DNA from: an uncultured bacterium
GTDB lineage: Bacteria; Verrucomicrobiota; Verrucomicrobiia; Limisphaerales; UBA8199
Assembly (NCBI GenBank): GCA_963749495.1
Contig: CAVVMW010000024.1
Coordinates: 64,001-128,000, forward strand
Direction of reading: 5' to 3'
Length of the DNA: 64,000 nucleotides
Shown: positions 1-64,000 of the stretch, piece by piece
Position numbering within the stretch: position 1 is the stretch's first letter
How the letters are laid out: each line of letters starts with the position of its first letter
Position numbers and translations under genes: made by a program
Notes under the pieces: generated by a model
The model's database searches: none
Seen by the model: the letters and a program-made list of their open reading frames with translations, nothing else
What the model was told of the DNA's origin: nothing

Positions 1-383
1 TGGCACTCGGCGCGCGCCAACCCCTTAGCCGCCAGACCGCCTGGGGTTGCCTGACCACCAACGTGGCCCTGCCCGGGTTCGGCTCGCTCCTGGCCGGGCG
101 GCCCTCCGGCTACCCCCAGGCCGCCCTGGCGCTAGGCGGCATGGCCCTGACGGTGTGCTTCGGCCTGCGCTTTCTCCTCTGGTACTCCCAAAATGCCGCC
201 CACATCCGCAGCCCCGAGGCCGACCCGGCCGAGGTGCTGCTGAGCATGTGGGTGGAGGTGCGTTGGGCGGTGCTGGGTATCGCCCTCTTCGCCATCGGCT
301 GGCTCTGGGCCCTGGCCACAAGCCGCGCCATCCTCCGCGCCGCCCGGGAAGCGGAGACGCAGAGAGTGCCTCCGCGTCTCTGA
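1..383 (+). CDS. Membrane protein, probably 5'-truncated by the window edge
   Basis: ORF 63..383 has two hydrophobic helices; the frame is open upstream to the window start. Confidence 0.55.
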   Translation, partial: ALGARQPLSRQTAWGCLTTNVALPGFGSLLAGRPSGYPQAALALGGMALTVCFGLRFLLWYSQNAAHIRSPEADPAEVLLSMWVEVRWAVLGIALFAIGWLWALATSRAILRAAREAETQRVPPRL

Positions 384-423
384 ACCGGGCTCCGACAGCG
401 GCGGCGGTGATCCGCTCGAGCTG

Positions 424-633
424 CGTCGCGTAGCGACGCTGTGAAGGTAGCCGTGGACCTCGGTCCACGGTTTGGCGCAGCGGAAGAATCATGCGCCGCG
501 TAGCGACGCCTGAGAGCCTCGGATCGGCGGATCGAACCGCCCGTTCGAGCGTCGCTACGCGACGCTGATGATCCCAGGGCCGGCGTCCGTGGACTGAAGT
601 CCACGGCTACCATCAAACACCGCTACGCGGTGA
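424..633. repeat. REPIN-like inverted pair (GTAG-CCGTGGAC..GTCCACGG family)
   Basis: Inverted GGTAGCCGTGGAC hairpins with GCGTCGCGTAGCGACGC palindromes; same family as the array at 45405-46280. Confidence 0.8.
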
Positions 634-860
634 AATGCCCAGACGCGTCCAGCGCCGCCCCCGCCTGACCCGCCAGGTCCGCGTTGAACACCAGGCGGCA
701 CGGCCAGCCCCAGCCGCTCGAAAAAGGACATCCTCTTGGGTGAATTGCTCTCGTCCATCCACGGGAAATAGCGCCATTCTGCGCCCGCGCAACATGGAAT
801 CTCATCGGTTGAGGCTTGTGGCCGGGATTGGATTCGGCTAGACTGGACAAAAGAAAGAAT

Positions 861-1664
861 ATGATGAAAGTATCTCAAAGTTTGTCGCAACGGAGCTTAT
901 CGCTGTCCTTGGTGGTTGGTCTGGCCGCTGGGGTGCTGGCGCTGGGGTCCCGGCCCGCGGCGGCTGCCGATTCCTCGAGCCCCGGCCAGGTCAAGCCGGC
1001 GGCTGCCGCTCCCGGCAACCTGGTGCCCCTGATGCTCAACATCCCCGCCGCTGCGTTCAAAGGAACGCCCAAGGACCTCAATGTCGGCCCCAATGTCGAG
1101 CCGATCTCGGACAAGCCGCGTCCGCCCATGTTGGTGCCCCCGGAGTTGAAGAATGTGGCCCTCAACACCAAGGTGACCTGCAGCGACAAGAATGCCTCCG
1201 CCGACATGCTGGCCAAGATCGTCAACGGCAACAAAGACGCCTCGGATGACAGCATCATCTTCCTGCGCAAAGGCACGCAATGGGTGCAGGTGGACCTGGG
1301 CAGCGTCAACGAGGTCTTCGCCATCGTCATCTGGCACGCCCACAACACCGCCAAGGTCTATCACGACGTCATCGTCCAGGCAGCCGACGACCCCGATTTC
1401 ATCCAGAACGTTCGCACGGTCTTCAACAATGACATCAACAACACCTCCGGCCAGGGCGTGGGCAGCGACCGCGAGTACTTCGAGACCAACGAGGGCAAGC
1501 TCATCAACGCCAAGGGCGTCAAGGCCCGCTACTTCCGCTTTTACTCCAAGGGCAGCACCGAGAGCGTCATGAACGAATACACCGAGATCGAGATCTACGG
1601 CCGCTCCCCCGCCGTGGCCGTTCATGGCCAGCAACCCACCCTCTCCGCCGCGGCATCCAAGTAG
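861..1664 (+). CDS. Secreted discoidin/F5-8 type C (galactose-binding-like) domain protein, copy 1
   Basis: Signal peptide; QWVQVDLG, ARYFRFYS and YTEIEIYG motifs. Confidence 0.75.
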   Translation: MMKVSQSLSQRSLSLSLVVGLAAGVLALGSRPAAAADSSSPGQVKPAAAAPGNLVPLMLNIPAAAFKGTPKDLNVGPNVEPISDKPRPPMLVPPELKNVALNTKVTCSDKNASADMLAKIVNGNKDASDDSIIFLRKGTQWVQVDLGSVNEVFAIVIWHAHNTAKVYHDVIVQAADDPDFIQNVRTVFNNDINNTSGQGVGSDREYFETNEGKLINAKGVKARYFRFYSKGSTESVMNEYTEIEIYGRSPAVAVHGQQPTLSAAASK

Positions 1665-1674
1665 CCCAAAGAAC

Positions 1675-2511
1675 ATGATGAAGATGACTCAAAGGCTGTC
1701 TGAACGATGCGTATGGCTGTCGTTGCCCGTTTGCCTGGCCGTCGGCGCGCTGGCGCTCGGGCCACAGTCTGTGGCGGCTGCCGATTCGTCGAGCCCTGGC
1801 CAGGCCAAGCCGGCGGCTGCCGCTGCCGGCGCCCTGGTGCCGCTCAAGCTCGACCTCCCCAAACCTGCGTTCAAGGGAACCCCCAAGGACATCCCAGCCG
1901 GCCCCGATATCGAGCCCTACCCCGACCTCGACAAGCCGGCCCCGACGATCTTTGTGCCCGCCGACCTGAAGAATCTGGCCCTCAACGCCAAGCTGACCTG
2001 CAGTGACAAGAACGCCACGGCCGAAATGCTGGCCAAGATCATTGACGGCAACAAGGACCCCTCGGATGACAGCATCATCTTCATCCGCAAAGGCACGCAA
2101 TGGGTGCAGTTGGACCTCGGCAGCCCCAACGAGGTCTTCGCCATCGTCATCTGGCACGCCCATAATACCCCCAAGATCTATCACGATGTCATTGTGCAGG
2201 CAGCCGATGATCCGGGGTTCACCCAGAACGTCCGCACCATCTTCAACAATGACATCGACAACACCTCCGGCCAGGGCGTGGGCAGCGACCGCGAGTACTT
2301 CGAGACCCTCCGCGGCAAGCCCATCGACGCCAAGGGCATCAAGGCCCGCTGCTTCCGCTTCTACTCCAAGGGCAGCACCGAGAGCGCCCTGAACGAATAC
2401 ACCGAGATCGAGATCTACGGCCGCGCTCCCGCCGTGGCCGTGAATGGCGAGAAACCGACCCTCTCGGCCGCGGCATCGAAAACGGCGCAATCATCTGCCG
2501 GCGGGCGATGA
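1675..2511 (+). CDS. Secreted discoidin/F5-8 type C domain protein, tandem paralog
   Basis: Colinear with and highly similar to 861..1664. Confidence 0.75.
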   Translation: MMKMTQRLSERCVWLSLPVCLAVGALALGPQSVAAADSSSPGQAKPAAAAAGALVPLKLDLPKPAFKGTPKDIPAGPDIEPYPDLDKPAPTIFVPADLKNLALNAKLTCSDKNATAEMLAKIIDGNKDPSDDSIIFIRKGTQWVQLDLGSPNEVFAIVIWHAHNTPKIYHDVIVQAADDPGFTQNVRTIFNNDIDNTSGQGVGSDREYFETLRGKPIDAKGIKARCFRFYSKGSTESALNEYTEIEIYGRAPAVAVNGEKPTLSAAASKTAQSSAGGR

Positions 2512-2543
2512 AGACTCTCGATGAACCTGCGAAGCCCGCAAGG

Positions 2544-2628
2544 TTTTGGACTGCGGCAGTCCTCTGCCGCTTTCGCTTCCCCCTCCCCACGGGTCCGGAA
2601 AAGCGGCAGAGGACTGCCGCAGTCCAAA
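2544..2628. repeat. REP-like palindrome family A (TTTTGGACTGCGGCAGTCCTCTGCCGCTTT..); further copies at 6149-6232, 12698-12775, 18235-18313, 51951-52028
   Basis: Five similar long hairpins seen in the window. Confidence 0.85.
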
Positions 2629-2706
2629 GCGCTGCGCGCGGCGCATGTACGATTGCAATACCACTGAGACCCCCACGTAGCCTTTAGCCTTTAGCCTTTA
2701 GACACC

Positions 2707-4287
2707 ATGCCCCGTTGGGTCCTGCTCGGTCTGCTAACCGCTCTGGTCGCAGCGGCGGTCCTGCGCGCCCCCAGGCTCGGCGAGCGCCCCCTCCACAACG
2801 ACGAGGCCGTCAACGGCATCAAGTTCGGCCAACTCTGGGACACACGGCTCGCGCAGGTGTATGGCCCCTTCAAATACGACCCCGACGAGCACCACGGCCC
2901 ATCGCTCTTTTACTCGACCTACGCCCTGGCGGGGCTCACCGGCGCGCCTGACATCGCCCATTTCTCCGAGGCGCGCCTCCGGCTGATCGACCTGCTTTTC
3001 GGCCTGGGGCTGATTCTGCTCCTGCCGCTGGTGGCTGACGGCGTCGGGCGCCGGCCCGTCATCTGGGCCGGGTTCTTCACTGCGCTCTCGCCAGCCATGG
3101 TTTTCTACAGCCGCTATTTCATTCACGAGATGCCGCTGGTCTTTTTCAGTTTTCTGGCCCTGGCGGCGGGCTGGCGCTATTGGCGCTCGCGCAAATTGGG
3201 GTGGGCCGTCCTGGCCGGGACTGCCCTGGGCCTCATGCACTCGACCAAAGAGACCTTCGTCCTTGTCCTGGCCGCCGCGGCATTCGCCCTGGCCCTGAAC
3301 CGGGCCTGGAACCGATGGCTCGATGCCAGCGGCCTGCCGGTCAAAGCCCCGGCACTGAATCCCCTCCACCTGACCGCCGCACTCGCCGCTTGGCTCGTAG
3401 TCGCTGTGGTCCTCTTCTCGTCATTTTTCACCAATGCCGCAGGTCCGCTCGACTCACTGCGGAGCTATGGCGCTTGGCTGGGACGCGCCGGCGGCAAGTC
3501 CGAGCACATTTATCCGTGGACATTCTATTTCCACCGGCTCCTGTGGTTCCAGGCCGCCAAGGGGCCGGTGTGGAGCGAGGCGCTGATCCTGGCGTTGGCG
3601 GTGATCGGGGCCGCCTCCGGGTTCAAGCGCAAGCAACTGGGCCGCGCCAATGCCGGCTTTATCCGGTTTTTGGCCCTCTACACCCTGGCGCTCACCGTGG
3701 TCTATAGCCTGATCTCCTACAAGACGCCCTGGTGCCTCCTGGGCTTCTGGCACGGCATGATCCTCCTGGCGGGCGTCGGCGCCGTGGTGCTGCTCCGCAG
3801 CCTGAGACGGCGCACCCTGAAAAGGGCGGTCACACTGGCTCTGGTCGCCGGCGCCGCACACCTCGGCTGGCAGGCCCGGCGCTCGAGCTTCCCCTTCGCG
3901 TCCGACCCCCGGAATCCCTACGTCTTTGCCCAAACGCTCCCCAATTTCCTGCTCCTGGTCCAGAACGTCAGGGCCCTGGCCCAGACACACCCGCTCGGCC
4001 TGGAAGTGCCAGTCAAAGTCATTGCGCCCAAAGGAGATTATTGGCCATTGCCCTGGTACCTCCGCGACTTCAGCCACGTCCTCTGGTCCGAGGCGGTGCC
4101 CCCGGACCCCTACGCCCCCGTCATGGTCGTCTCCAGCAGCTTCGACGCCCGCCTGGACGGGGCCAAGACCCACACCATGATCGGCTACTACCAGATGCGC
4201 CCCCGGACCTTCTTCGAACTCTATGTCCAGTCCGACTTCTGGCGGGCCTACATCGAGAAGCACCCGCCGCCCAAGGATGAGGAGTAA
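2707..4287 (+). CDS. GT-C/PMT-like membrane glycosyltransferase (TIGR03663/Agl23-like)
   Basis: RPLHNDE, YDP..HHGP, FYSRYFIHE, TKET and WPLPWYLR motifs; many TM helices. Confidence 0.75.
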   Translation: MPRWVLLGLLTALVAAAVLRAPRLGERPLHNDEAVNGIKFGQLWDTRLAQVYGPFKYDPDEHHGPSLFYSTYALAGLTGAPDIAHFSEARLRLIDLLFGLGLILLLPLVADGVGRRPVIWAGFFTALSPAMVFYSRYFIHEMPLVFFSFLALAAGWRYWRSRKLGWAVLAGTALGLMHSTKETFVLVLAAAAFALALNRAWNRWLDASGLPVKAPALNPLHLTAALAAWLVVAVVLFSSFFTNAAGPLDSLRSYGAWLGRAGGKSEHIYPWTFYFHRLLWFQAAKGPVWSEALILALAVIGAASGFKRKQLGRANAGFIRFLALYTLALTVVYSLISYKTPWCLLGFWHGMILLAGVGAVVLLRSLRRRTLKRAVTLALVAGAAHLGWQARRSSFPFASDPRNPYVFAQTLPNFLLLVQNVRALAQTHPLGLEVPVKVIAPKGDYWPLPWYLRDFSHVLWSEAVPPDPYAPVMVVSSSFDARLDGAKTHTMIGYYQMRPRTFFELYVQSDFWRAYIEKHPPPKDEE

Positions 4288-4331
4288 TCGGGCAGGGCCT
4301 CAGTGAAGGTGGGAGCAGCGCCACGGCCACA

Positions 4332-4476
4332 CCCCTCACCCCGGCCCTCTCCCCTTCCGAAGGGGAGAGGGAGAAGCGTCGGCAGTCTCTGGGAATTCCA
4401 GGCGCGTCCGCTTGCTCAAGCCGCTGCCGAGAATTCTCCCTCTCCCCTCCGAGGGGAGAGGGCCGGGGTGAGGGGT
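4332..4476. repeat. REP-like family C (CCCCTCACCCCGGCCCTCTCCCC..GGGGAGAGGG); second copy at 57799-57945
   Basis: Inverted doublet, two copies. Confidence 0.8.
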
Positions 4477-4552
4477 CCGCCTCCACTGACAGATTACATG
4501 ATCGGGATTTCCAGACTGGCACAGGGGAGCCTTTGCTGCCATAATCTGGCCG

Positions 4553-6076
4553 ATGACGACGATGAACCTTAATCTAAAAGAACTGGAGGTCTGGTTTGTG
4601 ACGGGGAGCCAGCATTTGTACGGGCCGGAGACGCTCAAACAGGTGGCGGCCAACTCGCGGGAAATAGCGCAGGCCCTCGGGGCCTCGCCCGCCATCCCGG
4701 TAAAGGTGGCCTTCAAACCCGTCGTCAAGACCCCCGCCGAGGCCACCGCTCTGTGCCAGGAGGCAAGCCGCCAGCCCAACTGCATCGGCCTGATTACCTG
4801 GTGCCACACCTTCTCGCCATCGAAGATGTGGATCAACGGCCTGAAACTGCTCCGCAAACCGCTGGCGCACCTTCACACCCAGCACAACCGCGACATCCCC
4901 TGGGCCTCGATCGATATGGATTTCATGAACCTGAACCAGGCGGCCCACGGTGACCGCGAGCACGGGTTCATCATGAGCCGCATGCGGCTGGAACGGAAGG
5001 TGGTGGCCGGTTACTGGCAGGACCCTGCGGTCCAGGCCCAACTGGGCGCCTGGAGCCGCGCGGCGGCGGCCTGGCACGATTGGCAGGAGGCCAAATTCTG
5101 CAGGTTCGGCGACAACATGCGCGAGGTGGCCGTGACCGAAGGCGACAAGGTCTCCGCCCAGCTCCAGTTCGGCTACTCGGTCAACGGCTACGGCGTGGGC
5201 GACCTGGCCCAATGCGTCCAGCAGGCAAAGCAGTCCGATGTGGACCGCCTGGTCGAGGAGTACCAGGCCAATTACGTTTTGCAGCCTGGCCTGGTCAAAA
5301 ACGGCGAAGTGGCGCGCTCGTTGCGGGAGGGCGCGCGGATCGAAGCCGGCCTGCGCGCCTTCCTGGCCGCAGGCGGGTTCAAGGGCTTCACCACCACGTT
5401 CGAGGACCTGCACAACCTGGGGCAACTGCCGGGCCTGGCTGTGCAGCGGCTCATGGCCGAAGGCTACGGCTTTGGCGCCGAAGGCGACTGGAAGACCTGC
5501 GCCCTGGTGCGCGCCCTCAAGGTCATGGCCTGCGGGTTGAAGGGGGGCACTTCCTTCATGGAAGACTACACCTATCATCTGGACCCCAAAGGGATGAAGG
5601 TGCTGGGCGCCCACATGCTCGAAATCTGCCCGAGCATCGCCGCCGGCAAGCCCGCCCTCGAAGTCCATCCCCTGGGCATCGGCGGCAAGGCCGACCCCGC
5701 GCGCCTGGTCTTCGAGGCCGCTCAAGGGCCAGCCCTCAACGCCTCGATCATCAACCTCGGCAACCGGTTCCGCCTCCTGGCCAACGAGGTGGACGTGGTC
5801 GCGCCGGACAGGCCGCTGCCCCGGCTGCCCGTGGCCCGCGCCATCTGGGTGCCCAAGCCCAACCTGCCTGTGGCGGCCACGGCCTGGATCTACGCCGGCG
5901 GCGCGCACCACACCGCCTTCAGCCACGCCGTGACCATCGAGATGATGGAGGACTTCGCCGCCATGGCCGGGGTCGAACTGGCGGTCATCAACAAGGAGAC
6001 CCAACTGCGCCGGTTCAAGCAGGAACTGAATTGGAACGAGGCCTACTACGCCCTGCGCAAAGGGTGGAACTCGTAG
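4553..6076 (+). CDS. araA: L-arabinose isomerase
   Basis: [39 protein letters not shown] and GGAHH motifs. Confidence 0.95.
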
Positions 6077-6385
6077 GGGGCGCACCTCACCTTTGCCGGC
6101 CCTGGGCAAGCCGGGCAATTGGAGCGCAACGCCGGGAAGTCCGCAAGGTTTTGGACTGCGCCAGTCCTCTGGCGCTGTCGCGTCCCCAGGGTCCGAAAAG
6201 CGGTCCCGATCCATCGGGACCGCAGTCCAAAACGCTTCGCGAGTTCGGACGCGCTCTCTCACCCTGTGCCCATCCCCGATTGGATCGGGGCAAGCGGGCG
6301 GGGGAGATGGAGCATGGTTGGCCGCCACGCCCTGTAGGGCAACGTGACGACCGCGCAGTAGATCCCTTTTGTCCCTCGCGCTTAG

Positions 6386-7618
6386 TCAATTGTGTAAAGC
6401 GTCAGCGAGTCCTGGTCCCTGATGAAAAGGCGATTGCCTGCCGGGCACCGGGTAAGCGTAGGTCTGTTTCTCTTTCTCGGCCACCTTGATGCTGGCGACT
6501 TCCTTGTACTCCTTGTCGGTGGGCTCGAAGGCCACCAGCGTGGACTTAGAGGTCAGCCCGAGCAGGACGTCTCCGGCGTCCACGACCGAGCCAAACTGGC
6601 CGCGCCCGCCGTTGGACTCCGCCCAGGCCGTCTTGCCAGTCTTGGCGTCGATGCAAAAGAAGTTGCCCCGTTGGGACAGGCCGAAGACCAGGCCGTTCTT
6701 GAGCACCGGGGAGTCGAACTGGACCGCGTTGTCCGGGTTGCTCCAGAGTTCCTTGCTGACAAAGGAATCCCCTTGCTTTTCGATCTTCACGGCCTTGGCG
6801 CCACGGCCGGAGCCGCAGTAGATCACCGTTTGCCCGTCCACAATCGGGGTGGCGGCATTGTAATTCATCCCTATCGGCGCAAAAGACGCCTGCCACAACA
6901 GCTTGCCGTCCGCCAGCCCCAGGCCCACCACGCTCTTGGCTGTCAGGGTAACGATCATCCGCGTGCCGGCGACCGTCATCACCACCGGCGACGCATAGCC
7001 GGGGCCTTCATCGGTCCACTTCCATTTCACGTCACCGCTGGCAAGGTCATAGGCCACCACCGCGCCTTCACTCTCTTTGCCGACCTGCACGATGCACAGG
7101 CCGTCCACTATAAGCGGCGAGGTCGCCGTGTGAAATCGAGGCCATCCCGGAAAATCGTTCTTCCGCCACTTCACCGCCCCGCTGGCCGCGTCCAGGCACG
7201 AAACGGTGCCGGAGACCCCCAGCGTGACGACCTTGCCCTCGGCCACGGCGGGCGAACTTCGCGGCCCGCTGTGTACCGACAAGTCCGGCCCGCTGATGCC
7301 GGCCACGGCGTTCTTGTCCGACCAGACCTCCTTGCCGTCGGCGGCGTTGAGGCACGAAGTGACCTCGTTGCCCTCCTGGCGCGCGAAGACAAACACCTTG
7401 TCGCCCACCACCGCGGGCGTGGCATCGCCCAAACCGACGGTGATCTTCCACTTTTGCGTCAGTTCCTTGGGCCAGGTCTTGGGACAGTTGAAACCGGCGG
7501 CCTTGGCATCGCGATTGGCCCCGCGCCATTGCGGCCAATCCTGCGCCGACGCCGCGCTCGCGCCTGACACCACGACACATCCGGCCACCAGCACTATGAT
7601 TCGATTGGTATTTTTCAT
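6386..7618 (-). CDS. PQQ-binding-like beta-propeller protein (BamB-like); probable frameshift near the C-terminus
   Basis: Signal peptide, DWPQWRG motif and repeated LDAxxG-x-VKW blades. Confidence 0.8.
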   Translation of the reverse strand: MKNTNRIIVLVAGCVVVSGASAASAQDWPQWRGANRDAKAAGFNCPKTWPKELTQKWKITVGLGDATPAVVGDKVFVFARQEGNEVTSCLNAADGKEVWSDKNAVAGISGPDLSVHSGPRSSPAVAEGKVVTLGVSGTVSCLDAASGAVKWRKNDFPGWPRFHTATSPLIVDGLCIVQVGKESEGAVVAYDLASGDVKWKWTDEGPGYASPVVMTVAGTRMIVTLTAKSVVGLGLADGKLLWQASFAPIGMNYNAATPIVDGQTVIYCGSGRGAKAVKIEKQGDSFVSKELWSNPDNAVQFDSPVLKNGLVFGLSQRGNFFCIDAKTGKTAWAESNGGRGQFGSVVDAGDVLLGLTSKSTLVAFEPTDKEYKEVASIKVAEKEKQTYAYPVPGRQSPFHQGPGLADALHN

Positions 7619-7796
7619 TCCAAATCCTTCCTAATCTTTTTCGCTGTCGTCTTGGTTGTTGAGAAACGATGAGTGCGTTCCGGCCTCGAGAATACACCGG
7701 CCCAGCCTGTGAGCGGAAGCGAAAAAAGGGACAAAAGAGCGTGGCCCGAGGCGCGCCCTTGCACCCGGGGGCGGCGGACTCTACCTTGCGGCTGCC

Positions 7797-10700
7797 ATGT
7801 TGAAGTCGTCCGTGCCGCCTGCGATTCGCCTGCGAGGCGTGCGCCACAACAACTTGAAGAATTTCGACCTGGACCTGCCGCTCAACCGGCTTGTGGTCAT
7901 CACGGGCCTGAGCGGTTCGGGCAAGAGCTCGCTGGCGTTCGACACGCTCTTTGCCGAGGGGCAGCGGCGCTATATCGAGACATTCTCCCCGTATGCCCGG
8001 CAGTTTTTCGACCGGATGGACAAGCCGCAGGTGGATAGCATCGAGGGGATCCCGCCCGCCATCGCCATCGAGCAACGCAACGCGGTCAAGACCACGCGCT
8101 CGACGGTAGGAACGATGACCGAGGTTTGCGATTACATGAAGATGCTTTGGCCCCACATTGCCCAGCTCCATTGCCGGCAGTGCGGGCAGCCGGTCCGCAA
8201 AGAGTCCCCGCGCCGGATTTGGGAGGCCCTCCAACTGCGCCCGGCTTCACCCGAGCCCGCGAATCGAGCCCTCGCCCATCGCCCCGCGTCCCCCGTCGAG
8301 CCGCCCGAGCAGCTCATCACGTTCACGGTTCCGCTGACCGAGAAGCTCTCGGTGGAAGAGTGCCTGGCGCTGGTGGCCAGGCAGGGCTACCAGCGCCTGC
8401 TGCTCGATGGGCAGGTCGTCCGGCTGGATGCCCTCGCATCGAGCCCCTCCGGGCCGGCGGCGCGCCCCGCCTCGCTCACGGTCATTCAGGACCGGTTGCG
8501 CCCCACCGAGTCCAACCGCGCCCGGTTCGTCGAGGCCTGCGAGCAGGCCTACCACTTCGGCAAGGGCAAGCTGGCTCTTTGCGAACTCGACCCGGCCAGC
8601 GCCGCCCCCGGCCGCGCGCGCCGGTTTTCCAACCGCCTGCACTGCGCCGCCTGCGACCTGGACTATCGCGAGCCGACCCCTGCCTTGTTCAGCTTCAACC
8701 ACCCGGTGGGCGCCTGCCCCGCCTGCCGCGGCTTCGGGCGCATCATCAGCATCGATTACAACCTGGTCATGCCGGACCGTTCCAGGACGCTCTCCCAGTG
8801 CGTCGTCAGGCCCTGGCAGACCGGCACCGGCGCCGAAAGCCAGGCCGACCTCCTGCGCGCCTGCCGGCAATTCAACATCCCGACCGATGTCCCCTTCGAG
8901 CGCCTGCCCAGGAAATGGCAGGACTTCGTCATCGAAGGTGAGCCGGGCTACGGCAAGGACGAGGCCCACCATTGGCCCCGGTGCTGGTATGGAGTCAAAG
9001 GTTACTTCCGCTGGCTGGAATCCAAGGCCTACAAGATGCACGTGCGCGTGTTGCTCTCCCGATACCGGGCCTATACGCCCTGCCCGGATTGCCAGGGCAA
9101 ACGCTTTCAACCCGAGGCGCTGCTCTACCGGGTTGGCGCGCCGCCCGGCACGGAGGACGGGCGCACTCCGTCCGCCCCCTCGCTGAGCCTGGCGGACTTT
9201 TATCAACTGCCCATCCGCGATGCCCTGCGATTCATCGAGCAGATCGGCGCTCAGCACCGCGTGCGGCCGGCTGACCCGCTGGGCCTCATTCTGGGCGAGG
9301 TGCGCTCGCGCCTCGGATACCTGGACCAGGTTGGCTTGGGCTATCTCACGTTGGATCGCCCTACGCGCTCGCTCTCCGGGGGCGAGACCGAGCGGGTGAA
9401 CCTCACCACCTGCCTGGGCACCCGGTTGGTGAACACCCTCTTCGTATTGGACGAGCCCAGCGTGGGGCTGCACCCGCGCGACACCGAACGCCTGGTCCGC
9501 ATCGTCGAGCAGTTGCGCGACTCCGGAAACACCGTCGTCGTCGTCGAACACGAAGCCAGCGTCATGCGCGCCGCTGACCAGATCGTCGACCTCGGCCCCG
9601 GCCACGGCGCCACGGGCGGACAAGTGGTCTTCCAGGGAAGCTTCCGGGAAATCCTGAACTCACCCGCCTCGCTCACGGGCCAGTACCCTGAGCGGACGGC
9701 GCACGATCGAGGTCCCGGCGCGCCGGCCCGTGCGGACGGCCCTGGCGCAGGTCGCCTGCCTGCGCGCCCCGGGTGCCCGGACCGGCGCGCGCCCGTCCTC
9801 GGGGGCAGCGAGGTCCCCGGGCGGCTCAGCGGCAAGGGACTCCAGCGCGCTGGCCCGGCCGGGGCCTGCTGCGCCCGGGGACGGGCGCACTCCGGCGGCG
9901 TCTTCCGTGGCGCTGGTGTTCAGAGAGGCCTCCCGTCCGTTCGGCGCCGAGCCGGCCCGGTGCAACGTCCTAAGGCTCTCCCACGCCACCCGTCACAACC
10001 TCAAGGACCTGGCCGTGGAAATCCCCTTGAACCGGTTTGTGTGCGTGACCGGCGTGAGCGGTTCGGGCAAGACCACCCTGGTGCGCGAGGTCCTGCTGCC
10101 GGCCCTGGCTGCCAGGCTCAAGACCCAGGCCCGGACGCTCAACTCTCCGGTGCAGGCCTCCTGCCTGCGCGCGGCCGTCAAGGCCTCCGAGCGTTTTGCC
10201 CAAGAGCCCAACGGCGGAGAGGAGAACGGGGACTCGGCGCCCGGCGCGCCACCGGAGGCGCTGCTCGAAGGGGCCGAGCCGCTCGGGGGCGTGGTCCTGG
10301 TGGACCAGTCCATCCTCGGCAAGACGCCCCGCTCGAATCCCGCCGTGTATATCGGCGCATTCGATGACATCCGCGAGGTCTTCGCCCAATCCGATGCCGC
10401 CCGGCAGCGCGGGCTCAACGCCAGCGCGTTCAGCTTCAACTCCAGCCAGGGCCAGTGCCAGCGCTGCCGCGGGGCCGGGTTCGAGAAGATCGAGATGCAG
10501 TTCCTGAGCGACGTCTTTATCCGTTGCCCGGAGTGCGGTGGCCGCCGCTACCGGCCCCATATTCTCGAGGTGAGGATTAGTCCACAGTCCACAGTCCAGA
10601 GTCCACAGTCCACAGTCCGCAGTCCACAGTCCACAGTCCGCAGTCCACAGTCCACAGTCCACAGTCCACAGTCCACAGTCCACAGTCCACCGCCTGCGCT

Positions 10701-11325
10701 CCGCCTTCATCATTCGTCATTCGTCATTCGTCATTCGTCATTGTCCATCGCCGATCTGCTCGAATCCACGGTCGAGGAGGCGGTCCAATTCCTGTCGGGC
10801 TTTGCCGAATCGCGTCCTGCGCGGCGCGCGGTTCGGGGCCTGGAGTTGCTCGAGGAGGTCGGCTTGGGCTACGTCAAGCTCGGCCAGCCCATCAATACTC
10901 TGTCGGGTGGCGAGAGCCAGCGCCTCAAACTGGTCAGGCATCTGGCCGAAGTGGAGGCGGGGCCCGAGTCGCCCGCCGGCCTCGCCAAGCTCAACATCTT
11001 CCTTTTCGATGAGCCGACCACCGGCCTGCACTTCGAGGACGTGCGCCTGCTCCTGCGGGTGTTCGGGCGCCTGGTGGACGCCGGCCATTCGGTAGTCGTC
11101 ATCGAGCACAACCTGGACGTCATCAAGTGCGCCGACTGGCTTATCGATCTCGGTCCCGAGGCGGGCGACCTGGGCGGACGCGTCGTTGCTGTGGGCACCC
11201 CGGAGGACGTGGCCGCCTGCGTGGACAGCCACACCGGCCGGGCGCTGAGGGAGGTGCTGGGAGCGCATCCCGACACTGCCCCCGTAGCGCAGACTTCCAA
11301 GTCTGCTGTATCGCGGGTTTCCTAA
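7797..11325 (+). CDS. uvrA: UvrA, N-terminal half of a double-length UvrA (frameshift near 9688)
   Basis: GLSGSGKSSLAFDT, zinc fingers, LSGGE/LDEP and a second Walker A GVSGSGKT; ORFs 7797.. and 9730.. join if one extra C is removed. Confidence 0.85.
10579..10742 (+). repeat. Heptamer tandem cassette (AGTCCAC)~16 plus (CATTCGT)4, in frame in uvrA
   Basis: Encodes SPQSTVH repeats and [10 protein letters not shown]. Confidence 0.9.
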
Positions 11326-11400
11326 CCCGCAGGCGCCGCGATTTCAGGCGCCCTGCCGACTGGAAGTCGGCGATACAGCAGGTTTGGAAACCTGCGCTAC
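11284..11400. repeat. REPIN family B (GTAGCGCAGGTTTCCAAACCTGCTGTATCG..); also at 32095-35169 (interrupted), 42628-42761 and 50708-50824
   Basis: GTAG plus hairpin in inverted pairs, four copies. Confidence 0.9.
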
Positions 11401-11494
11401 AAACTGCTGTGCCCCGCCAAATGGGGGCAGTGCCGGGATGCGCCCGCGTTCCGGAACCCGGATTGACGCGGCGAGCCAAGGCGGATAGAGTGCG

Positions 11495-12043
11495 GTGATG
11501 GCAATGCTGTCGCTTGAACTGCAGCCCCAGGAGACTCAGCGGGCCTTTAACCTGAGCCGCTGGGCTGAATTGTTAGAGGACCCGGAACTGGCCAGGTTCG
11601 AGGGCCGCATCGAAACCGATCGCCACGGCCATATAATCATGAGCCCTCCCGCTGCTGCAACTCACGGAAGTTTTCAGGCCGAGATCGCGTACTTGCTGAG
11701 GACTCTCCTGCCAAAGGGCCGTGTCTTAACCGAGTGTCCGGTCTCCACCGCTGACGGCGTGAAAATAACTGATGTGGCCTGGGCGTCGCCTGCGTGCCTG
11801 AGGGAGCTGGCCGGGGGCGTTTGCTTTCCGCGCGCGCCGGAAATCTGCGTCGAGGTCATTTCCCCGAGCAACACCGAGGGCGAAATCCGGGAGAAAACCG
11901 CCCTCTACTTCGATGCGGGCGCCAGCGAAGTGTGGCTCTGTGCCCAGGACGGGCAGATGAGTTTTCTCGGCCGGGCGGCGGGCGCCCCGCTCCGGGCCTC
12001 AAAGCTGTGCCCGCGATTTCCGAACCTGATTCAGTTGCGTTGA
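11495..12043 (+). CDS. Uma2 family (DUF820) PD-(D/E)xK-like endonuclease
   Basis: [24 protein letters not shown] and [10 protein letters not shown] motifs. Confidence 0.85.
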
Positions 12044-15000
12044 GCAGCGCAGCCATTGCCATTCACGGGGCGCGCGAGCACAACCTGAAGAACATCTCGC
12101 TGGAGGTGCCGCGCGGCCGATTGGTGGTGGTGACCGGTGTGAGCGGTTCGGGCAAGAGCACGCTGGCGTTTGACCTGCTCTTTGCCGAGGGCCAGCGCCG
12201 GTTCCTGGATTCGATGAACGTCTATGCCCGCCAGTTCGTCGAGCAACTCTCCCGCCCGGACGTGGACGTGATCACGGGCATTCCGCCCACGGTGAGCATC
12301 GAGCAGCGGACCAGCCGCGGGGGCGGCAAGAGCACCGTGGCCACCGTCACCGAGGTCTTTCATTTCGTGCGCCTGCTCTTTGCCCGGTTGGGGACACAAT
12401 ACTGTCCCGATTGCCAGGTGGCGGTCGAGGCCCAGACCCGCGACGAGTTGGGCCGCCGCCTCCAGGCTGAGGCGCGCCGCCGGGGCCAGTTGGTGCTCCT
12501 GGCGCCGGTGGTCAAGAACCGCAAAGGCTTTCACACCGACGTGGCCGAATGGGCCGCCAAGCACGGCTATGGCCAGGTCCGGGCGGACGGCCGGCTCTAT
12601 CCCACCAGCGAGCGGCTTCGGCTGGATCGATTCCGCGAACACAACGTGGAGATCGTCGTCGGCGTCCTTTCCCCGAACCGGACGACGAGCCGCAAGGTTT
12701 TGGAGTGCGGCAGTCCTCTGCCGCTTTCGCGTCCCCAGGGTTCGAAAAGCGGCAGAGGACTGCCGCAGTCCAAAACGCTTCGCGTCGGGCCACACCCCCC
12801 GGTTCACGGTCCCAAAGCGCGCTTCCAGGAGCGTGGGGGCTTTCCATGAACCGGGGCCAAAGCCGCCAGTCCAAAGCGCTTCGCGCACAACGAGGCCCGC
12901 TCAGAGGCGGCCCCAAGACACCCCAGCAATTGGTCGATGAGACGCTGGAGCTGGGCAAGGGGACGCTCCTGGCCTGCGACAGCGCCGGCCGGGTCTCCGT
13001 GCACTCAACCGAACGCGCCTGTCCCCATTGCGGCCGCTCGTTCGAGCCGCTCGACCCGAAGAACTTCAGCTACAACTCGCCCCAGGGTTGGTGCCCGCGC
13101 TGCCGCGGGTTTGGCGAGCTGTTCTACCTGCCGGACGTGGACCGGGGCGCGCGCGCCGATGCCATCGAAGAGTCCTGGTACGAATGGCAGGAGGGCAACC
13201 GGGAGACTTGCCCGGAATGCCGCGGGGCGCGGTTGAACCCGGTGGCGCGGGCCGTCAGGCTGGACCTGGAGCAGGGCCGGGGGCGGGCGGTCCGCAGGCA
13301 GTCTGCCACGATCGAGGACCTCTCACAATTGTCCGTCGAGGCGGCGGCCAGGCTCTTCAGCGGCGTGAGACTCAAAGGCCGCGCCGGCCTCATTGCCCGG
13401 GACATCCTCCCGGAAATTCGCGAGCGGCTCAAATTCCTGTGCGAGGTCGGCCTGGGCTACTTGCAACTGGGCCGCGGCGTTCCCACCCTTTCCGGCGGTG
13501 AAGGCCAGCGCATCCGGTTGGCCGCCCAACTCGGCTCCAACCTGAGCGGCGTGCTCTATATCCTGGACGAACCGACGATCGGCCTGCACCCCCGCGACAA
13601 CGAGCAATTGCTGGCGGCGCTCCAGAAACTCAAGTCGCGTGGCAACTCCGTCCTGGTCGTGGAGCACGATGAAGAGACGATGCGGCGGGCGGACTACATC
13701 ATCGATCTGGTCGGGGCCGGCAGCCACGGCGGCCAGGTTGTCGCCGCCGGCACCCTGCAGCAACTGCTGGGCCACCCGGACTCCATTACCGGCCAGTGCC
13801 TCCGAGCCCGGAGGACCTTTCCCACACGCGGCTATAGGCGGACGGTCAGTCCACAGTCCACAGTCCACAGTCCACAGTCCACGGTCCACGGTCCACAGTC
13901 CACAGCCCAGAGTCCGGATGTCAAATCCCAGAGTCCGCCGTCCGGGGCAAACAGGAGTCATTCGTCATTCGTCATTCGTCATTCGTCATTGCCCACTCCC
14001 CCCTCGCCAGGCTGGCTCACCCTCGCGGGTGCGTGCCGGAACAACCTCAAGGGCCTCACGGTCCGTTTTCCGCTCGGACGTTTGGTCCTGGTGACGGGCG
14101 TGAGCGGCTCGGGCAAGAGCACGCTGATACGCGAATGCCTGCTCCCGGCGCTGACCGAGGCGCTCAAGGCCTCGAGGCACGCGCACCCAGCCTGGCGCAA
14201 CCGCCCTCACGCCTCGCTTCTGCCCCTGGCCGGCTACGAATCCATCCAGGCGGTCTATGAAGTGGACCAGGCCCCGATTGGGCGCACCCCGCGCTCGGTC
14301 CCGGCAACTTACGTCGGTTTCTTCGACATCATCCGCCAGTTGTTCGCGCAGGTGCCCGAGGCGCGATTGCGCGGGTATTCTCCGAGCCGGTTCTCGTTCA
14401 ACAGCGCGCAGGGCCGCTGCCCGGAGTGCGAGGGGGCCGGGACGATCAAGCTGGAGATGAGTTTTCTGCCGCCGGCGTTCGTGCGCTGCGAGGTGTGCGG
14501 CGGCACGCGGTTCGACCGGGAGACGCTCGACATCGAGTATCATGGCCGGAACATCGCGCAGGTGCTCGAGATGCCGGTGGAAGAGGCGATGCAGTTCTTC
14601 AGCAGCATTCCCAGGCTGCGGCGCGCCTTGCAGGCGCTGTGCGACACCGGCCTGGGCTACCTCAAGCTGGGCCAGACCAGCCCCACCTTGAGCGGGGGCG
14701 AGGCACAGCGGGTCAAGCTCGTGACGCACCTGCTCGCGGGCTTGAGAGGGCCCGAGGAGTCGGGCCGCCTTCTCAAACCCAACCTCTTCATCCTCGAAGA
14801 GCCCACCATCGGCCTCCACATCGCAGACGTCCAGCGCCTGGTGGACGTGCTCCAGCGCCTGGTCGATGCCGGCCATTGCGTCATCGTCATCGAGCACAAC
14901 GTCGACGTCATCGCCGAGGCTGACTGGGTGATTGACCTGGGGCCGGAGGGGGGCGAGGGCGGCGGGCGCATCGTGGCCCAAGGCACGCCCGAGCAGATCG

Positions 15001-15062
15001 CCCGCAATAAACGCTCCCACACCGGCCGGTTCCTGGCCACTGCCCTGGGGCGGGGGCGGTGA
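12040..15062 (+). CDS. uvrA: UvrA, C-terminal half of a double-length UvrA (frame break near 12846)
   Basis: TTG start overlaps the Uma2 stop; GAREHNLKN, two Walker A motifs, [13 protein letters not shown]. Confidence 0.85.
13848..13990 (+). repeat. Heptamer cassette (AGTCCAC)~8 ... (CATTCGT)4, in frame in the second uvrA half
   Basis: Same peptide motifs as the cassette at 10579. Confidence 0.9.
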
Positions 15063-15154
15063 GATTTCAGATTTCAGACTTGAGACCTCAGATTTGAAAT
15101 CTGAAATTTGAAAATGGACTCGGCACTGTCCACGGCTTATTCTAGCGGTTGAAT

Positions 15155-15760
15155 ATGATCCAGGCCGTGGTTTTCGACTTGGGCAAAGTGCTCGTCGAGT
15201 TCGATTACAGGATTGCCGCGCGGCGAATTGCCGCGCGCAGCAGGATGTCCGCCGAGCAACTCATGGATTTGATGGTCCGCTCGCCCCTGTTTGTGGAATA
15301 CGAGAAGGGCCGCGTGACGCGCGGGCATGTCTTCGATGAAATCCGCGGCGCCACTGGTTTCGAGGGCAGTCTCGAGGAGTTCGCCCGTTCCTTCGGCGAC
15401 ATCTTCACGGAGATCCCGCCCATGGTCCAACTCCAGGCGGCCCTGCGCCGGCGCAGTCTGCCCACCTACATCTTTTCGAACACCAACGACCTGGCCATCG
15501 AGCATCTCCGGAGCGCCTTCCCGTTCTTCGCCAATTTTGACGGCTATGTGTTCTCCTACGAGCACGGTGTGATGAAACCCGACGCCCGGCTCTACGAGGT
15601 GCTCGAACGGCAATCCGGCAGGCGCGACGGTGAGCTGCTTTACCTGGATGACCGGCCGGAAAACACCGCCGCGGCCGCCGCGCGCGGCTGGCAAGTAATC
15701 CTCCATGAATCACCCGAGAAATCCCGAACCGCAATCCGGAACCTGGGCCTGTTGCCCTAA
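15155..15760 (+). CDS. HAD family phosphatase
   Basis: FDLGKV motif I, SNT, KPD and LDDR. Confidence 0.85.
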
Positions 15761-16538
15761 GACCGCGCGCAAGCCGCAGCCCGGTGGCTTTACGCTCATC
15801 GAACTGCTGGTCGTCATTGCCATCCTGGGCATCCTGGCCGCGCTGTTGCTGCCGGCCCTGGCCCGTTCCAAGAGCAAAGCCGAGGCCGCCACGTGCGCCA
15901 ACAACCTCAAGCAACTCCACCTGGCCTGGGTCCTCTATGCCGAGGACAACGCGGACCTCCTGGTCAACAATCACGGTGTGCCCGAGACCCTGGCCCGGCG
16001 CCAGACCTGGGCCAATAACGTCGAGGACTGGATGGCCGACGACGACAACACGAACCTGGTCTTCCTGACGGACTCGAAGCTGGGGCCGTTCGCCAGCCGC
16101 TCCGCCAGGATCTACAAGTGCCCGGCCGACCGCGTGCCGGCGCCCAACGGGGACCGCATCCGCAGCATGTCCATGAACTCATTGGTGGGCAACCCGGGCG
16201 AGTTGACCAACCGCTTCAATCCCGCTTATGTCCAGTTCTACAAGAACACCGACATCCGAAACCCTTCCGGCATCTTTGTCTTCCTCGACGAGCACGCCGA
16301 CACCATCAACGACGGGTTCTTCGTGAATGTCCTGGACCAGATGGCCTGGGGCAACCTGCCCGCCTCCTACCACAACGGCGCCGGCAACTTTACTTTCGCC
16401 GACGGCCACCTCGAACGGCACCGCTGGCAGGTCGGGTCCACTATCCGCCCCGTCCAAAAGGCCCGCATCCCCTCCTTCGCCGCAAACCCGTCCACGGATT
16501 TCGATTGGCTCAAGGCCCGGGCCAGTTACAGGAAATAG
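15705..16538 (+). CDS. Prepilin-type N-terminal methylation domain protein with H-X9-DG motif
   Basis: [28 protein letters not shown]. Confidence 0.85.
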
Positions 16539-16896
16539 GGGCCAGCAGGTTGGCCTGGCCAGGCACCACGCAGCGGGCCCGCTCCGCGCGCGCAAATTCC
16601 GAGAGCACTTCCGCCACGTAATCTGCCACCGCCCGCTCCCGGATGTCCGAGCGCCGGAAGACGTGCCGCACCAGGATGTAAAAGTAAAAACGGGTCGAGA
16701 CCCGCAGACAGCCCCGGCGCTCGAGTAACGCGTGGAAGAGGGCCTCATCGTCCAGAATCACATCCCGTGACTCCTCCTCTGCCAACAGCTTCACCAGACA
16801 CTCCGCCGTCCCCGTCTTCGGGCCAAGCACCGACAGGATAAAATCGATGTCTTCAGCCGCGAACTGGACCCGGCAGTTCGGTTGAATCATTTTCAT
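16510..16896 (-). CDS. Hypothetical protein, possibly 3'-truncated
   Basis: Protein-like ORF whose end runs into the convergent prepilin gene. Confidence 0.55.
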
Positions 16897-18167
16897 CGTC
16901 TGCTCTGCTGCGATTTCGACGAATCACCCGGTTGCGCCTGCCTGCCGGCGCCCTGCCCGCCCTGATTCGGGTTATGCCGAGTGTATCGCACCGCCTGGTC
17001 CATGAAAAGTCCATCTTTTCGCCCGATTGTCCATGGGGCGCATCGCGACATTGCTGCAGGGCTGCAGCCGCTGCCTGCCACGAGCAGTTTCCGCTGCCAG
17101 ACCATGAGGTCGTCCTGGTGTTTGTCCCAATTGTGGGCCAGGTCGGAGAGCATGGCGCGGCTGGCGATGAGAGTGGGGTCGATGCCGAGTCTGGCGGCCT
17201 GGGCATCCCGGCGGGCCTGGAGGTCCAGGAAACGGCGCCGTTCCCCCTCGCTGGGGCGGCGGCTGATCGAGCGGAGGATTTTCGGGTGTTGTTCGGGGGA
17301 AAGGCCCAGGCCGGCGGCCACTGCCTTGAGCAACCCGCGCCGGCGCCGCTCGCTCAGGTGCCGGGGCAGGAACGGCTCGACGGGCCGGGCGGTGGCGGCC
17401 GCGGCGGCGATGTCCACCAGTGCCTGGTGGCTCAGGATGAAAAAGGGCGGCTTGTTGGCGGCCAGGGCCTCGGTCTGCCGCCACCGCCATGACTCGCGCA
17501 AGATGGCCAGGGCAGGCCGGCCCAGCAGGTGGCTGCCCTTGATGCGCCAGACCGAGTCCATGTCTGCCGGGCGCTCGCGAGTGGAATCCGCGATGAGCCG
17601 GGCGCAGGATTCCTGGTGCCAGTTCAGCCGCCCCATCGTTTGCAATTCCGCCCTGAGCCGGTCTGCCAGCGGTTTGAGATAGCGGGTGTCATTGCGCGCA
17701 TACCGCTCCATGCGTTCGGTCAGCGGGCGCAAGGCCCAATTGGCCTTTTGCGGCCCTTTCTCGAGCCTGGCGCCCAGGTATTTCTCGACCAGGCAGCTCA
17801 GGCCGAACTGGCGGTGGCCCAGGAGGCGGGCCGCCAGCATGGTGTCGAAGATGGAGGCGGGGACGAAGTCATGGTGTTTGCGCAGCAACCGCAGATCGTA
17901 ATCCGCCCCGTGCACGAGCAATTCGTGCCCGGTGAGCGTCTCCAGCAACTCCCCCAGGTCCAGCCCTGCCAGAGGGTCGATAAGCCGGTCCCCGGAAACG
18001 GTGCTGATCTGTATCAGGCATACCTTTTCCGGGTAAGCGTGCAGGCTGTCTGCCTCGGTGTCCACCGCCACCCACGTTGCCGCCCGCAAGACCGGCAGAA
18101 AAGCAGCCAGCCTCTCTTGCGTATCAACCACGAGAAAATTATAGGGGTGCTGCTCTAAAAGAGCCAT
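16893..18167 (-). CDS. rnd: Ribonuclease D-like 3'-5' exonuclease with HRDC domain
   Basis: AVDTEADS, CLIQIS, FDTMLAA, WALRPL and YARND motifs. Confidence 0.85.
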   Translation of the reverse strand: MALLEQHPYNFLVVDTQERLAAFLPVLRAATWVAVDTEADSLHAYPEKVCLIQISTVSGDRLIDPLAGLDLGELLETLTGHELLVHGADYDLRLLRKHHDFVPASIFDTMLAARLLGHRQFGLSCLVEKYLGARLEKGPQKANWALRPLTERMERYARNDTRYLKPLADRLRAELQTMGRLNWHQESCARLIADSTRERPADMDSVWRIKGSHLLGRPALAILRESWRWRQTEALAANKPPFFILSHQALVDIAAAAATARPVEPFLPRHLSERRRRGLLKAVAAGLGLSPEQHPKILRSISRRPSEGERRRFLDLQARRDAQAARLGIDPTLIASRAMLSDLAHNWDKHQDDLMVWQRKLLVAGSGCSPAAMSRCAPWTIGRKDGLFMDQAVRYTRHNPNQGGQGAGRQAQPGDSSKSQQSRR

Positions 18168-18413
18168 AGGAAAAGCGGGGCAGCCCGAACCGGGCGGCAA
18201 ATCGAACCGGGCGAGGCCCGCCTGGCGCGAAGCGTTTTGGACTGCGCCAGTCCTCTGCCGCTTTTCCAACCCCAGCGCGCACGAAAGCGGCAGAGGACTG
18301 CCGCAGTCCAAAACCTTGCGGGCTTGGCGACGGTTCATGGAGAGGGGAAACCCGGCGGTCAAATCCGCGCTGGGTCTTGCGGATGGGCCGGTCTTATCCG
18401 TAATATGCCGGGG

Positions 18414-19901
18414 ATGAATCTAGCCGGCGCCTTTGCAGAATCTGTCCAACGGCATCCGGGGAAGAGCGCGTTATGCTGGGGCGAGCGCGAATACTCGTAT
18501 TCGGAGTTGTGGGACCTGACGTGCTTGGTCTCCGGCCAACTGAAGCGGCACTACGCGGTCAAGCCGGGGGATCGGGTGGGGCTCTGGCTCAAGAACTGCC
18601 CCGAGTTCATCCCGGCCTTGCTGGGAATCCTCCATGCCGGCGCTGTGGCCGTGCCCATCAACAACTTTCTCAAGACCGACGAGGTGAACTTTATCGTGGG
18701 CGATGCCGGCATCGATGTGCTCATCACCGACGAGGAGTTGGGTTCCCATTTCCGGGCCCTGGCCGCCGCGCGCCCGCAATTGCGGCTGCTCCAGGCCCAG
18801 GAGGCGGCAATCCGGGGACACGCCCCCGGCGGCAGGAGCCAACCCCGGCACACGGGGGACCTGGCCGTGCTGATTTACACCTCCGGCACCACCGGGCGTC
18901 CCAAGGGGGCGATGCTCTCCCACGGCAACCTCCTGCACAACGTCGAGAGCTGCCGTATCGTGCTGCAGACGGTGGAGGCCGACCGTTTTGTGGTCCTGCT
19001 GCCGTTGTTTCACAGCTACATGCTGACGGTGGGGCTGCTGTTGCCTTTGGTGGTGGGGGGCTCGATCGTCCTGGTCAAGTCGGTCCACCCCGTCAGGAAC
19101 GTCCTCCAGGAGATCCTCCAGCGGCAGGCCACGGTCCTGCCTGCCATACCGCAATTTTACCGGAGCATGGCCAACGCCCCCATCCAGGGTCCTTTGCCCT
19201 TGCGCGTCTGCGTGAGCGGGGCAGCCCCGCTGCCGAGGCAGATCCTCCACGATTTCGAGGCCCGGTTTCAAATCCCGCTCATCGAGGGCTATGGGCTGAG
19301 CGAGGCCAGCCCCGTGGTCACCAAGAACCCCTTGGACCGCACTCGCAAGGCGGGGTCCATCGGCTTGCCCATCGCCCATGTCGAGGTCAGCATCCAGGAC
19401 GATGCCGGGCGGTTGCTGGAGGACTACCAGGTGGGGGAACTCTGCGTGAGGGGCGGCAACGTCATGCTCGGCTATTGGAACCAGCCCGAGGAGACCGCCA
19501 AGGCCATGCGCGGGGACTGGCTCCTGACCGGCGACCTCGGCTACCGCGATGCCGAGGGCTACTATTTCATCACCGACCGCAAGAAGGACATGCTCCTGGT
19601 CAATGGCATCAACGTCTATCCCCGCGAGATCGAGGAGGTCCTCTACCAGTTTCCGGGCGTCAAAGAGGCCGCCGTCATCGGCAAGGCCGATTCCCGCAGG
19701 GGCGAACAACCGGTGGCTTTCGTCGCGCCCGAGGAGGGGACGCTCCTGGAGGAAAAGACCCTCCTCCAGTTCGTGCGCAAGCGGTTGGCCGACTATAAAG
19801 TCCCTCGAAAGGTCCTCTTTCTGCCCGCCTTGCCCCGGAACGCCACGGGCAAGATCCTCAAGACCTCGCTGAGACTGATGCCGGTGCCGACAGAGGGCTA
19901 A
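18414..19901 (+). CDS. Long-chain fatty acid--CoA ligase
   Basis: YTSGTTGRPKG, EGYGLSE, TGDLG and LPRNATGK motifs. Confidence 0.9.
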   Translation: MNLAGAFAESVQRHPGKSALCWGEREYSYSELWDLTCLVSGQLKRHYAVKPGDRVGLWLKNCPEFIPALLGILHAGAVAVPINNFLKTDEVNFIVGDAGIDVLITDEELGSHFRALAAARPQLRLLQAQEAAIRGHAPGGRSQPRHTGDLAVLIYTSGTTGRPKGAMLSHGNLLHNVESCRIVLQTVEADRFVVLLPLFHSYMLTVGLLLPLVVGGSIVLVKSVHPVRNVLQEILQRQATVLPAIPQFYRSMANAPIQGPLPLRVCVSGAAPLPRQILHDFEARFQIPLIEGYGLSEASPVVTKNPLDRTRKAGSIGLPIAHVEVSIQDDAGRLLEDYQVGELCVRGGNVMLGYWNQPEETAKAMRGDWLLTGDLGYRDAEGYYFITDRKKDMLLVNGINVYPREIEEVLYQFPGVKEAAVIGKADSRRGEQPVAFVAPEEGTLLEEKTLLQFVRKRLADYKVPRKVLFLPALPRNATGKILKTSLRLMPVPTEG

Positions 19902-20185
19902 ATCGAGACAACCAACTTTGCGACAAAGGATGTGCCGATCTTGCAAGGCTGGGCGTAAGCGCAGGGCAAGATCCGGTCCACAAGCGCCGTCCTGGCATTG
20001 GTTTTGCCTCGGATTTGATCAAGAATCGGTCTTTTGGCCTGGCTTTGGCCGGATTATTGCTCTCGGGGAGGGCGGTTCAGGTCCTGGGCCTGCCTTTTCG
20101 CTGTTGACGCTGATTGGAGCGGCCCCCTAAGCTAATGCCAGTAACTGCTCCGGCGCATGAAGCCCCGGCGCGGCAAATGTTTTCT

Positions 20186-20413
20186 ATGCCTGAAGGATAC
20201 TGCGTCAAGTGCAAGGCCAAGAAGGAAATCGTGAACGGCGTCGAAGAGACGATGAAGAACGGGCGCAAGGCCATCAAGGGCAAGTGCCCGACCTGCGGCA
20301 CGGTGATGTTCAAGATCCTCGGGGGCAAGGCCGCCGCTGCCCCTAGCGCGCCGGAGCCCGTTGCGCCGCAGCCGGCCACGACAGAACCGGCCAAGCCCAC
20401 GACAATGCCATGA
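20186..20413 (+). CDS. Small zinc-ribbon protein (DUF5679-like) with Pro/Ala/Thr tail
   Basis: YCVKCK...GKCPTCGT. Confidence 0.7.
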   Translation: MPEGYCVKCKAKKEIVNGVEETMKNGRKAIKGKCPTCGTVMFKILGGKAAAAPSAPEPVAPQPATTEPAKPTTMP

Positions 20414-20419
20414 TGTGCT

Positions 20420-21592
20420 ATGTCTGAGGAACTTGCCTATGTCATCATTACCCCCTACTCGCTGCACAAGTCGCGGACCGGGGGGATACTGAGCCGGCTG
20501 ATTACGCGGACGGGCCTCGAGTTGGCGGGGGCGCGGATGTTCGGGCCGAGCGCCGAGCTGGTCAAACGTTACTCGGATGAGACGATTTCGGCCAACGACC
20601 CGCAGGACCGGCGCATCCAGGAGTTGATCTACCAGGTACATCCTGCGCAACCTGAGCCCGGACCCCAAGAGCGGCCGCAGACGGCGCGTCATGATGCTGC
20701 TGTTCCGGGGGGAAGACGCGGTGCGCAAGACCCGCTCGGTCATCGGCAATATCAGCGCCGAGCGGCGGGGCGGCGAGACTATCCGCGATACCTACGGCGA
20801 CCTGATGATTGACGAAAACGACCAGGTCCGTTACTTCGAACCAGCGGTCCTGGCCGCCCCCACCCCGGCGGAGGCTGAATCCAAGCTCAAGCTCTGGGCG
20901 CACTACTCGGACACCGACGGCGGTGTGCTGGAAAACGTCATCGCCTATCAGCCCGGCGAGAAGCCCCAGCGCACCCTGGTCCTCATCAAACCGGAGAACT
21001 TCCGTTTCCCCACGGGCCTGCCCGGGAACATGATCGATTTCTTTTCCCGCTCCGGCCTGTTCATCGTGGCCGTCAAGGTCCATCGCATGAGCGTGGCCGA
21101 GGCCGTCGAGTTCTACGGTCCCGTCCGCGAGACCCTGCGGACCAAGCTCAAGGACGTGGTTGCCGCCAAGGCCAAATCCGCCATCGAGAAAGAACTGGGC
21201 TTCAAGCTCGGCCCCGGCAGGAACAACAATTGGGCGACCTCCTTGGCCCCTCGTTTGGGGACAACCAGTTCGAGAACATCGTCCGCTTCATGTCCGGCCG
21301 CGCCCCCTCCGAATGCCCCCGGGGCGAGCAGGGCCGTCCAGGTTCCGAGAAGTGCATCGCCCTGGTCTATGAAGGCGTCGAGGCCGTCCGCAAAATCCGC
21401 GATATCCTCGGTCCCACCGACCCCTCCAAGGCGCCCCCTGGCTCGATCCGGCGCGAGTTCGGCCAGACCGTCATGGTCAACGCCGCCCACGCCAGCGACT
21501 CGCAGGACAACGCCCGCCGCGAAATGGACATTATCAAGGTCGGCGAGAACCACTTCCGCCAGATCGTCGAGGAGTTTTACGGGAAGGTGTAG
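20420..21592 (+). CDS. ndk: Two-domain nucleoside-diphosphate kinase (frameshifts near 20633 and 21215)
   Basis: RTLVLIKP, GPTDP..PGSIR and NAAHASDS across three ORF pieces. Confidence 0.75.
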
Positions 21593-21774
21593 CGCGGCTC
21601 CGGCCCTTTGGGCCGGCAGAACCTAGCCCAGGGCTGAGGCCGCCAGGCCGATGCCCTGGGACCATGCCCCCGGAAGATTCGGCGCCCCTGAAGGGGCGCC
21701 AGAGCCCTCTGGCGCCCCTTCAGGGCGCACGGCCCCGGTTTGACGTGAATGTTCATGCGGGGTCAACGTTGAGC

Positions 21775-22413
21775 TTTGTCCCGGAGGGACATCCCGAGAA
21801 TAGCCCGGCGCTTCAGCGCCGGGTACGATGCCCAAAAAACCCGCGTCCCGAAAGGGACGCCTGAAGCTCAGTCCCATAAATACCGCTCATCGTACTCGAT
21901 GCGATGCTTCTTGAGCATGGCCAGAAATTCCTCCTGGAATGTCCTGCGCCGATGGTGCTGCTCCTGGCCTTGGATGTAGCGAATAGTTTTGTCCAATACC
22001 GACACGCTCACGCTGAAGGCGCCAGACTTCTCCTGCCATTGGAAGCGCCGGTGCTCCGGGAAGCTCTCATGCACCCATCTTGAGGAGGCGCCCTTAAGGA
22101 GTTGGAGGGCTTGGGCCATCGAGAGGGTCGCGGGAAGCGACAGCAGGATATGGACGTGATCGGGCGTGCCGCCAATCTCGATGGCTTTCATCCGGTTCTG
22201 ACGGGCGATGCCGCCCAGGAAGGGCCAGAGCCGTTCCCGTAGCTCGGGCGTGATCAGGGGGCGCCGTTCCTTCGTGCTGAAAACGCAATGCAGCCAGGAG
22301 CTGATGTATGACACGCGGCTGATTCAACCGTCCCTTCGGGACGGAAGCAACACTAAAGGGGCTGTCCCGGCGCTGAAGCGCCGGGCTATTTTCAGGTGTC
22401 CCTCCGGGACAAA
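21775..22413. mobile_element. REPtron-like element: Y1 transposase flanked by ~90-bp inverted multi-hairpin repeats (21775-21865 and 22323-22413)
   Basis: Flanks are reverse complements sharing TTTGTCCCGGAGGGAC..AATAGCCCGGCGCTTCAGCGCCGGG..GTCCCGAA(A)GGGACG. Confidence 0.8.
21868..22314 (-). CDS. tnpA: IS200/IS605-family HUH Y1 transposase (RAYT-like)
   Basis: HCVFSTK, DHVH (HUH), KGASSRW, WQ..GAFSVS and YIQGQ (catalytic Tyr). Confidence 0.9.
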   Translation of the reverse strand: MSYISSWLHCVFSTKERRPLITPELRERLWPFLGGIARQNRMKAIEIGGTPDHVHILLSLPATLSMAQALQLLKGASSRWVHESFPEHRRFQWQEKSGAFSVSVSVLDKTIRYIQGQEQHHRRRTFQEEFLAMLKKHRIEYDERYLWD

Positions 22414-22523
22414 ATCCCCTAGTCGCACGTCCGACACTTTTAATCGCACCCGCTCCTGGCACATCATGAACCAAGCATGAAGCGTTGGACGACTGCGGTA
22501 CGGCGGTGGCGGAAACTACTTTG

Positions 22524-22946
22524 TCAACAGCCCTCCCTCCAGAGGCGGGGATCGGCGCGGAGCGTCTCGATCAGCCTGGCATCGGCGGCGGGAAAGGCGT
22601 AGTTGGCTAGTTCGTCGGGGCCAATCCATCTGAAATCGGAGCAATCCAGCGGCTGCGGCTCGCGGGCCGTCAGGGTGCAGCGATAGAACCGCAGGTGCAC
22701 GGTCTTGCCGGGGTAGGCATGGGTCAGGCTCTGGACCAACTCCCCGACGGCGACCTCGATGCCCAGTTCCTCCCGCAACTCGCGTCCCAGGCAGGCCTCG
22801 AAGGTCTCGCCCGCCTCGCGTTTGCCGCCCGGGAATTCCCACAGCCAGCCCAAGTGCGCCTCCCGGTGGCGCTGCGTGATGAGCAGCTTGCCGCGGCGGA
22901 AGACCAGGCCGGCGGCGACCTGGATGGGCTGGGGAGAAGATGGCAT
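22524..22946 (-). CDS. mutT: NUDIX hydrolase, MutT-like
   Basis: WEFPGGK..GE...RELREELG Nudix box; FPAAD. Confidence 0.85.
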   Translation of the reverse strand: MPSSPQPIQVAAGLVFRRGKLLITQRHREAHLGWLWEFPGGKREAGETFEACLGRELREELGIEVAVGELVQSLTHAYPGKTVHLRFYRCTLTAREPQPLDCSDFRWIGPDELANYAFPAADARLIETLRADPRLWREGC

Positions 22947-23073
22947 TGTGTTGAATTCCTTAACTGCTGCGACCAAGCTGCTTGCCGGCCGCCAAGACCC
23001 TCGGGCGCGGCAAATCGAAAATAGCCAATGGCCAATAGCCAATGGCCGAGGGGCGCACGTCAGTCCTTGGGGT

Positions 23074-24369
23074 TCAGGCGCCTCGCCCGATGCTCTTGTA
23101 AATGAAGCCCAACCGCTCCATCTCGGCGGGGTCGAAGAGGTTGCGTCCGTCAAAGAGGATCGGGTGGGTCAGTGTCTTGCGGGCGCGCTCCAGGTCGAGT
23201 TTCTTGAACTGTTCCCACTCCGTTGCGATGACCAGGGCATCGCAGCCCTCGGCGACCTGGTTCATGTCCGGGACAAAGGTGACCTCGCGCAGGAGGGTCC
23301 TGGCCTTGTCCATGGCCTTGGGGTCGTGGACGCGCAGGTGGGCGCCCTCCTTTTGGAGGCGGTGGCAAAGCTCGACGGCGGGGGACATCCGGATGTCGTC
23401 GGTGTTTTGCTTGAACGCCAGGCCCAGGACGCCGAGGGTTTTGTCCTTGAGCACCCAGAGTGTGTCGGCGATCTTCTTGACGAACCGGTCCATTTGCTGG
23501 GCGTTGACTTTCTGGACCTCTTTGAGCAGCCCGAAATCGTAGCCGACCTGCTCGGCGATCTTGACGAAGGCGCACAAGTCCTTGGGAAAACAGCTCCCGC
23601 CAAACCCCAGCGAGGCCTCCAGGAACCGCCGCCCGATGCGCTCGTCCATGCCCATGCCGTTGGCCACCTCCTGCACATTGGCCCCGGTCGCCTCGCACAG
23701 GACCGAGATCGCGTTGATATAGGAGATTTTCAGCGCCAGGAAGGAGTTGGAGGCGTGCTTGATCAATTCGGCGGAGTTGATATCGGTGACGATAATCGGG
23801 GCCTTGAAGGGGGCGTAGATCTCCTTCATCGCGGGCACCGGCCGCTCCGAACGCACCCCGATCACCACCCGGTCCGGCCGCATCAGGTCCTCGACAGCGA
23901 ACCCTTCCCGGAGAAATTCCGGGTTGCTCACCACATCAAACTCCACCCGGACCTTGCAGTAGCGTTTGATGGTCTCGGCCACCTTGTCGCCGGTGCTGAC
24001 CGGCACGGTGCTCTTGTCCACCACGACCTTGTAGCTCGTCATGGCCCCGGCGATCTCACGGGCGACCTTTTCGATGAAACTCAAATCCACCGAGCCGTCC
24101 GGCATCGGCGGGGTGGGAACCGCGATGAACACCACGTCGGACCTGGCGACGCCCTCGGCGGTGCTGGTGGTGAAACTCAAACGGCCCTCGGCCGTGTTCC
24201 GTTTCACCAACTCCTCGAGGCCGGGCTCGTAAATCGGGATGGCCCCGGCCTGGAGCACGCTCACCTTCTCCGGGTCGTTGTCCACGCACACCACCTGGTG
24301 GCCCACCTCGGCGAAGCAGGCGCCGGTGACCAGACCCACATAACCTGTTCCGATGATCGTCAGTTTCAT
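23074..24369 (-). CDS. ugd: UDP-glucose 6-dehydrogenase
   Basis: GTGYVG, KSTVP, SNPEFLREG and GGSCFPKD motifs. Confidence 0.93.
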   Translation of the reverse strand: MKLTIIGTGYVGLVTGACFAEVGHQVVCVDNDPEKVSVLQAGAIPIYEPGLEELVKRNTAEGRLSFTTSTAEGVARSDVVFIAVPTPPMPDGSVDLSFIEKVAREIAGAMTSYKVVVDKSTVPVSTGDKVAETIKRYCKVRVEFDVVSNPEFLREGFAVEDLMRPDRVVIGVRSERPVPAMKEIYAPFKAPIIVTDINSAELIKHASNSFLALKISYINAISVLCEATGANVQEVANGMGMDERIGRRFLEASLGFGGSCFPKDLCAFVKIAEQVGYDFGLLKEVQKVNAQQMDRFVKKIADTLWVLKDKTLGVLGLAFKQNTDDIRMSPAVELCHRLQKEGAHLRVHDPKAMDKARTLLREVTFVPDMNQVAEGCDALVIATEWEQFKKLDLERARKTLTHPILFDGRNLFDPAEMERLGFIYKSIGRGA

Positions 24370-24401
24370 CCTAAATACAGGTGTGAGGATTTGCGCCTGG
24401 G

Positions 24402-25277
24402 CTACTTCTTCCCGGTTGGCTGGGCGGTGTTGGTGGGGGTGATGGCCAGCACCTTGACCGGGGCGTTGGAGACTGGCTTGGTCAGGAGGTTGGCCGGAGC
24501 GTTGGTGGTGGAGGCCCGCTGGAGGGCATTGCTGAGGGCGTTGGGGACAGTGTTGCTGCTGGAGAAGACGTTGAGCGCCGGGCTGGGCGAGGCGGGAACC
24601 GCGGCCGGCGGTGGAGCGGGCGCGAGTTCCGGGTGTTGGTGGAACAGTTCCTGGAGGCGGAGGCCGGCCTCGGAGCTGATTACGCTGCCCCGGACGCGGA
24701 CCAGGTCCTCGTAGATGTTGCGGGCCAGCTCGAGCCGGTTTTGGCCTTCGTAAAGCCGGGCCATCCCGAACTTGGCCTGCAGCGTGACGGGATCGTTGGG
24801 ATGCTGGTTGATGAGGCTATTGTAAGCGGTTATCGCCTCGTTGGTCTTGTGCTGGGCATCCAGGCAGGAGGCAATCCCCAGCAAGGCGCCCGTTTCCATG
24901 GGGCCGCGGCGATGCTCGCGCACGAACCTCTCGAAATCCGCCCTGGCCTCGTCATACTTGCCATCCATAAAAAGATGCGCCGCCCCCAGCAGCATGGCCT
25001 CTGCGCCCCCTTGATAGCCGGGATACCTGGCCGCCACATTCAAATACTGCTGCGCCACCTGCGGCCCTGCCTCCCTCTGGCTGATGAGTTGGGAGACAAA
25101 GACCTCGGACAGCGCCTCGCCGGCCCTGACTTGCTGCTCGCCGTGGCGCCACGCCAGGAACCAGACCACCAGACCCAGCGCCGCCACGGCGGTGCCGCCC
25201 CATAGAGCTTGCTTCTTATTCGTTTCCAGCCAGGCCCACATCCGGAGCAGGCTGGCCATCTGCGTAGCTTCTTGCAT
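24402..25277 (-). CDS. Membrane-anchored TPR protein (YfgM-like)
   Basis: N-terminal TM helix followed by TPR-like helices. Confidence 0.7.
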   Translation of the reverse strand: MQEATQMASLLRMWAWLETNKKQALWGGTAVAALGLVVWFLAWRHGEQQVRAGEALSEVFVSQLISQREAGPQVAQQYLNVAARYPGYQGGAEAMLLGAAHLFMDGKYDEARADFERFVREHRRGPMETGALLGIASCLDAQHKTNEAITAYNSLINQHPNDPVTLQAKFGMARLYEGQNRLELARNIYEDLVRVRGSVISSEAGLRLQELFHQHPELAPAPPPAAVPASPSPALNVFSSSNTVPNALSNALQRASTTNAPANLLTKPVSNAPVKVLAITPTNTAQPTGKK

Positions 25278-25346
25278 ATATCGGGCCGTCAATGTCCCGG
25301 CCCCAGGCCAAAAAGGCAAGCGAATACTCAAGCGGACGGTTCAGCC

Positions 25347-25751
25347 TCAGTGGCGCTGGCGCCGCTTGGCTTTGAGCATCGCCAGGGAGTGGGCCAGGGC
25401 GGCGCTCACCATCGCCGCCTGCTCGTCGTCCAGGTGCTCTGCCAGGCGGGCTTCGGCGCGTTGCCGGGCCTCCTCGGCCTTGGCCTCGTCAATGTTCTCC
25501 GCCCGGATGGCCATGTCGGTCAGGATGGCAACGCGCTGGCCCGTGATTTCCACGAACCCCTCGCCGACGGCCAGGGAATAGTCGCGCCCGCCCCTGCGGG
25601 CGATGATTTCCCCCGGAACCAATTGGGTGAGCAGCGGGACGTGCTGCGGGTAAATGCCCATCTCCCCCTCGATGCCCGGCAGCGAGACCATCTCCACGTC
25701 CTCCGAGTAGGCCGTTCCGTCCGGCGTCACGATTTCCAGTCGCAGTGTCAT
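25347..25751 (-). CDS. atpC: ATP synthase F1 epsilon
   Basis: LEIVTP, GEMGIYPQH; operon position. Confidence 0.93.
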   Translation of the reverse strand: MTLRLEIVTPDGTAYSEDVEMVSLPGIEGEMGIYPQHVPLLTQLVPGEIIARRGGRDYSLAVGEGFVEITGQRVAILTDMAIRAENIDEAKAEEARQRAEARLAEHLDDEQAAMVSAALAHSLAMLKAKRRQRH

Positions 25752-25766
25752 CGTCTGGATTGCAGT

Positions 25767-28071
<2,305 letters not shown>

Positions 28072-28079
<8 letters not shown>

Positions 28080-29616
28080 GAGTCCGATAGGAGGTCTGCT
28101 TAAACTCCATCACCGCCGCCTTGAGGTCGGCGATGAGGGGGTCGCTGAGGGCTCTTTCCTTGGCGATGCGCGCCAGCAGCTCCGTCTTGCGGCTGGTCAG
28201 GTAGTCGGTGAGTTTGGCCTGGAGGTCCTTGATGCGGTCCACCGGGACGTCGTCCATGAACCCGTTTTGGACGGTCCAGAGCAGGGCGACCTGGACCTCG
28301 ACGAGGATGGGGTTGTATTGGGGCTGTTTGAAGACCTCGACGATGCGCTTGCCGCGCTCGATCTGGGACTGGGTCTTGGCATCGAGGTCGGAGCCGAACT
28401 GGGCGAAGGCGGCCAGTTCGCGGAACTGGGCCAGTTCGAGCTTGGTGCGGCCGGCGACCTGTTTCATGGCCTTGACCTGGGCGGCGGAGCCCACGCGCGA
28501 GACCGAGATGCCCACCGAGATGGCAGGGCGGATGCCCTGGTAGAAGAGGTCGGTCTCCAGGAAGATTTGGCCGTCGGTGATCGAGATGACATTGGTGGGG
28601 ATGTAGGCCGAGACGTCGCCCGCCTGCGTCTCGATGATCGGCAGGGCGGTGAGCGAGCCGTTGCCGTACTTCTCGTTGAGCCGGGCGGCCCGCTCCAGCA
28701 ACCGGCTGTGGAGGTAAAAGACGTCGCCCGGATAGGCCTCGCGGCCCGAAGGGCGCCTGAGGATGAGCGAGACCTGGCGATAGGCGACGGCGTGCTTGGA
28801 CAGGTCGTCGTAAATGATCAGGGCGTCCATGCCGTTGTCCATGAACCACTCGCCCATGGCGGCGCCGGCGAAGGGGGCCAGGTACTGGTTGGTGGCCGAT
28901 TCGGCGGCGGTGGCCGAGACGACAATGGTGTAGGGCATGGCGTTGGCCTCCTCCAGCACGCTGATGACCCGCGCGACATTGGACTGTTTCTGGCCCACGG
29001 CAACATAGATGCAGTAAAGCGGGCGGTAGTCTTTGTCCTTGGCCTCCTCGGCCGCGCGGTTCAGGCGGGCCTGGCTCAGAACCGTGTCAATCCCCAGCGT
29101 CGTCTTGCCGGTCGAGCGGTCGCCGATAATCAGCTCGCGCTGGCCGCGGCCAATCGGGATCATGGCATCCACTGCCATAATGCCCGTTTGCACCGGCTGG
29201 TTCACCGGCTGGCGCTTGATGATGCCCGGGGCGATCTTCTCGACCGGGTAGGCCACCTCGCTGCGGACCGGTCCCTTGCCATCGAGCGGCTGGCCCAGGG
29301 CGTTGACCACCCGGCCCAGCAAACCCTTGCCCACCGGCACCTGCAAGAGCTTGCCGGTCGTCCGCACCTCGTCCCCTTCCTGGATCGCCGTGTAGTCGCC
29401 CAGGATAATGGCGCCCACCTCGGTCTCCTCCAGGTTCAACGCCAACCCCACCACCCCCTTGCCGAAGTCGAGCATCTCGTTCAGCATGGCATCGGTCAGA
29501 CCCTCGACGCGGGCGACACCATCGCCAATCTCGCGCACCACCCCGACGTTCTGCCGGACGGTGCCGGCCTTGACCCCGGCGATTTGGGCTTCAATTTCCT
29601 GCAGTAGGTTGCTCAT
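28072..29616 (-). CDS. atpA: ATP synthase F1 alpha
   Basis: [27 protein letters not shown]. Confidence 0.98.
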
Positions 29617-29626
29617 AATATCTGAG

Positions 29627-30034
29627 TTAAGCGGCCTCCTGATCGAACCGCTCCTGGACCTGCGCCAGCCGGGCCTTGATGCTCCCGTCATAGACGTCGC
29701 TGCCCACCCTGATGCGCAGGCCGCCGATGAGGGCCGGGTTGCGAGCGAAGGTGAAAGACAAACCGGGTCCGTAGGCGCGGCCGAGTGCGGCCTGGACGCG
29801 GTCCTGCAAATCGGGGGGCAAGGGGGCCGCGCTCTCGATGCGGGCGGTCCGGCGCTCGACTTCGAGTTTCACCAGGCGCTGAAAATGGCTCAGGATTGCA
29901 AGGTACCGCCGCGCGTGGGTCTGGAGCAGGCGCCGCACGCCCGCCCGGGCGCGCTCCGGGTCCAGCAACCCGTCGGTCAGGCAACTGCGAAACAGATCTT
30001 TGGCCTCGCGCCTGGATTGTTTGGAAATCTTCAT
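29627..30034 (-). CDS. atpH: ATP synthase F1 delta
   Basis: [19 protein letters not shown]. Confidence 0.9.
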
Positions 30035-30570
30035 GCGACGGAGCGGGCTGTCTCTTCGGCCAGCCGGCGCTCATCCTCAGGGGTGAGAATCTTGCCGGTG
30101 ACGGTGGCGGTCGTTTGGAGGACCAGCCGTCCCACCTCGCGTTTGAGTTCGGCCAGCATGCGGGCATGGTCCAGGGCGGCGGCCTCGCGCGCCTTGGCGA
30201 GGATCTGCTCGGCGGCGGCGATGGCCTTCTGGGTTTCCCGCTCCTGCACGCGCGCCGCCGCCTGGCGGGCCTCCTGGATGAGGCGGGTCGCCTGCTCATT
30301 GGCCTGGGCCATGACCTGGAGGCGCTGGGCCTCGGTGCGGGCCAGTTCGGCCTTGATCTTCTCGGCATCGGCCAGGCCCTCGGCGATGCGCTGGCGGCGC
30401 TCCTCCAGCATCGCCAGCACACGGCGGTAGGCCAGGAAGTAAAGAGCGACGCAGACGATAACGAAACTGATTGTCTGGGCGATGAGGTGGGCCATGTCCA
30501 CCCCGAAGGTCCTGGCAATCTGTTCGACGGGCCCTTCGCCCGCCTGAGCCAACACAATGAGTTGATTCAT
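30031..30570 (-). CDS. atpF: ATP synthase Fo subunit b
   Basis: TM helix plus coiled coil LEERRQRI. Confidence 0.9.
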   Translation of the reverse strand: MNQLIVLAQAGEGPVEQIARTFGVDMAHLIAQTISFVIVCVALYFLAYRRVLAMLEERRQRIAEGLADAEKIKAELARTEAQRLQVMAQANEQATRLIQEARQAAARVQERETQKAIAAAEQILAKAREAAALDHARMLAELKREVGRLVLQTTATVTGKILTPEDERRLAEETARSVA

Positions 30571-30678
30571 ATCAATAGTATGCCGGAGTTCATCCGGGCG
30601 GCAGCGCCAGGCGCAAGGCCCAACCGGCCTTGCGCCCGGCGTCGTTGACTCGGTTCAGACGCCGGCGCTCCATCTTCG

Positions 30679-30908
30679 TTTAGGGCGTTGCCCTTGACCA
30701 GGAACAAGGCGTAGAACACGATGGCCTCGGCGAAGGCGATGGCCAGGATCGACTGGACCAGGATCTTGGTGGCCGCGCCGGGATTGCGCCCCACCGCCTC
30801 CGAGGCCTTCATGCCGATGAACCCCACGCCGAGGGCCGCGCCCAGCGCCGCCAGGCCCACGTGCAGGTTGCCGGTCAGTCCCTGTGCCAACATTGGCATT
30901 AACGACAT
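30679..30908 (-). CDS. atpE: ATP synthase Fo subunit c (true stop probably near 30679; an extra base causes readthrough to 30567)
   Basis: GRNP loop and FAEAI carboxylate. Confidence 0.88.
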
Positions 30909-30988
30909 ATATGTTTTCCTTTCTGTTCTATTGCCCGGCGGCTCCCGCGAGTGAACACGGTCCAGCCGCCGAAATTGTGAGTCTCAAT

Positions 30989-31933
30989 TCAATGGTGCGC
31001 CGCCTCGGCGCCCTCTTCGTGGGCGCAAATGAGCATCGTGAAGACGGCCGTCAGCAGCATGAAAACCAGCGCCTGGACGAACCCGACCAGTAATTCCATG
31101 AAATAGAACGGGATGGGCAGCAGCCAGCCCAGGCCGGGCACCAGCTTCGACATCGCCTCGAGCATGTTCTCACCGGCAAAGATATTGCCAAAGAGACGGA
31201 AGCTCAGCGAGACCGGGCGGAACAGGATCGAGATGACCTCGAGCCATCCCACCACGAAGAACACAATCACCATGAGGAGCTTGAGCGGGCCCCGGGTCTC
31301 GCCCTTGGGCGCGAACAGGTGCATCAGGAAGCCGATGGGGCCGATCTCCCGCAGCGCCCAGAAGACCCAGCAGGCGAAAAAAACCAGGGCCATGGCAAGG
31401 GTCATGTTCAAATCCGCGTTGGCGCCGCGCAACCAAGGGTCATCCACGACAAAGCCGCGCGGCGTTTGGTGGCCCCAGCCCACGCTGCCCACCCCGGGCA
31501 CCAGGCTCAGCCAGTTGGCCGCCAGGATGAATATGAAGATCGTCGCGAAAAACCAGAATGTCCGCTTCACCAGGTGCCCTCCGATGATCCCCTCTAGAAA
31601 TCCGTAAAGGTCCTCCACCATCCATTCCCAGAAGTTCTGCAAGCCGTCGGGCACGCGCTTCATCCTCCGCGTGGCGGCCTGGGCGAAGAGGATCAGCCCC
31701 GCCGCAACCACCCAGGTCACCACCATCGAGTTGGTGATGGGAAAATCGCCCCAGGGCATGGGGATGCGTGCAATCTCGACCGCGCGCTGGGGCAGGGCGT
31801 GCTCCTCCCGCTCCGCCGTGCCAGCCGCCGCCGCTCCCGCCTGGGACGCCGCAACGGGCGGTTCGGCGCTCCAGCCCAATCGAGGCGCTCCTGCCAGAAG
31901 GACCCACACCATTATGATTCTGAGTAATCGCAT
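30989..31933 (-). CDS. atpB: ATP synthase Fo subunit a with N-terminal extension
   Basis: RPVSLSFRLFGNIFAG, QALVFMLLT. Confidence 0.93.
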   Translation of the reverse strand: MRLLRIIMVWVLLAGAPRLGWSAEPPVAASQAGAAAAGTAEREEHALPQRAVEIARIPMPWGDFPITNSMVVTWVVAAGLILFAQAATRRMKRVPDGLQNFWEWMVEDLYGFLEGIIGGHLVKRTFWFFATIFIFILAANWLSLVPGVGSVGWGHQTPRGFVVDDPWLRGANADLNMTLAMALVFFACWVFWALREIGPIGFLMHLFAPKGETRGPLKLLMVIVFFVVGWLEVISILFRPVSLSFRLFGNIFAGENMLEAMSKLVPGLGWLLPIPFYFMELLVGFVQALVFMLLTAVFTMLICAHEEGAEAAHH

Positions 31934-32224
31934 GTGCGCAAACAAACCGCCAAAGCTGTTCGAGGGGGAGACCCTGGCCTCGATCCACTGCCGACCCGGG
32001 GCCGGAAGCCGGGAAAAACTGCATCATGCCGGCCCGTTGCACAAGTACTTTTTGGAGTGAGGAGGGGCGAGGGGGGAGGGCCGTTGACAAAGTCGTAGCG
32101 CAGGTTTCCAAACCTGCTGTATCGCCGATTTCCAATCGGCAGGGCGTAGGCATATCGAGCGCCCTCGATTTGCGGACGGCCTGCGGGTTTGGAAACCCGC
32201 GATACAGCAGGTTTGGGACAGTTA

Positions 32225-32545
32225 GTGCGAACTGCACATGGTGCAGGTGAACTTTTGGGATGGGCGGTAATCACCCACCCCTTCCATCCCCGGCGCGGAG
32301 AGCGGTTCCGGGTGGTCGAAGCCCGGCGCTACCGCGGTCAGGCCACGCTGATTCTGGAGGGGGGAGAAGGTGGCACCTTTTCCATTTTGGAGGACTGGAC
32401 CGACAAGGCGGTGCCGACGAGCGCGGGGACCGCGCGCCGGCTGTCGGCGCCCGCACTGCTGGAGTTGGTGCAACTGCTGCGGCAGTTGAAGGCGTCCGGC
32501 CCGCCGGCCTCTTCGAACCAGAAAGGAGTTGACAGATGCCCTTGA
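32225..32545 (+). CDS. Small protein of the THPFHP type (DUF5372/Y4bD-like); no in-element ATG, frame open through the left end
   Basis: ITHPFHPRRGERF...WTD; family name recalled, not searched. Confidence 0.65.
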   Translation: MRTAHGAGELLGWAVITHPFHPRRGERFRVVEARRYRGQATLILEGGEGGTFSILEDWTDKAVPTSAGTARRLSAPALLELVQLLRQLKASGPPASSNQKGVDRCP

Positions 32546-32586
32546 CCGATCCATTATCAGAACAGTTATTTAACTGTTCTGATAAT
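32529..32586 (+). promoter_or_regulatory. Candidate sigma70 promoter with an overlapping perfect 16-bp inverted repeat operator
   Basis: TTGACA-17-CATTAT; ATTATCAGAACAGTTA-tt-TAACTGTTCTGATAAT directly before ATG 32588. Confidence 0.6.
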
Positions 32587-32587
32587 C

Positions 32588-32920
32588 ATGCCCGCTTCCA
32601 TCGCCAGCCTGCGCCGCAAACGCCAGGCCTTGATCCAACGCCTGCCTCCTTTGGCCCGGCGCGTGGTTCGCGGCTCGCTCATCGAGCGATACCTGCCCTG
32701 CGGCAAGCCCGGTTGCCACTGCGCCTCCGGCCGCGGTCACGGTCCCAAATACTATTTGTCGGTCAGCTATCCCCACGGCCGTCCCCAACTCCAATACCTC
32801 TCTCAGCAGCAGCACGCCCAGGTCCAAGCCCTGATAAAAAACTTTCAGCACGTGCGCCATCTGTTGGAACAGATATGCGACATCAACCGCCAACTCTTAC
32901 GCCGCCAGGAGAAGGTCTGA
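32588..32920 (+). CDS. Small Cys/His protein (DUF6788-like)
   Basis: RGSL..CGKPGCHC..GHGPKYYLS. Confidence 0.75.
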   Translation: MPASIASLRRKRQALIQRLPPLARRVVRGSLIERYLPCGKPGCHCASGRGHGPKYYLSVSYPHGRPQLQYLSQQQHAQVQALIKNFQHVRHLLEQICDINRQLLRRQEKV

Positions 32921-33047
32921 GCGATGCAGCCGGCGGCCTTGCGGATCGATCCCCGGCCGGTGGCGCAGGTGGTCGCCACCATGCTCCAGGCGTTCCGTCG
33001 GGCTGGCGCACCCTTGCCTCCGCCGCCTTGGGCGGCCAACGCTGCTT

Positions 33048-35144
33048 ATGAACACCGAGTTGGTCCAGGAAACTCATCGCCAAAAACTGGCCTGCATTTA
33101 CCTGCGCCAGTCAACCCTCAACCAAGTGCGCCAGCACCGGGAGAGCACCGAGCGCCAATACGCGCTCCGGGACAAGGCCCTTCAACTGGGCTGGCCGCCG
33201 GAGCGGATACTCACTCTGGACGGCAACCTGGGGATCTCGGGCAGCCAGATGGCCAACCGACCGGATTTCCAACGAGTGGTGTCGCTGGTCTCCTTACAGA
33301 AGGTGGGCGCGGTTCTCGCCCTGGAGGCCTCCCGCCTGTCGCGCTCGGATCTGGACTGGCATCGGCTAGTGGACTTGTGTGGGTGGACGGGCACGTTGCT
33401 CATCGACAAAGACGGCGCTTACAACCCCGGGGATTTCAACGACCGCTTGCTCTTGGGACTCAAGGGTACGATGTCCCAGGCCGAACTGCACTTCTTGCGC
33501 GTCCGCCTCCAGGGCGGCAAGCTCAACAAAGCGCGCAAAGGCCAACTGCGTTTTCCCCTGCCGGTGGGCTTTGTTTATGCCGAGGCCGAGGGCATCGTTT
33601 TAGACCCGGACCAGGAGGTGCAGGGCGCCGTGCGCCTGGTCTTCAGCAGCTTTGGGCAAACCGCCAGCGCTTACGGAGTGGTGCAGCATTTTGCCAAGCA
33701 CCAGTTGCTCTTCCCCAAGCGCAGCTACGGTGGAGTCTGGAACGGGCAGTTGCGGTGGGGCCGCTTGAACCATGGCCGCGTCCTGAGTCTATTGCGCAAC
33801 CCGGCTTACGCCGGGGCCTATGTATTCGGTCGGCGGCGAACCTGCAAAAACTTCTCGCCCACTGGCCAGATGCACAATACCGTCCGCTCTATGCCTTTGG
33901 CCGAGTGGCAAGTGAACCTGCCCAACCAACATCCGGGCTACATCCCCTGGGAGGAATATCTGGCCAACCAGCAGCGGCTGGCGCAGAACCAAACCAACGC
34001 TTGCCCTGGCGCCGCCGGTTCGGCGGCGCGCGAAGGGCAGGCGCTGCTGCAAGGTCTGCTGGTCTGTGGTCAGTGCGGGCACCGGCTCTCCCCGCGTTAC
34101 GTGGGACAGGGCGGTTGCCTGGTTTGGTATGAATGCAACTGGCGGCGGCGAGAACTGGCAGGCAAAGGCTGCTGGTCGGTTCGTGGCAACCTGCTGGATG
34201 AAGCCGTCGCCCGGCGGATCTTGTCGGCGCTGGTGCCGACGCAGGTGGAAATCGCCTTGGCTGCCGTGGCGGAGGTCGAACAGCGCAACCAGGCGTTGGA
34301 GCATCAATGGCAGCTCAGAATCCAGCGAGCCGAGTATGAAGGGCAGTTGGCCCAACGGCGCTTCGAGGAAGTCGATCCGGCCAACCGTCTGGTAGCAGCA
34401 ACGCTCGAACAACGTTGGGAACACGCCTTGCAGCAACTCGAAGGGTTGCGCCAGCAATACCGGCAATATCAGGAAAAGCAAACCCCGCCCTTGTCGGCGG
34501 AGCAACAGGCCCAAGTACGATTGCTGGCCGAGGACCTGCCGCGGCTCTGGCAAGCGGCCACCACGACCGCCAAGCAGCGCAAGTGCATTTTGCGGCTGCT
34601 GCTCAAGGATATTACACTGGAAAAGCGGCCGGCAACGCACCAGGCGATCTTGCATTTGCGCTGGCAAGGAGAGGCCACCGAGGACCTCGTGGTCGAGCTG
34701 CCGCTTAACGCTGCCGACCGCTGGCGCTACACGGAGGCCCTCGTGAGCAAAGTGCGGCAACTCGCCCAGCAACAGACCGACCGCCAGATTGCCCTCACCC
34801 TGAACCAGGAAGGCCTCCGAAGCGCCAAAGGCCGAGCTTTTACCGTCAGTATGGTCGCCTGGATTCGGTGCAAGCACCACATTCCGGCCCCAGTGCTGCA
34901 ACAACCCGGCGAGTTGACGGTGCAGCAACTGAGCCAAAAGTTTGCCGTTAGCCAATACGTGGTTCACTATTGGCTCAAGAACGGACTGGTGACAGCTCGA
35001 AAAGCGCAACCCGACGGCCGGATGTGGATCGCGTTGACGGCCCAACAAGAGCAGGCGTTGCGGGCTTGGGTGGCCAACTCCAAGCGGATCGCCAAATCAA
35101 AAAGCCGGCAAGCCCTAAACGAAATTGCACCAGGTGTAGTATGA
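33048..35144 (+). CDS. Large serine recombinase (resolvase, recombinase, zinc ribbon, coiled coil, extra C-terminal HTH-like region)
   Basis: YLRQS catalytic Ser, SRLSR, LRNPAYAG, CGQCG. Confidence 0.93.
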   Translation: MNTELVQETHRQKLACIYLRQSTLNQVRQHRESTERQYALRDKALQLGWPPERILTLDGNLGISGSQMANRPDFQRVVSLVSLQKVGAVLALEASRLSRSDLDWHRLVDLCGWTGTLLIDKDGAYNPGDFNDRLLLGLKGTMSQAELHFLRVRLQGGKLNKARKGQLRFPLPVGFVYAEAEGIVLDPDQEVQGAVRLVFSSFGQTASAYGVVQHFAKHQLLFPKRSYGGVWNGQLRWGRLNHGRVLSLLRNPAYAGAYVFGRRRTCKNFSPTGQMHNTVRSMPLAEWQVNLPNQHPGYIPWEEYLANQQRLAQNQTNACPGAAGSAAREGQALLQGLLVCGQCGHRLSPRYVGQGGCLVWYECNWRRRELAGKGCWSVRGNLLDEAVARRILSALVPTQVEIALAAVAEVEQRNQALEHQWQLRIQRAEYEGQLAQRRFEEVDPANRLVAATLEQRWEHALQQLEGLRQQYRQYQEKQTPPLSAEQQAQVRLLAEDLPRLWQAATTTAKQRKCILRLLLKDITLEKRPATHQAILHLRWQGEATEDLVVELPLNAADRWRYTEALVSKVRQLAQQQTDRQIALTLNQEGLRSAKGRAFTVSMVAWIRCKHHIPAPVLQQPGELTVQQLSQKFAVSQYVVHYWLKNGLVTARKAQPDGRMWIALTAQQEQALRAWVANSKRIAKSKSRQALNEIAPGVV

Positions 35145-35250
35145 AACCACCGTCGGAAACCTGCGCTACGCTGGCGCCCCTGGCGCACAGGCGCACGGAG
35201 CAACTTTGTCAATGGCCCTGCCCCCGGGTGCGGCGCATCCTGGAACAGAG

Positions 35251-35280
35251 TTGACAAACGCCGATGGAGTGTGCGAGAAT
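35251..35280 (+). promoter_or_regulatory. Candidate cys operon promoter
   Basis: TTGACA, 18-bp spacer and extended -10 TGcGAGAAT upstream of cysI. Confidence 0.5.
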
Positions 35281-35305
35281 CTCATCTATCTTTAGCAATT
35301 AACTT

Positions 35306-36991
35306 ATGATTGCAACCGAATCCTCCGCGAAACTGTCGCGCAACGAGCGGCTTAAAGAGGGCAACCCGCTCCTGGCGGGCACCATCGGGCAGGCCCTGGC
35401 GGATTCCTCGGTGGATCGGTTCACCGAGGACGACTATGAATTCCTCAAATTCCACGGGGTCTATCAGCAGGACGATCGGGATCTGCGTAAGACGGGCAAG
35501 CGATACAGCCTGATGGTGCGGACCAAGTTTCCGGGGGGAGTGCTGAGGGCGTCGCAGTATTTGGCGTGCGACCGCCTATCGAGCGAGTATGGAAACGCCA
35601 CGATGCGGATAACGACGCGCCAGGACTTTCAGTTCCATGGGATCCTCAAAGGCAACCTGCGCCAGACGATCCAGAGCCTCAACCAGACCCTGGTCACAAC
35701 GATAGGAGCGTGCGGCGACGTGGTGCGGAACGTGATGGCCCCTCCCACGCCGGCGACCAGTCCGTTGGTCGAGAAGGTGCTGGAGGAGGCGCGCGGGTTA
35801 TCGGGCCGGCTCGTGCCCAGGACGCCCGCCTACCATGCAATCTGGGTCGAGGGCAAGGAGCTGGATTTGCGCCAGGAATCCAATGCCGCTTTCACCGACC
35901 CGTTTTACGGGAAGACCTACCTGCCGCGGAAGTTCAAGTTCGCCTTTGCGATTCCGCCCCTGAACGACATTGACATTTTCACCAACGACGCCGGGTTCGT
36001 GGTGATCGAGGAAAATGGGCAACTGGCAGGATACAACCTGCTGGCCGGGGGCGGGATGGGGATGTCTCACGGCAATCCCCAGACCTTTCCCCGGGTGGCG
36101 GATGTAATTGGCTTTATCAGGCCGGAACAGGTGGAGGCCGCCGCCAGGGCCGTGGTGGCGATACACCGCGATTTCGGCGATCGAGCCAACCGCAAGCATG
36201 CCCGGCTCAAGTACATCATCGCGGAGCGCGGCGTGGAGTGGTTTCGCTCCGAGATGCAGCGGCAGATGGGTTTCGAGTTTGCCCCGGCGCGTCCGTTCCG
36301 ATTCACCGCCCAGGGCGACAAGCTGGGCTGGCACCTGCAGAGTGACGGCAACTGTTTCCTGGGGCTTTTCGTAGAAAACGGCCGGATTCGGGATGCGGGC
36401 GATTATCGGCTCAAGAGCGGCCTGCGCGAGGCCATCGGGCGGTTCCAACCCGAGGTCCGGCTGACGCCCTCGCAGAACCTCCTGCTAGTTGGGCTGCGCC
36501 CCGACCAGCGCCCCGGCCTCGACAAGCTGCTGGGCGAGCACGGGGTCCGGACCAGCAATCCGTTCAGTCGCACGCGCCTGGCCTCGATGGCCTGCCCGGC
36601 CTTGCCCACCTGCGGCCTGGCGTTGGCGGAATCCGAGCGCGTGCTGCCCGATTTGTTGACTGGAATCGAGCGCCTGCAGGCGGAGTTGGGGCTGCAGGAG
36701 GAGGAACTGATCGTCCGCATGACCGGCTGCCCCAATGGCTGCTCCAGGCCCTATATGGCCGAGATAGCCTTTGTGGGCAAGGCCCCGAACAAGTACCAGA
36801 TTTACCTGGGCGGCAACGAACCCAGCACCCGGCTCAACCGGCTCTACAAAGACTCGGTCAAAGGGGAGGATCTGGTCAACGAGTTGCGGCCCCTCCTGGC
36901 GCGCTTCGTCAAGGAGCGCGCCGCCGGGGAACGCTTCGGCGATTTCTGTGCGCGGGTGATCTTGGGCACCACGGAAGCATCTAAACCTTAG
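35306..36991 (+). CDS. cysI: Assimilatory sulfite reductase hemoprotein
   Basis: LKFHGVYQQ, YLPRKFK, ACPALPTCGL and TGCPNGC motifs. Confidence 0.93.
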   Translation: MIATESSAKLSRNERLKEGNPLLAGTIGQALADSSVDRFTEDDYEFLKFHGVYQQDDRDLRKTGKRYSLMVRTKFPGGVLRASQYLACDRLSSEYGNATMRITTRQDFQFHGILKGNLRQTIQSLNQTLVTTIGACGDVVRNVMAPPTPATSPLVEKVLEEARGLSGRLVPRTPAYHAIWVEGKELDLRQESNAAFTDPFYGKTYLPRKFKFAFAIPPLNDIDIFTNDAGFVVIEENGQLAGYNLLAGGGMGMSHGNPQTFPRVADVIGFIRPEQVEAAARAVVAIHRDFGDRANRKHARLKYIIAERGVEWFRSEMQRQMGFEFAPARPFRFTAQGDKLGWHLQSDGNCFLGLFVENGRIRDAGDYRLKSGLREAIGRFQPEVRLTPSQNLLLVGLRPDQRPGLDKLLGEHGVRTSNPFSRTRLASMACPALPTCGLALAESERVLPDLLTGIERLQAELGLQEEELIVRMTGCPNGCSRPYMAEIAFVGKAPNKYQIYLGGNEPSTRLNRLYKDSVKGEDLVNELRPLLARFVKERAAGERFGDFCARVILGTTEASKP

Positions 36992-37043
36992 CCCCAAGCG
37001 CGGCCGTCTTACGCAGGGTGAGCGCTCATACACACCGTCGGAT

Positions 37044-37270
37044 TCATCCCGGAGGGATGAAAGAAGGTAGCCGGGGGTCGAAGCGCAGCGAGACCCCCGG
37101 TCCGCGGACCGCTTGCCTCTGCATCCCGGAGGGATGCCAGAAGCCCGCCCACCCAGCCCCGCGCGGTCTTCTGGCACCCCGTTCCGGGGTGCAGGGTCGT
37201 TCTCCCCCTGGACCGGGGGTCGCGCCGATGGCGCGACCCCCGGCTTCCATCTGGCAACCCTCCGGGTTGC
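37044..37270. repeat. REP-like composite palindrome (CATCCCGGAGGGATG..GGTAGCCGGGGGTC)
   Basis: Same architecture as the tnpA flanks. Confidence 0.65.
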
Positions 37271-37310
37271 ACCATGTCTGCGCAGGCGGCCCGGGCAGGA
37301 GGGGAAGCCG

Positions 37311-38070
37311 GTGAGCGAGTCCGAGCGTGGGCCTGGGAGGCTGGATGCCGCGGAGGCGCGATGCCTGAACGAGCGATTCAGCGGGCGGCCGACGGTGGAG
37401 TTGCTGGGCTGGGCCTGGGAGAGGTTTGGCACGCGCGCCGCCATCGGCACCAGTTTTCAGGGGGCCGGGCTGGTCATGTTGGACCTGGCCGCCAAGGCCG
37501 GCCTGGCCTTGCCGGTCTTCACACTCGATACCGGCCTGCTTCTTCCCCGAGACCTTGTCCCTCAAGCGCCGGCTGGAGGACTTTTTCCAAATCAAGATCC
37601 AGACCCTCCAACCGGACCTGACGCTGCCCGAGCAGGCGGACATCCACGGCCCGGAACTGTGGACGCGCGACCCCGACCTCTGCTGCACGGTCCGCAAGGT
37701 CCTGCCGCTGCGCGACGAGCTCTGCGATCTGGATTGCTGGATTACGGGCCTGCGCCGCGAGCAATCCGACACCCGTGCCGGCATCGGCCTGGTCGAGTTG
37801 TATGTCTTTGACGAGGCCTCCGGACGCGACATCGTCAAGCTCAACCCGATGGCCCATTGGACACGGGAGGCGGTTTGGGAGTATCTTCGCAAAAACCATG
37901 TCCCGTACAATCCGCTCCAGGACCAGGGCTACCGCTCGATCGGCTGCCAGCCGTGTACGCGCCAAAGCGCCAATGGCCAGGGCGAACGGGCCGGCCGCTG
38001 GACCGGTTTTGGCAAGGTCGAGTGCGGCATCCACACCTTCATGCCCAAGAAGGTTGATTTCGAGATCTGA
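37311..38070 (+). CDS. cysH: (P)APS reductase, Fe-S type (frameshift near 37545)
   Basis: [21 protein letters not shown] and ECGIH motifs. Confidence 0.88.
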
Positions 38071-38072
38071 TC

Positions 38073-38885
38073 ATGGATTACCTGTCTAGACTCGAAAACC
38101 AGAGCATTTACATCCTGCGGGAGGCCCTCAACCACTTCGAGCGCCTGGCCATGCTCTGGAGCATCGGCAAGGACTCGACGGTGCTGCTGTGGCTGGCGCG
38201 GAAGGCCTTTTTCGGCCACGTCCCCTTCCCCCTGGTACACGTGGACACCTCCTATAAGATCCCGTCCATGCTCGAATACCGCGACCGCCTGGTGCGCGAC
38301 TGGAAGCTCCGGCTCATTATCGGGCGCAACGAATCGGCGCTCCATGGCGGCCTGACCTTTCCCAACGGCAAGGCCACGCGCGTCGAGTGCTGCGCCGCGC
38401 TCAAGAAAGACGCCCTCAAACAGGTCCTTGACCGCCACCACTTCACGGGCGTCATCGTGGGCGTGCGCCGCGATGAGGAGCCGACCCGCGCCAAGGAGCG
38501 GTATTTCAGCCCGCGCGATAAGAACATGGAATGGAACGTCGAGGACCAGCCCCCCGAATTGTGGGACCAGTTCAAGACCGATTTCGAGCCCGGCACCCAC
38601 ATCCGCATCCACCCTCTCCTGCACTGGACTGAGGTCAATGTCTGGGAATACATCGAACGCGAGCACATCCCCGTCATCCCGCTCTATTTCGACAACGGCC
38701 GGGGGGAACGCTACCGCAGCCTGGGCTGCGCCCCCTGCACACTGCCCGTCAAGTCCACCGCCCGCACCGTCCGCCAGATCATCGAGGAACTGCGCCTGAC
38801 CCGCACGCCTGAACGCTCCGGCCGCGCCCAGGACCAGGAGAGCGAGGAGGCCTTCGAGAAGCTCAGGCGGGATGGGTATATGTGA
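38073..38885 (+). CDS. cysD: Sulfate adenylyltransferase subunit 2
   Basis: [23 protein letters not shown]. Confidence 0.93.
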
Positions 38886-38981
38886 GCAATGACGAATGGA
38901 CCGAATGCGGAGTGCGGAGTGCGGAATGCGGAGTGTTCCGGTGGGCCAGTTGGGCCAGGATTGCGGCGCGGGAAATGACGA

Positions 38982-40921
38982 ATGACCTTGAATCCTCCAG
39001 CACTCCCGGATAACGGCCAAGAAACGGGCGACGCGGCACCGCCGGCGGCCACCGCTCCAAGCGAGCAGCTCCGGATCGTGATTGTCGGCCACGTGGACCA
39101 TGGCAAATCGACGTTCGTGGGCCGGCTGCTGCACGACGCCGGGGCGCTGGCCCAGGGCAAGGTCGAGCAACTCCAGGCCATCGCGCAACGGCGCGGCGTG
39201 CCCTTCGAGTGGGCCAACCTGATGGACGCCTTGCAGGCGGAGCGGGACCAGAACATCACGATTGATACGGCGCAGATCTGGTTTCGCACCGCCCGGCGCC
39301 AGTACGTCATCATCGACGCCCCGGGCCACAAGGAATTCCTCAAGAACATGGTCACAGGCGCGGCCAGCGCGGAGGCGGCGCTGTTGCTCATCGATGCCCG
39401 CGACGGCGTGCAGGAAAACTCCCGCCGCCACGGCTACCTCCTCCATCTCCTGGGCATCCGGCAAATCGCCGTGCTGGTCAACAAGATGGACCTCGAGAAC
39501 TATAGCCGGATCCGCTTCGAGCGCATCGAGTCCGAGTACCGCGCCTGGCTGCAGAGCATCGGGCTCCAGCCCCGGATCTTCATCCCGATCTCGGCCCGGC
39601 ACAGGGCGACAACCTGGCGGCGCCCAGCGCCAACATGCCATGGTGGCGCGGCCCGACCGTGCTCCAAGCGCTGGACGGGCTCCCGGCGGCGGACCTGCCC
39701 AAAGATCAGCCGTTGCGTTTTGCCCTCCAGGACGTTTACCGCTTCGATCATCGCCGCATCCTGGCGGGCCGCGTCGAGGCGGGCACGGTGCGGGTGGGCG
39801 ACCGGCTCCTGTTCTCGCCCGGCAACAAGACCAGCACCGTCCAGAGCATCGAGCGCTGGAGCGCGCCGCCCGCCCAGGCCGCCGCGGCAGGCGAATCCAT
39901 CGGCCTCATTCTGGCCGAGCAGATCTTCGTCGAGCGGGGCGCCGTGGCCGCCCACGAAACCAACCCGCCCTACGAACTGTCCAGCTTCAAGGCCCGCCTG
40001 TTCTGGATGGGCAAGCGACCCTTCGAGCAAGGCAGGGCCTACAAGCTCAAGCTCGCCACCCAGCACGTCGAGTGCCGCATTCAATCGATCGAGAAGGTCA
40101 TCGATGCCGCCACGCTCCAGACCCTCCCGCGCAAGGAAAACGAAGTCTTCGTGGGCCGCCACGAGGTCGCCGAACTCACCCTCCACACCAAGCGGCCCAT
40201 CGCCTTCGACGCCCACGCCGACATCGCCCCGACGGGCCGGTTCGTGATTGTGGACGGCTTGGACGTCGCGGGCGGCGGCATCATCGCGGCGGACAATTAC
40301 CCGCGCCGCACCCACGACGCCCACACCAAGAGCGACAACATTTACTGGAGCGGCGGGCGCGTGACCGCCCGGCAGCGCGAGTTGCGCAACGCGCACCCGG
40401 GCTGTGTGCTCTGGCTCACCGGCCTGTCCAGCTCCGGCAAATCCACCATCGCCGCCGAACTCGAACGCGAACTCTTCAACCTGGGCCGCCAGGTCTATGT
40501 CCTGGACGGCGACCGCGTCCGCCACGGCCTCTGCTCGGACCTGGCCTTCTCGCCGCAGGACAGGACCGAGAATATCCGGCGCGTGGGCGAGGTGGCCAAG
40601 CTCTTCGCCGATGCCGGCTTGATCTGCATCACTGCGTTTATCTCGCCCTATCGCTCGGACCGGGAGTGTGTCCGCAAGCTCCTGCCTCCAGGCCGGTTCG
40701 TGGAGGTCTTCGTCAACGCCCCGCTGGCCGTCTGCGAGCAGCGCGACCCCAAGGGCCTCTACGCCAGGGCGCGGGCCAAGGAGGTCAAGGAATTCACCGG
40801 CGTCTCCGCCCCCTATGAGCCTCCGTCCAACCCGGAACTGGAGCTGCGCACCGACCACCTCACGGTCGCCGAATCCGTGGCCAAGGTGCTCGATTACCTG
40901 CAGGTCCAGGATGCCGGCTGA
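38982..40921 (+). CDS. cysNC: Fused sulfate adenylyltransferase subunit 1 / APS kinase (frameshift near 39603)
   Basis: [14 protein letters not shown] and [17 protein letters not shown] and FTGVSAPYE. Confidence 0.9.
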
Positions 40922-41002
40922 GGCGTATCGATCTAGGAAAAAGCTTGAGGGATCTCCACGGCTCTGGCGTATAATCCTCCCAGCGAAAGCACACGCACAT
41001 TT

Positions 41003-41336
41003 ATGAAAAAACTCAAGAGCCTGGCCGCGCTCCTCCTGGCAACGTCCCTTTTGGGCGCTGCGCTCTCGGGGCTTGCGGCCGACCAGAAGGCCGACGCCAA
41101 ACCCAAATCCAAGGCCAAACCCTACATCCTGAAGACCTGCCCGGTCTCCGGAGACAAACTGGGCGAGATGGGCGACCCCTATGTGTTCGAGTACCGAGGG
41201 GCGGGAGATCAAGCTCTGCTGCAAGTCCTGTTTGAAGGACTTCAAGAAGGATGCGCCCAAGTACATCAAGCAAATCGAGAAGGCGGAGGCCAAGGAGAAG
41301 CAAAAGGCAAAAGAAAAGGCCGATGCCAAGAAGTAG
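41003..41336 (+). CDS. Small secreted YHS/TRASH-like protein (frameshift near 41195)
   Basis: TCPVSG..GREIKLCCKSC across two frames. Confidence 0.65.
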
Positions 41337-41541
41337 CGGCGACGGCGAGGGCAATAAAAAAGCCGCCCCTCCCTGGTTGGCGGCTGAGAATCTGTTGGCA
41401 ACATTATACTTACCACATTTCTCGGATGCGCGATATGGGGGGTTTCCCCCAGGCCTAGGCCGGCCAAGAAATAGGCCCTGGCTCGCGCTTGATCCCCCGA
41501 CACTAACACAAAGCTCGGGTCAGGGCCTCTGAAAGCCCCGC

Positions 41542-41775
41542 TCAGTCTTCGCAGTACCTCAGCGCCACCCTCTCGGGCGGCACGCGCCGGACCTCGCGGC
41601 GGTCACGATCGTTGAAGGCAAAGGCCAGCTCCACTTCCTGGAGGCGCCAGGTCTGGATGAAACTCAGCGCCCGGTCAATCGACTTGAAATTAAAGGCCTG
41701 GCCGGGGTCGCTCGTCCATCGGTCCGGCCCCTGGAAGTAAAGCCCGTTCGACATCTTCCGCAACAGCGTTCTCAT
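41542..41775 (-). CDS. Small hypothetical protein
   Basis: Protein-like ORF in an otherwise intergenic gap. Confidence 0.55.
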   Translation of the reverse strand: MRTLLRKMSNGLYFQGPDRWTSDPGQAFNFKSIDRALSFIQTWRLQEVELAFAFNDRDRREVRRVPPERVALRYCED

Positions 41776-42123
41776 GACTGCCCGCAAACTCCACTATTCA
41801 TATTCCTTCACTTGCCCATTATATCCATGCAACCACACTGCATACCACGGCTATAGCATTGCCAATGCCAACCATCGTTTTCCACGGGAATGGGCGCTTT
41901 TGCGGGCATCGGGCTGCCGAGGATGCGTGGTTTTCACGCATTTTGCGTGAAGATCACGCATTGTCATCCTCACTCAGGGTTCCGGCCCCCCTACCGGAAC
42001 AAGAGCCGCCCCTCCTTGGAACGGCGGCCGAGAATCTGTTGGCGTCCTCTTTCCAGCTCATCCCCAGACTCAGGGAAAAGGGGCATCGACCCCACTTTGG
42101 AGTCAGGCCTCACCCCTATTGCC

Positions 42124-42486
42124 TCAGATGCCGCGCTCGGTGAGGATGGCGTTCTTCTCGCCCAGGACGATGACGTGGGGTTTCCAGAACCTGGCCTCGC
42201 CGAGGTCGGCCTCAGTGAAGCTCATGATGGTCAGGCGGTCGCCGGGCTTGCCCAGGTGGGCGGCGGCGCCGTTGAGGATGATCTGACCGGAGCCGCGTTC
42301 TCCAGGGATGGCATAGGTCTCAAACCGGGCGGCATTGGCCACATTGCTGCAGAGGATCCGCTCATAGGGCAGCAGGCCGACCTTATCCATGAGGTCGCGG
42401 TCGATGGTCATGCTCCCCTCGTACTCGGAGTTGGCGCCGGTGACCACCGCGCGGTGAATTTTCGATTTTAGTATGTGAACCAGCAT
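42124..42486 (-). CDS. panD: Aspartate 1-decarboxylase
   Basis: KSKIHRA, YEGS, RFETY and NGAAAH motifs. Confidence 0.95.
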   Translation of the reverse strand: MLVHILKSKIHRAVVTGANSEYEGSMTIDRDLMDKVGLLPYERILCSNVANAARFETYAIPGERGSGQIILNGAAAHLGKPGDRLTIMSFTEADLGEARFWKPHVIVLGEKNAILTERGI

Positions 42487-42574
42487 AATCAGGCCGGCAC
42501 GAGTGCCCCCTTACTCTAGTCCCGAGCAGGCCCGAGTGCAAAGCGGGTTGGCAGGCAGTTCGGGCTACCTGGCC

Positions 42575-42779
42575 GGGCCATTGACAAAGTCGCTCGGCGC
42601 GCTCGTGCGCCAGGGAGGGGCGCCAGCGTAGCGCAGGTTTCCAAACCTGCTGTATCGCGGGTTTCCAACCCGCAGGCCGTCCGCAAACCGGGGGCGCTCG
42701 ACATGCCGGCGCCCTGCCGATTGGAAATCGGCGATACAGCAGGTTTGGAAACCTGCGCTACGACTTTGTCAACGGCCCT
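42575..42779. repeat. Intact family B REPIN inside a GGGCCRTTGACAAAGT terminal inverted repeat envelope (empty-site equivalent of the LSR target)
   Basis: Reverse complement matches 32077-32216 joined to 35157-35219. Confidence 0.9.
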
Positions 42780-42782
42780 CGC

Positions 42783-45319
42783 CTACCTGGGCGCGGCGCT
42801 GTACACCATCCAGGCCGAGTCGGGCCTGGACTTGAGGGAGAGGGGCAGGCCCTGGTCAAGCAACTCCTGGCCCCGGTACACGACCTGCCGCTGCGTATCG
42901 AGATCGGTGACCCGGTATGCTGCCTGCGGGTCCAACGCCCGGAGGACAAACCGCGCTGATTCATAAGGGCTTTGCGGGCGGCGCAGCACGACCACCATGC
43001 CGCTTCCCAGGTCCGGGCGATCCAGTTGGTAGGCCATCCAGGCGTCGCCCTCCTGCGAATAGCTGGTCAGCGGGTAGTAGTCGCCGTAATAGTACTGCCG
43101 GGCTTTGAGGTATTGCTGGAGGGTCGCTTTGGCCCAGGCGAACGGAAAGTCGTCCGGGATGCGCTCGGCCGGGGCATCGCCCGAGACCCACCAGTTGAGG
43201 CACAGCCCGCTGCACATGCTGCTGCGAAATTCGTAGTTGTCGCCCGCTCGATCCTGGCTGGTGGCGCTCAGGGGGACCCACTCGAGCAGTCCGTAGGTGT
43301 GGCACTGGTGAGCGACCGGATCGCGCGGACCATCCGTGCGCCAGAACGGCGTGGCCCGCCCCACCGTCTCGAGGTCGATGCGCCGCCCGCCGCTGGCGCA
43401 ATTGTCGATCAGCAGCCCCGGGTTACGTTCCAGCAACTCGTCCCAGAAGGCATAGAGGCCCTCGATGTGCCGGATCTCGGCCATGCCCTGCCGGTCCGGC
43501 GCGTCGGCTCTGCGCCAGAAGGGCAGCGGGTCCATGTTGAAATCCTGGCGATAGCATCCCAGCCCGAACTCGCGCACCTTGGCGCAAATGAAATCCGCCA
43601 GGAACTTTCGCGCCTCGGGATTGCCCAGGTTGAAGAGCAGGCTCTCGCCCCCTGCGTCCAGCAGCCACTGGGGATGGTCCCGGTGCCATGGCGTCCCTTT
43701 ATAAACCCGCTCCGGCTCGAACCAGAGCATCAGCTCGCGCCCAGACTGGCGCAGGGCGTCGCTCAGTGGCTTGAACCCGGCGGGGTAAAGGTCCGGCTTG
43801 ACCTGCCAATTGCCGACGTTGACGGGCCAGGCGCCCTGGCCGAACCACTCGGCGTCGATCCAATAATAGTCGATGGGCAACTCCTGGCGGACGATCTTGC
43901 GGATATTGTCCAGGTGTACCTCGGCCCGCGTGCCGCCCCAGTTGCCGCAAGTCACGGGAGCCACCAGCGGCTGGCCGGCGCGCATGGGCCGATGGTGGGC
44001 GAGCAGGAACTGGCGCAGCAGGTTCTGTCCGCGCCAGCGGTCCCCCTCGTAGAAGAGCAGGAGCATCCTCGGCGTGCGAATCGTCTCGCCCGGATAGAGC
44101 ACCAGGTGAGTCCGGTCCATGCCCACCTTCATGGACACCTCGCCGCGCGGGCCACAAGCGAACTCGGCCGCCCATTCGCCGCTCCAGCCCGCCGCCGCCA
44201 CAATGCCGCCGTTGGCCCCCTCGATATTGAAGAAGGGCAGCACCTGGCTGGAGGAACGGCCGCCACCGGGCTGGAGCCGGAGCCTGGCGCCAGGCTCAAG
44301 CGCCTGTTGCTGCGGCGCAAAGTCATCGAACGAGGCCACCGCCCCTTTGGCCCAGTGGAGCACCGCCTGGCCTGCGGTGGGCACGGGCAGCACGGCGTCC
44401 AGGGCCTGGATGGCCTCCAGCAGGGGCGTGTTGGTCTCTTGCGTGTTGGCCAGGCGCACGACCCATTCGACCGCGGGGAAATCGGTGAACTGCACCGCTT
44501 CGAGCCGGACTTCCAGCCCGCCTGCCGGGTCGTGCCAGGTGGCTTGCCGGCGCCGGCCCTGGCCTTCGACCCGTTGCTCCTGGCCCTGGCGCGGCCAGCC
44601 GCTCAACAGCCCGGCGCTGTTGGCGCCGCGGCAACGAAAGGAGAAGCCGTATGGATTGGCGTCCGCACTCCCTGCCCAGGGCAAATCCTGAAGCCGCCGG
44701 CGCGTCCCGTCCTCAGCACCACCACCGCCTCCCCCCAAAGCGCCTGGTCCCAGCCTCGCCCGTCTCCGCCGTCCTTGACCCGGATCTCGAATTCACGCGC
44801 CCCGCCCAGCGGGAGGTCCAGGGCCATCGGGCCGTCTTTGCGCCGGCGCACCGGCGAGGCGAATGCCTCCTTGCCCCCGACCAAGACGTGGAAGGTGACC
44901 GACCCCTGGCCCAGTGCCTCGCCTCGCCGCGTGTCGTCGTTGTTCTCCAGGCCGATCTCCGCGGTGAACCGTTGCGCCGGTCCGCCGGGGTGGACCAGGA
45001 TGTGCTTGGTGGAGTTGAAGGCGATGCCGTGCGAGTAGGTCTTGTCGCCCAGTTGGTAGGGCGTGCCTCGCCACGATTTGCCGCGGGTTATCCCATCGGG
45101 CACGTCTTCATACAACAGCTTGAGATACTGGCCCCCTCCTGCCGCGGCATCGGTGCTGAAAAGCCGATCTACCCACGCCCCGCACGCCATGAACTCCCCC
45201 GCCTGCGGCGTCACTGCCGGGGCACGGCAAGCCGCGCACGCTAAAACCAGCCCGAGGGCCGCAACGGCCCGAAACTCATCTCGCACTGCTCCTTTTGCAG
45301 GAATGTGTATGAAAATCAT
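42783..45319 (-). CDS. NPCBM-domain GH36-like alpha-galactosidase (frameshift near 44712)
   Basis: WIDAEWF, LWFEPE, YRQDFN and DNCASGGRR motifs; N-terminal NPCBM-like module. Confidence 0.8.
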
Positions 45320-45404
45320 AGTGGGCTCTCGACGGTTTTCTTCTCAGAACGGTTCTAGTCTAACCCGCTCCCAGGCCGCGAGAAAAGCCCTCTTTTCTGT
45401 ATCG

Positions 45405-46280
45405 CACCGCGTAGCGGTGCCTGAAGGCAAGCCCGTCAGGCGTCACTACGCGACGCGGGACCGTTCCCGCGCCGCAAACCGTGGACCGAGGTCCACGGCT
45501 ACCTTCAGTGCGTCGCTCCGCGACGTGCGCGCTGAGTCCGGCTCACCGCGTAGCGGTGCCCGATGGTAGCCGTGGACTTCTAGTCCACGGACCTATGGCC
45601 CAAGCTCAACCGCGTCGCGTAGCGACGCCTGAAAACCGCAACGCGGGACCGTTCCCACGCCGCAAACCGTGGACCGAGGTCCACGGCTGCCTTCATCCCC
45701 TCGCTCCGCAACGTGCGCGCTGAGTCCGGCTCACCGCGTAGCGGTGCCCGATGGTAGCCGTGGACTTCCAGTCCACGGACCTATGGCCCAAGCTCGACCG
45801 CGTCGCGTAGCGACGCCTGAAAACCGCGACGCGGGACCGTTCCCACGCCGCAAACCGTGGACCGAGGTCCACGGCTGCCTTCATCCCCTCGCTCCGCAAC
45901 GTGCGCGCTGAGTCCGGCTCACCGCGTAGCGGTGCCCGATGGTAGCCGTGGACTTCCAGTCCACGGACCTATGGCCCAAGCTCAACCGCGTCGCGTAGCG
46001 ACGCCTGAAAACCGCGACGCGGGACCGTTCCCACGCTGCAAACCGTGGACCGAGGTCCACGGCTTACCTTCAGTGCGTCGCTCCGCGACGTTCCGCGCTG
46101 AGTCCGGCTCACCGCGTAGCGGTGCCCGATGGTAGCCGTGGACTTCCAGTCCACGGACCTATGGCCCAAGCTCAACCGCGTCGCGTAGCGACGCCTGAAA
46201 ACCGCAACGCGGGACCGTTCCCGCGCCGCAAACCGTGGACCGAGGTCCACGGCTGCCTTCATCCCCTCGCTCCGCGACGC
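45405..46280. repeat. Tandem array of 188-190-bp REPIN units (BIME-like)
   Basis: Units start at 45545, 45733, 45921 and 46111, plus a partial unit at about 45406. Confidence 0.9.
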
Positions 46281-46315
46281 GCCCGAGCGGTCTCCCCGTT
46301 CTTTCCGCAACGCCC

Positions 46316-47083
46316 TTAGGCTCGCCGCGCAAACCATTGCTTGAGTTTCTCCAGCGCGCGGGCGCGATGGCTCAACCGGTTCTTGCTCCCTTCGCCCAGT
46401 TCGCCGAAGGTCCGGTCGCAACCCGCCGGAACAAAGAGAGGATCATAGCCAAAACCTCCCTGGCCGCGCAAGGACGAGATAATCCGGCCTTCGCAGACGC
46501 CTTCGAACAGTTCCGTGAGCAACTCGAGTTCGTTTGCCTGGCAGACCGGCAACGCGGTTTGCGGTTCCTGGGGCACCACCGGCGTCAGCGCCAGGAGGCA
46601 GCGGAACCGGGCGGTCCGTCGTTCGGCAGGGACATCTTTGAGCAGGCGCAGGAGCTTCGCATTGTTTTCGGCACTCGAGCAATTGCCGAGCCGCCCGCTC
46701 TCCACCGCGGCAAACCTGGCTGAGTGTGCCCCCGGCTGGCCGCCCAGCGCGTCCACCTCCAGCCCGGAATCATCCGCCAGGACAAAGAGGAGGGAATGAG
46801 GAATGACGAATGACGAATGACGAATGACGAATGACGAGCTCGGACTGTGGACTGCGGACTGTGGACTGTGGACTGTGGACTGTGGACTGTGGACTGTGGC
46901 CAGCCACCGCGCCAGTTCGATCGCCTTCTTGGAGGCGTTGCCCGCAAACGTCGCGGCATCTTCGGTCACCGTGGGCGCCCCCGGGACATCATCGAGAGTC
47001 AGGCAGCGAAACTGCTCCCCGAGGATCGCGCGGATTTCTCCGACCTTATGGGCGTTGCGCGTGGCGATGAGCAATGTAATCAT
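46316..47083 (-). CDS. rdgB: RdgB/HAM1 non-canonical purine NTP pyrophosphatase with in-frame heptamer insert
   Basis: ATRNAHK, ADDSGLEVDAL, GFGYDP and KNRLSHR motifs. Confidence 0.9.
   Translation of the reverse strand: MITLLIATRNAHKVGEIRAILGEQFRCLTLDDVPGAPTVTEDAATFAGNASKKAIELARWLATVHSPQSTVHSPQSAVHSPSSSFVIRHSSFVIPHSLLFVLADDSGLEVDALGGQPGAHSARFAAVESGRLGNCSSAENNAKLLRLLKDVPAERRTARFRCLLALTPVVPQEPQTALPVCQANELELLTELFEGVCEGRIISSLRGQGGFGYDPLFVPAGCDRTFGELGEGSKNRLSHRARALEKLKQWFARRA
46794..46899 (-). repeat. Heptamer cassette (AGTCCAC)n plus (CATTCGT)n, in frame in rdgB
   Basis: Encodes TVHSPQS.. and [12 protein letters not shown]. Confidence 0.9.
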
Positions 47084-47170
47084 GCGCCGGCAAAATACCG
47101 CAGCCGGGCTGGAAAGGCGGCAGAAAAAATTTGATTTTCTCGGCCGGCGTTTTTGGGGCATTGTTTGAGC

Positions 47171-47686
47171 ATGGGAAAACGACGAGAAGCACGGGAGCGG
47201 GCCGTGCAGTTTCTGTTTCAGCACGATCTGAACCCGCCCGAGGACCTGGAGCAGGCCCTGGACGAGTTTTGGCAATCGCAGCGGGGAGCGGCCATTGCGG
47301 AGGAGAAAGGCCCCGCCACGTGGGGCCAGGCAGTGGAGTTGCCGCCGCCCACGGCCGAGGAGGCCTCGGTGCGGCTGTTTGCCGACCCGCTCATTCGCGG
47401 CGCGCTGGAGCATCGCGAGGAGGCCGACCAGTTGATCCGCAAACACGCCCAGAACTGGGAATTGCACCGCATCGCGGCGGTCAACCGCAATATCCTGCGC
47501 CTGGCCATCTACGAAATGCTCCACCGCGACGACATCCCGCCGGTCGTGAGCATCAACGAGGCGGTCGATGTGGCCAAGAAATTCTCGACCCAGGACAGCG
47601 GCAAATTCGTCAACGGCATCCTCGACAAGGTCAAAGGGGAGTTGATGCGTCCGGCCCGGGTGGTTCAAGTGAACCGAATCCCATGA
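47171..47686 (+). CDS. nusB: Transcription antitermination factor NusB
   Basis: ARERAVQFLF, INEAVDVAKKF and FVNGILD motifs. Confidence 0.93.
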   Translation: MGKRREARERAVQFLFQHDLNPPEDLEQALDEFWQSQRGAAIAEEKGPATWGQAVELPPPTAEEASVRLFADPLIRGALEHREEADQLIRKHAQNWELHRIAAVNRNILRLAIYEMLHRDDIPPVVSINEAVDVAKKFSTQDSGKFVNGILDKVKGELMRPARVVQVNRIP

Positions 47687-47721
47687 ACTGACCTGATGCC
47701 GCCCCCAGCCCAGCGCTCGCG

Positions 47722-48585
47722 ATGTTCGCCGATCTCCACCTGCACACGCGCTTTTCCGACGGCACCTGGACGCCGGAGGGACTGGTAGCGCAAGCCCGCA
47801 GCCACGGCCTGAGCGCGCTGGCGCTGACCGACCACGACACGGTCGAGGGCTGCGGGCCGATGGCCGCGGCCTGCGCGGCGGCGGGGATCGAGTTCATCGC
47901 CGGCACCGAGTTGACCGCCCACCAGGACGGCAACGAGGTCCATATCCTGGGCTACGGCATCGAGCCGCGGGACCCGAAATTGCTGGCCGAGATTGCCAAA
48001 TTCCAGGCCGTGCGCCAGAACCGGATTCGGGAGATGGTCATGCGCCTCAACCGGCTGCAGGTGCCCCTGGCGGCCGAGGCGGTCTTTGCGCTGGCCAACT
48101 GCCGCGCCCCGGGCCGCCCGCACGTGGCGCGCGCCCTGGTCAAGGCCGGCCTGTGCTCGAACCTGGACGAGGCCTTCGAGCGGTTTCTCAAGCGAGACCG
48201 CCCTGCCTGGGTGCCAAAGTACAAGATGTCCGCGGCGGATGCCATTGCCTTGATCCACCACGCGCGCGGCGTGGCCGTGCTGGCGCACCCGGGATTGAAC
48301 CGCACCGACAACGTCATCCCGCGCATCGCCGAGGCGGGATTGGACGGCCTGGAATGCTTCCACACCAAGCACTCGGCCTCCGAGTCGAGGCATTACCTGG
48401 ACGTGGCCGCCCGCTTTGGTCTGCTGGTCACCGGCGGCTCGGATTGCCACGGCGTGAGCAAGGGCCGCCCGCTCATCGGCACCGTCAAGCTGCCTTACCT
48501 CTACGTCGAAAGGCTCAAGGCCAGGGTGCAGGAATACAAGACCGCCGTTGCCAACTGGCACCCGCCTCTCCATATTGCGCGCTGA
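47722..48585 (+). CDS. PHP domain phosphoesterase
   Basis: DLHLHT..SDG, TDHD, AHP and GGSDCH motifs. Confidence 0.9.
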   Translation: MFADLHLHTRFSDGTWTPEGLVAQARSHGLSALALTDHDTVEGCGPMAAACAAAGIEFIAGTELTAHQDGNEVHILGYGIEPRDPKLLAEIAKFQAVRQNRIREMVMRLNRLQVPLAAEAVFALANCRAPGRPHVARALVKAGLCSNLDEAFERFLKRDRPAWVPKYKMSAADAIALIHHARGVAVLAHPGLNRTDNVIPRIAEAGLDGLECFHTKHSASESRHYLDVAARFGLLVTGGSDCHGVSKGRPLIGTVKLPYLYVERLKARVQEYKTAVANWHPPLHIAR

Positions 48586-48588
48586 CCC

Positions 48589-49509
48589 ATGGGTCTATTT
48601 GCCAAATTCAAGGCCGGCCTGCACAAGACGCACAACAAGCTGGCCCATGAGATCAAACGCATCGTCACCCGCTCGCCCCGGCTCGAGGCGGAGGCTCTCG
48701 AGGAACTGGAGGCCGCCCTCATCGGCGCCGACCTGGGCGCCGCCATGACCGCCCGGATCATCGAGGCCGTCAGGAAATCCTACGAGACCCAGGGCGCCGC
48801 CGGCCCGGACGTCTTCGCCATCGCCCAGGCCGAAGTCGAGGGCAGCTTTGACGCCGCCCCGCCGGAATTGGGCCGGGCGCCGCAGGGGCTGACGGTGGTC
48901 TCGATTGTCGGCGTCAACGGCACCGGCAAGACCACCACCGCCGCCAAGCTGGCGCACCGGGTGCAGGCGCGCGGAGAGCGCGCGATGCTGGCCGCGTGCG
49001 ACACCTTCCGGGCGGCGGCCATCGAGCAACTCCAGCTCTGGGGCCAGCGCCTGGGGGTCGAGGTCGTCGCCGGGGCTTACGGGGCGGACGCGGCCGCCGT
49101 GGGCCATGACGCCGTGACGGCGGCACAGGCGCGCGCGGCGCATTACCTGTTTGTGGACACCGCCGGCCGCCAGCACACCAAACACAACCTCATGCAGGAA
49201 CTGCAAAAACTCCACCGCGTCCTGGCCAGGCAACTGCCCGGCGCCCCTCATGAAGTGCTCCTGGTCCTCGATGCCTCCACCGGCATGAACGCCCTCAGCC
49301 AGGCCCGCGAGTTTAACAAGGCCGTTCCCCTCTCCGGCCTGATCGTCACAAAGCTCGACGGCACGAGCAAAGGCGGCATGGTCGTGGCCATCCATCGCGA
49401 ACTCTCGCTGCCCATCAAATTCATCGGCCTGGGCGAGCAACCCGATGACCTGCAGCCCTTCGACCCCAAGCAGTTCGCCCAAGCGCTCTTTGAGACTGAT
49501 GAGCAGTGA
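48589..49509 (+). CDS. ftsY: SRP receptor FtsY
   Basis: GVNGTGKTTT, DTFRAAA, DTAGR and TKLDG motifs. Confidence 0.95.
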   Translation: MGLFAKFKAGLHKTHNKLAHEIKRIVTRSPRLEAEALEELEAALIGADLGAAMTARIIEAVRKSYETQGAAGPDVFAIAQAEVEGSFDAAPPELGRAPQGLTVVSIVGVNGTGKTTTAAKLAHRVQARGERAMLAACDTFRAAAIEQLQLWGQRLGVEVVAGAYGADAAAVGHDAVTAAQARAAHYLFVDTAGRQHTKHNLMQELQKLHRVLARQLPGAPHEVLLVLDASTGMNALSQAREFNKAVPLSGLIVTKLDGTSKGGMVVAIHRELSLPIKFIGLGEQPDDLQPFDPKQFAQALFETDEQ

Positions 49510-50663
49510 ATCCCATTACCTCCGCCTGGCCCTGAGGCTGGCGCGCCGGGGTTACGGCGCCGCCTCGCCCAACCCGATGGTAGGCGCGGTGCTGGTCAGG
49601 GCGGGCAAGATCCTGGGGCGGGGCTGGCATCGGCGAGCGGGCGGGCCTCATGCGGAAATCGAGGCGCTCCAGGATGCGCAACGGCGCGGACACCGCGTCG
49701 CGGGCGCCACGCTCTACGTCACGCTGGAGCCCTGCTGCACCCAGGGCCGCACACCGCCATGCGTCCAGGCCATTATCCGGGCGCGCCTGGGCAGGGTCGT
49801 CGCCGGCGCGACCGACCCCAATCCGCGCCATTGCGGCAGGGGCTTCGGCATCTTGCGGCGGGCGGGTCTCCAAGTGGTGGAGGGTGTGCTGGCCACGGAG
49901 TGCGCGGACCTCAACGAAGCCTTCAACCATTGGATCGTCGCCGGTACGCCGTTTGTGACCGTGAAGGCCGCCATGACGCTGGACGGCAAGATCGCCACGG
50001 CGTCCGGCGAGTCCAAGTGGATTACCGGCCCGCGGGCGCGCAACCACGCCATGAAACTGCGCTGGGGCGCCGATGCCATCCTGGCCGGCATCAACACCAT
50101 CCTCGCGGACGACCCCAGCCTCACGGCCAGAACAGGCCAGGCTCGGCGCGCCGCTGCTGGCGGCCGGCCGTTGCGGCGCATCGTGCTGGATTCGATGGCG
50201 CGCACGCCGCTCGGCGCCAAGGTGGCCAGTGACGAACTGGCGGGGCTGACGACAATTGTGGTGAGCAAAGCCGCCCCCAGGAAACGCGTGGCGGCGCTCC
50301 AGGCGCAGGTCAAGGTGCTCGTCGCGCCACGGGCCAAAGCGGCGCGCGGCAAGGCCGGGCGCGGCGGCCCAGCCCCCAAGGGCCTCGACCTGGCCTGGCT
50401 TCTCAAGAGGCTCGGGGCCGAGGGAGTGACGAGCCTGCTGGTCGAGGGCGGCGGCGAAGTCAACGCCTCCTTTCTGCTCGAGGGCCTGGCCCACCGCATC
50501 GCCTTCTTTTATGCCCCGAAGATCCTGGGCGGACGCGGCTCACGCCCGGCGGTCGCCGGCCCCGGCGCCCAGGCCCTCGACCAGAACCCTGTCGCTGAGC
50601 CGCGTCCAATGGCGCAGGCTAGGCCCCGACTGGCTGCTGACGGCACGGGTGGAGGGGTCATGA
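49499..50663 (+). CDS. ribD: Riboflavin biosynthesis deaminase/reductase (frameshift near 50586)
   Basis: PNPMVGA, HAE, LEPC..PPC and LVEGG motifs. Confidence 0.92.
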
Positions 50664-50910
50664 GGGCGCATTCCGGCACTGCCCCATTTGGCGGGGCACA
50701 GCAGTTTGTAGCGCAGCTTTCCAAACCTGCTGTATCGCCGACTTCCAGTCGGCAGGGCGCCGGAAATCGTGGCGCCTGCGGGTTAGGAAACCCGCGATAC
50801 AGCAGACCTGGAAGTCTGCGCTACGGGGGCAGTGTCAGGATGCGCCCGGGTCATGACCCCAGGCCCCATTGTTCTTGCCACGCCCGGGTCCGCTTGCCAG
50901 TGTGGCGGTC

Positions 50911-51517
50911 GTGTTTACAGGAATCGTCGAGGAATCGGGCGCCGTCGAGCGGATCCAGCCGGCGGACAAATCAATCGAGTTGACAGTGCGGGCGCGGGTT
51001 TGCGGGCGGGGACTGAAGGTGGGCTCGAGCCTGGCCGTGAACGGCTGTTGCCTGACGGTGGTGAAGGTGGCGGCGCGCGGCAAAGAAAAGCTGGCCTGGT
51101 TTGATCTGCTCAAGGAGACCTGGCAACGGACCAACCTGCAATTTGCGCGGCCCGGCTCGCTGGTCAACCTGGAACGGCCCTTGCGGGCGGACGGCAACCT
51201 CGGCGGCCACTTTGTGACCGGGCACATCGACGGCACCGGCACCATAATCCGCTGGGAACGGCAGGGCCAGGACCATGTTCCTGGACATTGCCGCGCCGGG
51301 CGAGGTCATGCGTTACGTGGTCTCCAAAGGCTCCATCGCCGTGGACGGGATCAGCCTGACGGTCGCCGGGGTCCAGGACAAGGGGTTTCGCATCTGGATC
51401 ATCCCGCACACCTACGAGGTGACGGCGCTGCGCGAGCGCAAGGTGGGCGACGCCGTGAACCTCGAGGCCGACCTGATCGGCAAATACGTCGAGAAATTCG
51501 TCACTTCGAGGGCGTAA
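50911..51517 (+). CDS. ribE: Riboflavin synthase alpha chain (frameshift near 51280)
   Basis: (M)FTGIVEE, NGCCLTV, VNLE and KGSIAVDGISLTV motifs. Confidence 0.92.
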
Positions 51518-51752
51518 ACATAAAGCCGCTCTCTTTCTTGGCCATCGAGGCCGGCTCGATCTCCATGACCCGCCCCTGGGAGAGCTTCTGCTTCTGACCC
51601 CCGAGGTCTGTGTAGAGGTAATCGTTGCCCTTGAGCTTGGGTTTGCCGCGCGTCGTAATCTGTCCGCCGGTGTTGAGTTTTATGACGTAGTAATGCGCGC
51701 AGCCGCAGAGCAAGAGCAGGCTGAGCAATACAGGAACTACCAGTCTCTTCAT
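51501..51752 (-). CDS. YgdI/YgdR-like small lipoprotein
   Basis: Lipobox LCGC; YVIK..G..I.T.GKP. Confidence 0.7.
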   Translation of the reverse strand: MKRLVVPVLLSLLLLCGCAHYYVIKLNTGGQITTRGKPKLKGNDYLYTDLGGQKQKLSQGRVMEIEPASMAKKESGFMFTPSK

Positions 51753-52137
51753 AAGCATTCGTGTTGGAGTCGTGAAATCATCGCCCCACCGGGCGGCTGC
51801 CGCAGCAGCGCCGCCCGCTGGCCCGCACAATATCAGGCTGCGCGGCCGGCGGCAATCGCGAAGAAGAGGCACGGCGCCGGGGGCGCATCTCACCTTTGTC
51901 GAGCCCGGCCGAACCGGGCGATGGGAGTGCGCGTCCGAAGTCGCGAAGCGTTTTGGACTGCGGCAGTCCTCTGCCGCTTTTCAGACCCTGGGGACACGAA
52001 AGCGCCAGAGGACTGGCGCACTCCAAAACCTTGTGGGCTTCCCGGCGCCGCGCTCCAATTGTCCGTCTTGCCGAAGGCCGACAAAGGTGAGATGCGCCCG
52101 GGCGCCGGCTCAACCACAAATGAACACGCCTTTGGAT

Positions 52138-54855
52138 TCAATCCAGAATGGTGACCGTGCCCCGGTTGCCATCCACCTCGAGCCGCTGGCCGGTCCGGAT
52201 GAGCCGGGTGGCGGGGCCCACGTTCACCACGGCCGGAATGCCGTACTCGCGGGCCACAACGCTGCCGTGGCTTAACAGCCCGCCGACATCCACAACAATT
52301 CCTGCCGCGGCAAGAAAGTAGGGCGTCCAGCCCGGATCCGTGTAGGGTGCCACCAGGATTTCTCCGGGCTGCACGCGCCCGGCAGCGTCGGCCTGGAGGA
52401 TGACGCGGGCCCTGCCGATGACCAGCCCCGGGCTGACCGGCAGACCCTGGAGCGTTCGCGGTTGCGGGACGGCACCGGCGGGTTCGCGCGCGTCGGGCTC
52501 GTAGCGTCCCACGATCACGGGCGGCGGGCACAAGAGCTTGTCACGGGCGTAGTCGGCCTTGCGCGCGGCAATTACGCCTGAGACATCGAACGCCGGGCGG
52601 CCCAGCAGGACCGGCCCCAGCTCCTCCAGGCGCAGGTAAAAAACATCGTCGGGCCGGCTGAGCGCGCCTCTTGCCACCAGGCGCCGTCCGGCCTCCAACG
52701 CGGTCCGCCGCACGACCGCCACCAGGCGCACACCTTCGTTCTTCACGTTCTCGCGCTGGGCGAGGCCGCGCCGGCCCATGCGCACCAGGAACGCGAGGAG
52801 CCATCTCTTGAGGGGATTCCGCAGGCGCCTGCGGCATTCACCCAGCAGGGCCTCCCGTTCACGGCGTTGCCGGGCCTGGAGAACCAGCGGATCGGAGGCC
52901 TCATCGAACCCGAGATAGAGACGCAGGTTGTCCAGGACAAAGTCGGGCATCTCGGACCACCTGGGTTGGAAGAGGTCCATGCCGCCGCGCGCCTGGTGGC
53001 CATGGGATTCCATGAAGCCGCGCCAGCGTTCCAGGAACTCGGGTCCGCGCGGGACGTCCGCCAACTTGCCCTCGAGTGCGGCGAAGGGAAGCGGTTCGAG
53101 CAGGGCCTGTTTCAATGTGGGGTGCCCGCGCGCCCAAGCCGCCAGGCGCACCAGCGCGAGCCCGTTCTCCGCAGACCACATCTCCTCCGCCCCGGCCAGC
53201 AGGCGGTTGGCGAGGCTGCGGTCGGTGTCGCCAAGCCATTTGCGCGCGAGGTAGAACAAACCGATACTGCCGCCCACGGCACCGGCGGCCATCCACACTG
53301 CGGCGGCGGTCGTGCGGTGGGCTTGGCCAGGGATGAGCGGACGGAGGAATGCGAGGGCCTTGCTGCGCGCGCAGGATGGCCGCGCCGCCGCTTCGGTCAG
53401 GGTGGCCAGGCGCAGGAGCGCGAACGGGTGGGCCGCCAGTTGCTCGTCGGACAACTCGGCGGGAGGGGTGCGGGCCAAATCACCGGACACTCGCCGGCCC
53501 GAACGCTCGATCAGTCCTCTCTGGTCAAGAAGGCCCGGCAGCAGCCAGCAGACGAGCCTCGCCAGCCGCAACAGGCCCGGCGGATTCATGGAGCGCCAGC
53601 CCGGCGCCGCCTCGGATTGAATCACTTTCTCGAGGCCGTTGTGCAGGCCGCCGAAGGCGGCGATCGCGTCAATTTGAAAAGGACCGCCTGGCTGCTGCAC
53701 CAACTCGGAGAGCGTTCGGACATTCAGGTAAGCGCGCCCGGCCACGAGTTGCACCAAGGGCCGGCGGTCGGGATCGATCCCCAGGCGGCGCATGATCGGG
53801 TAGAGAAAATCGTTGAACAACACCTGCATGAATGACCAGGACAGGGGCACGACCACGTCCGGGAGCGCCTCCATGATATTGGCATTGGTCCACACCTCGA
53901 CCTCGGGCCCGGCTCCGGTTTCGGGCTCGGGCGGCGGCGCCGGCGGCAGAGCGGTGATGGGGCGGGACTGAAGCAGGAAGACCTGGCCGTCCCGCGCCGC
54001 CCATTCGATGTCCTGCGGCCCGCCAAAGAGCCGCTCCGCGCTCAGGCCCAACTCACCGAGCCGGCGGATGAGTGCGTCGGTGAGGCACGGTGGACCCGCT
54101 CCTGCCGGCTCGATGACCCGCAGCGACTCCTTGTCCACCATGCGCCGGTCGGGATTGACCTTGCCCAAGACCAGGGATTCGCCAAGGCCGGGCGCGCCCT
54201 CGATGACCATGCGGGTGGTGTCGCCCGTCAGCGGGTTGGCCGTGAACAGGACCCCGGAGACCTCCGCCGGCACCATCTCCTGCACCACGACGGCCATTGC
54301 CACCGCGCGGTGAGGGATGCGGTTTTTCAACCGGTAAAAAACGGCCCGGTCGCTGAACAGTGAGACCCAGCAACAGCGCACAGCATCCAGCAGCGGCTCG
54401 GGGCCGCGCACGTTGAGCAAGGAGTCGTGCTGTCCGGCGAAGGAAGCCTCCGGCAAGTCCTCAGCCGTCGCGCTCGAGCGAACAGCCCATGGACCGGGCG
54501 CCGCGATGGCACGAATCGCACGCTGCACCGGCTCCGGCACAGGCGAGGCCGCAAGCGCCCGGCGCAGCGCGGCGGCGGTCTCGCGTATCTCGGGCGCCGC
54601 CTCGGGCGCCAAATGGCTCAACCCGTCCAGGAGCGCGGCAGCGTTGCTGTTGGCCTCGATCCACAGGCGAAAGGCCGCTGTGGACACGCAGAAACCCCCG
54701 GGCACGGGCAACCTGGCCCCGATCATCCGCCCAAGGTTGGCCGCCTTGCCGCCCACAAGCATCCTCTCCCGGCCGGTCAGCCGGGCCAACGGCACGACCC
54801 AGGTCGCGGGGCCCGACTCCAGCGGGCGGGATTGGGCACAGTCTCTACGGCGCAC
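52138..54855 (-). CDS. PEP/pyruvate-binding plus PEP-utiliser phosphotransferase (rifampin phosphotransferase/PigC-like architecture)
   Basis: GGKAANL, AVRSSATAED, LLQSRPIT; C-terminal LSHGSVVAREYGIP. Confidence 0.85.
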   Translation of the reverse strand: MRRRDCAQSRPLESGPATWVVPLARLTGRERMLVGGKAANLGRMIGARLPVPGGFCVSTAAFRLWIEANSNAAALLDGLSHLAPEAAPEIRETAAALRRALAASPVPEPVQRAIRAIAAPGPWAVRSSATAEDLPEASFAGQHDSLLNVRGPEPLLDAVRCCWVSLFSDRAVFYRLKNRIPHRAVAMAVVVQEMVPAEVSGVLFTANPLTGDTTRMVIEGAPGLGESLVLGKVNPDRRMVDKESLRVIEPAGAGPPCLTDALIRRLGELGLSAERLFGGPQDIEWAARDGQVFLLQSRPITALPPAPPPEPETGAGPEVEVWTNANIMEALPDVVVPLSWSFMQVLFNDFLYPIMRRLGIDPDRRPLVQLVAGRAYLNVRTLSELVQQPGGPFQIDAIAAFGGLHNGLEKVIQSEAAPGWRSMNPPGLLRLARLVCWLLPGLLDQRGLIERSGRRVSGDLARTPPAELSDEQLAAHPFALLRLATLTEAAARPSCARSKALAFLRPLIPGQAHRTTAAAVWMAAGAVGGSIGLFYLARKWLGDTDRSLANRLLAGAEEMWSAENGLALVRLAAWARGHPTLKQALLEPLPFAALEGKLADVPRGPEFLERWRGFMESHGHQARGGMDLFQPRWSEMPDFVLDNLRLYLGFDEASDPLVLQARQRREREALLGECRRRLRNPLKRWLLAFLVRMGRRGLAQRENVKNEGVRLVAVVRRTALEAGRRLVARGALSRPDDVFYLRLEELGPVLLGRPAFDVSGVIAARKADYARDKLLCPPPVIVGRYEPDAREPAGAVPQPRTLQGLPVSPGLVIGRARVILQADAAGRVQPGEILVAPYTDPGWTPYFLAAAGIVVDVGGLLSHGSVVAREYGIPAVVNVGPATRLIRTGQRLEVDGNRGTVTILD

Positions 54856-55115
54856 GCGGGTTTAGACCGGGGATGGAAGGAAACCTCACGGCTCTGTCAT
54901 CCGCGCCCCGAACCACGGAACCGGGATAGCCAAGTCAGCGGAGCTGATCTGGGCCTTCGATCCTTCGTTTCCTTCGTTTCCTTCTGTTCTTTTCAAGCCA
55001 AAGTTCCCACACCACCCGAAGGTTCATTTCCCGCCGATCGGGCCTTGAACCGTGCGTCAAGCTCACGCTCTGTTCCACTTGACGAAGGGGGCGAGGCCTG
55101 TTATGGTCCTCATCG

Positions 55116-55241
55116 ATGCTTCCGATCTCCGGCCCCTTCCGAAACAGGCCCGCGTGGCAACCGCGCGCGTCGCGCGCGCTCACGCTCATCGAACTGCTGA
55201 TCGTCATCGGCATCATCGGCGTTTTGGCTAAATCCTCTTGA
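55116..55241 (+). pseudogene. 41-codon prepilin-type N-terminal stub
   Basis: ...ALTLIELLIVIGIIGVLAKSS*. Confidence 0.55.
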
Positions 55242-55281
55242 CCGGCTGCCGAATGTTTGCCACTCTCAGCCCCAAAAGCGC

Positions 55282-57255
55282 ATGAAGCCTTATATAAAGA
55301 AACTCACCCGATACTCGTTGATAGTGTCCGCACTGCTGTTGGCGTGCTCTGCAGGGGCCAAGATCATCACTGTGAACACGGTGGATAACTCCGACTCCAC
55401 GGCCGGCAAAACGAACCTCGTAAAGGCGATCAGCTTGCTCGCGGACGGTGACACCATCCAATTCGCCATCCCCGGCACAGGGGTTCATTACATTGACACG
55501 CCTCCCGATGGTTACCCGCTCATTACCAACAACAATATCACCATCGACGGCTATAGCCAGCCGGGCTCCTCGCCGAACAGCGCCTCGATCCACTCGACTA
55601 ACAACGCCCAACTCAATATCTGCCTCACTTCGACCAACGGGAATGCTCTATCCATGTACAGTGCCGTCACCAACTCCGCCGGAATTGATTATCCCAACCT
55701 TGGTTTTGGCGATGGCGAACAGGCCCTCCTTGGGTTCTTCCGGGCTACCAACGCCTGGGTCAAGGGCCTGGCGTTTCTTTCTTCATACCAAACCTCGACC
55801 AGCCAGCAGACTGGCGGCGACTCCAAAACCATCTGCTTTGCGGTGGATGCCCCCGATGTGAGCGACCTGGCATGTCAGGGTTTTCACGTCAGCGGGTGCT
55901 GGTTTGGCGTTGAGCCGACGACGAGGCAAGTGGCATACATGGGCGATGGCGTCAACCTGGCCACGCCCACGATTTGCATCGCAACTTACAGTACCGGCAC
56001 CAATGGCACGCCAGGGTTCCCGAACACCGAGAACTCGCCGGGCCCCGGCACAATTGGCGTGGCTGCCGCTTCTGCAAACCCTCGCGCCGAATTCAACGTC
56101 TTCGTCACCGGCTACGGGTTCGACTCTCAGGGGGGTCCCTTTCGGGTTTGCGGGAATTTCTGGAACGTGCTCCCCGACGGGACCACCCTTGCGGACATTT
56201 CGGTCCTCAACGGCGGAGCTCAAGAAGGAGATGCGTACGTTGAATTCGGCAGCTCTCACGGCATCCTCATCGGCACGGATGGTGATGGCGTCAATGATGC
56301 CGACGAAGGCAACGTCTTCGGTTCCTACGCGCAGGGCGGCGATGTGATCTATTATTATGGCTCACAAGCGGATTCCGTGATAGCGGGCAACACTTTCGGA
56401 GTGGACATCCACGGCAACTCGTTTGGAGTCGGCCAACTCACCAAGATTGTTCACCATTTCAGCACCAGTTCTCAGGCGCGATTTGGGAGCGATTTCAACG
56501 GCGTTAGCGATGCCTTGGAGGCGAACACTGTGGTGGACTCACTGTTATTTGATTGTGATACCGGCTCGACGACCAACTCGCATTGGATTTCGGTGCGCGG
56601 CAATTCGCTCGTGAACACCACCACCCCAACCAGCGGCGCGCCTCCGATCGGTGACGGCCAGACGAGTTCCGATGGTTTTGACATCTATACCAATTTCGTT
56701 GATGTTAGCGGCGCCAACGGGACGCTCGACATCATCCCGGCAATCGGCGGGGGTACGACCACAAACTTCTTGATCGGCACTTGCGGGAAGCCCCTCGGCG
56801 CGCCTTACACGAGATTGATTGTGGATCTCTATGAGGCGGATGCGACTTCGGGCGCGCCTCCGCAAGGAAAGAAGTGGCTCGCCAGCTTCACGGATAATTC
56901 GGCAGCCGATCTCAACCGGGCGGTGGGGTCGTTCAAGTTTGCTTTGCCCGCCGGGCTGGTGGCGTCGGGAGAAATGGTCACGATTGCGGTCACGTATTCG
57001 AGCGACACCCAGCCGATACTCGGGCCAATCCGGCGAGACGGCAACCAAACCACGCTCACTGTCACCGGTGGAACCGGGCTCACTTACGGCCTCTTCGAGT
57101 CACCCGTCGTGGCTGGTCCTTACGCGTACATCGGCGCGCAGACCGGCTCCTCCGCGACTTTTACAGATCTCAACCCCACATCGTTTTACAGAGCTGCCGG
57201 TGGTTCGGCCACCGGGCAAACGTCACCGTTCTCAGGTTTGTTCACGATGCCCTGA
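55282..57255 (+). CDS. Secreted Gly/Ser/Thr/Asn-rich protein, possibly beta-helix
   Basis: Signal peptide, ITVNTVD, IAGNTFG-type repeats; visibly more AT-rich than its neighbours. Confidence 0.75.
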   Translation: MKPYIKKLTRYSLIVSALLLACSAGAKIITVNTVDNSDSTAGKTNLVKAISLLADGDTIQFAIPGTGVHYIDTPPDGYPLITNNNITIDGYSQPGSSPNSASIHSTNNAQLNICLTSTNGNALSMYSAVTNSAGIDYPNLGFGDGEQALLGFFRATNAWVKGLAFLSSYQTSTSQQTGGDSKTICFAVDAPDVSDLACQGFHVSGCWFGVEPTTRQVAYMGDGVNLATPTICIATYSTGTNGTPGFPNTENSPGPGTIGVAAASANPRAEFNVFVTGYGFDSQGGPFRVCGNFWNVLPDGTTLADISVLNGGAQEGDAYVEFGSSHGILIGTDGDGVNDADEGNVFGSYAQGGDVIYYYGSQADSVIAGNTFGVDIHGNSFGVGQLTKIVHHFSTSSQARFGSDFNGVSDALEANTVVDSLLFDCDTGSTTNSHWISVRGNSLVNTTTPTSGAPPIGDGQTSSDGFDIYTNFVDVSGANGTLDIIPAIGGGTTTNFLIGTCGKPLGAPYTRLIVDLYEADATSGAPPQGKKWLASFTDNSAADLNRAVGSFKFALPAGLVASGEMVTIAVTYSSDTQPILGPIRRDGNQTTLTVTGGTGLTYGLFESPVVAGPYAYIGAQTGSSATFTDLNPTSFYRAAGGSATGQTSPFSGLFTMP

Positions 57256-57278
57256 GCGGGCCTCAGTTCGCCCGGCTG

Positions 57279-57698
57279 TCAGGCCTGGCCCGATCCCTTT
57301 TTGCGGCTCTGGAACGGGACCCAAAATCCGATGAGGCCGCCGGCCGCGATCATGATGAGCGTGAGCGGCCTGAGTCGGTGCGCATGGGCAAGAAAGAACC
57401 CCAACCCAGTGTCCTGTGCAAAAGGCGCAAAACGCCATTCCGTGAGCAAGCCCAGCGTGAGCGCCAGCAAGCCACAAACCACACTGACGGCAATGGACCT
57501 GTTCCCGAACAGGCCGGCGCCGATTCCGACCAAGGCTCCCGGCAGTATCAATGCATAGAAACCTTGTCTGGCGATCCAAAAAAACGCGAAATATCCCAGT
57601 ATCCCTCCGACCGCAGCGCCCAGCAGGGCGAGAGTGTCCTTAGTGGTCATGTTCATTCCATAATTGAAATTGCCGGCAGCACCGGTCTTCGGTTTCAT
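57279..57698 (-). CDS. Small membrane protein
   Basis: Several Gly-rich TM helices. Confidence 0.65.
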   Translation of the reverse strand: MKPKTGAAGNFNYGMNMTTKDTLALLGAAVGGILGYFAFFWIARQGFYALILPGALVGIGAGLFGNRSIAVSVVCGLLALTLGLLTEWRFAPFAQDTGLGFFLAHAHRLRPLTLIMIAAGGLIGFWVPFQSRKKGSGQA

Positions 57699-58027
57699 CA
57701 GCTATGGCACGAGTAAGAAAGCCGCCTGGGGTCGGTCAAGGACAAAAAATGCCCAAAAGTAATCGGTCAGTAAAGGCGGAAACGGAGTCCCCGGCCAACC
57801 CCTCACCCCAACCCTCTGCCCTTCCGAAGGAGAGAGGGAGAAGCGTCGGCAGTCTCGCGAGCTTCCAGGCGTCTCCGCCTTTTCAAGCTGCTGCCGAGAA
57901 TCCTCCCTCTCCCCATCCGATGGGGAGAGGGCCGGGGTGAGGGGTCTGCCCGGCACTCCGCCTCCGCCTTCACTGACCGATTACACTTCGCGCTTGATAC
58001 TCCCCTCTTATCTGGCATTATCCAGGC

Positions 58028-58807
58028 ATGAACGGAAACCACGTCCGGGATTGGAACACCAGGCCGGCTCGAGTCGGGTGCGCAAGGATTGGATTCACGT
58101 TGATCGAGTTGTTGGTCGTCATCGCCATTATAGCCATCCTGGCGGCGATGCTGTTGCCGGCGTTGACCCGAGCCAAGGAGGCGAGCAAGCGCATGGCCTG
58201 CCTCAGCAACCTCAAGCAAATCGGCCTCGCTTTGAACCTCTACACCAACGTCAACGGAAACAAGCTGCCCTCGGCAATGTCCTACGGGGCGCTCCGCGGT
58301 CCGAATGCGGAACAGAATGCCGCCAACGTGGTCCAGTTCACCGATATGTACGCCGGGGTGCCCAAGGACCTGAATCTCCCCAACTCCCGTGTCTTCTGGT
58401 GCCCGAGCGACCGGTTCAGTTTTCCGACCAACAAACCGAATGGCACCCTCGACACCACCAACAGCTACAGCTCTTATCGCTACCGCTTCGTTATTTGGTA
58501 CAATACCGTTCTCACGCCCGGCCTGAAGACCACGGACTTGTTCAAGCCGGTGGCACAGATCGTTTATCATGAGAACGCGGACAATCATTACCGGCGCCAG
58601 GACAGCTCATACGTCACCATCCAGCCCACGCTCAATGCCATTTATGGCGATTTTCACGCCTCCCTATGGAAGGTGCTGTTTCGGCAAAACCCATTGCCCC
58701 ACTACTACGACCCGAACTGGTTCAGCTACGGGCCACCCAATGGAGCCCTCAACACCGACAGCCCCAATTTCGGCGGCGATGTGCACACCGGCTGGGACTT
58801 GAAGTAA
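58028..58807 (+). CDS. Prepilin-type N-terminal methylation domain protein
   Basis: [38 protein letters not shown]. Confidence 0.85.
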
Positions 58808-58995
58808 CGCATCATAAGGGATCGCCGTGACGCAACCGGATCCCTCTTGCCGGCCGGGACACAGGGGCAGTTGCAGAGTTCCCGCATGGACGAGAGGCGC
58901 GTGTGCCGCCCCGCCCGGGCACACGACAAGATCGTCAGCCGTATGGCGTCGTTTAGTCAGCTTGGCTCCGGCGCATCCCCACTGCTGCGGTTTGG

Positions 58996-59376
58996 TCAGC
59001 TTCCCGCAACCTGGTTGCACACCGGGTGCCAGAGTTCGATGAGGTCGTGCTCCTCAGAGCAGCGGGCCGCCTGGCCGATAGTGGAGAGATGGACATGGAT
59101 ATGAGTGGCGCCCTGGGCCATGGCGTCCTGGGTGGTGATGTGCCCTTCCAGCCGCTGCTTCAATGCGCGGGTCTGGGCGATATAGAGGGGCACCCAACTC
59201 CCATCCTCGGACTGCCCGGCGTATATATAATTGGCCGGCACCGGCGGGAACTGGGCGTCGATGGGGTGGATCTCATAGGGGTATTGGGTTCCAGACTGCC
59301 CAGGCCAGTTGATGAAAGGCGAGGGTGCGGTCTCGGTCTGTTGGTTCCGGTGAAACATGCGGCTTAGGAGGCTCAT
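58996..59376 (-). CDS. Hypothetical protein, GIY-YIG-like
   Basis: NYIY...LYIAQT..LKQRL..H...E.DLI pattern. Confidence 0.55.
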   Translation of the reverse strand: MSLLSRMFHRNQQTETAPSPFINWPGQSGTQYPYEIHPIDAQFPPVPANYIYAGQSEDGSWVPLYIAQTRALKQRLEGHITTQDAMAQGATHIHVHLSTIGQAARCSEEHDLIELWHPVCNQVAGS

Positions 59377-59431
59377 AATAGGCTGCTTTGGCGCCCCTCC
59401 GGGTAGGGCAGACACTCCTGTCTGCCGGCAA

Positions 59432-59640
59432 GAGGGGCTTTCCAGACCGGCGTCGGACTGGCGGCTGAAAAGACGCGCTAACCTGACCGGCAGGCACGAA
59501 AGCCCGCCCTACGGGGACAGGCTGTTGAGTTCGCAGCGAAGACCACTTGCCGGGCTTAACGAGGTAGGGGTCAAGGCAGGGACGAAAACGACCCTGGCCA
59601 CGAACCAAGTTCCAACCGCCCGGGCTGGAAAAGGACTTCC
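59432..59640. ncRNA. Candidate structured ncRNA (6S-like rod)
   Basis: Complementary ends (CTTTCCAGACCGGCG..GGACTGG / CCAAGTTCC..CGCCCGGGCTGGAAAAG) and an inner stem CCGGCAGG/CTTGCCGG; about 200 nt. Confidence 0.4.
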
Positions 59641-59862
59641 GCCCGGCTGTTCAATCTTGTCAGCCCCTTTTTTCAAATTGCCGTGGTTTTGTCAAGCAGA
59701 TTCTGAAGAAAGGGCCATTTCCACTCCAAAGTAATGCTGGCGGCGTTGCGCCTTTGGCCGCTCCCGGTAAATCCCCTGGACCATTTCTAGCCGCGCCCCC
59801 AATTGCGCCGCGCCGGGCGGGTGTGACAAGGTAGCGCCGTAGTTGACGAGTGTTGATGAGCC

Positions 59863-60297
59863 ATGCGCGACCAGACCCTGCATTCTCTTTTCGGAAGCAG
59901 ACACATCCTGTTGGTGGAGGACGATCCACGGCTGCGGGAGGCCATGAGACTGTTCCTCTACCTGGAGGGGTGCGTGGTCACGGAGGCGGAAAATGGACGC
60001 AGGGCCTGCCTCTGCTTCACACCGGGCGATTTCGACCTGGTGATTACAGACTACTCGATGCCCGAGATGAACGGTGACGAACTGGCCAGGACCCTCAAGT
60101 GCCTGGTGCCGTCCCAGTTGATCCTCATGATGGCGGCCCGGGCGGAGGAGTTCTGGACCCGCGGCAGCCCCGCGGACCTGCTCATCGAGAAGCCCTTCAA
60201 GATGGCCGAGCTGCGCCAGACGGTGGCGACACTGCTCTCTTCGCAGCAACCGGGTCCCTCGCCGGGCCTCTGCAAGGGAACCCTGAGCCGCCGCTAA
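59863..60297 (+). CDS. Stand-alone response regulator receiver protein
   Basis: ILLVEDD, DLVITDYSMPEMNG, KPF. Confidence 0.88.
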   Translation: MRDQTLHSLFGSRHILLVEDDPRLREAMRLFLYLEGCVVTEAENGRRACLCFTPGDFDLVITDYSMPEMNGDELARTLKCLVPSQLILMMAARAEEFWTRGSPADLLIEKPFKMAELRQTVATLLSSQQPGPSPGLCKGTLSRR

Positions 60298-60429
60298 ATC
60301 GAACCACGCGAGGTTGGGAGAGCCCGGCGTGAGCATCCGGGCGCAGGGCTGTCCATTATTCGATGTTTGACTTGTCTTGCATGCTGTCCTACTGTCATAG
60401 GATAGACGGTATCCCGGCTGAGTTTTGAC

Positions 60430-61236
60430 ATGAAACCGCGCGACACTCCGGTCATCGAAGTCGAGAGCTTGGGTAAGAGCTACGGTGAGTTTCCGGCCGT
60501 GTGCGACTTGAGCTTTACCGTTCACCCCGGCCAGATCGTCGGCCTTGTGGGCCCCAACGGCGCCGGCAAGACCACCGCCCTGCGCGCCATCGCCGGCATC
60601 CTCCGTCCCACCGCCGGCAGCATCCGGGTGGGCGGGTTCGACCTCGGGGCGGAACCGGTGGCCGCCAAACGGCAGTTCGCCTACGTCCCGGACACGGTAC
60701 ACCCTTACGATTTGCTGACGGTGACGGAGCATCTGCACTTTATCGCGCTGGCCTACCGGATTGAGGGGGCGGAAGCCAAATACGCGGCGCTGCTCGAGGA
60801 AGTGGGGCTGGCGGACAAACGAGACGAAATGGCGGCCAACCTCTCGCGCGGCATGCTGCAGAAGCTCTCGCTGGCGTGCGCGTTCGTGCGCGAGCCGCGG
60901 GTTGTCATCCTGGACGAACCGCTGACCGGCTTGGATCCGCGCGGCATCCGCGACATCCGGGAATCCATTCGCCGCCGCGCCGCCAACGGCATGGCCTTCC
61001 TGCTCTCCTCCCACTTGCTCGGGCTGGTCGAGGCCCTGTGCGACCAGGTGCTCATTCTGGACCGGGGACGGAAGGTGGCCTTTGGCTCGCTGGAGGAGAT
61101 TCGGCGCCTGGCCACCGTACACGCAGGGGCCTCGCTCGAGGATGTGTTTTTCGCCGTGACCGAGCGAGAGGAGGTTTCCCAGGGCGAAACCGGGAGACCA
61201 GTGGCTGAGCCCGAACCATTCAGTTCAAGCAAATGA
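60430..61236 (+). CDS. ABC transporter ATP-binding protein
   Basis: GPNGAGKTT, LSRG, LDEP and SSH motifs. Confidence 0.92.
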   Translation: MKPRDTPVIEVESLGKSYGEFPAVCDLSFTVHPGQIVGLVGPNGAGKTTALRAIAGILRPTAGSIRVGGFDLGAEPVAAKRQFAYVPDTVHPYDLLTVTEHLHFIALAYRIEGAEAKYAALLEEVGLADKRDEMAANLSRGMLQKLSLACAFVREPRVVILDEPLTGLDPRGIRDIRESIRRRAANGMAFLLSSHLLGLVEALCDQVLILDRGRKVAFGSLEEIRRLATVHAGASLEDVFFAVTEREEVSQGETGRPVAEPEPFSSSK

Positions 61237-62975
61237 GCCTCGCGCAAAGCCCGCAAAGGATGAAATCGAGGGCTCGCTGGCCGATTCACGCGCTGGCCTA
61301 CCTTTGGCTGAGGTTGTTGAAGCGCCGGCTGCTGCAATCGGCGCGCGGGTTGCGCCGGCCGACCACCCTGATCGGAGCCGTCGGCGTGACAAGCCTGGTG
61401 GGCTGCTTGTTTTACTACCGGCACGAGGAGATATTCGCCCAGGTGGTGCGGCCCGAGAGCCTCGCGGGCGGCGCCCTGGTGATGCTCTGCGGCTCGCTTT
61501 TCAAAGGGTTCCTCCAACGTGGATTGGCCTTCGCGCCGCCGGACATCGAGTTCATCTTCACGAGTCCGTTCACCCAGCGGCAGGTGGTGTGCTATCGCCT
61601 CATGCCCAGTTATTTATACGCGCTGGCGCAAGGGATTGTCTTTGCCGCTTTGTTCCAACCCCACCTGCACCGGCCCGTGCTTGCGGGGGCCTGCCTGGTC
61701 CTGTTCCAGCTCGTGTGTTTTCATGTCGCCACGGCGGCGGCGATTTGGGCCGGCACGCTGTCGGATGCGGTGCACCATCGCATCCGCTGCATGATGCTGG
61801 GCGCGTTTTTTGTCGAGGGGGCGTTATATCTGCGGGTTGCATGGGAGATCAAACTGGTGCCCGCCGCCGCGGCGGCGCCGCTGGCGCAGCTCCTGTTCTA
61901 TCCCGCGGTCAGCTTGTCCGACACGGCGAATGCGCCGGCCCTGCACCACTGGGCGGCCTCGATGGCCCGGGGTGGCGGCTTGGGCGGCGGGCGGTTCTGG
62001 GAGCCCGCGCTTTACCTCGCCGGCTTCGCCGCAGCGACCGTCCTGAGTTTGTGGTGGCTGCTGCGGCTCAAGGCCAACATTTTCGAGGCCTCCTTGGCGA
62101 CAACCGTCGCGGTGACCGAGCGGCGGCACCGGCTCCGACAAGGACGCGCGGTGGACGCCGGGCCCAGCCGCGCCCGCTCGGCTCGCCTGCCGCGGCTCGC
62201 GCTGTTTCAAGGCTCCGGGGCGATCGTGTGGAAGAACCTGCTGGCGGCCCGGCGCTCGAGACGGGAACTCCTGGTCGCCTTCGTGTTTACCGCTATCTAT
62301 ACGTGCATGCTGACGGCGTTGCTCTGGAAATTCAACCAGATCAGGACTGAAGCTCTCAAGGATCCTAGGCTTGGACCCGGGATCGCTGAGGATGTTGTGA
62401 GGGTGTCGAGGACCTTCTGTGCCGGCGTGATTTTGTTCCTCGGCGCCCTGGCTTTCTTCCTGCAACGGATGTTCCCGTTCGACTTCCGCCGCGACGCCCG
62501 GCACGCGGCGGGCTTTCGGACGTTGCCGGCGCACCCGTTCGCTTTGGTGCTGGCTGAGGTCTCGGTTCCGGCGGGACTGGTGCTCCTGTGCCAGGTGGTG
62601 GGACTGGTTCCGCTCTTTTTCTATGGCTGGTCGCAGTGGCCGCTCATACTGCTGCTGGCCTCGGGCTTTCCCGCCGTGGCCCTGGCGTTGAACTCGGTCT
62701 GGAACCTGCACCATCTGCTGGCGGCGAGCCGCTGCGCGGGCGGACCCCCGGAATCCGCCAGCGCGGTCGGGACGCTCATGGTCGTGGCCTTGTCGTTCCT
62801 GGTGTTCTTCCCAGCCGCATGGACGTTCGGCAAACTGGACCCGCACTTTCCAACAGGGGGACACGTCTTCCTTGCCGCCGGCATCGGTATCGGCATCCAA
62901 TACCTCGTGGACCTTGCGCTGCTCCTGGTGCTGGCGCGTCTGTTCCAACGGTTCGAGGCGGGACGGGAGGGGTGA
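61233..62975 (+). CDS. Putative ABC exporter permease
   Basis: Multi-TM protein translationally coupled to the ATPase. Confidence 0.75.
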   Translation: MSLAQSPQRMKSRARWPIHALAYLWLRLLKRRLLQSARGLRRPTTLIGAVGVTSLVGCLFYYRHEEIFAQVVRPESLAGGALVMLCGSLFKGFLQRGLAFAPPDIEFIFTSPFTQRQVVCYRLMPSYLYALAQGIVFAALFQPHLHRPVLAGACLVLFQLVCFHVATAAAIWAGTLSDAVHHRIRCMMLGAFFVEGALYLRVAWEIKLVPAAAAAPLAQLLFYPAVSLSDTANAPALHHWAASMARGGGLGGGRFWEPALYLAGFAAATVLSLWWLLRLKANIFEASLATTVAVTERRHRLRQGRAVDAGPSRARSARLPRLALFQGSGAIVWKNLLAARRSRRELLVAFVFTAIYTCMLTALLWKFNQIRTEALKDPRLGPGIAEDVVRVSRTFCAGVILFLGALAFFLQRMFPFDFRRDARHAAGFRTLPAHPFALVLAEVSVPAGLVLLCQVVGLVPLFFYGWSQWPLILLLASGFPAVALALNSVWNLHHLLAASRCAGGPPESASAVGTLMVVALSFLVFFPAAWTFGKLDPHFPTGGHVFLAAGIGIGIQYLVDLALLLVLARLFQRFEAGREG

Positions 62976-63683
62976 TGAAAAGGACCATGAATCCCCCGGA
63001 GGCGAGCCCCGCTGCAACGATGTCGTTTTGCAGCAGGCTCGTGAATCTGTTCCCCTGCCCGGGCGAGGTCTTCGATGCGGTTGCCGGGGCGCCGACAAGG
63101 CTCTCAAATTGGCTGGTGCCGACACTCTTGGCTGCGCTGGCCGGCGTGTTTCTGGCCAATGTGGCCGGCTGCAACGGAGCAAGCTGCGGCCGCGGCCGCC
63201 CAACTCATAGAGGCCCAAACGGTGCCACCGGCCCCGGGGGCGGCGTTGGGCGCGCACTGGGAAGAGACTTCGGCAGCGATCGCGGCGCTCGGGGCCTTTG
63301 CCGGGACCTGCTGGTCGGCGTTCCTGCTGTGGTTCATCAGCCGCGCATTCCTGAAAGTGCGAATCGCTTATTTGAAGGCCATGGAGATAGCCGGCCTGAG
63401 CGGCATGGTGCTGGCGCTTGGGGCCGTGACAACCATGCTGCTCATTGCCGCAACCGGTGACGCAGCGGCGCGGCCGGCCCTATCATTGCTCGCGCCCCAT
63501 TTGCCGGCCGCCAGCCATCTGCGCGCTTTGTTGGAGTGGGCCAACGTGTTCTACGTGTGGGCGACGGTTCTGCTGGGAATCGGATTGACGAAGCTGACCG
63601 GCGTATCGTTCAAGGAATGCGCGTTTTGGGTTTTTGGCTATTGGATGGTGCTTCGGCTGGGAATCCTTGTGCTGGCGTGGTAA
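62975..63683 (+). CDS. Yip1-like membrane protein (frameshift near 63160)
   Basis: RLVNLF..PGEVF..WLVP followed by TM helices in a second frame. Confidence 0.6.
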
Positions 63684-63701
63684 CTGTTCAGGTCGGGACG
63701 C

Positions 63702-63815
63702 GTGGGGCAGACCTCCGGTCTGCCGGTTGCAGGGGCCTCTGGCCCCGAGTCTCGCAACTGCAAGGGACACGGAGCCGGAGGCTCCGTGAACCGGCAGACC
63801 AGAGGTCTGCCCCAC
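63702..63815. repeat. REP-like inverted pair (GTGGGGCAGACCTCCGGTCTGCCGGTT)
   Basis: Near-perfect long inverted repeat between convergent genes. Confidence 0.7.
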
Positions 63816-63844
63816 ATGTGAACAGTTACCAGACGTGAAGCGGT

Positions 63845-64000
63845 TCATTCCAGCCGGATCGAACGGATCTCGATCTTCACCCCCGAGGCAGTCGTTGGGT
63901 CGAAGCGCAACGAGGTGACGCAGCCGGCCCAGTGCTCGTTTTGGCCGACTGGGAAGGAGCAGGCGTGGAACCGGCCGTCCTCCTCCACCGGCGCCGTCAC
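63845..64000 (-). CDS. C-terminal end of a gene cut by the window edge (carbohydrate-binding-like tail)
   Basis: Open frame ..WAGCVTSLRFDP..IEIRSIRLE*. Confidence 0.55.
   Translation of the reverse strand: MTAPVEEDGRFHACSFPVGQNEHWAGCVTSLRFDPTTASGVKIEIRSIRLE

Follow-up and report, generated by a model that had tools for sequence, protein, structure and literature searches.

The window, the whole stretch of 64,000 nucleotides that was analysed, contains a mobile element with three genes, which code for a protein with a DUF5372 domain, a protein with a DUF6788 domain and a large serine recombinase (LSR). The element interrupts one palindrome of a repeat of about 205 bp. The features of the locus, in positions of the window, are as follows.

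32077-32216 (strand not applicable): left part of the host repeat, MITE-like and about 205 bp long when uninterrupted; within it are a palindrome copy that is not used (32095-32123) and, at 32201-32216, the left half of the target palindrome
32215-32216 (strand not applicable): left copy of the putative GG crossover core, attL side
32217-35154 (+ strand): mobile element, 2,938 bp, three genes; the six copies in the genome match over 1-2938 at 99-100%
32217-32245 (+ strand): left end, first arm of the putative attP
32225-32545 (+ strand): body of the DUF5372 gene (Pfam PF17342, E 1e-12)
32529-32557 (+ strand): promoter-like TTGACA-17-CATTAT upstream of the DUF6788 gene, 10 of 12 consensus positions
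32553-32586 (strand not applicable): perfect 16+16-nt palindrome, candidate operator, 100% complementary, 2 nt between the arms
32588-32920 (+ strand): DUF6788 gene, 110 aa (Pfam PF20586, E 3.6e-26)
33048-35144 (+ strand): large serine recombinase, 698 aa, with Resolvase, Recombinase and Zn_ribbon_recom domains
35126-35154 (+ strand): right end, second arm of the inferred attP, with an SD-like AGGTG (35132-35136) and an ATG (35141-35143)
35155-35219 (strand not applicable): right copy of the GG core (35155-35156), together with the other half of the target palindrome and the right-hand remainder of the host repeat
42575-42779 (- strand): intact, empty copy of the host repeat, atypical, with small indels

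The preliminary description of this DNA had the palindrome split by 2,938 bp with GG on each side (32215-32216 and 35155-35156), and this is indeed what the borders look like: GATACAGCAGGTTTGG ends at 32216, AAACCTGCGCTAC begins at 35157, and the insert between the GG copies measures 2,938 bp. GG is present at both junctions in all six copies of the element and only once in the empty sites, with no other target duplication. The occupied site has two GG and the empty site one because the repeat halves abut with a 2-nt overlap when empty, as for example at C10:353342-353480 and 353479-353545. Removal of the insert was said to regenerate a near copy of the intact repeat, and the comparison of 32077-32216 plus 35155-35219 with the repeat on the opposite strand at 42571-42783 of the window (C24:106641-106783 and C24:106571-106642) agrees with this, the identity being 95% for the 144 nt on the left and 86% for the 68 nt on the right. 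The ends were likewise correctly described as imperfect inverted repeats. The 29-nt left and right ends match at 20 of 29 positions, and as a control, only 1 out of 200,000 random 29-mers drawn from the contig matched the left end at 19 positions or more. Compared with the left ends of its relatives, that of the element has 0-2 mismatches in most cases and four in L129. A scan of 31900-35400 against Rfam gave no family at E 0.1 or better.

The host of the insert is a composite of about 205 bp with terminal inverted repeats (32071-32093 and 35203-35225, 23 nt, 91% complementary). Its size, its terminal inverted repeats and its copy number are those of a MITE; the genome has 54 empty near-full-length copies, which are 80-100% identical to the copy in the window, with a median of 92%. 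The 29-nt palindrome, on its part, resembles a REP in being a short imperfect palindrome with many copies, 93 of them exact and 155 at up to three mismatches genome-wide. The window has four exact intact 29-mers and one with a single mismatch, the expectation from 100 shuffles being zero. When the occupied copies are restored to uninterrupted sites, its empty repeat at 42575-42779 shows 5-7 differences to them in 62 positions. The earlier proposal that attB is a multicopy REP thus holds for the multicopy palindromic repeat, whereas no link of the palindrome to a RAYT was found: for the 18 best of 24 matches to PF01797 (Y1-transposase), the nearest palindrome is 5.6-118 kb away, and none of these 18 genes has one within 5.5 kb. 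The palindrome is also common in three other genomes of the same family (41, 60 and 38 copies), all of which are without the element.

Genome-wide, there are six copies of the element, 99.4-100% identical to each other. The preliminary description called for a search of the genome and a comparison of flanks, and this places all six copies at the same nucleotide and in the same orientation in the repeat, while the unique DNA beyond the repeats is different each time. The elements differ from one another by 1-18 of 2,938 nt and their host repeats by 4-21 of 173-205 nt. About 45 equivalent sites, which match the 62-nt consensus of the occupied ones, have no insert. None of the approximately 100 palindrome copies in other sequence contexts (of the 155 at up to three mismatches) is occupied, and the second palindrome in each of the six occupied repeats is never used. 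The target site must thus be longer than 29 nt, since one palindrome context only is used. The occupied repeats are scattered among the 54 empty copies and form no single group. For the four with full flanks, the nearest relatives are empty copies in three cases, with the other occupied copies ranking 9th to 37th of 57 in similarity. With six independent insertions at the same site, the central claim, that of an IS-sized, phage-free LSR element with a multicopy palindromic repeat as attB, is well founded. Its neighbours in the window also fit this claim, being genes for the ATP synthase a and c subunits and for a sulfite/nitrite reductase, and not phage genes. The two genes that flank the insertion are on separate contigs in the same-genus genomes G003 and G004, which thus offer no empty allele of this locus, and none was seen for any occupied locus. 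Of the DNA-type sequencing runs listed (seven, from four studies), four, available as Logan contigs, gave no circle joints at a depth of about 2-8, which cannot show rare ones; a loose contig end at 32216 in those runs belongs to a different, empty repeat copy, with four other letters in the flank.

We now consider the recombinase. Its catalytic Resolvase domain is N-terminal (PF00239, E 5e-17, residues 16-166) and is followed by the Recombinase domain (PF07508, E 7e-15, residues 191-314) and a zinc ribbon (Zn_ribbon_recom, PF13408, E 9e-9, residues 333-391). In an alignment with the SPbeta recombinase (PDB 9dxh), the motif Y18-L-R20-Q-S22 corresponds to YLRRS, and S22 is invariant in 28 sequences. 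The protein thus has both marks of an LSR, a catalytic domain with Y-x-R-x-S and the Recombinase and zinc-ribbon domains after it. A MerR-type HTH signal in the 250-aa C-terminal extension is weak (E 0.003) and below the cut-off. In three of the six copies the catalytic serine is replaced (S22L), so that these copies cannot be autonomous; their presence at separate sites suggests mobilisation in trans. Six missense changes are private to the LSR of the window copy, and one of them affects an Asp that is nearly invariant. Judging from these substitutions, only two copies (C4:252629 and C19:355985) may still be active, or possibly none. It is important to note that the rise in copy number is not explained by conservative serine recombination alone.

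The DUF5372 frame is open from the left end of the element, and the only starts inside the element are GTG at 32225 and TTG at 32255, with no ATG. The protein is identical in all six genomic copies and has 97 relatives, with called lengths of 65-151 aa. Its structural model is poor (pLDDT 61), and the best match, to the small beta-barrel of ribosomal protein eS4, is weak (E 4e-3, TM 0.4). It is the fastest-changing of the three proteins, with a median identity of 79%, compared to 86% for the LSR and 94% for DUF6788. The latter has 1,616 relatives and four residues (C38, C43, C45 and H51) that are invariant in the alignment; its model (pLDDT 80) gave no match in the PDB at E 0.001 or better. 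Structure clusters from the ESM Atlas were all unnamed, with scores below 0.9. The 16+16-nt palindrome spans the second hexamer of the promoter-like sequence and stops 2 nt before the ATG of DUF6788. The region has two promoter-like sites, compared to 0.4 expected, which are consensus matches only. The palindrome is also seen as an opposite-strand self-match of the element. The literature search returned nothing on DUF5372, DUF6788 or NGRIS-4.

At the right end, the ATG at 35141-35143 overlaps the stop codon of the LSR (35142-35144). When the two ends are joined, this ATG and the SD-like stretch before it come into frame with the body of DUF5372. Such a joint-spanning reading frame is present in seven of seven lineages, pNGR234a included, for which the ends were defined independently and the LSR identities are 41-56%; an HPF motif is located at residue 26 of the frame in six of the lineages and at residue 28 in one. 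Among close relatives the frame is found in 20 of 22, the other two being one with GTG and one that is broken. Because the joint supplies an SD-like sequence and an ATG to a body without a start of this kind, DUF5372 would be made efficiently from the excised circle only. On the other hand, GTG and TTG starts exist inside the element and have been used by annotators. Part of the conservation of the ends could also be a constraint at the DNA level, since the conserved arms bound by the recombinase extend over the SD-like stretch and over some of the N-terminal extension.

Next, the relatives of the element were examined in metagenomes, 41 in total, with LSRs that are 78-90% identical across the set. 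All 16 with both flanks usable have GG at both junctions and are inserted in the reverse-transcriptase (RT) gene of a group II intron, where their position is that of the codons for the conserved GIPT motif, and none of them has the palindromic repeat at the insertion site. L014, L031 and L032, as read by eye, are at these codons of a group II intron RT gene too, with the same ends and GG core. In the LSR tree, the window LSR is found inside the clade of intron-targeting relatives (support 100/99), with L014 as its sister. Compared with the relatives of this clade, the window LSR is 82-89% identical (11-18% apart) and the ends are nearly the same, with unrelated attachment sites. Sites of this ancestral type in group II intron RT genes also exist in the genome itself; there are four, all of them empty. 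The repeat target is thus, on this comparison, a derived one that has recently replaced the group II intron RT gene, because the relatives are all at intron RT sites, which are present here but empty. According to the preliminary description, homologous elements at unrelated sequences would count against the repeat as attB. Elements of this kind do occur, namely in the intron RT genes of the relatives, and all six genomic copies are at the repeat; with a derived repeat target, the situation in the relatives is not a refutation.

On the basis of these results, we consider it probable that we are dealing with an IS-like element that is moved by its own LSR at GG, between attP and an attB in the repeat, with a DUF5372 gene split across the joint and a target that has recently changed. 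The site, the copies, their independence, the targets of the relatives and the frame across the joint come directly out of the sequence comparison, whereas we infer how the strands are exchanged, that a circle forms and what the two small proteins do. In the proposed mechanism, the LSR would exchange strands at GG between the joined element ends (attP) and the repeat site (attB), the latter being some 40-60 bp centred on one palindrome of the repeat, of which the genome has about fifty copies. Integration would leave GG on both sides, and precise excision would give back the empty repeat and release a circle of 2,940 bp. The joint of this circle would link the SD-like sequence and the ATG, overlapping the LSR stop codon, to the DUF5372 frame, and the role of the protein is probably to aid or direct re-integration. 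As long as the element is integrated, the internal promoter with its palindromic operator would drive DUF6788 and the LSR. A further idea, which we find rather doubtful and put forward tentatively, is that one LSR lineage has swapped its site fully with nearly unchanged attP ends, and that the selector may include DUF5372 as a partner that chooses the target or licenses integration. This protein could have such a role because it is the fastest-changing of the three and would be made from the excised circle only.

Another option considered was that the repeat and the insert move as a unit by means of the repeat's transposase, or that the short repeats are deletion derivatives of a 3.1-kb unit, the LSR being uninvolved in either case. 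The host repeat is multicopy and has 23-nt terminal inverted repeats, and all six inserts are in one repeat family, as such a scenario would have it. However, the divergence of the repeat parts is about 20 times that of the inserts, the occupied repeats are interspersed among empty copies without a tight clade, the relatives with the same ends and GG core lie in DNA that lacks this repeat, and the repeat is common in the three family genomes that lack the element. We therefore give this explanation hardly any credence. It is also conceivable, but very unlikely, that a single LSR insertion, perhaps accidental, was spread to five further repeats by homologous recombination or gene conversion via the 140-nt and 65-nt arms. 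The repeat does provide homology on both sides, and 35 nt to the left and about 22 nt to the right of the insert are identical in the six copies; this identical stretch is, however, the consensus of the empty copies, and is as such no sign of conversion. Flank differences start 22-40 nt from the insert in every copy, so that very short tracts would be needed each time, and the LSR family moves with exact ends into sites without flanking homology. Some variant positions, such as position 2157, are shared against one tree, which shows that exchange between copies occurs, and the three copies without the catalytic serine are nevertheless at separate sites, which spread by conversion would account for.

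If the element is thus taken to insert by its own LSR, the specificity of the enzyme might still be unchanged, with the intron RT site remaining the preferred one and the repeat palindrome a tolerated pseudo site that wins by number. Of the 62 positions of the repeat site, 25 agree with the intron-type consensus, compared to 18.1 +/- 3.6 for random GG-centred sites, 3.75% of which do as well, and in the left arm the agreement is 14 of 30. Furthermore, only 35 residues set the window LSR apart, taken from the positions at which at least nine of ten close relatives have the same residue, and these 35 occur in every domain. Against this, none of the four intron-type sites is occupied, compared to six of about 51 repeat sites, although the mismatches of the empty intron sites to the consensus (8-11 of 34) are within the range of the sites used by the relatives (3-11). 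In addition, not one of the 16 flanked relatives has gone into a palindromic repeat, and the use of one palindrome context only argues for tight recognition. Unchanged specificity is accordingly regarded as unlikely, and we retain a change of target by the element's own LSR. A domain swap was tried as the origin of the new target and rejected, the window-specific substitutions being spread over all domains at 2-7% each.

The closest known system is a repeated four-gene LSR element of plasmid pNGR234a of Sinorhizobium fredii NGR234 (y4bD-y4bA and y4pK-y4pH), which we take to be NGRIS-4. Its LSR is 42% identical to the window LSR (residues 7-649, E 6e-160), it has a DUF5372 gene at the left end (E 8e-26) and occurs in two identical copies with exact ends, and its right end has an SD-like stretch and an ATG in frame with DUF5372 across the joint. 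It is also situated in a gene of another mobile element, with an ISNCY transposase gene annotated adjacent to it. The DUF5372 protein of a 56%-identical relative is named 'Y4bD/Y4pK family protein' by NCBI. The differences are that it has four genes, with an HTH_28 protein (E 4e-11) and an 88-aa protein without Pfam match in place of DUF6788, that it is about 3.3 kb long instead of 2.9 kb, that the bases at its junctions fit TT and not GG, and that the target is another one. The window element has the y4bA-like LSR, DUF5372 (y4bD) at the opposite end and the frame across the joint, but three genes instead of the four-gene layout with the y4bC HTH protein and y4bB. As judged by gene content, it is a three-gene variant of this little-studied layout. 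Three-gene relatives on Burkholderiaceae plasmids and in metagenomes have the same order DUF5372-DUF6788-LSR, the GG core, near-identical ends and the joint frame, and are of similar size (L031 2,938 bp, L032 2,944 bp, most metagenome copies 2,908-2,947 bp). They differ in their target, which is intron RT coding sequence and not a non-coding palindromic repeat.

Excision as a circle and re-insertion at a 2-bp core, as proposed here, are also carried out by the LSRs of the clostridial elements Tn4451/Tn4453 (TnpX) and Tn5397 (TndX), which are not known to carry genes for DUF5372 or DUF6788. The circle joint of Tn4451 creates a promoter for tnpX, whereas that of the window element is predicted to complete a coding sequence. 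In the multi-targeting LSR clade of Durrant et al. 2022 (PMC10083194), DUF4368 is common and the target motifs are loose. The window LSR differs from this TndX-like clade in that it has no DUF4368 (Pfam, E 0.01 or better) and that the six insertions are at one long site. It has the same domain set and nucleophile motif as the phage integrase SprA/YokA of SPbeta, at weak similarity (E 2e-6), and phage LSR integrases, with Bxb1 and PhiC31 as further examples, use a 2-bp non-palindromic core and imperfect inverted attP arms, as found for the window element. The latter is, however, without phage cargo, and its attB is multicopy and not unique. In the small serine transposases of the IS607 family, the DNA-binding domain precedes the catalytic domain (PMC4058570), and they are not known to have a Recombinase or zinc-ribbon domain; in the window LSR the catalytic domain is N-terminal and these domains follow.

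The choice of landing site has parallels among other insertion sequences. IS1397 of the IS3 family targets REP/BIME repeats, and so do members of the IS110/IS1111 family (PMC11187229, PMC11208158). As for the window element, landing in a multicopy extragenic palindrome offers many harmless sites, but the enzymes of these elements are DEDD or DDE transposases, with an RNA that reads the target in the case of IS110, in contrast to the protein-guided serine recombinase proposed here. Among the matches listed for REP, serine recombinase and insertion sequence, only systems of the IS110/bridge-RNA type, which are RNA-guided, were found; for serine recombinase, group II intron and circular intermediate, none of the matches listed concerned this LSR family by title or abstract.

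LSRs are valued for the insertion of large DNA without breaks, but their choice of attB is poorly understood and hard to re-engineer. The present element and its relatives form a natural matched pair in this respect, with recombinases that are 82-89% identical, near-identical ends and unrelated attachment sites. As a single genome has both kinds of site and only one of them is used, the residues or the partner protein that set the target choice of the LSR could be tested with few constructs. If DUF5372 does help in the selection, the LSR family would offer a natural, swappable handle on the integration site. The element would further be a serine-recombinase case of the strategy of landing in a harmless multicopy repeat, known from DDE and DEDD insertion sequences, and an added case for the idea that an LSR element family detects its own excision through a gene that the circle joint completes. 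Finally, it would constitute a record of a natural change of landing site, from a group II intron RT gene to a palindromic repeat.

On re-reading, the sequence is as the preliminary description had it: a 29-nt palindrome is interrupted after base 16 by 2,938 bp (32217-35154), with GG on either side of the insert (32215-16 and 35155-56). The imperfect inverted-repeat ends described there were also recovered, with matches at 20 of 29 positions; a match to the left end at 19 positions or better was found for only one of 200,000 random 29-mers of the contig. The window also contains five intact versions of the 29-mer, four exact and one with a single mismatch, where none is expected. The DNA flanking the insert is a single interrupted copy of a repeat of about 205 bp, which has terminal inverted repeats of 23 nt and several hairpins, two of these being exact copies of the 29-mer in opposite orientations. 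The intact copy of this repeat that had been noted is indeed present, on the opposite strand. No phage genes were found among the neighbours, in keeping with the earlier view of a phage-free element; the flanking genes encode ATP synthase subunits a and c at one end and, at the opposite end, a sulfite/nitrite reductase. The features are as follows.

Features of the element and intact copy of the host repeat
Open from the left end of the element, + strand: DUF5372 body (PF17342, E 1e-12)
32529-32557, + strand: promoter-like site TTGACA-17-CATTAT, by consensus match
32553-32586, no strand: perfect 16+16-nt palindrome, after the promoter-like site and ending just before the DUF6788 ATG
32588-32920, + strand: DUF6788 gene (E 4e-26)
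33048-35144, + strand: large serine recombinase (LSR), 698 aa, with Resolvase, Recombinase and zinc-ribbon domains
42575-42779, strand opposite to the interrupted copy: intact copy of the host repeat

Just past the right end of the host repeat, and preceding the reductase gene, there is a further promoter-like site (TTGACA-18-GAGAAT with an upstream TG, 35251-35280), and repeat and element therefore sit upstream of a likely host promoter, leaving it unsplit. The housekeeping flanks (30700-32053 with the ATP synthase genes, 35276-36700 with the reductase) are 73-84% conserved in same-genus genomes. In two of these, G003 and G004, they are on separate contigs, which means that gene order differs at the insertion spot; as the flanking genes are not adjacent there, no orthologous empty site was found in the same-genus genomes.

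We have searched the genome (an 11.4-Mb assembly in 31 contigs, 88% complete, with 5.8% contamination) for other copies and compared their flanks, as had been proposed. Six full-length copies with identical ends were found at 99-100% identity, and all six share one insertion point, exact to the nucleotide, and one orientation within the repeat, while the unique DNA outside the repeat is different in each case. The inserts differ pairwise at 1-18 of 2,938 nt, and the repeat parts around them at 4-21 of 173-205 nt, which is about 20 times more. The comparison of repeats covered the four occupied ones with full flanks and 54 empty ones of near-full length; contigs C19 and C16 end inside the repeat, and their copies were left out for this reason. 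For three of the four, the nearest relatives are empty copies, and other occupied copies rank 9th-37th of 57. On account of this divergence and ranking, the six insertions are best read as separate events into pre-existing, already diverged repeats. The same two results rule out that repeat and insert move together as a composite, and also that such a composite gave rise to the short repeats.

It is important to point out that not every palindrome appears to be usable. In the genome the 29-mer is present 93 times without mismatch and 155 times when up to three mismatches are allowed, and these copies divide into classes by their flanking context. The context used by the element, with a left flank ending in GGAAACCCGC and a right flank starting with GCTGGCGCCC, is that of 33 to 44 intact copies. 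Among the other contexts the most frequent, at the opposite end of the same repeat, has about 60-76 copies, and a third context has about 24. All six insertions are in the used context and none in the others, the unused palindromes including the second one within each occupied repeat. Were usability the same for all palindromes, the probability that all six insertions fall in a class with about a third of the sites would be near 0.001, by arithmetic from the context-class counts. The bases that distinguish the contexts start 17 nt to the left and 16 nt to the right of the 2-bp core, which is consistent with LSR attB sites being 40-50 bp, and we take the target site to be longer than the palindrome. 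By a 62-nt criterion, 45 empty sites of the used context are present, and their consensus is identical to the target sites as reconstructed from the six occupied loci. The central proposal of the preliminary description, an IS-sized LSR element at a multicopy palindromic repeat, is supported by these six copies at one repeat site and 45 empty equivalents.

Among solved structures the nearest is that of the SPbeta recombinase (E 2e-6), whose YLRRS aligns to the motif Y18-L-R20-Q-S22 of the LSR; S22 is invariant across an alignment of 28 family members. In the Y-x-R-x-S motif of serine recombinases the serine is the nucleophile (Ser10 of gamma-delta resolvase), and since the LSR has this textbook motif, S22 is assigned as its nucleophile. 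The DUF5372 and DUF6788 proteins are identical across all six copies, and the LSR varies. In three copies (C14:154410-157347, C14:193780-196717 and C16:34-2972), at three separate sites, an S22L change removes the nucleophile; the C16 copy also has a 1-nt insertion that alters the last 24 LSR residues. The window copy retains S22 and has six private LSR changes (N60, K121, Q331, N381, T398, N414), one of which hits a nearly invariant Asp. The LSRs of the C4:252629 and C19:355985 copies look intact. That the three S22L copies sit at separate sites suggests that nucleophile-less copies were mobilised in trans by intact ones. Alternatively, the S22L allele could possibly have spread by exchange between copies, because some variant positions misfit a single tree. 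Neither circle joints nor empty alleles of the occupied loci were seen in low-depth contigs, in which rare joints would be missed.

In the models of the two small proteins, DUF6788 is predicted to have two long helices, with an invariant C-C-C-H set between them, and finds no structural match; DUF5372 is predicted, at low confidence, to form a small beta-barrel plus helix. The conserved C-terminal K-G-V-D-R-C of DUF5372 (alignment A2; region of 32543-32545) shares bases with the TTGACA promoter hexamer, and this conservation may be due to the promoter rather than to the protein. Relatives in the protein collection number 1,616 for DUF6788 and 97 for DUF5372, mostly on contigs of 1-5 kb, a size expected for repeats. 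Metagenome contigs with close relatives of DUF6788 and DUF5372 (proteins P0008 and P0171) are exactly 2,938 nt long and others 2,921-2,948 nt, and they could be collapsed repeats or assembled circles.

A tblastn search matched 530 plasmid records, mostly from rhizobia and Burkholderiaceae. The best matches (55-56% identity) have the same three genes, named by NCBI 'Y4bD/Y4pK family protein' or DUF5372, then DUF6788, then recombinase. An element present in two identical copies on pNGR234a shares the DUF5372 gene and an LSR 42% identical to that of the window, but has four genes: DUF5372, an HTH protein, a small protein without family, and the LSR. We take it to be NGRIS-4, on which we found no literature. 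The window element is a three-gene variant of this known but essentially unstudied kind. Two more LSR-family members are present in the genome, at C18:76838-78553 (locus L046) and C6:405884-407184 (L047, L048), with 43% and 38% identity; the latter is broken into two frames, and L046 carries a DUF5372-like ORF towards its left side, as well as a typical GTGCAGTATGAAA stretch right after the LSR stop. Our searches found no literature on DUF5372, on DUF6788 or on a serine-recombinase element targeting REP-like repeats. Durrant et al. 2022 (PMC10083194) anticipate LSRs whose target sequences occur at many places.

We now turn to the targets of the relatives. A metagenome scan gave 80 loci, 41 of them (L100-L140) with LSR identities of 78-90%. 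Of the 41, 16 retain both ends together with flanks of at least 32 nt, left and right; the rest have one end missing or too short a flank. All 16 share the GG core with the window element, have ends nearly identical to its own, and lie inside a group II intron reverse-transcriptase (RT) gene; the site rebuilt from them encodes a conserved RT motif containing GIPT. Three more distant loci (L031, L032 and L014, 54-56% identical) have the same target, with flanks read by eye, and an RT-domain gene is annotated upstream of L031. The preliminary description, which looked to homologues' sites as a check on the repeat as attachment site, is upheld for the genomic copies and does not extend to the 16 metagenome relatives, whose intron RT site is unrelated.

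In a tree of 16 of the 28 aligned sequences, the window LSR is nested in a clade of ten close relatives (support 100/99, unresolved within), with the intron-targeting L014 as sister. It follows from this nesting that the ancestral target was the intron and that use of the repeat is derived. At 25 of 62 positions the two sites agree, as compared to 18.1 +/- 3.6 for random GG-centred sites, 3.75% of which do as well; any resemblance is faint at best and concentrated in the left arm (14/30). Group II introns are represented in the window's genome by six maturase-domain matches. Four of these have the RT site, at 8-11 mismatches of 34 from the consensus, which is within the range of 3-11 for sites occupied by relatives, and all four are empty. 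An intron-type site lies at C6:668781. More distant family members have other cores (TT in two elements, CG in one) and more varied flanks, from which it follows that target breadth varies within the family. The window LSR differs at only 35 positions where at least nine of ten close relatives agree; these are spread over all domains, and six or seven are private to the window copy. E217K, Y263R, R345H and Q389R are changes of this lineage that fall in the Recombinase and zinc-ribbon domains. Judged by median identity to the window proteins in 22 relatives (DUF5372 79%, DUF6788 94%, LSR 86%), DUF5372 is the most changed of the three, which is no more than a lead for the change of specificity.

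The palindrome, at two or fewer mismatches, has 41, 60 and 38 copies in three other genomes of the taxonomic family, and at least one copy in 15 of 45 genomes, the window's own included. In a DNA search of the 45, near-identical full-length elements were found in the window's genome only. Five others have partial matches of 65-85% identity, amounting to 65-77% over coding stretches in three and to fragments of 50-160 nt in two. On these distributions the repeat predates the element and is the more widespread of the two; the element arrived recently and then multiplied. The term REP, used in the preliminary description, is apt for a multicopy palindrome but has no support in the strict RAYT-linked sense: among the best 18 of 24 matches, no Y1 (RAYT) transposase gene was found near a palindrome, the nearest palindrome being 5.6 kb off. 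For this reason 'MITE-like composite of hairpins' is the safer name. The best of the 24 Y1-transposase (PF01797) matches is in the window itself (21964-22299, - strand; G000:C24:85964-86299; E 7e-25, 151-aa frame) and does not adjoin the studied palindrome. In a relative without the LSR element (G003:C1:249651-250762), the left part of the host repeat is matched seven times at a regular spacing of 166 nt; the repeat-derived unit there forms a tandem array.

The DUF5372 body has no ATG, its only starts within the element being GTG 32225 and TTG 32255. An ATG 14 nt before the right end, which has AGGTG upstream and itself overlaps the LSR stop codon, is in frame with this body across the joined ends. 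Ends were defined independently, by multiple copies or by target rebuilding, in seven lineages with LSRs 41-56% identical to the window's or to each other, and the joint-spanning frame is open in all seven, with an HPF motif at residue 26 in all but one, where it is at residue 28. In the 22 close relatives for which both ends are available, the start is ATG in 20 and GTG in one, and one decayed copy is broken. Called lengths of DUF5372 lie between 65 and 151 aa, a spread to be expected of a gene that lacks a proper start when integrated. It should be noted that the conservation of the joint may come in part from recombinase-binding arms and not from coding.

We infer LSR-driven integration and excision at the GG core from the domains of the enzyme, the duplication of the core, the precise ends and the way in which the family behaves. 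The joined ends would form attP. When integrated, the internal promoter would make DUF6788 and LSR; in the excised circle, translation would continue from LSR into DUF5372, which could then favour or direct re-integration. The roles assigned here to DUF5372 and DUF6788 are guesses. The main interest of the system lies in a natural change of attachment site that took place recently in a tight LSR clade, together with the many identical landing sites in the genome.

Follow-up and report, generated by a model that had tools for sequence, protein, structure and literature searches.

The window analysed here, a stretch of 64,000 nucleotides, harbours a mobile element at positions 32217–35156 (2940 bp counting one GG), which carries genes for a DUF5372 (Y4bD/Y4pK) protein, a DUF6788 protein and a large serine recombinase (LSR), cargo genes being absent. 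The boundaries of the element were set independently of the calls made in a preliminary description of this DNA, by comparison with genomic copies of the host repeat that lack the insertion: these align with the left flank as far as 32216, and with the right flank starting at 35155. At these empty sites the flanks overlap by two nucleotides only (GG), that is, there is no target duplication. Six copies of the element reside in the genome, each 2940 bp long and 99–100% identical, and all of them are inserted at the GG crossover within a REP/MITE-like repeat. The attL and attR 32-mers likewise occur six times each, and the genome contains the 24-nt core of attB 106 times and the 38-nt attB 25 times. 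The copy on C16 gives rise to two overlapping LSR matches, suggesting a frameshift. Being short, present in several near-identical copies and equipped with genes for movement only, the element qualifies as an insertion sequence in the broad sense.

On its left side, the element is flanked by the left part of the host repeat (32071–32216, the attL flank), in which a 23-nt terminal inverted repeat comes first and the target sequence recurs in inverted orientation around 32094–32124. The right part of the repeat (35157–35225, the attR flank) ends with the other terminal inverted repeat. As deduced from the empty repeat copies and the counts of the attL and attR 32-mers, the crossover dinucleotides GG are located at 32215–32216 (attL) and 35155–35156 (attR) of the forward strand. 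On the same strand, the left end of the element (32217–32247) represents the right arm of attP and the right end (35125–35154) its left arm, and the two ends form a 39-nt imperfect inverted repeat with 72% complementarity. The recombinase motif ACTGCAC is found at 32231–32237, 14 nt from the crossover, and the mirrored GTGCAGT motif is kept in both arms, the right end having GTGTAGT at 35134–35140. Bases of the right end are predicted to double as recombinase binding sites, which could keep them constant. No Rfam family was detected within 31900–35500. The rebuilt attP, searched as a 46-mer and as a 24-mer, is absent from the 11.4-Mb assembly, and no joints were found in the short contigs of four DNA runs; neither result has a bearing on whether circles exist.

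All three genes are encoded on the forward strand. The DUF5372 gene body extends from 32216 to 32545 with the stop codon at 32543–32545, and its product matches PF17342 (E 1e-12; 48.3 bits versus a cut-off of 25) at profile positions 1–76 of 78, the domain starting with ITHPFHP (32270); NCBIfam yielded zero matches for this protein. The DUF6788 gene (32588–32920, 110 aa; PF20586, E 3.6e-26, 91.8 bits versus a cut-off of 27.2) encodes a protein with an invariant C-x4-C-x-C...H pattern and a long C-terminal helix, for which fold comparison was uninformative (best Z 5.1, to COMM domains). The LSR gene (33048–35144, 698 aa) was assigned by alignment and by its Resolvase, Recombinase and Zn_ribbon_recom domains, all of which score above their cut-offs (PF00239, 62.8 bits; PF07508, 55.7 bits; PF13408, 36 bits). 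Its product has the resolvase catalytic N-terminus followed by the recombinase domain and the zinc-ribbon, and a 2-nt crossover lies between inverted-repeat arms, as is characteristic of large serine recombinases. The sole sigma-70-like promoter site in the element (32529–32557, forward strand; TTGACA, 17 nt, CATTAT; 10 of 12 matches) overlaps the last DUF5372 codons, points towards DUF6788 and LSR and is kept in relatives. Between its −10 hexamer and the DUF6788 ATG there is a perfect palindrome with 16-nt arms (32553–32586), which is likely an operator: arm changes between subfamilies are compensated.

Within the integrated element, the DUF5372 ORF contains zero Met codons. At the opposite end of the element, an ATG (35141–35143) overlaps the LSR stop codon TGA (35142–35144) in an ATGA arrangement; the Shine-Dalgarno (SD)-like motif AGGTG (35132–35136) sits 4 nt upstream, and the crossover follows at a distance of 12 nt. 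When the right and left ends were joined in a script, this ATG was found to be in frame with the THPFHP/DUF5372 ORF, generating a frame of 114 codons that ends at 32545. Its first codons at the right end read M K P P S, about four and a half codons preceding the crossover. In the integrated state, the frame opened by this ATG enters the host repeat and ends at 35254, after 37 codons. The LSR ORF is uninterrupted in this state, and the gene cut by attP is DUF5372. The ATGA overlap, the SD-like motif, the in-frame junction, the missing ATG and the stop at 35254 were noted in the preliminary description, which also pointed out the in-frame GTG 32225 and TTG 32255 as a caveat, and all of this is confirmed here; its interpretation, a gene completed by circularisation and translationally coupled to the LSR, is partly supported by what follows.

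As conceded at the time, a frame match could arise with a chance of one in three by itself. Among relatives, however, the junction is in frame in all 54 loci for which both ends were found (a count that includes L033), which exceeds this chance and indicates that the frame across the junction is conserved rather than random. Of 55 right ends identified, 53 have an ATG 12 nt before the crossover and two, one of which is a false hit, have GTG instead. SD motif and ATG are held at a constant distance from the crossover in relatives down to 43% LSR identity, and inspection by eye revealed a matching arrangement at the distant locus L024 and at L106 on the plasmid of a cultured Burkholderia. Gene order is constant in every related locus with two or more of the three genes. 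The crossover dinucleotide (GG, AC or TT) is equal at both ends in 49/54 loci; here, the left-end crossover was set by the 14-nt motif rule and re-derived by eye for L022. The right end of L033 was rejected as false, because the LSR of this locus is cut by the contig end. The LSR stop codon is placed at −4, +1, +10, +12, +31, +113, +262 or +301 to +343 nt relative to the ATG. That is, the ATGA coupling proposed for the present element also applies to the rest of its subfamily, to L087 and to L022, but is not general: in the other loci, a gap of 1 to 343 nt separates the LSR stop from the ATG, which there has its own strong SD. The split start is kept across subfamilies that differ in crossover dinucleotide, target and position of the LSR stop, and these sequence comparisons give good support to a DUF5372 translation start that resides at the opposite element end and meets the rest of its gene solely across attP. 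The five junction codons show mostly non-synonymous changes within the close family, and thus the junction peptide itself is not conserved.

It is conceivable, at a probability that is low though not negligible, that DUF5372 is an ordinary gene, which is translated from TTG 32255 or GTG 32225 on read-through transcripts while the element is integrated. The right-end ATG would then be just attP and LSR-stop sequence, and the conserved frame a by-product of indel-free att sites. Indeed, frame conservation alone is weak evidence, since the relatives share descent and most of them lack indels in attP. The TTG at codon 14 is kept in 46/63 distinct left ends, and an SD-like AGGTGA or GGAGG with a match of at least 5 nt precedes it by 4–6 nt in 25 of 45 TTG-bearing stretches, all from the close family that includes the present element (AGGTGA, 32245–32250). 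GTG or ATG is kept at codon 4 in 30 of 61 left-end stretches of standard length, and internal non-ATG starts of this kind are used by PGAP and gene callers. Taking codon-4 retention together with the SD-like site at the codon-14 TTG, an internal start is credible in this element. However, several observations speak against it as the main start. In-frame ATG, GTG and TTG are all missing from 12 of the 63 distinct left-end stretches (ATG occurs in four). Gene callers disagree widely on where the protein starts, sometimes placing its start in the flank. In distant TTG-bearing stretches the SD match is 4 nt or less in 14/14 cases, and there is no promoter-like site upstream of DUF5372 within the element. 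Moreover, SD and ATG at the right end retain their position even where the LSR stop is 10–343 nt away, and the ATG shows stronger conservation than its mirror image in the opposite arm: its T and G are the sole fully invariant positions (2.00 bits) in 35 distinct attP left arms, as compared to about 1.1 bits at the mirrored positions in 54 attP right arms. Similarly, an SD match of 5–9 nt is present upstream of the ATG in 24/35 left arms versus 2/54 mirrored arms. Of the 11 left arms without such a match, ten have the ATGA overlap, in which coupling can replace the SD, and one is a false hit. The earlier view that the gene is expressed only from the circle therefore holds inasmuch as SD and ATG meet the gene body only across attP, but has to be relaxed otherwise: in this subfamily, the weak internal SD and TTG 32255 may add some DUF5372 expression while the element is integrated. 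The resulting 96-aa form would need a transcript entering from outside.

We regard it as considerably less probable still that the right-end SD and ATG have another use, as the start of a peptide read outwards from the integrated element or as a pure recognition sequence of the recombinase, the open junction frame being due to chance. The 37-codon frame that enters the host repeat in this window would fit such a peptide, and the SD and ATG bases indeed fall inside the inverted-repeat arm of attP. However, the insertion flanks vary by lineage, comprising the REP-like repeat in this window, a transposase-like gene at L022 and, in 6/7 flanks tested, the antisense strand of a group II intron reverse transcriptase (RT) gene, and therefore no outward ORF can be conserved. 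Chance is also difficult to reconcile with the left-end stretches, of which just one in 63 has a stop codon in the DUF5372 frame as compared to 42/63 in each of the other frames, and with the two length variants seen among 95 left ends, both of which are whole codons (+3 and +9 nt). Finally, in elements of the Tn4451 and IS911/IS30 type the −35 and −10 hexamers reside on opposite ends and a promoter arises at the circle joint, but that this known way of switching genes on operates here in place of a start codon is most improbable, as neither strand of the rebuilt joint has a −35/−10 pair across it, even with the threshold lowered to 8/12 matches, and no promoter-like site occurs in the 360 nt before the ATG in six long-spacer loci.

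Taken together, an IS-like LSR element with an attP-split DUF5372 gene, which is completed and placed in an operon only in the circle, provides the best explanation as a whole, and we consider it probable. Its anatomy is the same in locus after locus, and we infer from the sequences that the circle forms and that the junction ATG is used. In this model, the LSR would cut the element out as a circle, which would re-insert at GG inside repeated host sequence. With attP within the 5′ end of the DUF5372 gene, ribosome binding site, ATG and first codons are located just behind the LSR gene and the rest at the left end, leaving the chromosomal gene without its ATG and without a promoter of its own. 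As the only promoter-like site lies downstream of DUF5372, only the circle puts the gene behind a promoter: from 32529, the predicted operon would run through DUF6788, LSR and attP to DUF5372 as the last gene, and in this particular element the ATGA overlap would couple it to the LSR stop. How much DUF5372 is made would thereby depend on the topology of the element. The protein may, for example, promote the return of the circle into the chromosome or reduce promoter activity.

The DUF5372 protein itself provides few hints. Modelled from GTG 32225, it is predicted to have a disordered N-terminal tail, which carries the att site, followed by an SH3/KOW-like barrel and a helix. In favour of the model above, pLDDT stays under 50 for residues 1–7, the first strand starting at residue 12. 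Foldseek retrieved no match from the PDB at an E value of 0.001 or better, and VIA-align reached a Z of 6.1 at most, to NdhS, NusG/Spt5 KOW and SH3 domains. This is a generic small barrel, uninformative as to function. An action on recombination may be inferred, with directionality, targeting or circle maintenance, the roles suggested in the preliminary description, as candidates only. Like recombination directionality factors of serine integrases, DUF5372 is a small accessory protein encoded beside the LSR, and a part in deciding the direction of the reaction readily suggests itself, but profile and fold searches revealed no sequence or fold link to these factors. Also, a factor made in the circle only would be needed for integration or shut-off and not for excision, the opposite of what a classical directionality factor does.

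Several known systems share parts of this arrangement. Lyras and Rood are said to have described in 2000 that the circle joint of Tn4451/Tn4453 makes a promoter for the recombinase TnpX. Like these clostridial elements, the present one is small, moved by an LSR and would have a gene turned on in a circular intermediate. Unlike in Tn4451, the joint would unite ribosome binding site and ATG with the body of an accessory gene, and the recombinase keeps its own internal promoter. In ICEclc (Pcir) and ICEKp1 (P3′end), a signal at one end drives the integrase gene at the opposite end only after excision (PMC13023037). This resembles the scheme proposed here, but these are large conjugative elements with tyrosine integrases, and their split separates a promoter from a whole gene, whereas here it falls within the coding sequence. 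The SSV-type ‘suicidal’ integrases of archaeal viruses and plasmids have attP inside the integrase gene, which is whole only in the circle, and a review calls this arrangement exclusive to archaea (PMC8371274). Here, too, attP resides inside an element gene that is split upon integration. However, the element is bacterial, its recombinase is an intact serine recombinase instead of a tyrosine integrase, and it is an accessory gene that is split, after about the fifth codon. A further likeness is to Y4bD/Y4pK–DUF6788–recombinase cassettes on plasmids of Burkholderia, Paraburkholderia, Cupriavidus and Sinorhizobium, which have the three genes in identical order but whose annotation lists only individual hypothetical genes, with GTG as an internal start. 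One such cassette was examined, on a plasmid of Burkholderia sp. PAMC 26561: it, too, interrupts a gene for a reverse transcriptase, and SD and ATG are present at the right end.

DUF5372 is a common family, with 308 cluster representatives at an E value of 0.001 or better, and cassettes were found in Acidobacteriota, Planctomycetota, Verrucomicrobiota, and Alpha- and Betaproteobacteria; viral contigs gave one marginal match only. Cultured carriers include Variovorax sp. WS11, with four copies, and Paraburkholderia phymatum STM815. Start annotation of the gene in databases is inconsistent, and among 148 cluster representatives examined for an intact protein, a Met 25 residues before the HPFH motif, where it would be expected, was not found in any. 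Our literature search returned no mention of DUF5372, DUF6788 or y4bD/y4pK (mentions of y4bA/y4pH are unrelated) and no description of the plasmid cassettes as an element or of a split start, and a search on serine-recombinase circles, junctions and group II intron insertion lacked such elements among the matches listed. More tentatively, and with less than even probability, these could be widespread, undescribed three-gene LSR elements that sense their own topology. In that scenario, DUF5372 would be made at full level from the excised circle only and would flip the reaction from excision to re-integration, for instance by countering DUF6788 or by shutting the palindromic operator, providing a self-contained directionality switch built from an attP-split gene. 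The family would then also be a parasite of parasites, as it specialises in conserved motifs of other mobile elements: its insertions are found in a REP/MITE repeat, in a transposase-like gene and, within RT genes of group II introns, at the ‘IPT’ motif.

Circle-specific expression has precedents at the promoter level, and archaeal integrases provide examples of genes interrupted by att sites. What would be new is a serine-recombinase element from bacteria in which attP divides an accessory gene at its translation start, which would be a very compact way for DNA to report its integrated or free state to its own recombination machinery. If DUF5372 controls the direction or efficiency of integration, this would be relevant to serine integrases as genome-engineering tools, and the strictness with which these elements target conserved motifs of other mobile DNA is of interest to mobile-element ecology.

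A nucleotide-level search of the genome containing the window revealed six full copies of the element (2940 bp, window 32217-35156) with 99-100% identity, residing on contigs C24 (the window's copy), C4, C19, C14 (two copies) and C16, together with many short matches to the two flanks alone, which represent empty sites. At these sites the left flank (to 32216) and its right counterpart (from 35155) are contiguous and share two nucleotides, GG, which fixes the element ends and the crossover dinucleotide independently of the preliminary description. Around GG, the two ends are imperfect inverted repeats of each other over 39 nt. Counted by script over the genome, the attL and attR 32-mers, which cover the element-host junctions, each occurred six times, whereas attP, the joint of the element ends in the circle, occurred zero times. 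The element carries three genes, all on the + strand: the body of a DUF5372 gene (PF17342; 32216-32545), a DUF6788 gene (PF20586; 32588-32920) and a gene for a large serine recombinase (LSR; 33048-35144) of 698 aa with Resolvase, Recombinase and Zn-ribbon domains. NCBI annotation names DUF5372 proteins 'Y4bD/Y4pK family'.

The preliminary description had placed the start of the DUF5372 gene at the opposite end of the element, and its readings of the window sequence were borne out. ATG 35141 lies 12 nt from the crossover and shares bases with the LSR stop (ATGA); it is preceded at a distance of 4 nt by AGGTG. The DUF5372 body frame contains zero Met codons. In the rebuilt junction this ATG opens a frame of 114 codons that continues into the THPFHP frame; in the integrated element it opens a frame of 37 codons that extends into the host repeat.

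Relatives were collected via a DUF5372 alignment: 15 loci came from genomes, and 80 were taken from the 145 detected in metagenomes. The gene order DUF5372, DUF6788, LSR is constant in all loci with at least two of the genes. In close relatives (LSR 77-89% identical) the ends are unchanged and the flanks differ, which delimits the element clearly in these loci as well. The ATG 12 nt before the crossover persists in all distant relatives (LSR 43-58% identical; Variovorax, Noviherbaspirillum, Rubrivivax, Acidobacteriota, Pirellulales, Phycisphaerae and Verrucomicrobiota), while the LSR stop shifts, either overlapping the ATG (-4) or lying 1, 10, 12, 31, 113, 262 or 301-343 nt upstream. A distance of +416 in three loci is only apparent, as their LSR is frameshifted. 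In a subfamily comprising L013 (3368-3708), L094, L096, L103 and L090, 260-340 nt of conserved non-coding DNA separate the LSR stop from the right-end Shine-Dalgarno (SD) motif and ATG. In the gene-called protein P0213, the first ~30 residues of a serine recombinase (...YIYVRQST... motif) are joined directly to the DUF5372 domain; this is probably a deletion derivative.

Motif-anchored re-analysis of 97 loci delivered 95 left and 55 right ends. Of the two features proposed for comparison among homologues, the ATGA overlap is not general, whereas the in-frame fusion is present in 54/54 loci with both ends. This count includes L033, whose apparent right end, at the edge of a contig, is false, and alone it is not strong because the loci are related and mostly without indels. 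The two length variants among the 95 left ends (+3 and +9 nt) are whole codons. The crossover dinucleotide (GG, AC or TT) is identical at both ends in 49/54 loci, the mismatches being L013, L094 and L096 (GG at the left junction vs GT or GC at the right), L088 (GC vs GG) and L033. Unequal dinucleotides in the first three are unexpected for a serine recombinase and possibly result from mutations acquired afterwards or from integration into a mismatched site.

Tests of arm conservation, SD motifs, start codons, stop frequencies and gene calling are independent of the frame count. In 35 distinct left arms of attP, derived from the element's right end, the only fully invariant positions are the T and G of the ATG (2.00 bits); in 54 distinct right arms the mirrored positions reach ~1.1 bits. 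The recombinase motif GTGCAGT is kept in both arms. An SD match 5-9 nt long is present upstream of the ATG in 24/35 distinct arms vs 2/54 mirrored arms. The 11 arms lacking it comprise one false hit and 10 ATGA-overlap arms, in which termination-reinitiation can substitute for an SD, and wherever the ATG is separate from the LSR stop, a strong SD is found (AAGGAG, GAGGAG, AGGAGGTG). Variants in the five junction codons of the close family are non-synonymous; judged from these codons, it is the start that is conserved there and not the junction peptide itself.

Alternatively, DUF5372 might be translated from an internal start while integrated, and, as the earlier caveat stated, GTG 32225 and TTG 32255 are both in frame. 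Among 63 distinct stretches from the crossover to HPFH, TTG at codon 14 (32255) is kept in 46, and GTG or ATG at codon 4 (32225) in 30/61. In the close family, including the window's element, AGGTGA or GGAGG lies 5' of this TTG, so that a transcript entering the window's element could yield a 96-aa form. An SD match of at least 5 nt precedes the TTG in 25/45 TTG-bearing stretches; in distant ones it is at most 4 nt (14/14). In-frame ATG, GTG and TTG are all absent from 12/63 stretches, and ATG is present in only 4/63. A stop in the DUF5372 frame occurs in 1/63, as compared to 42/63 in each other frame. The exception is L055 (TGA at codon 5), whose LSR match is also split; in the C16 copy (L006), two LSR matches overlap near residue 675, suggesting a frameshift, and L055 and L006 both look like decaying copies. 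Starts assigned by gene callers vary: some leave 3, 7 or 17 residues ahead of HPFH, others lie deep in the flank. A cultured Burkholderia sp. has a plasmid with the same anatomy, on which PGAP chose an internal GTG. We read an internal TTG start as potential leaky or dual expression rather than as a refutation of the split start.

The DUF5372 model (pLDDT 72) shows a four-stranded SH3/KOW-like barrel (residues 9-61, numbered from GTG 32225) and a helix (75-90), preceded by a disordered N-terminus. As the latter lies outside the barrel, the att-encoded tail appears, in the model, to carry the start signal without belonging to the fold. Foldseek returned no significant match for this fold, and VIA-align gave Z ≤6.1 against NdhS, NusG/Spt5 KOW and SH3 domains. 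Structure comparison of the DUF6788 model (pLDDT 83) was uninformative.

The single sigma-70-like site of the element (TTGACA-17-CATTAT, 32529-32557) overlaps the final DUF5372 codons, is directed at DUF6788 and LSR, and is followed by a perfect palindrome with 16-nt arms. Both recur across the family with compensated changes in the palindrome arms, which fits a putative operator. The LSR has a C-terminal extension of ~200 aa and a weak MerR-like helix-turn-helix match (residues 624-654, window 34917-35009; E 0.009, below cut-off); the extension is a candidate binder of this palindrome. Since the sole promoter-like site lies beyond DUF5372, the integrated gene has no promoter of its own. Searches for a promoter across the rebuilt joint, and for a promoter-like site in six loci with long spacers at the right end, were negative. 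In the circle, DUF5372 would be placed downstream of DUF6788 and LSR.

The target here is a REP/MITE-like repeat of ~217 bp (parts at 32071-32216 and 35157-35225) with 23-nt terminal inverted repeats, both containing TTGACA. This host repeat holds the 31-nt target twice, inverted (~32094-32124 and across the insertion). By script count the genome contains the exact 38-nt empty site 25 times and the 24-nt target core 106 times, yet occupied sites number only six. Just outside the repeat, a promoter-like site (TTGACA-18-GAGAAT with TG extension, 35251-35280) lies upstream of a sulfite/nitrite reductase gene (35306-36991). Elsewhere, 6/7 left flanks tested carry a group II intron reverse-transcriptase (RT) gene on the antisense strand, interrupted at Pfam RVT_1 position 14/15 and in 4/6 with an additional maturase domain; the host of L022 is a gene with transposase-type HTH domains. 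Thus, the family lands on repeated, mostly mobile DNA. In P0157 the relative is inserted in sense orientation, so that the RT N-terminus (...RPLGIPT) reads in frame into DUF5372 and the integrated element could produce an RT-DUF5372 fusion protein. Four loci have a second LSR (~40% identical) in the same orientation 420-500 nt upstream of DUF5372 (L051:1164-3158; L067:287-2269; L076:750-2699; L084:637-2607), which suggests a separate recombinase element inserted beside the DUF5372 element within the same intron RT gene.

In the literature collection searched, nothing relevant was found on DUF5372, DUF6788 or y4bD/y4pK, and broader searches brought up no such element among the papers listed. 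Tn4451 reportedly forms a promoter at its circle joint. Related circle-specific logic appears for ICEclc Pcir and ICEKp1 P3'end in PMC13023037; in our element, however, the split lies between start signals and gene body. In archaeal 'suicidal' integrases, attP splits the integrase gene itself, an arrangement described as exclusive to archaea in PMC8371274; here the split gene is an accessory one, and the element is bacterial and carries a serine recombinase. We consider it fairly probable that the DUF5372 gene is split from its start in this way, and infer that its protein acts on recombination.
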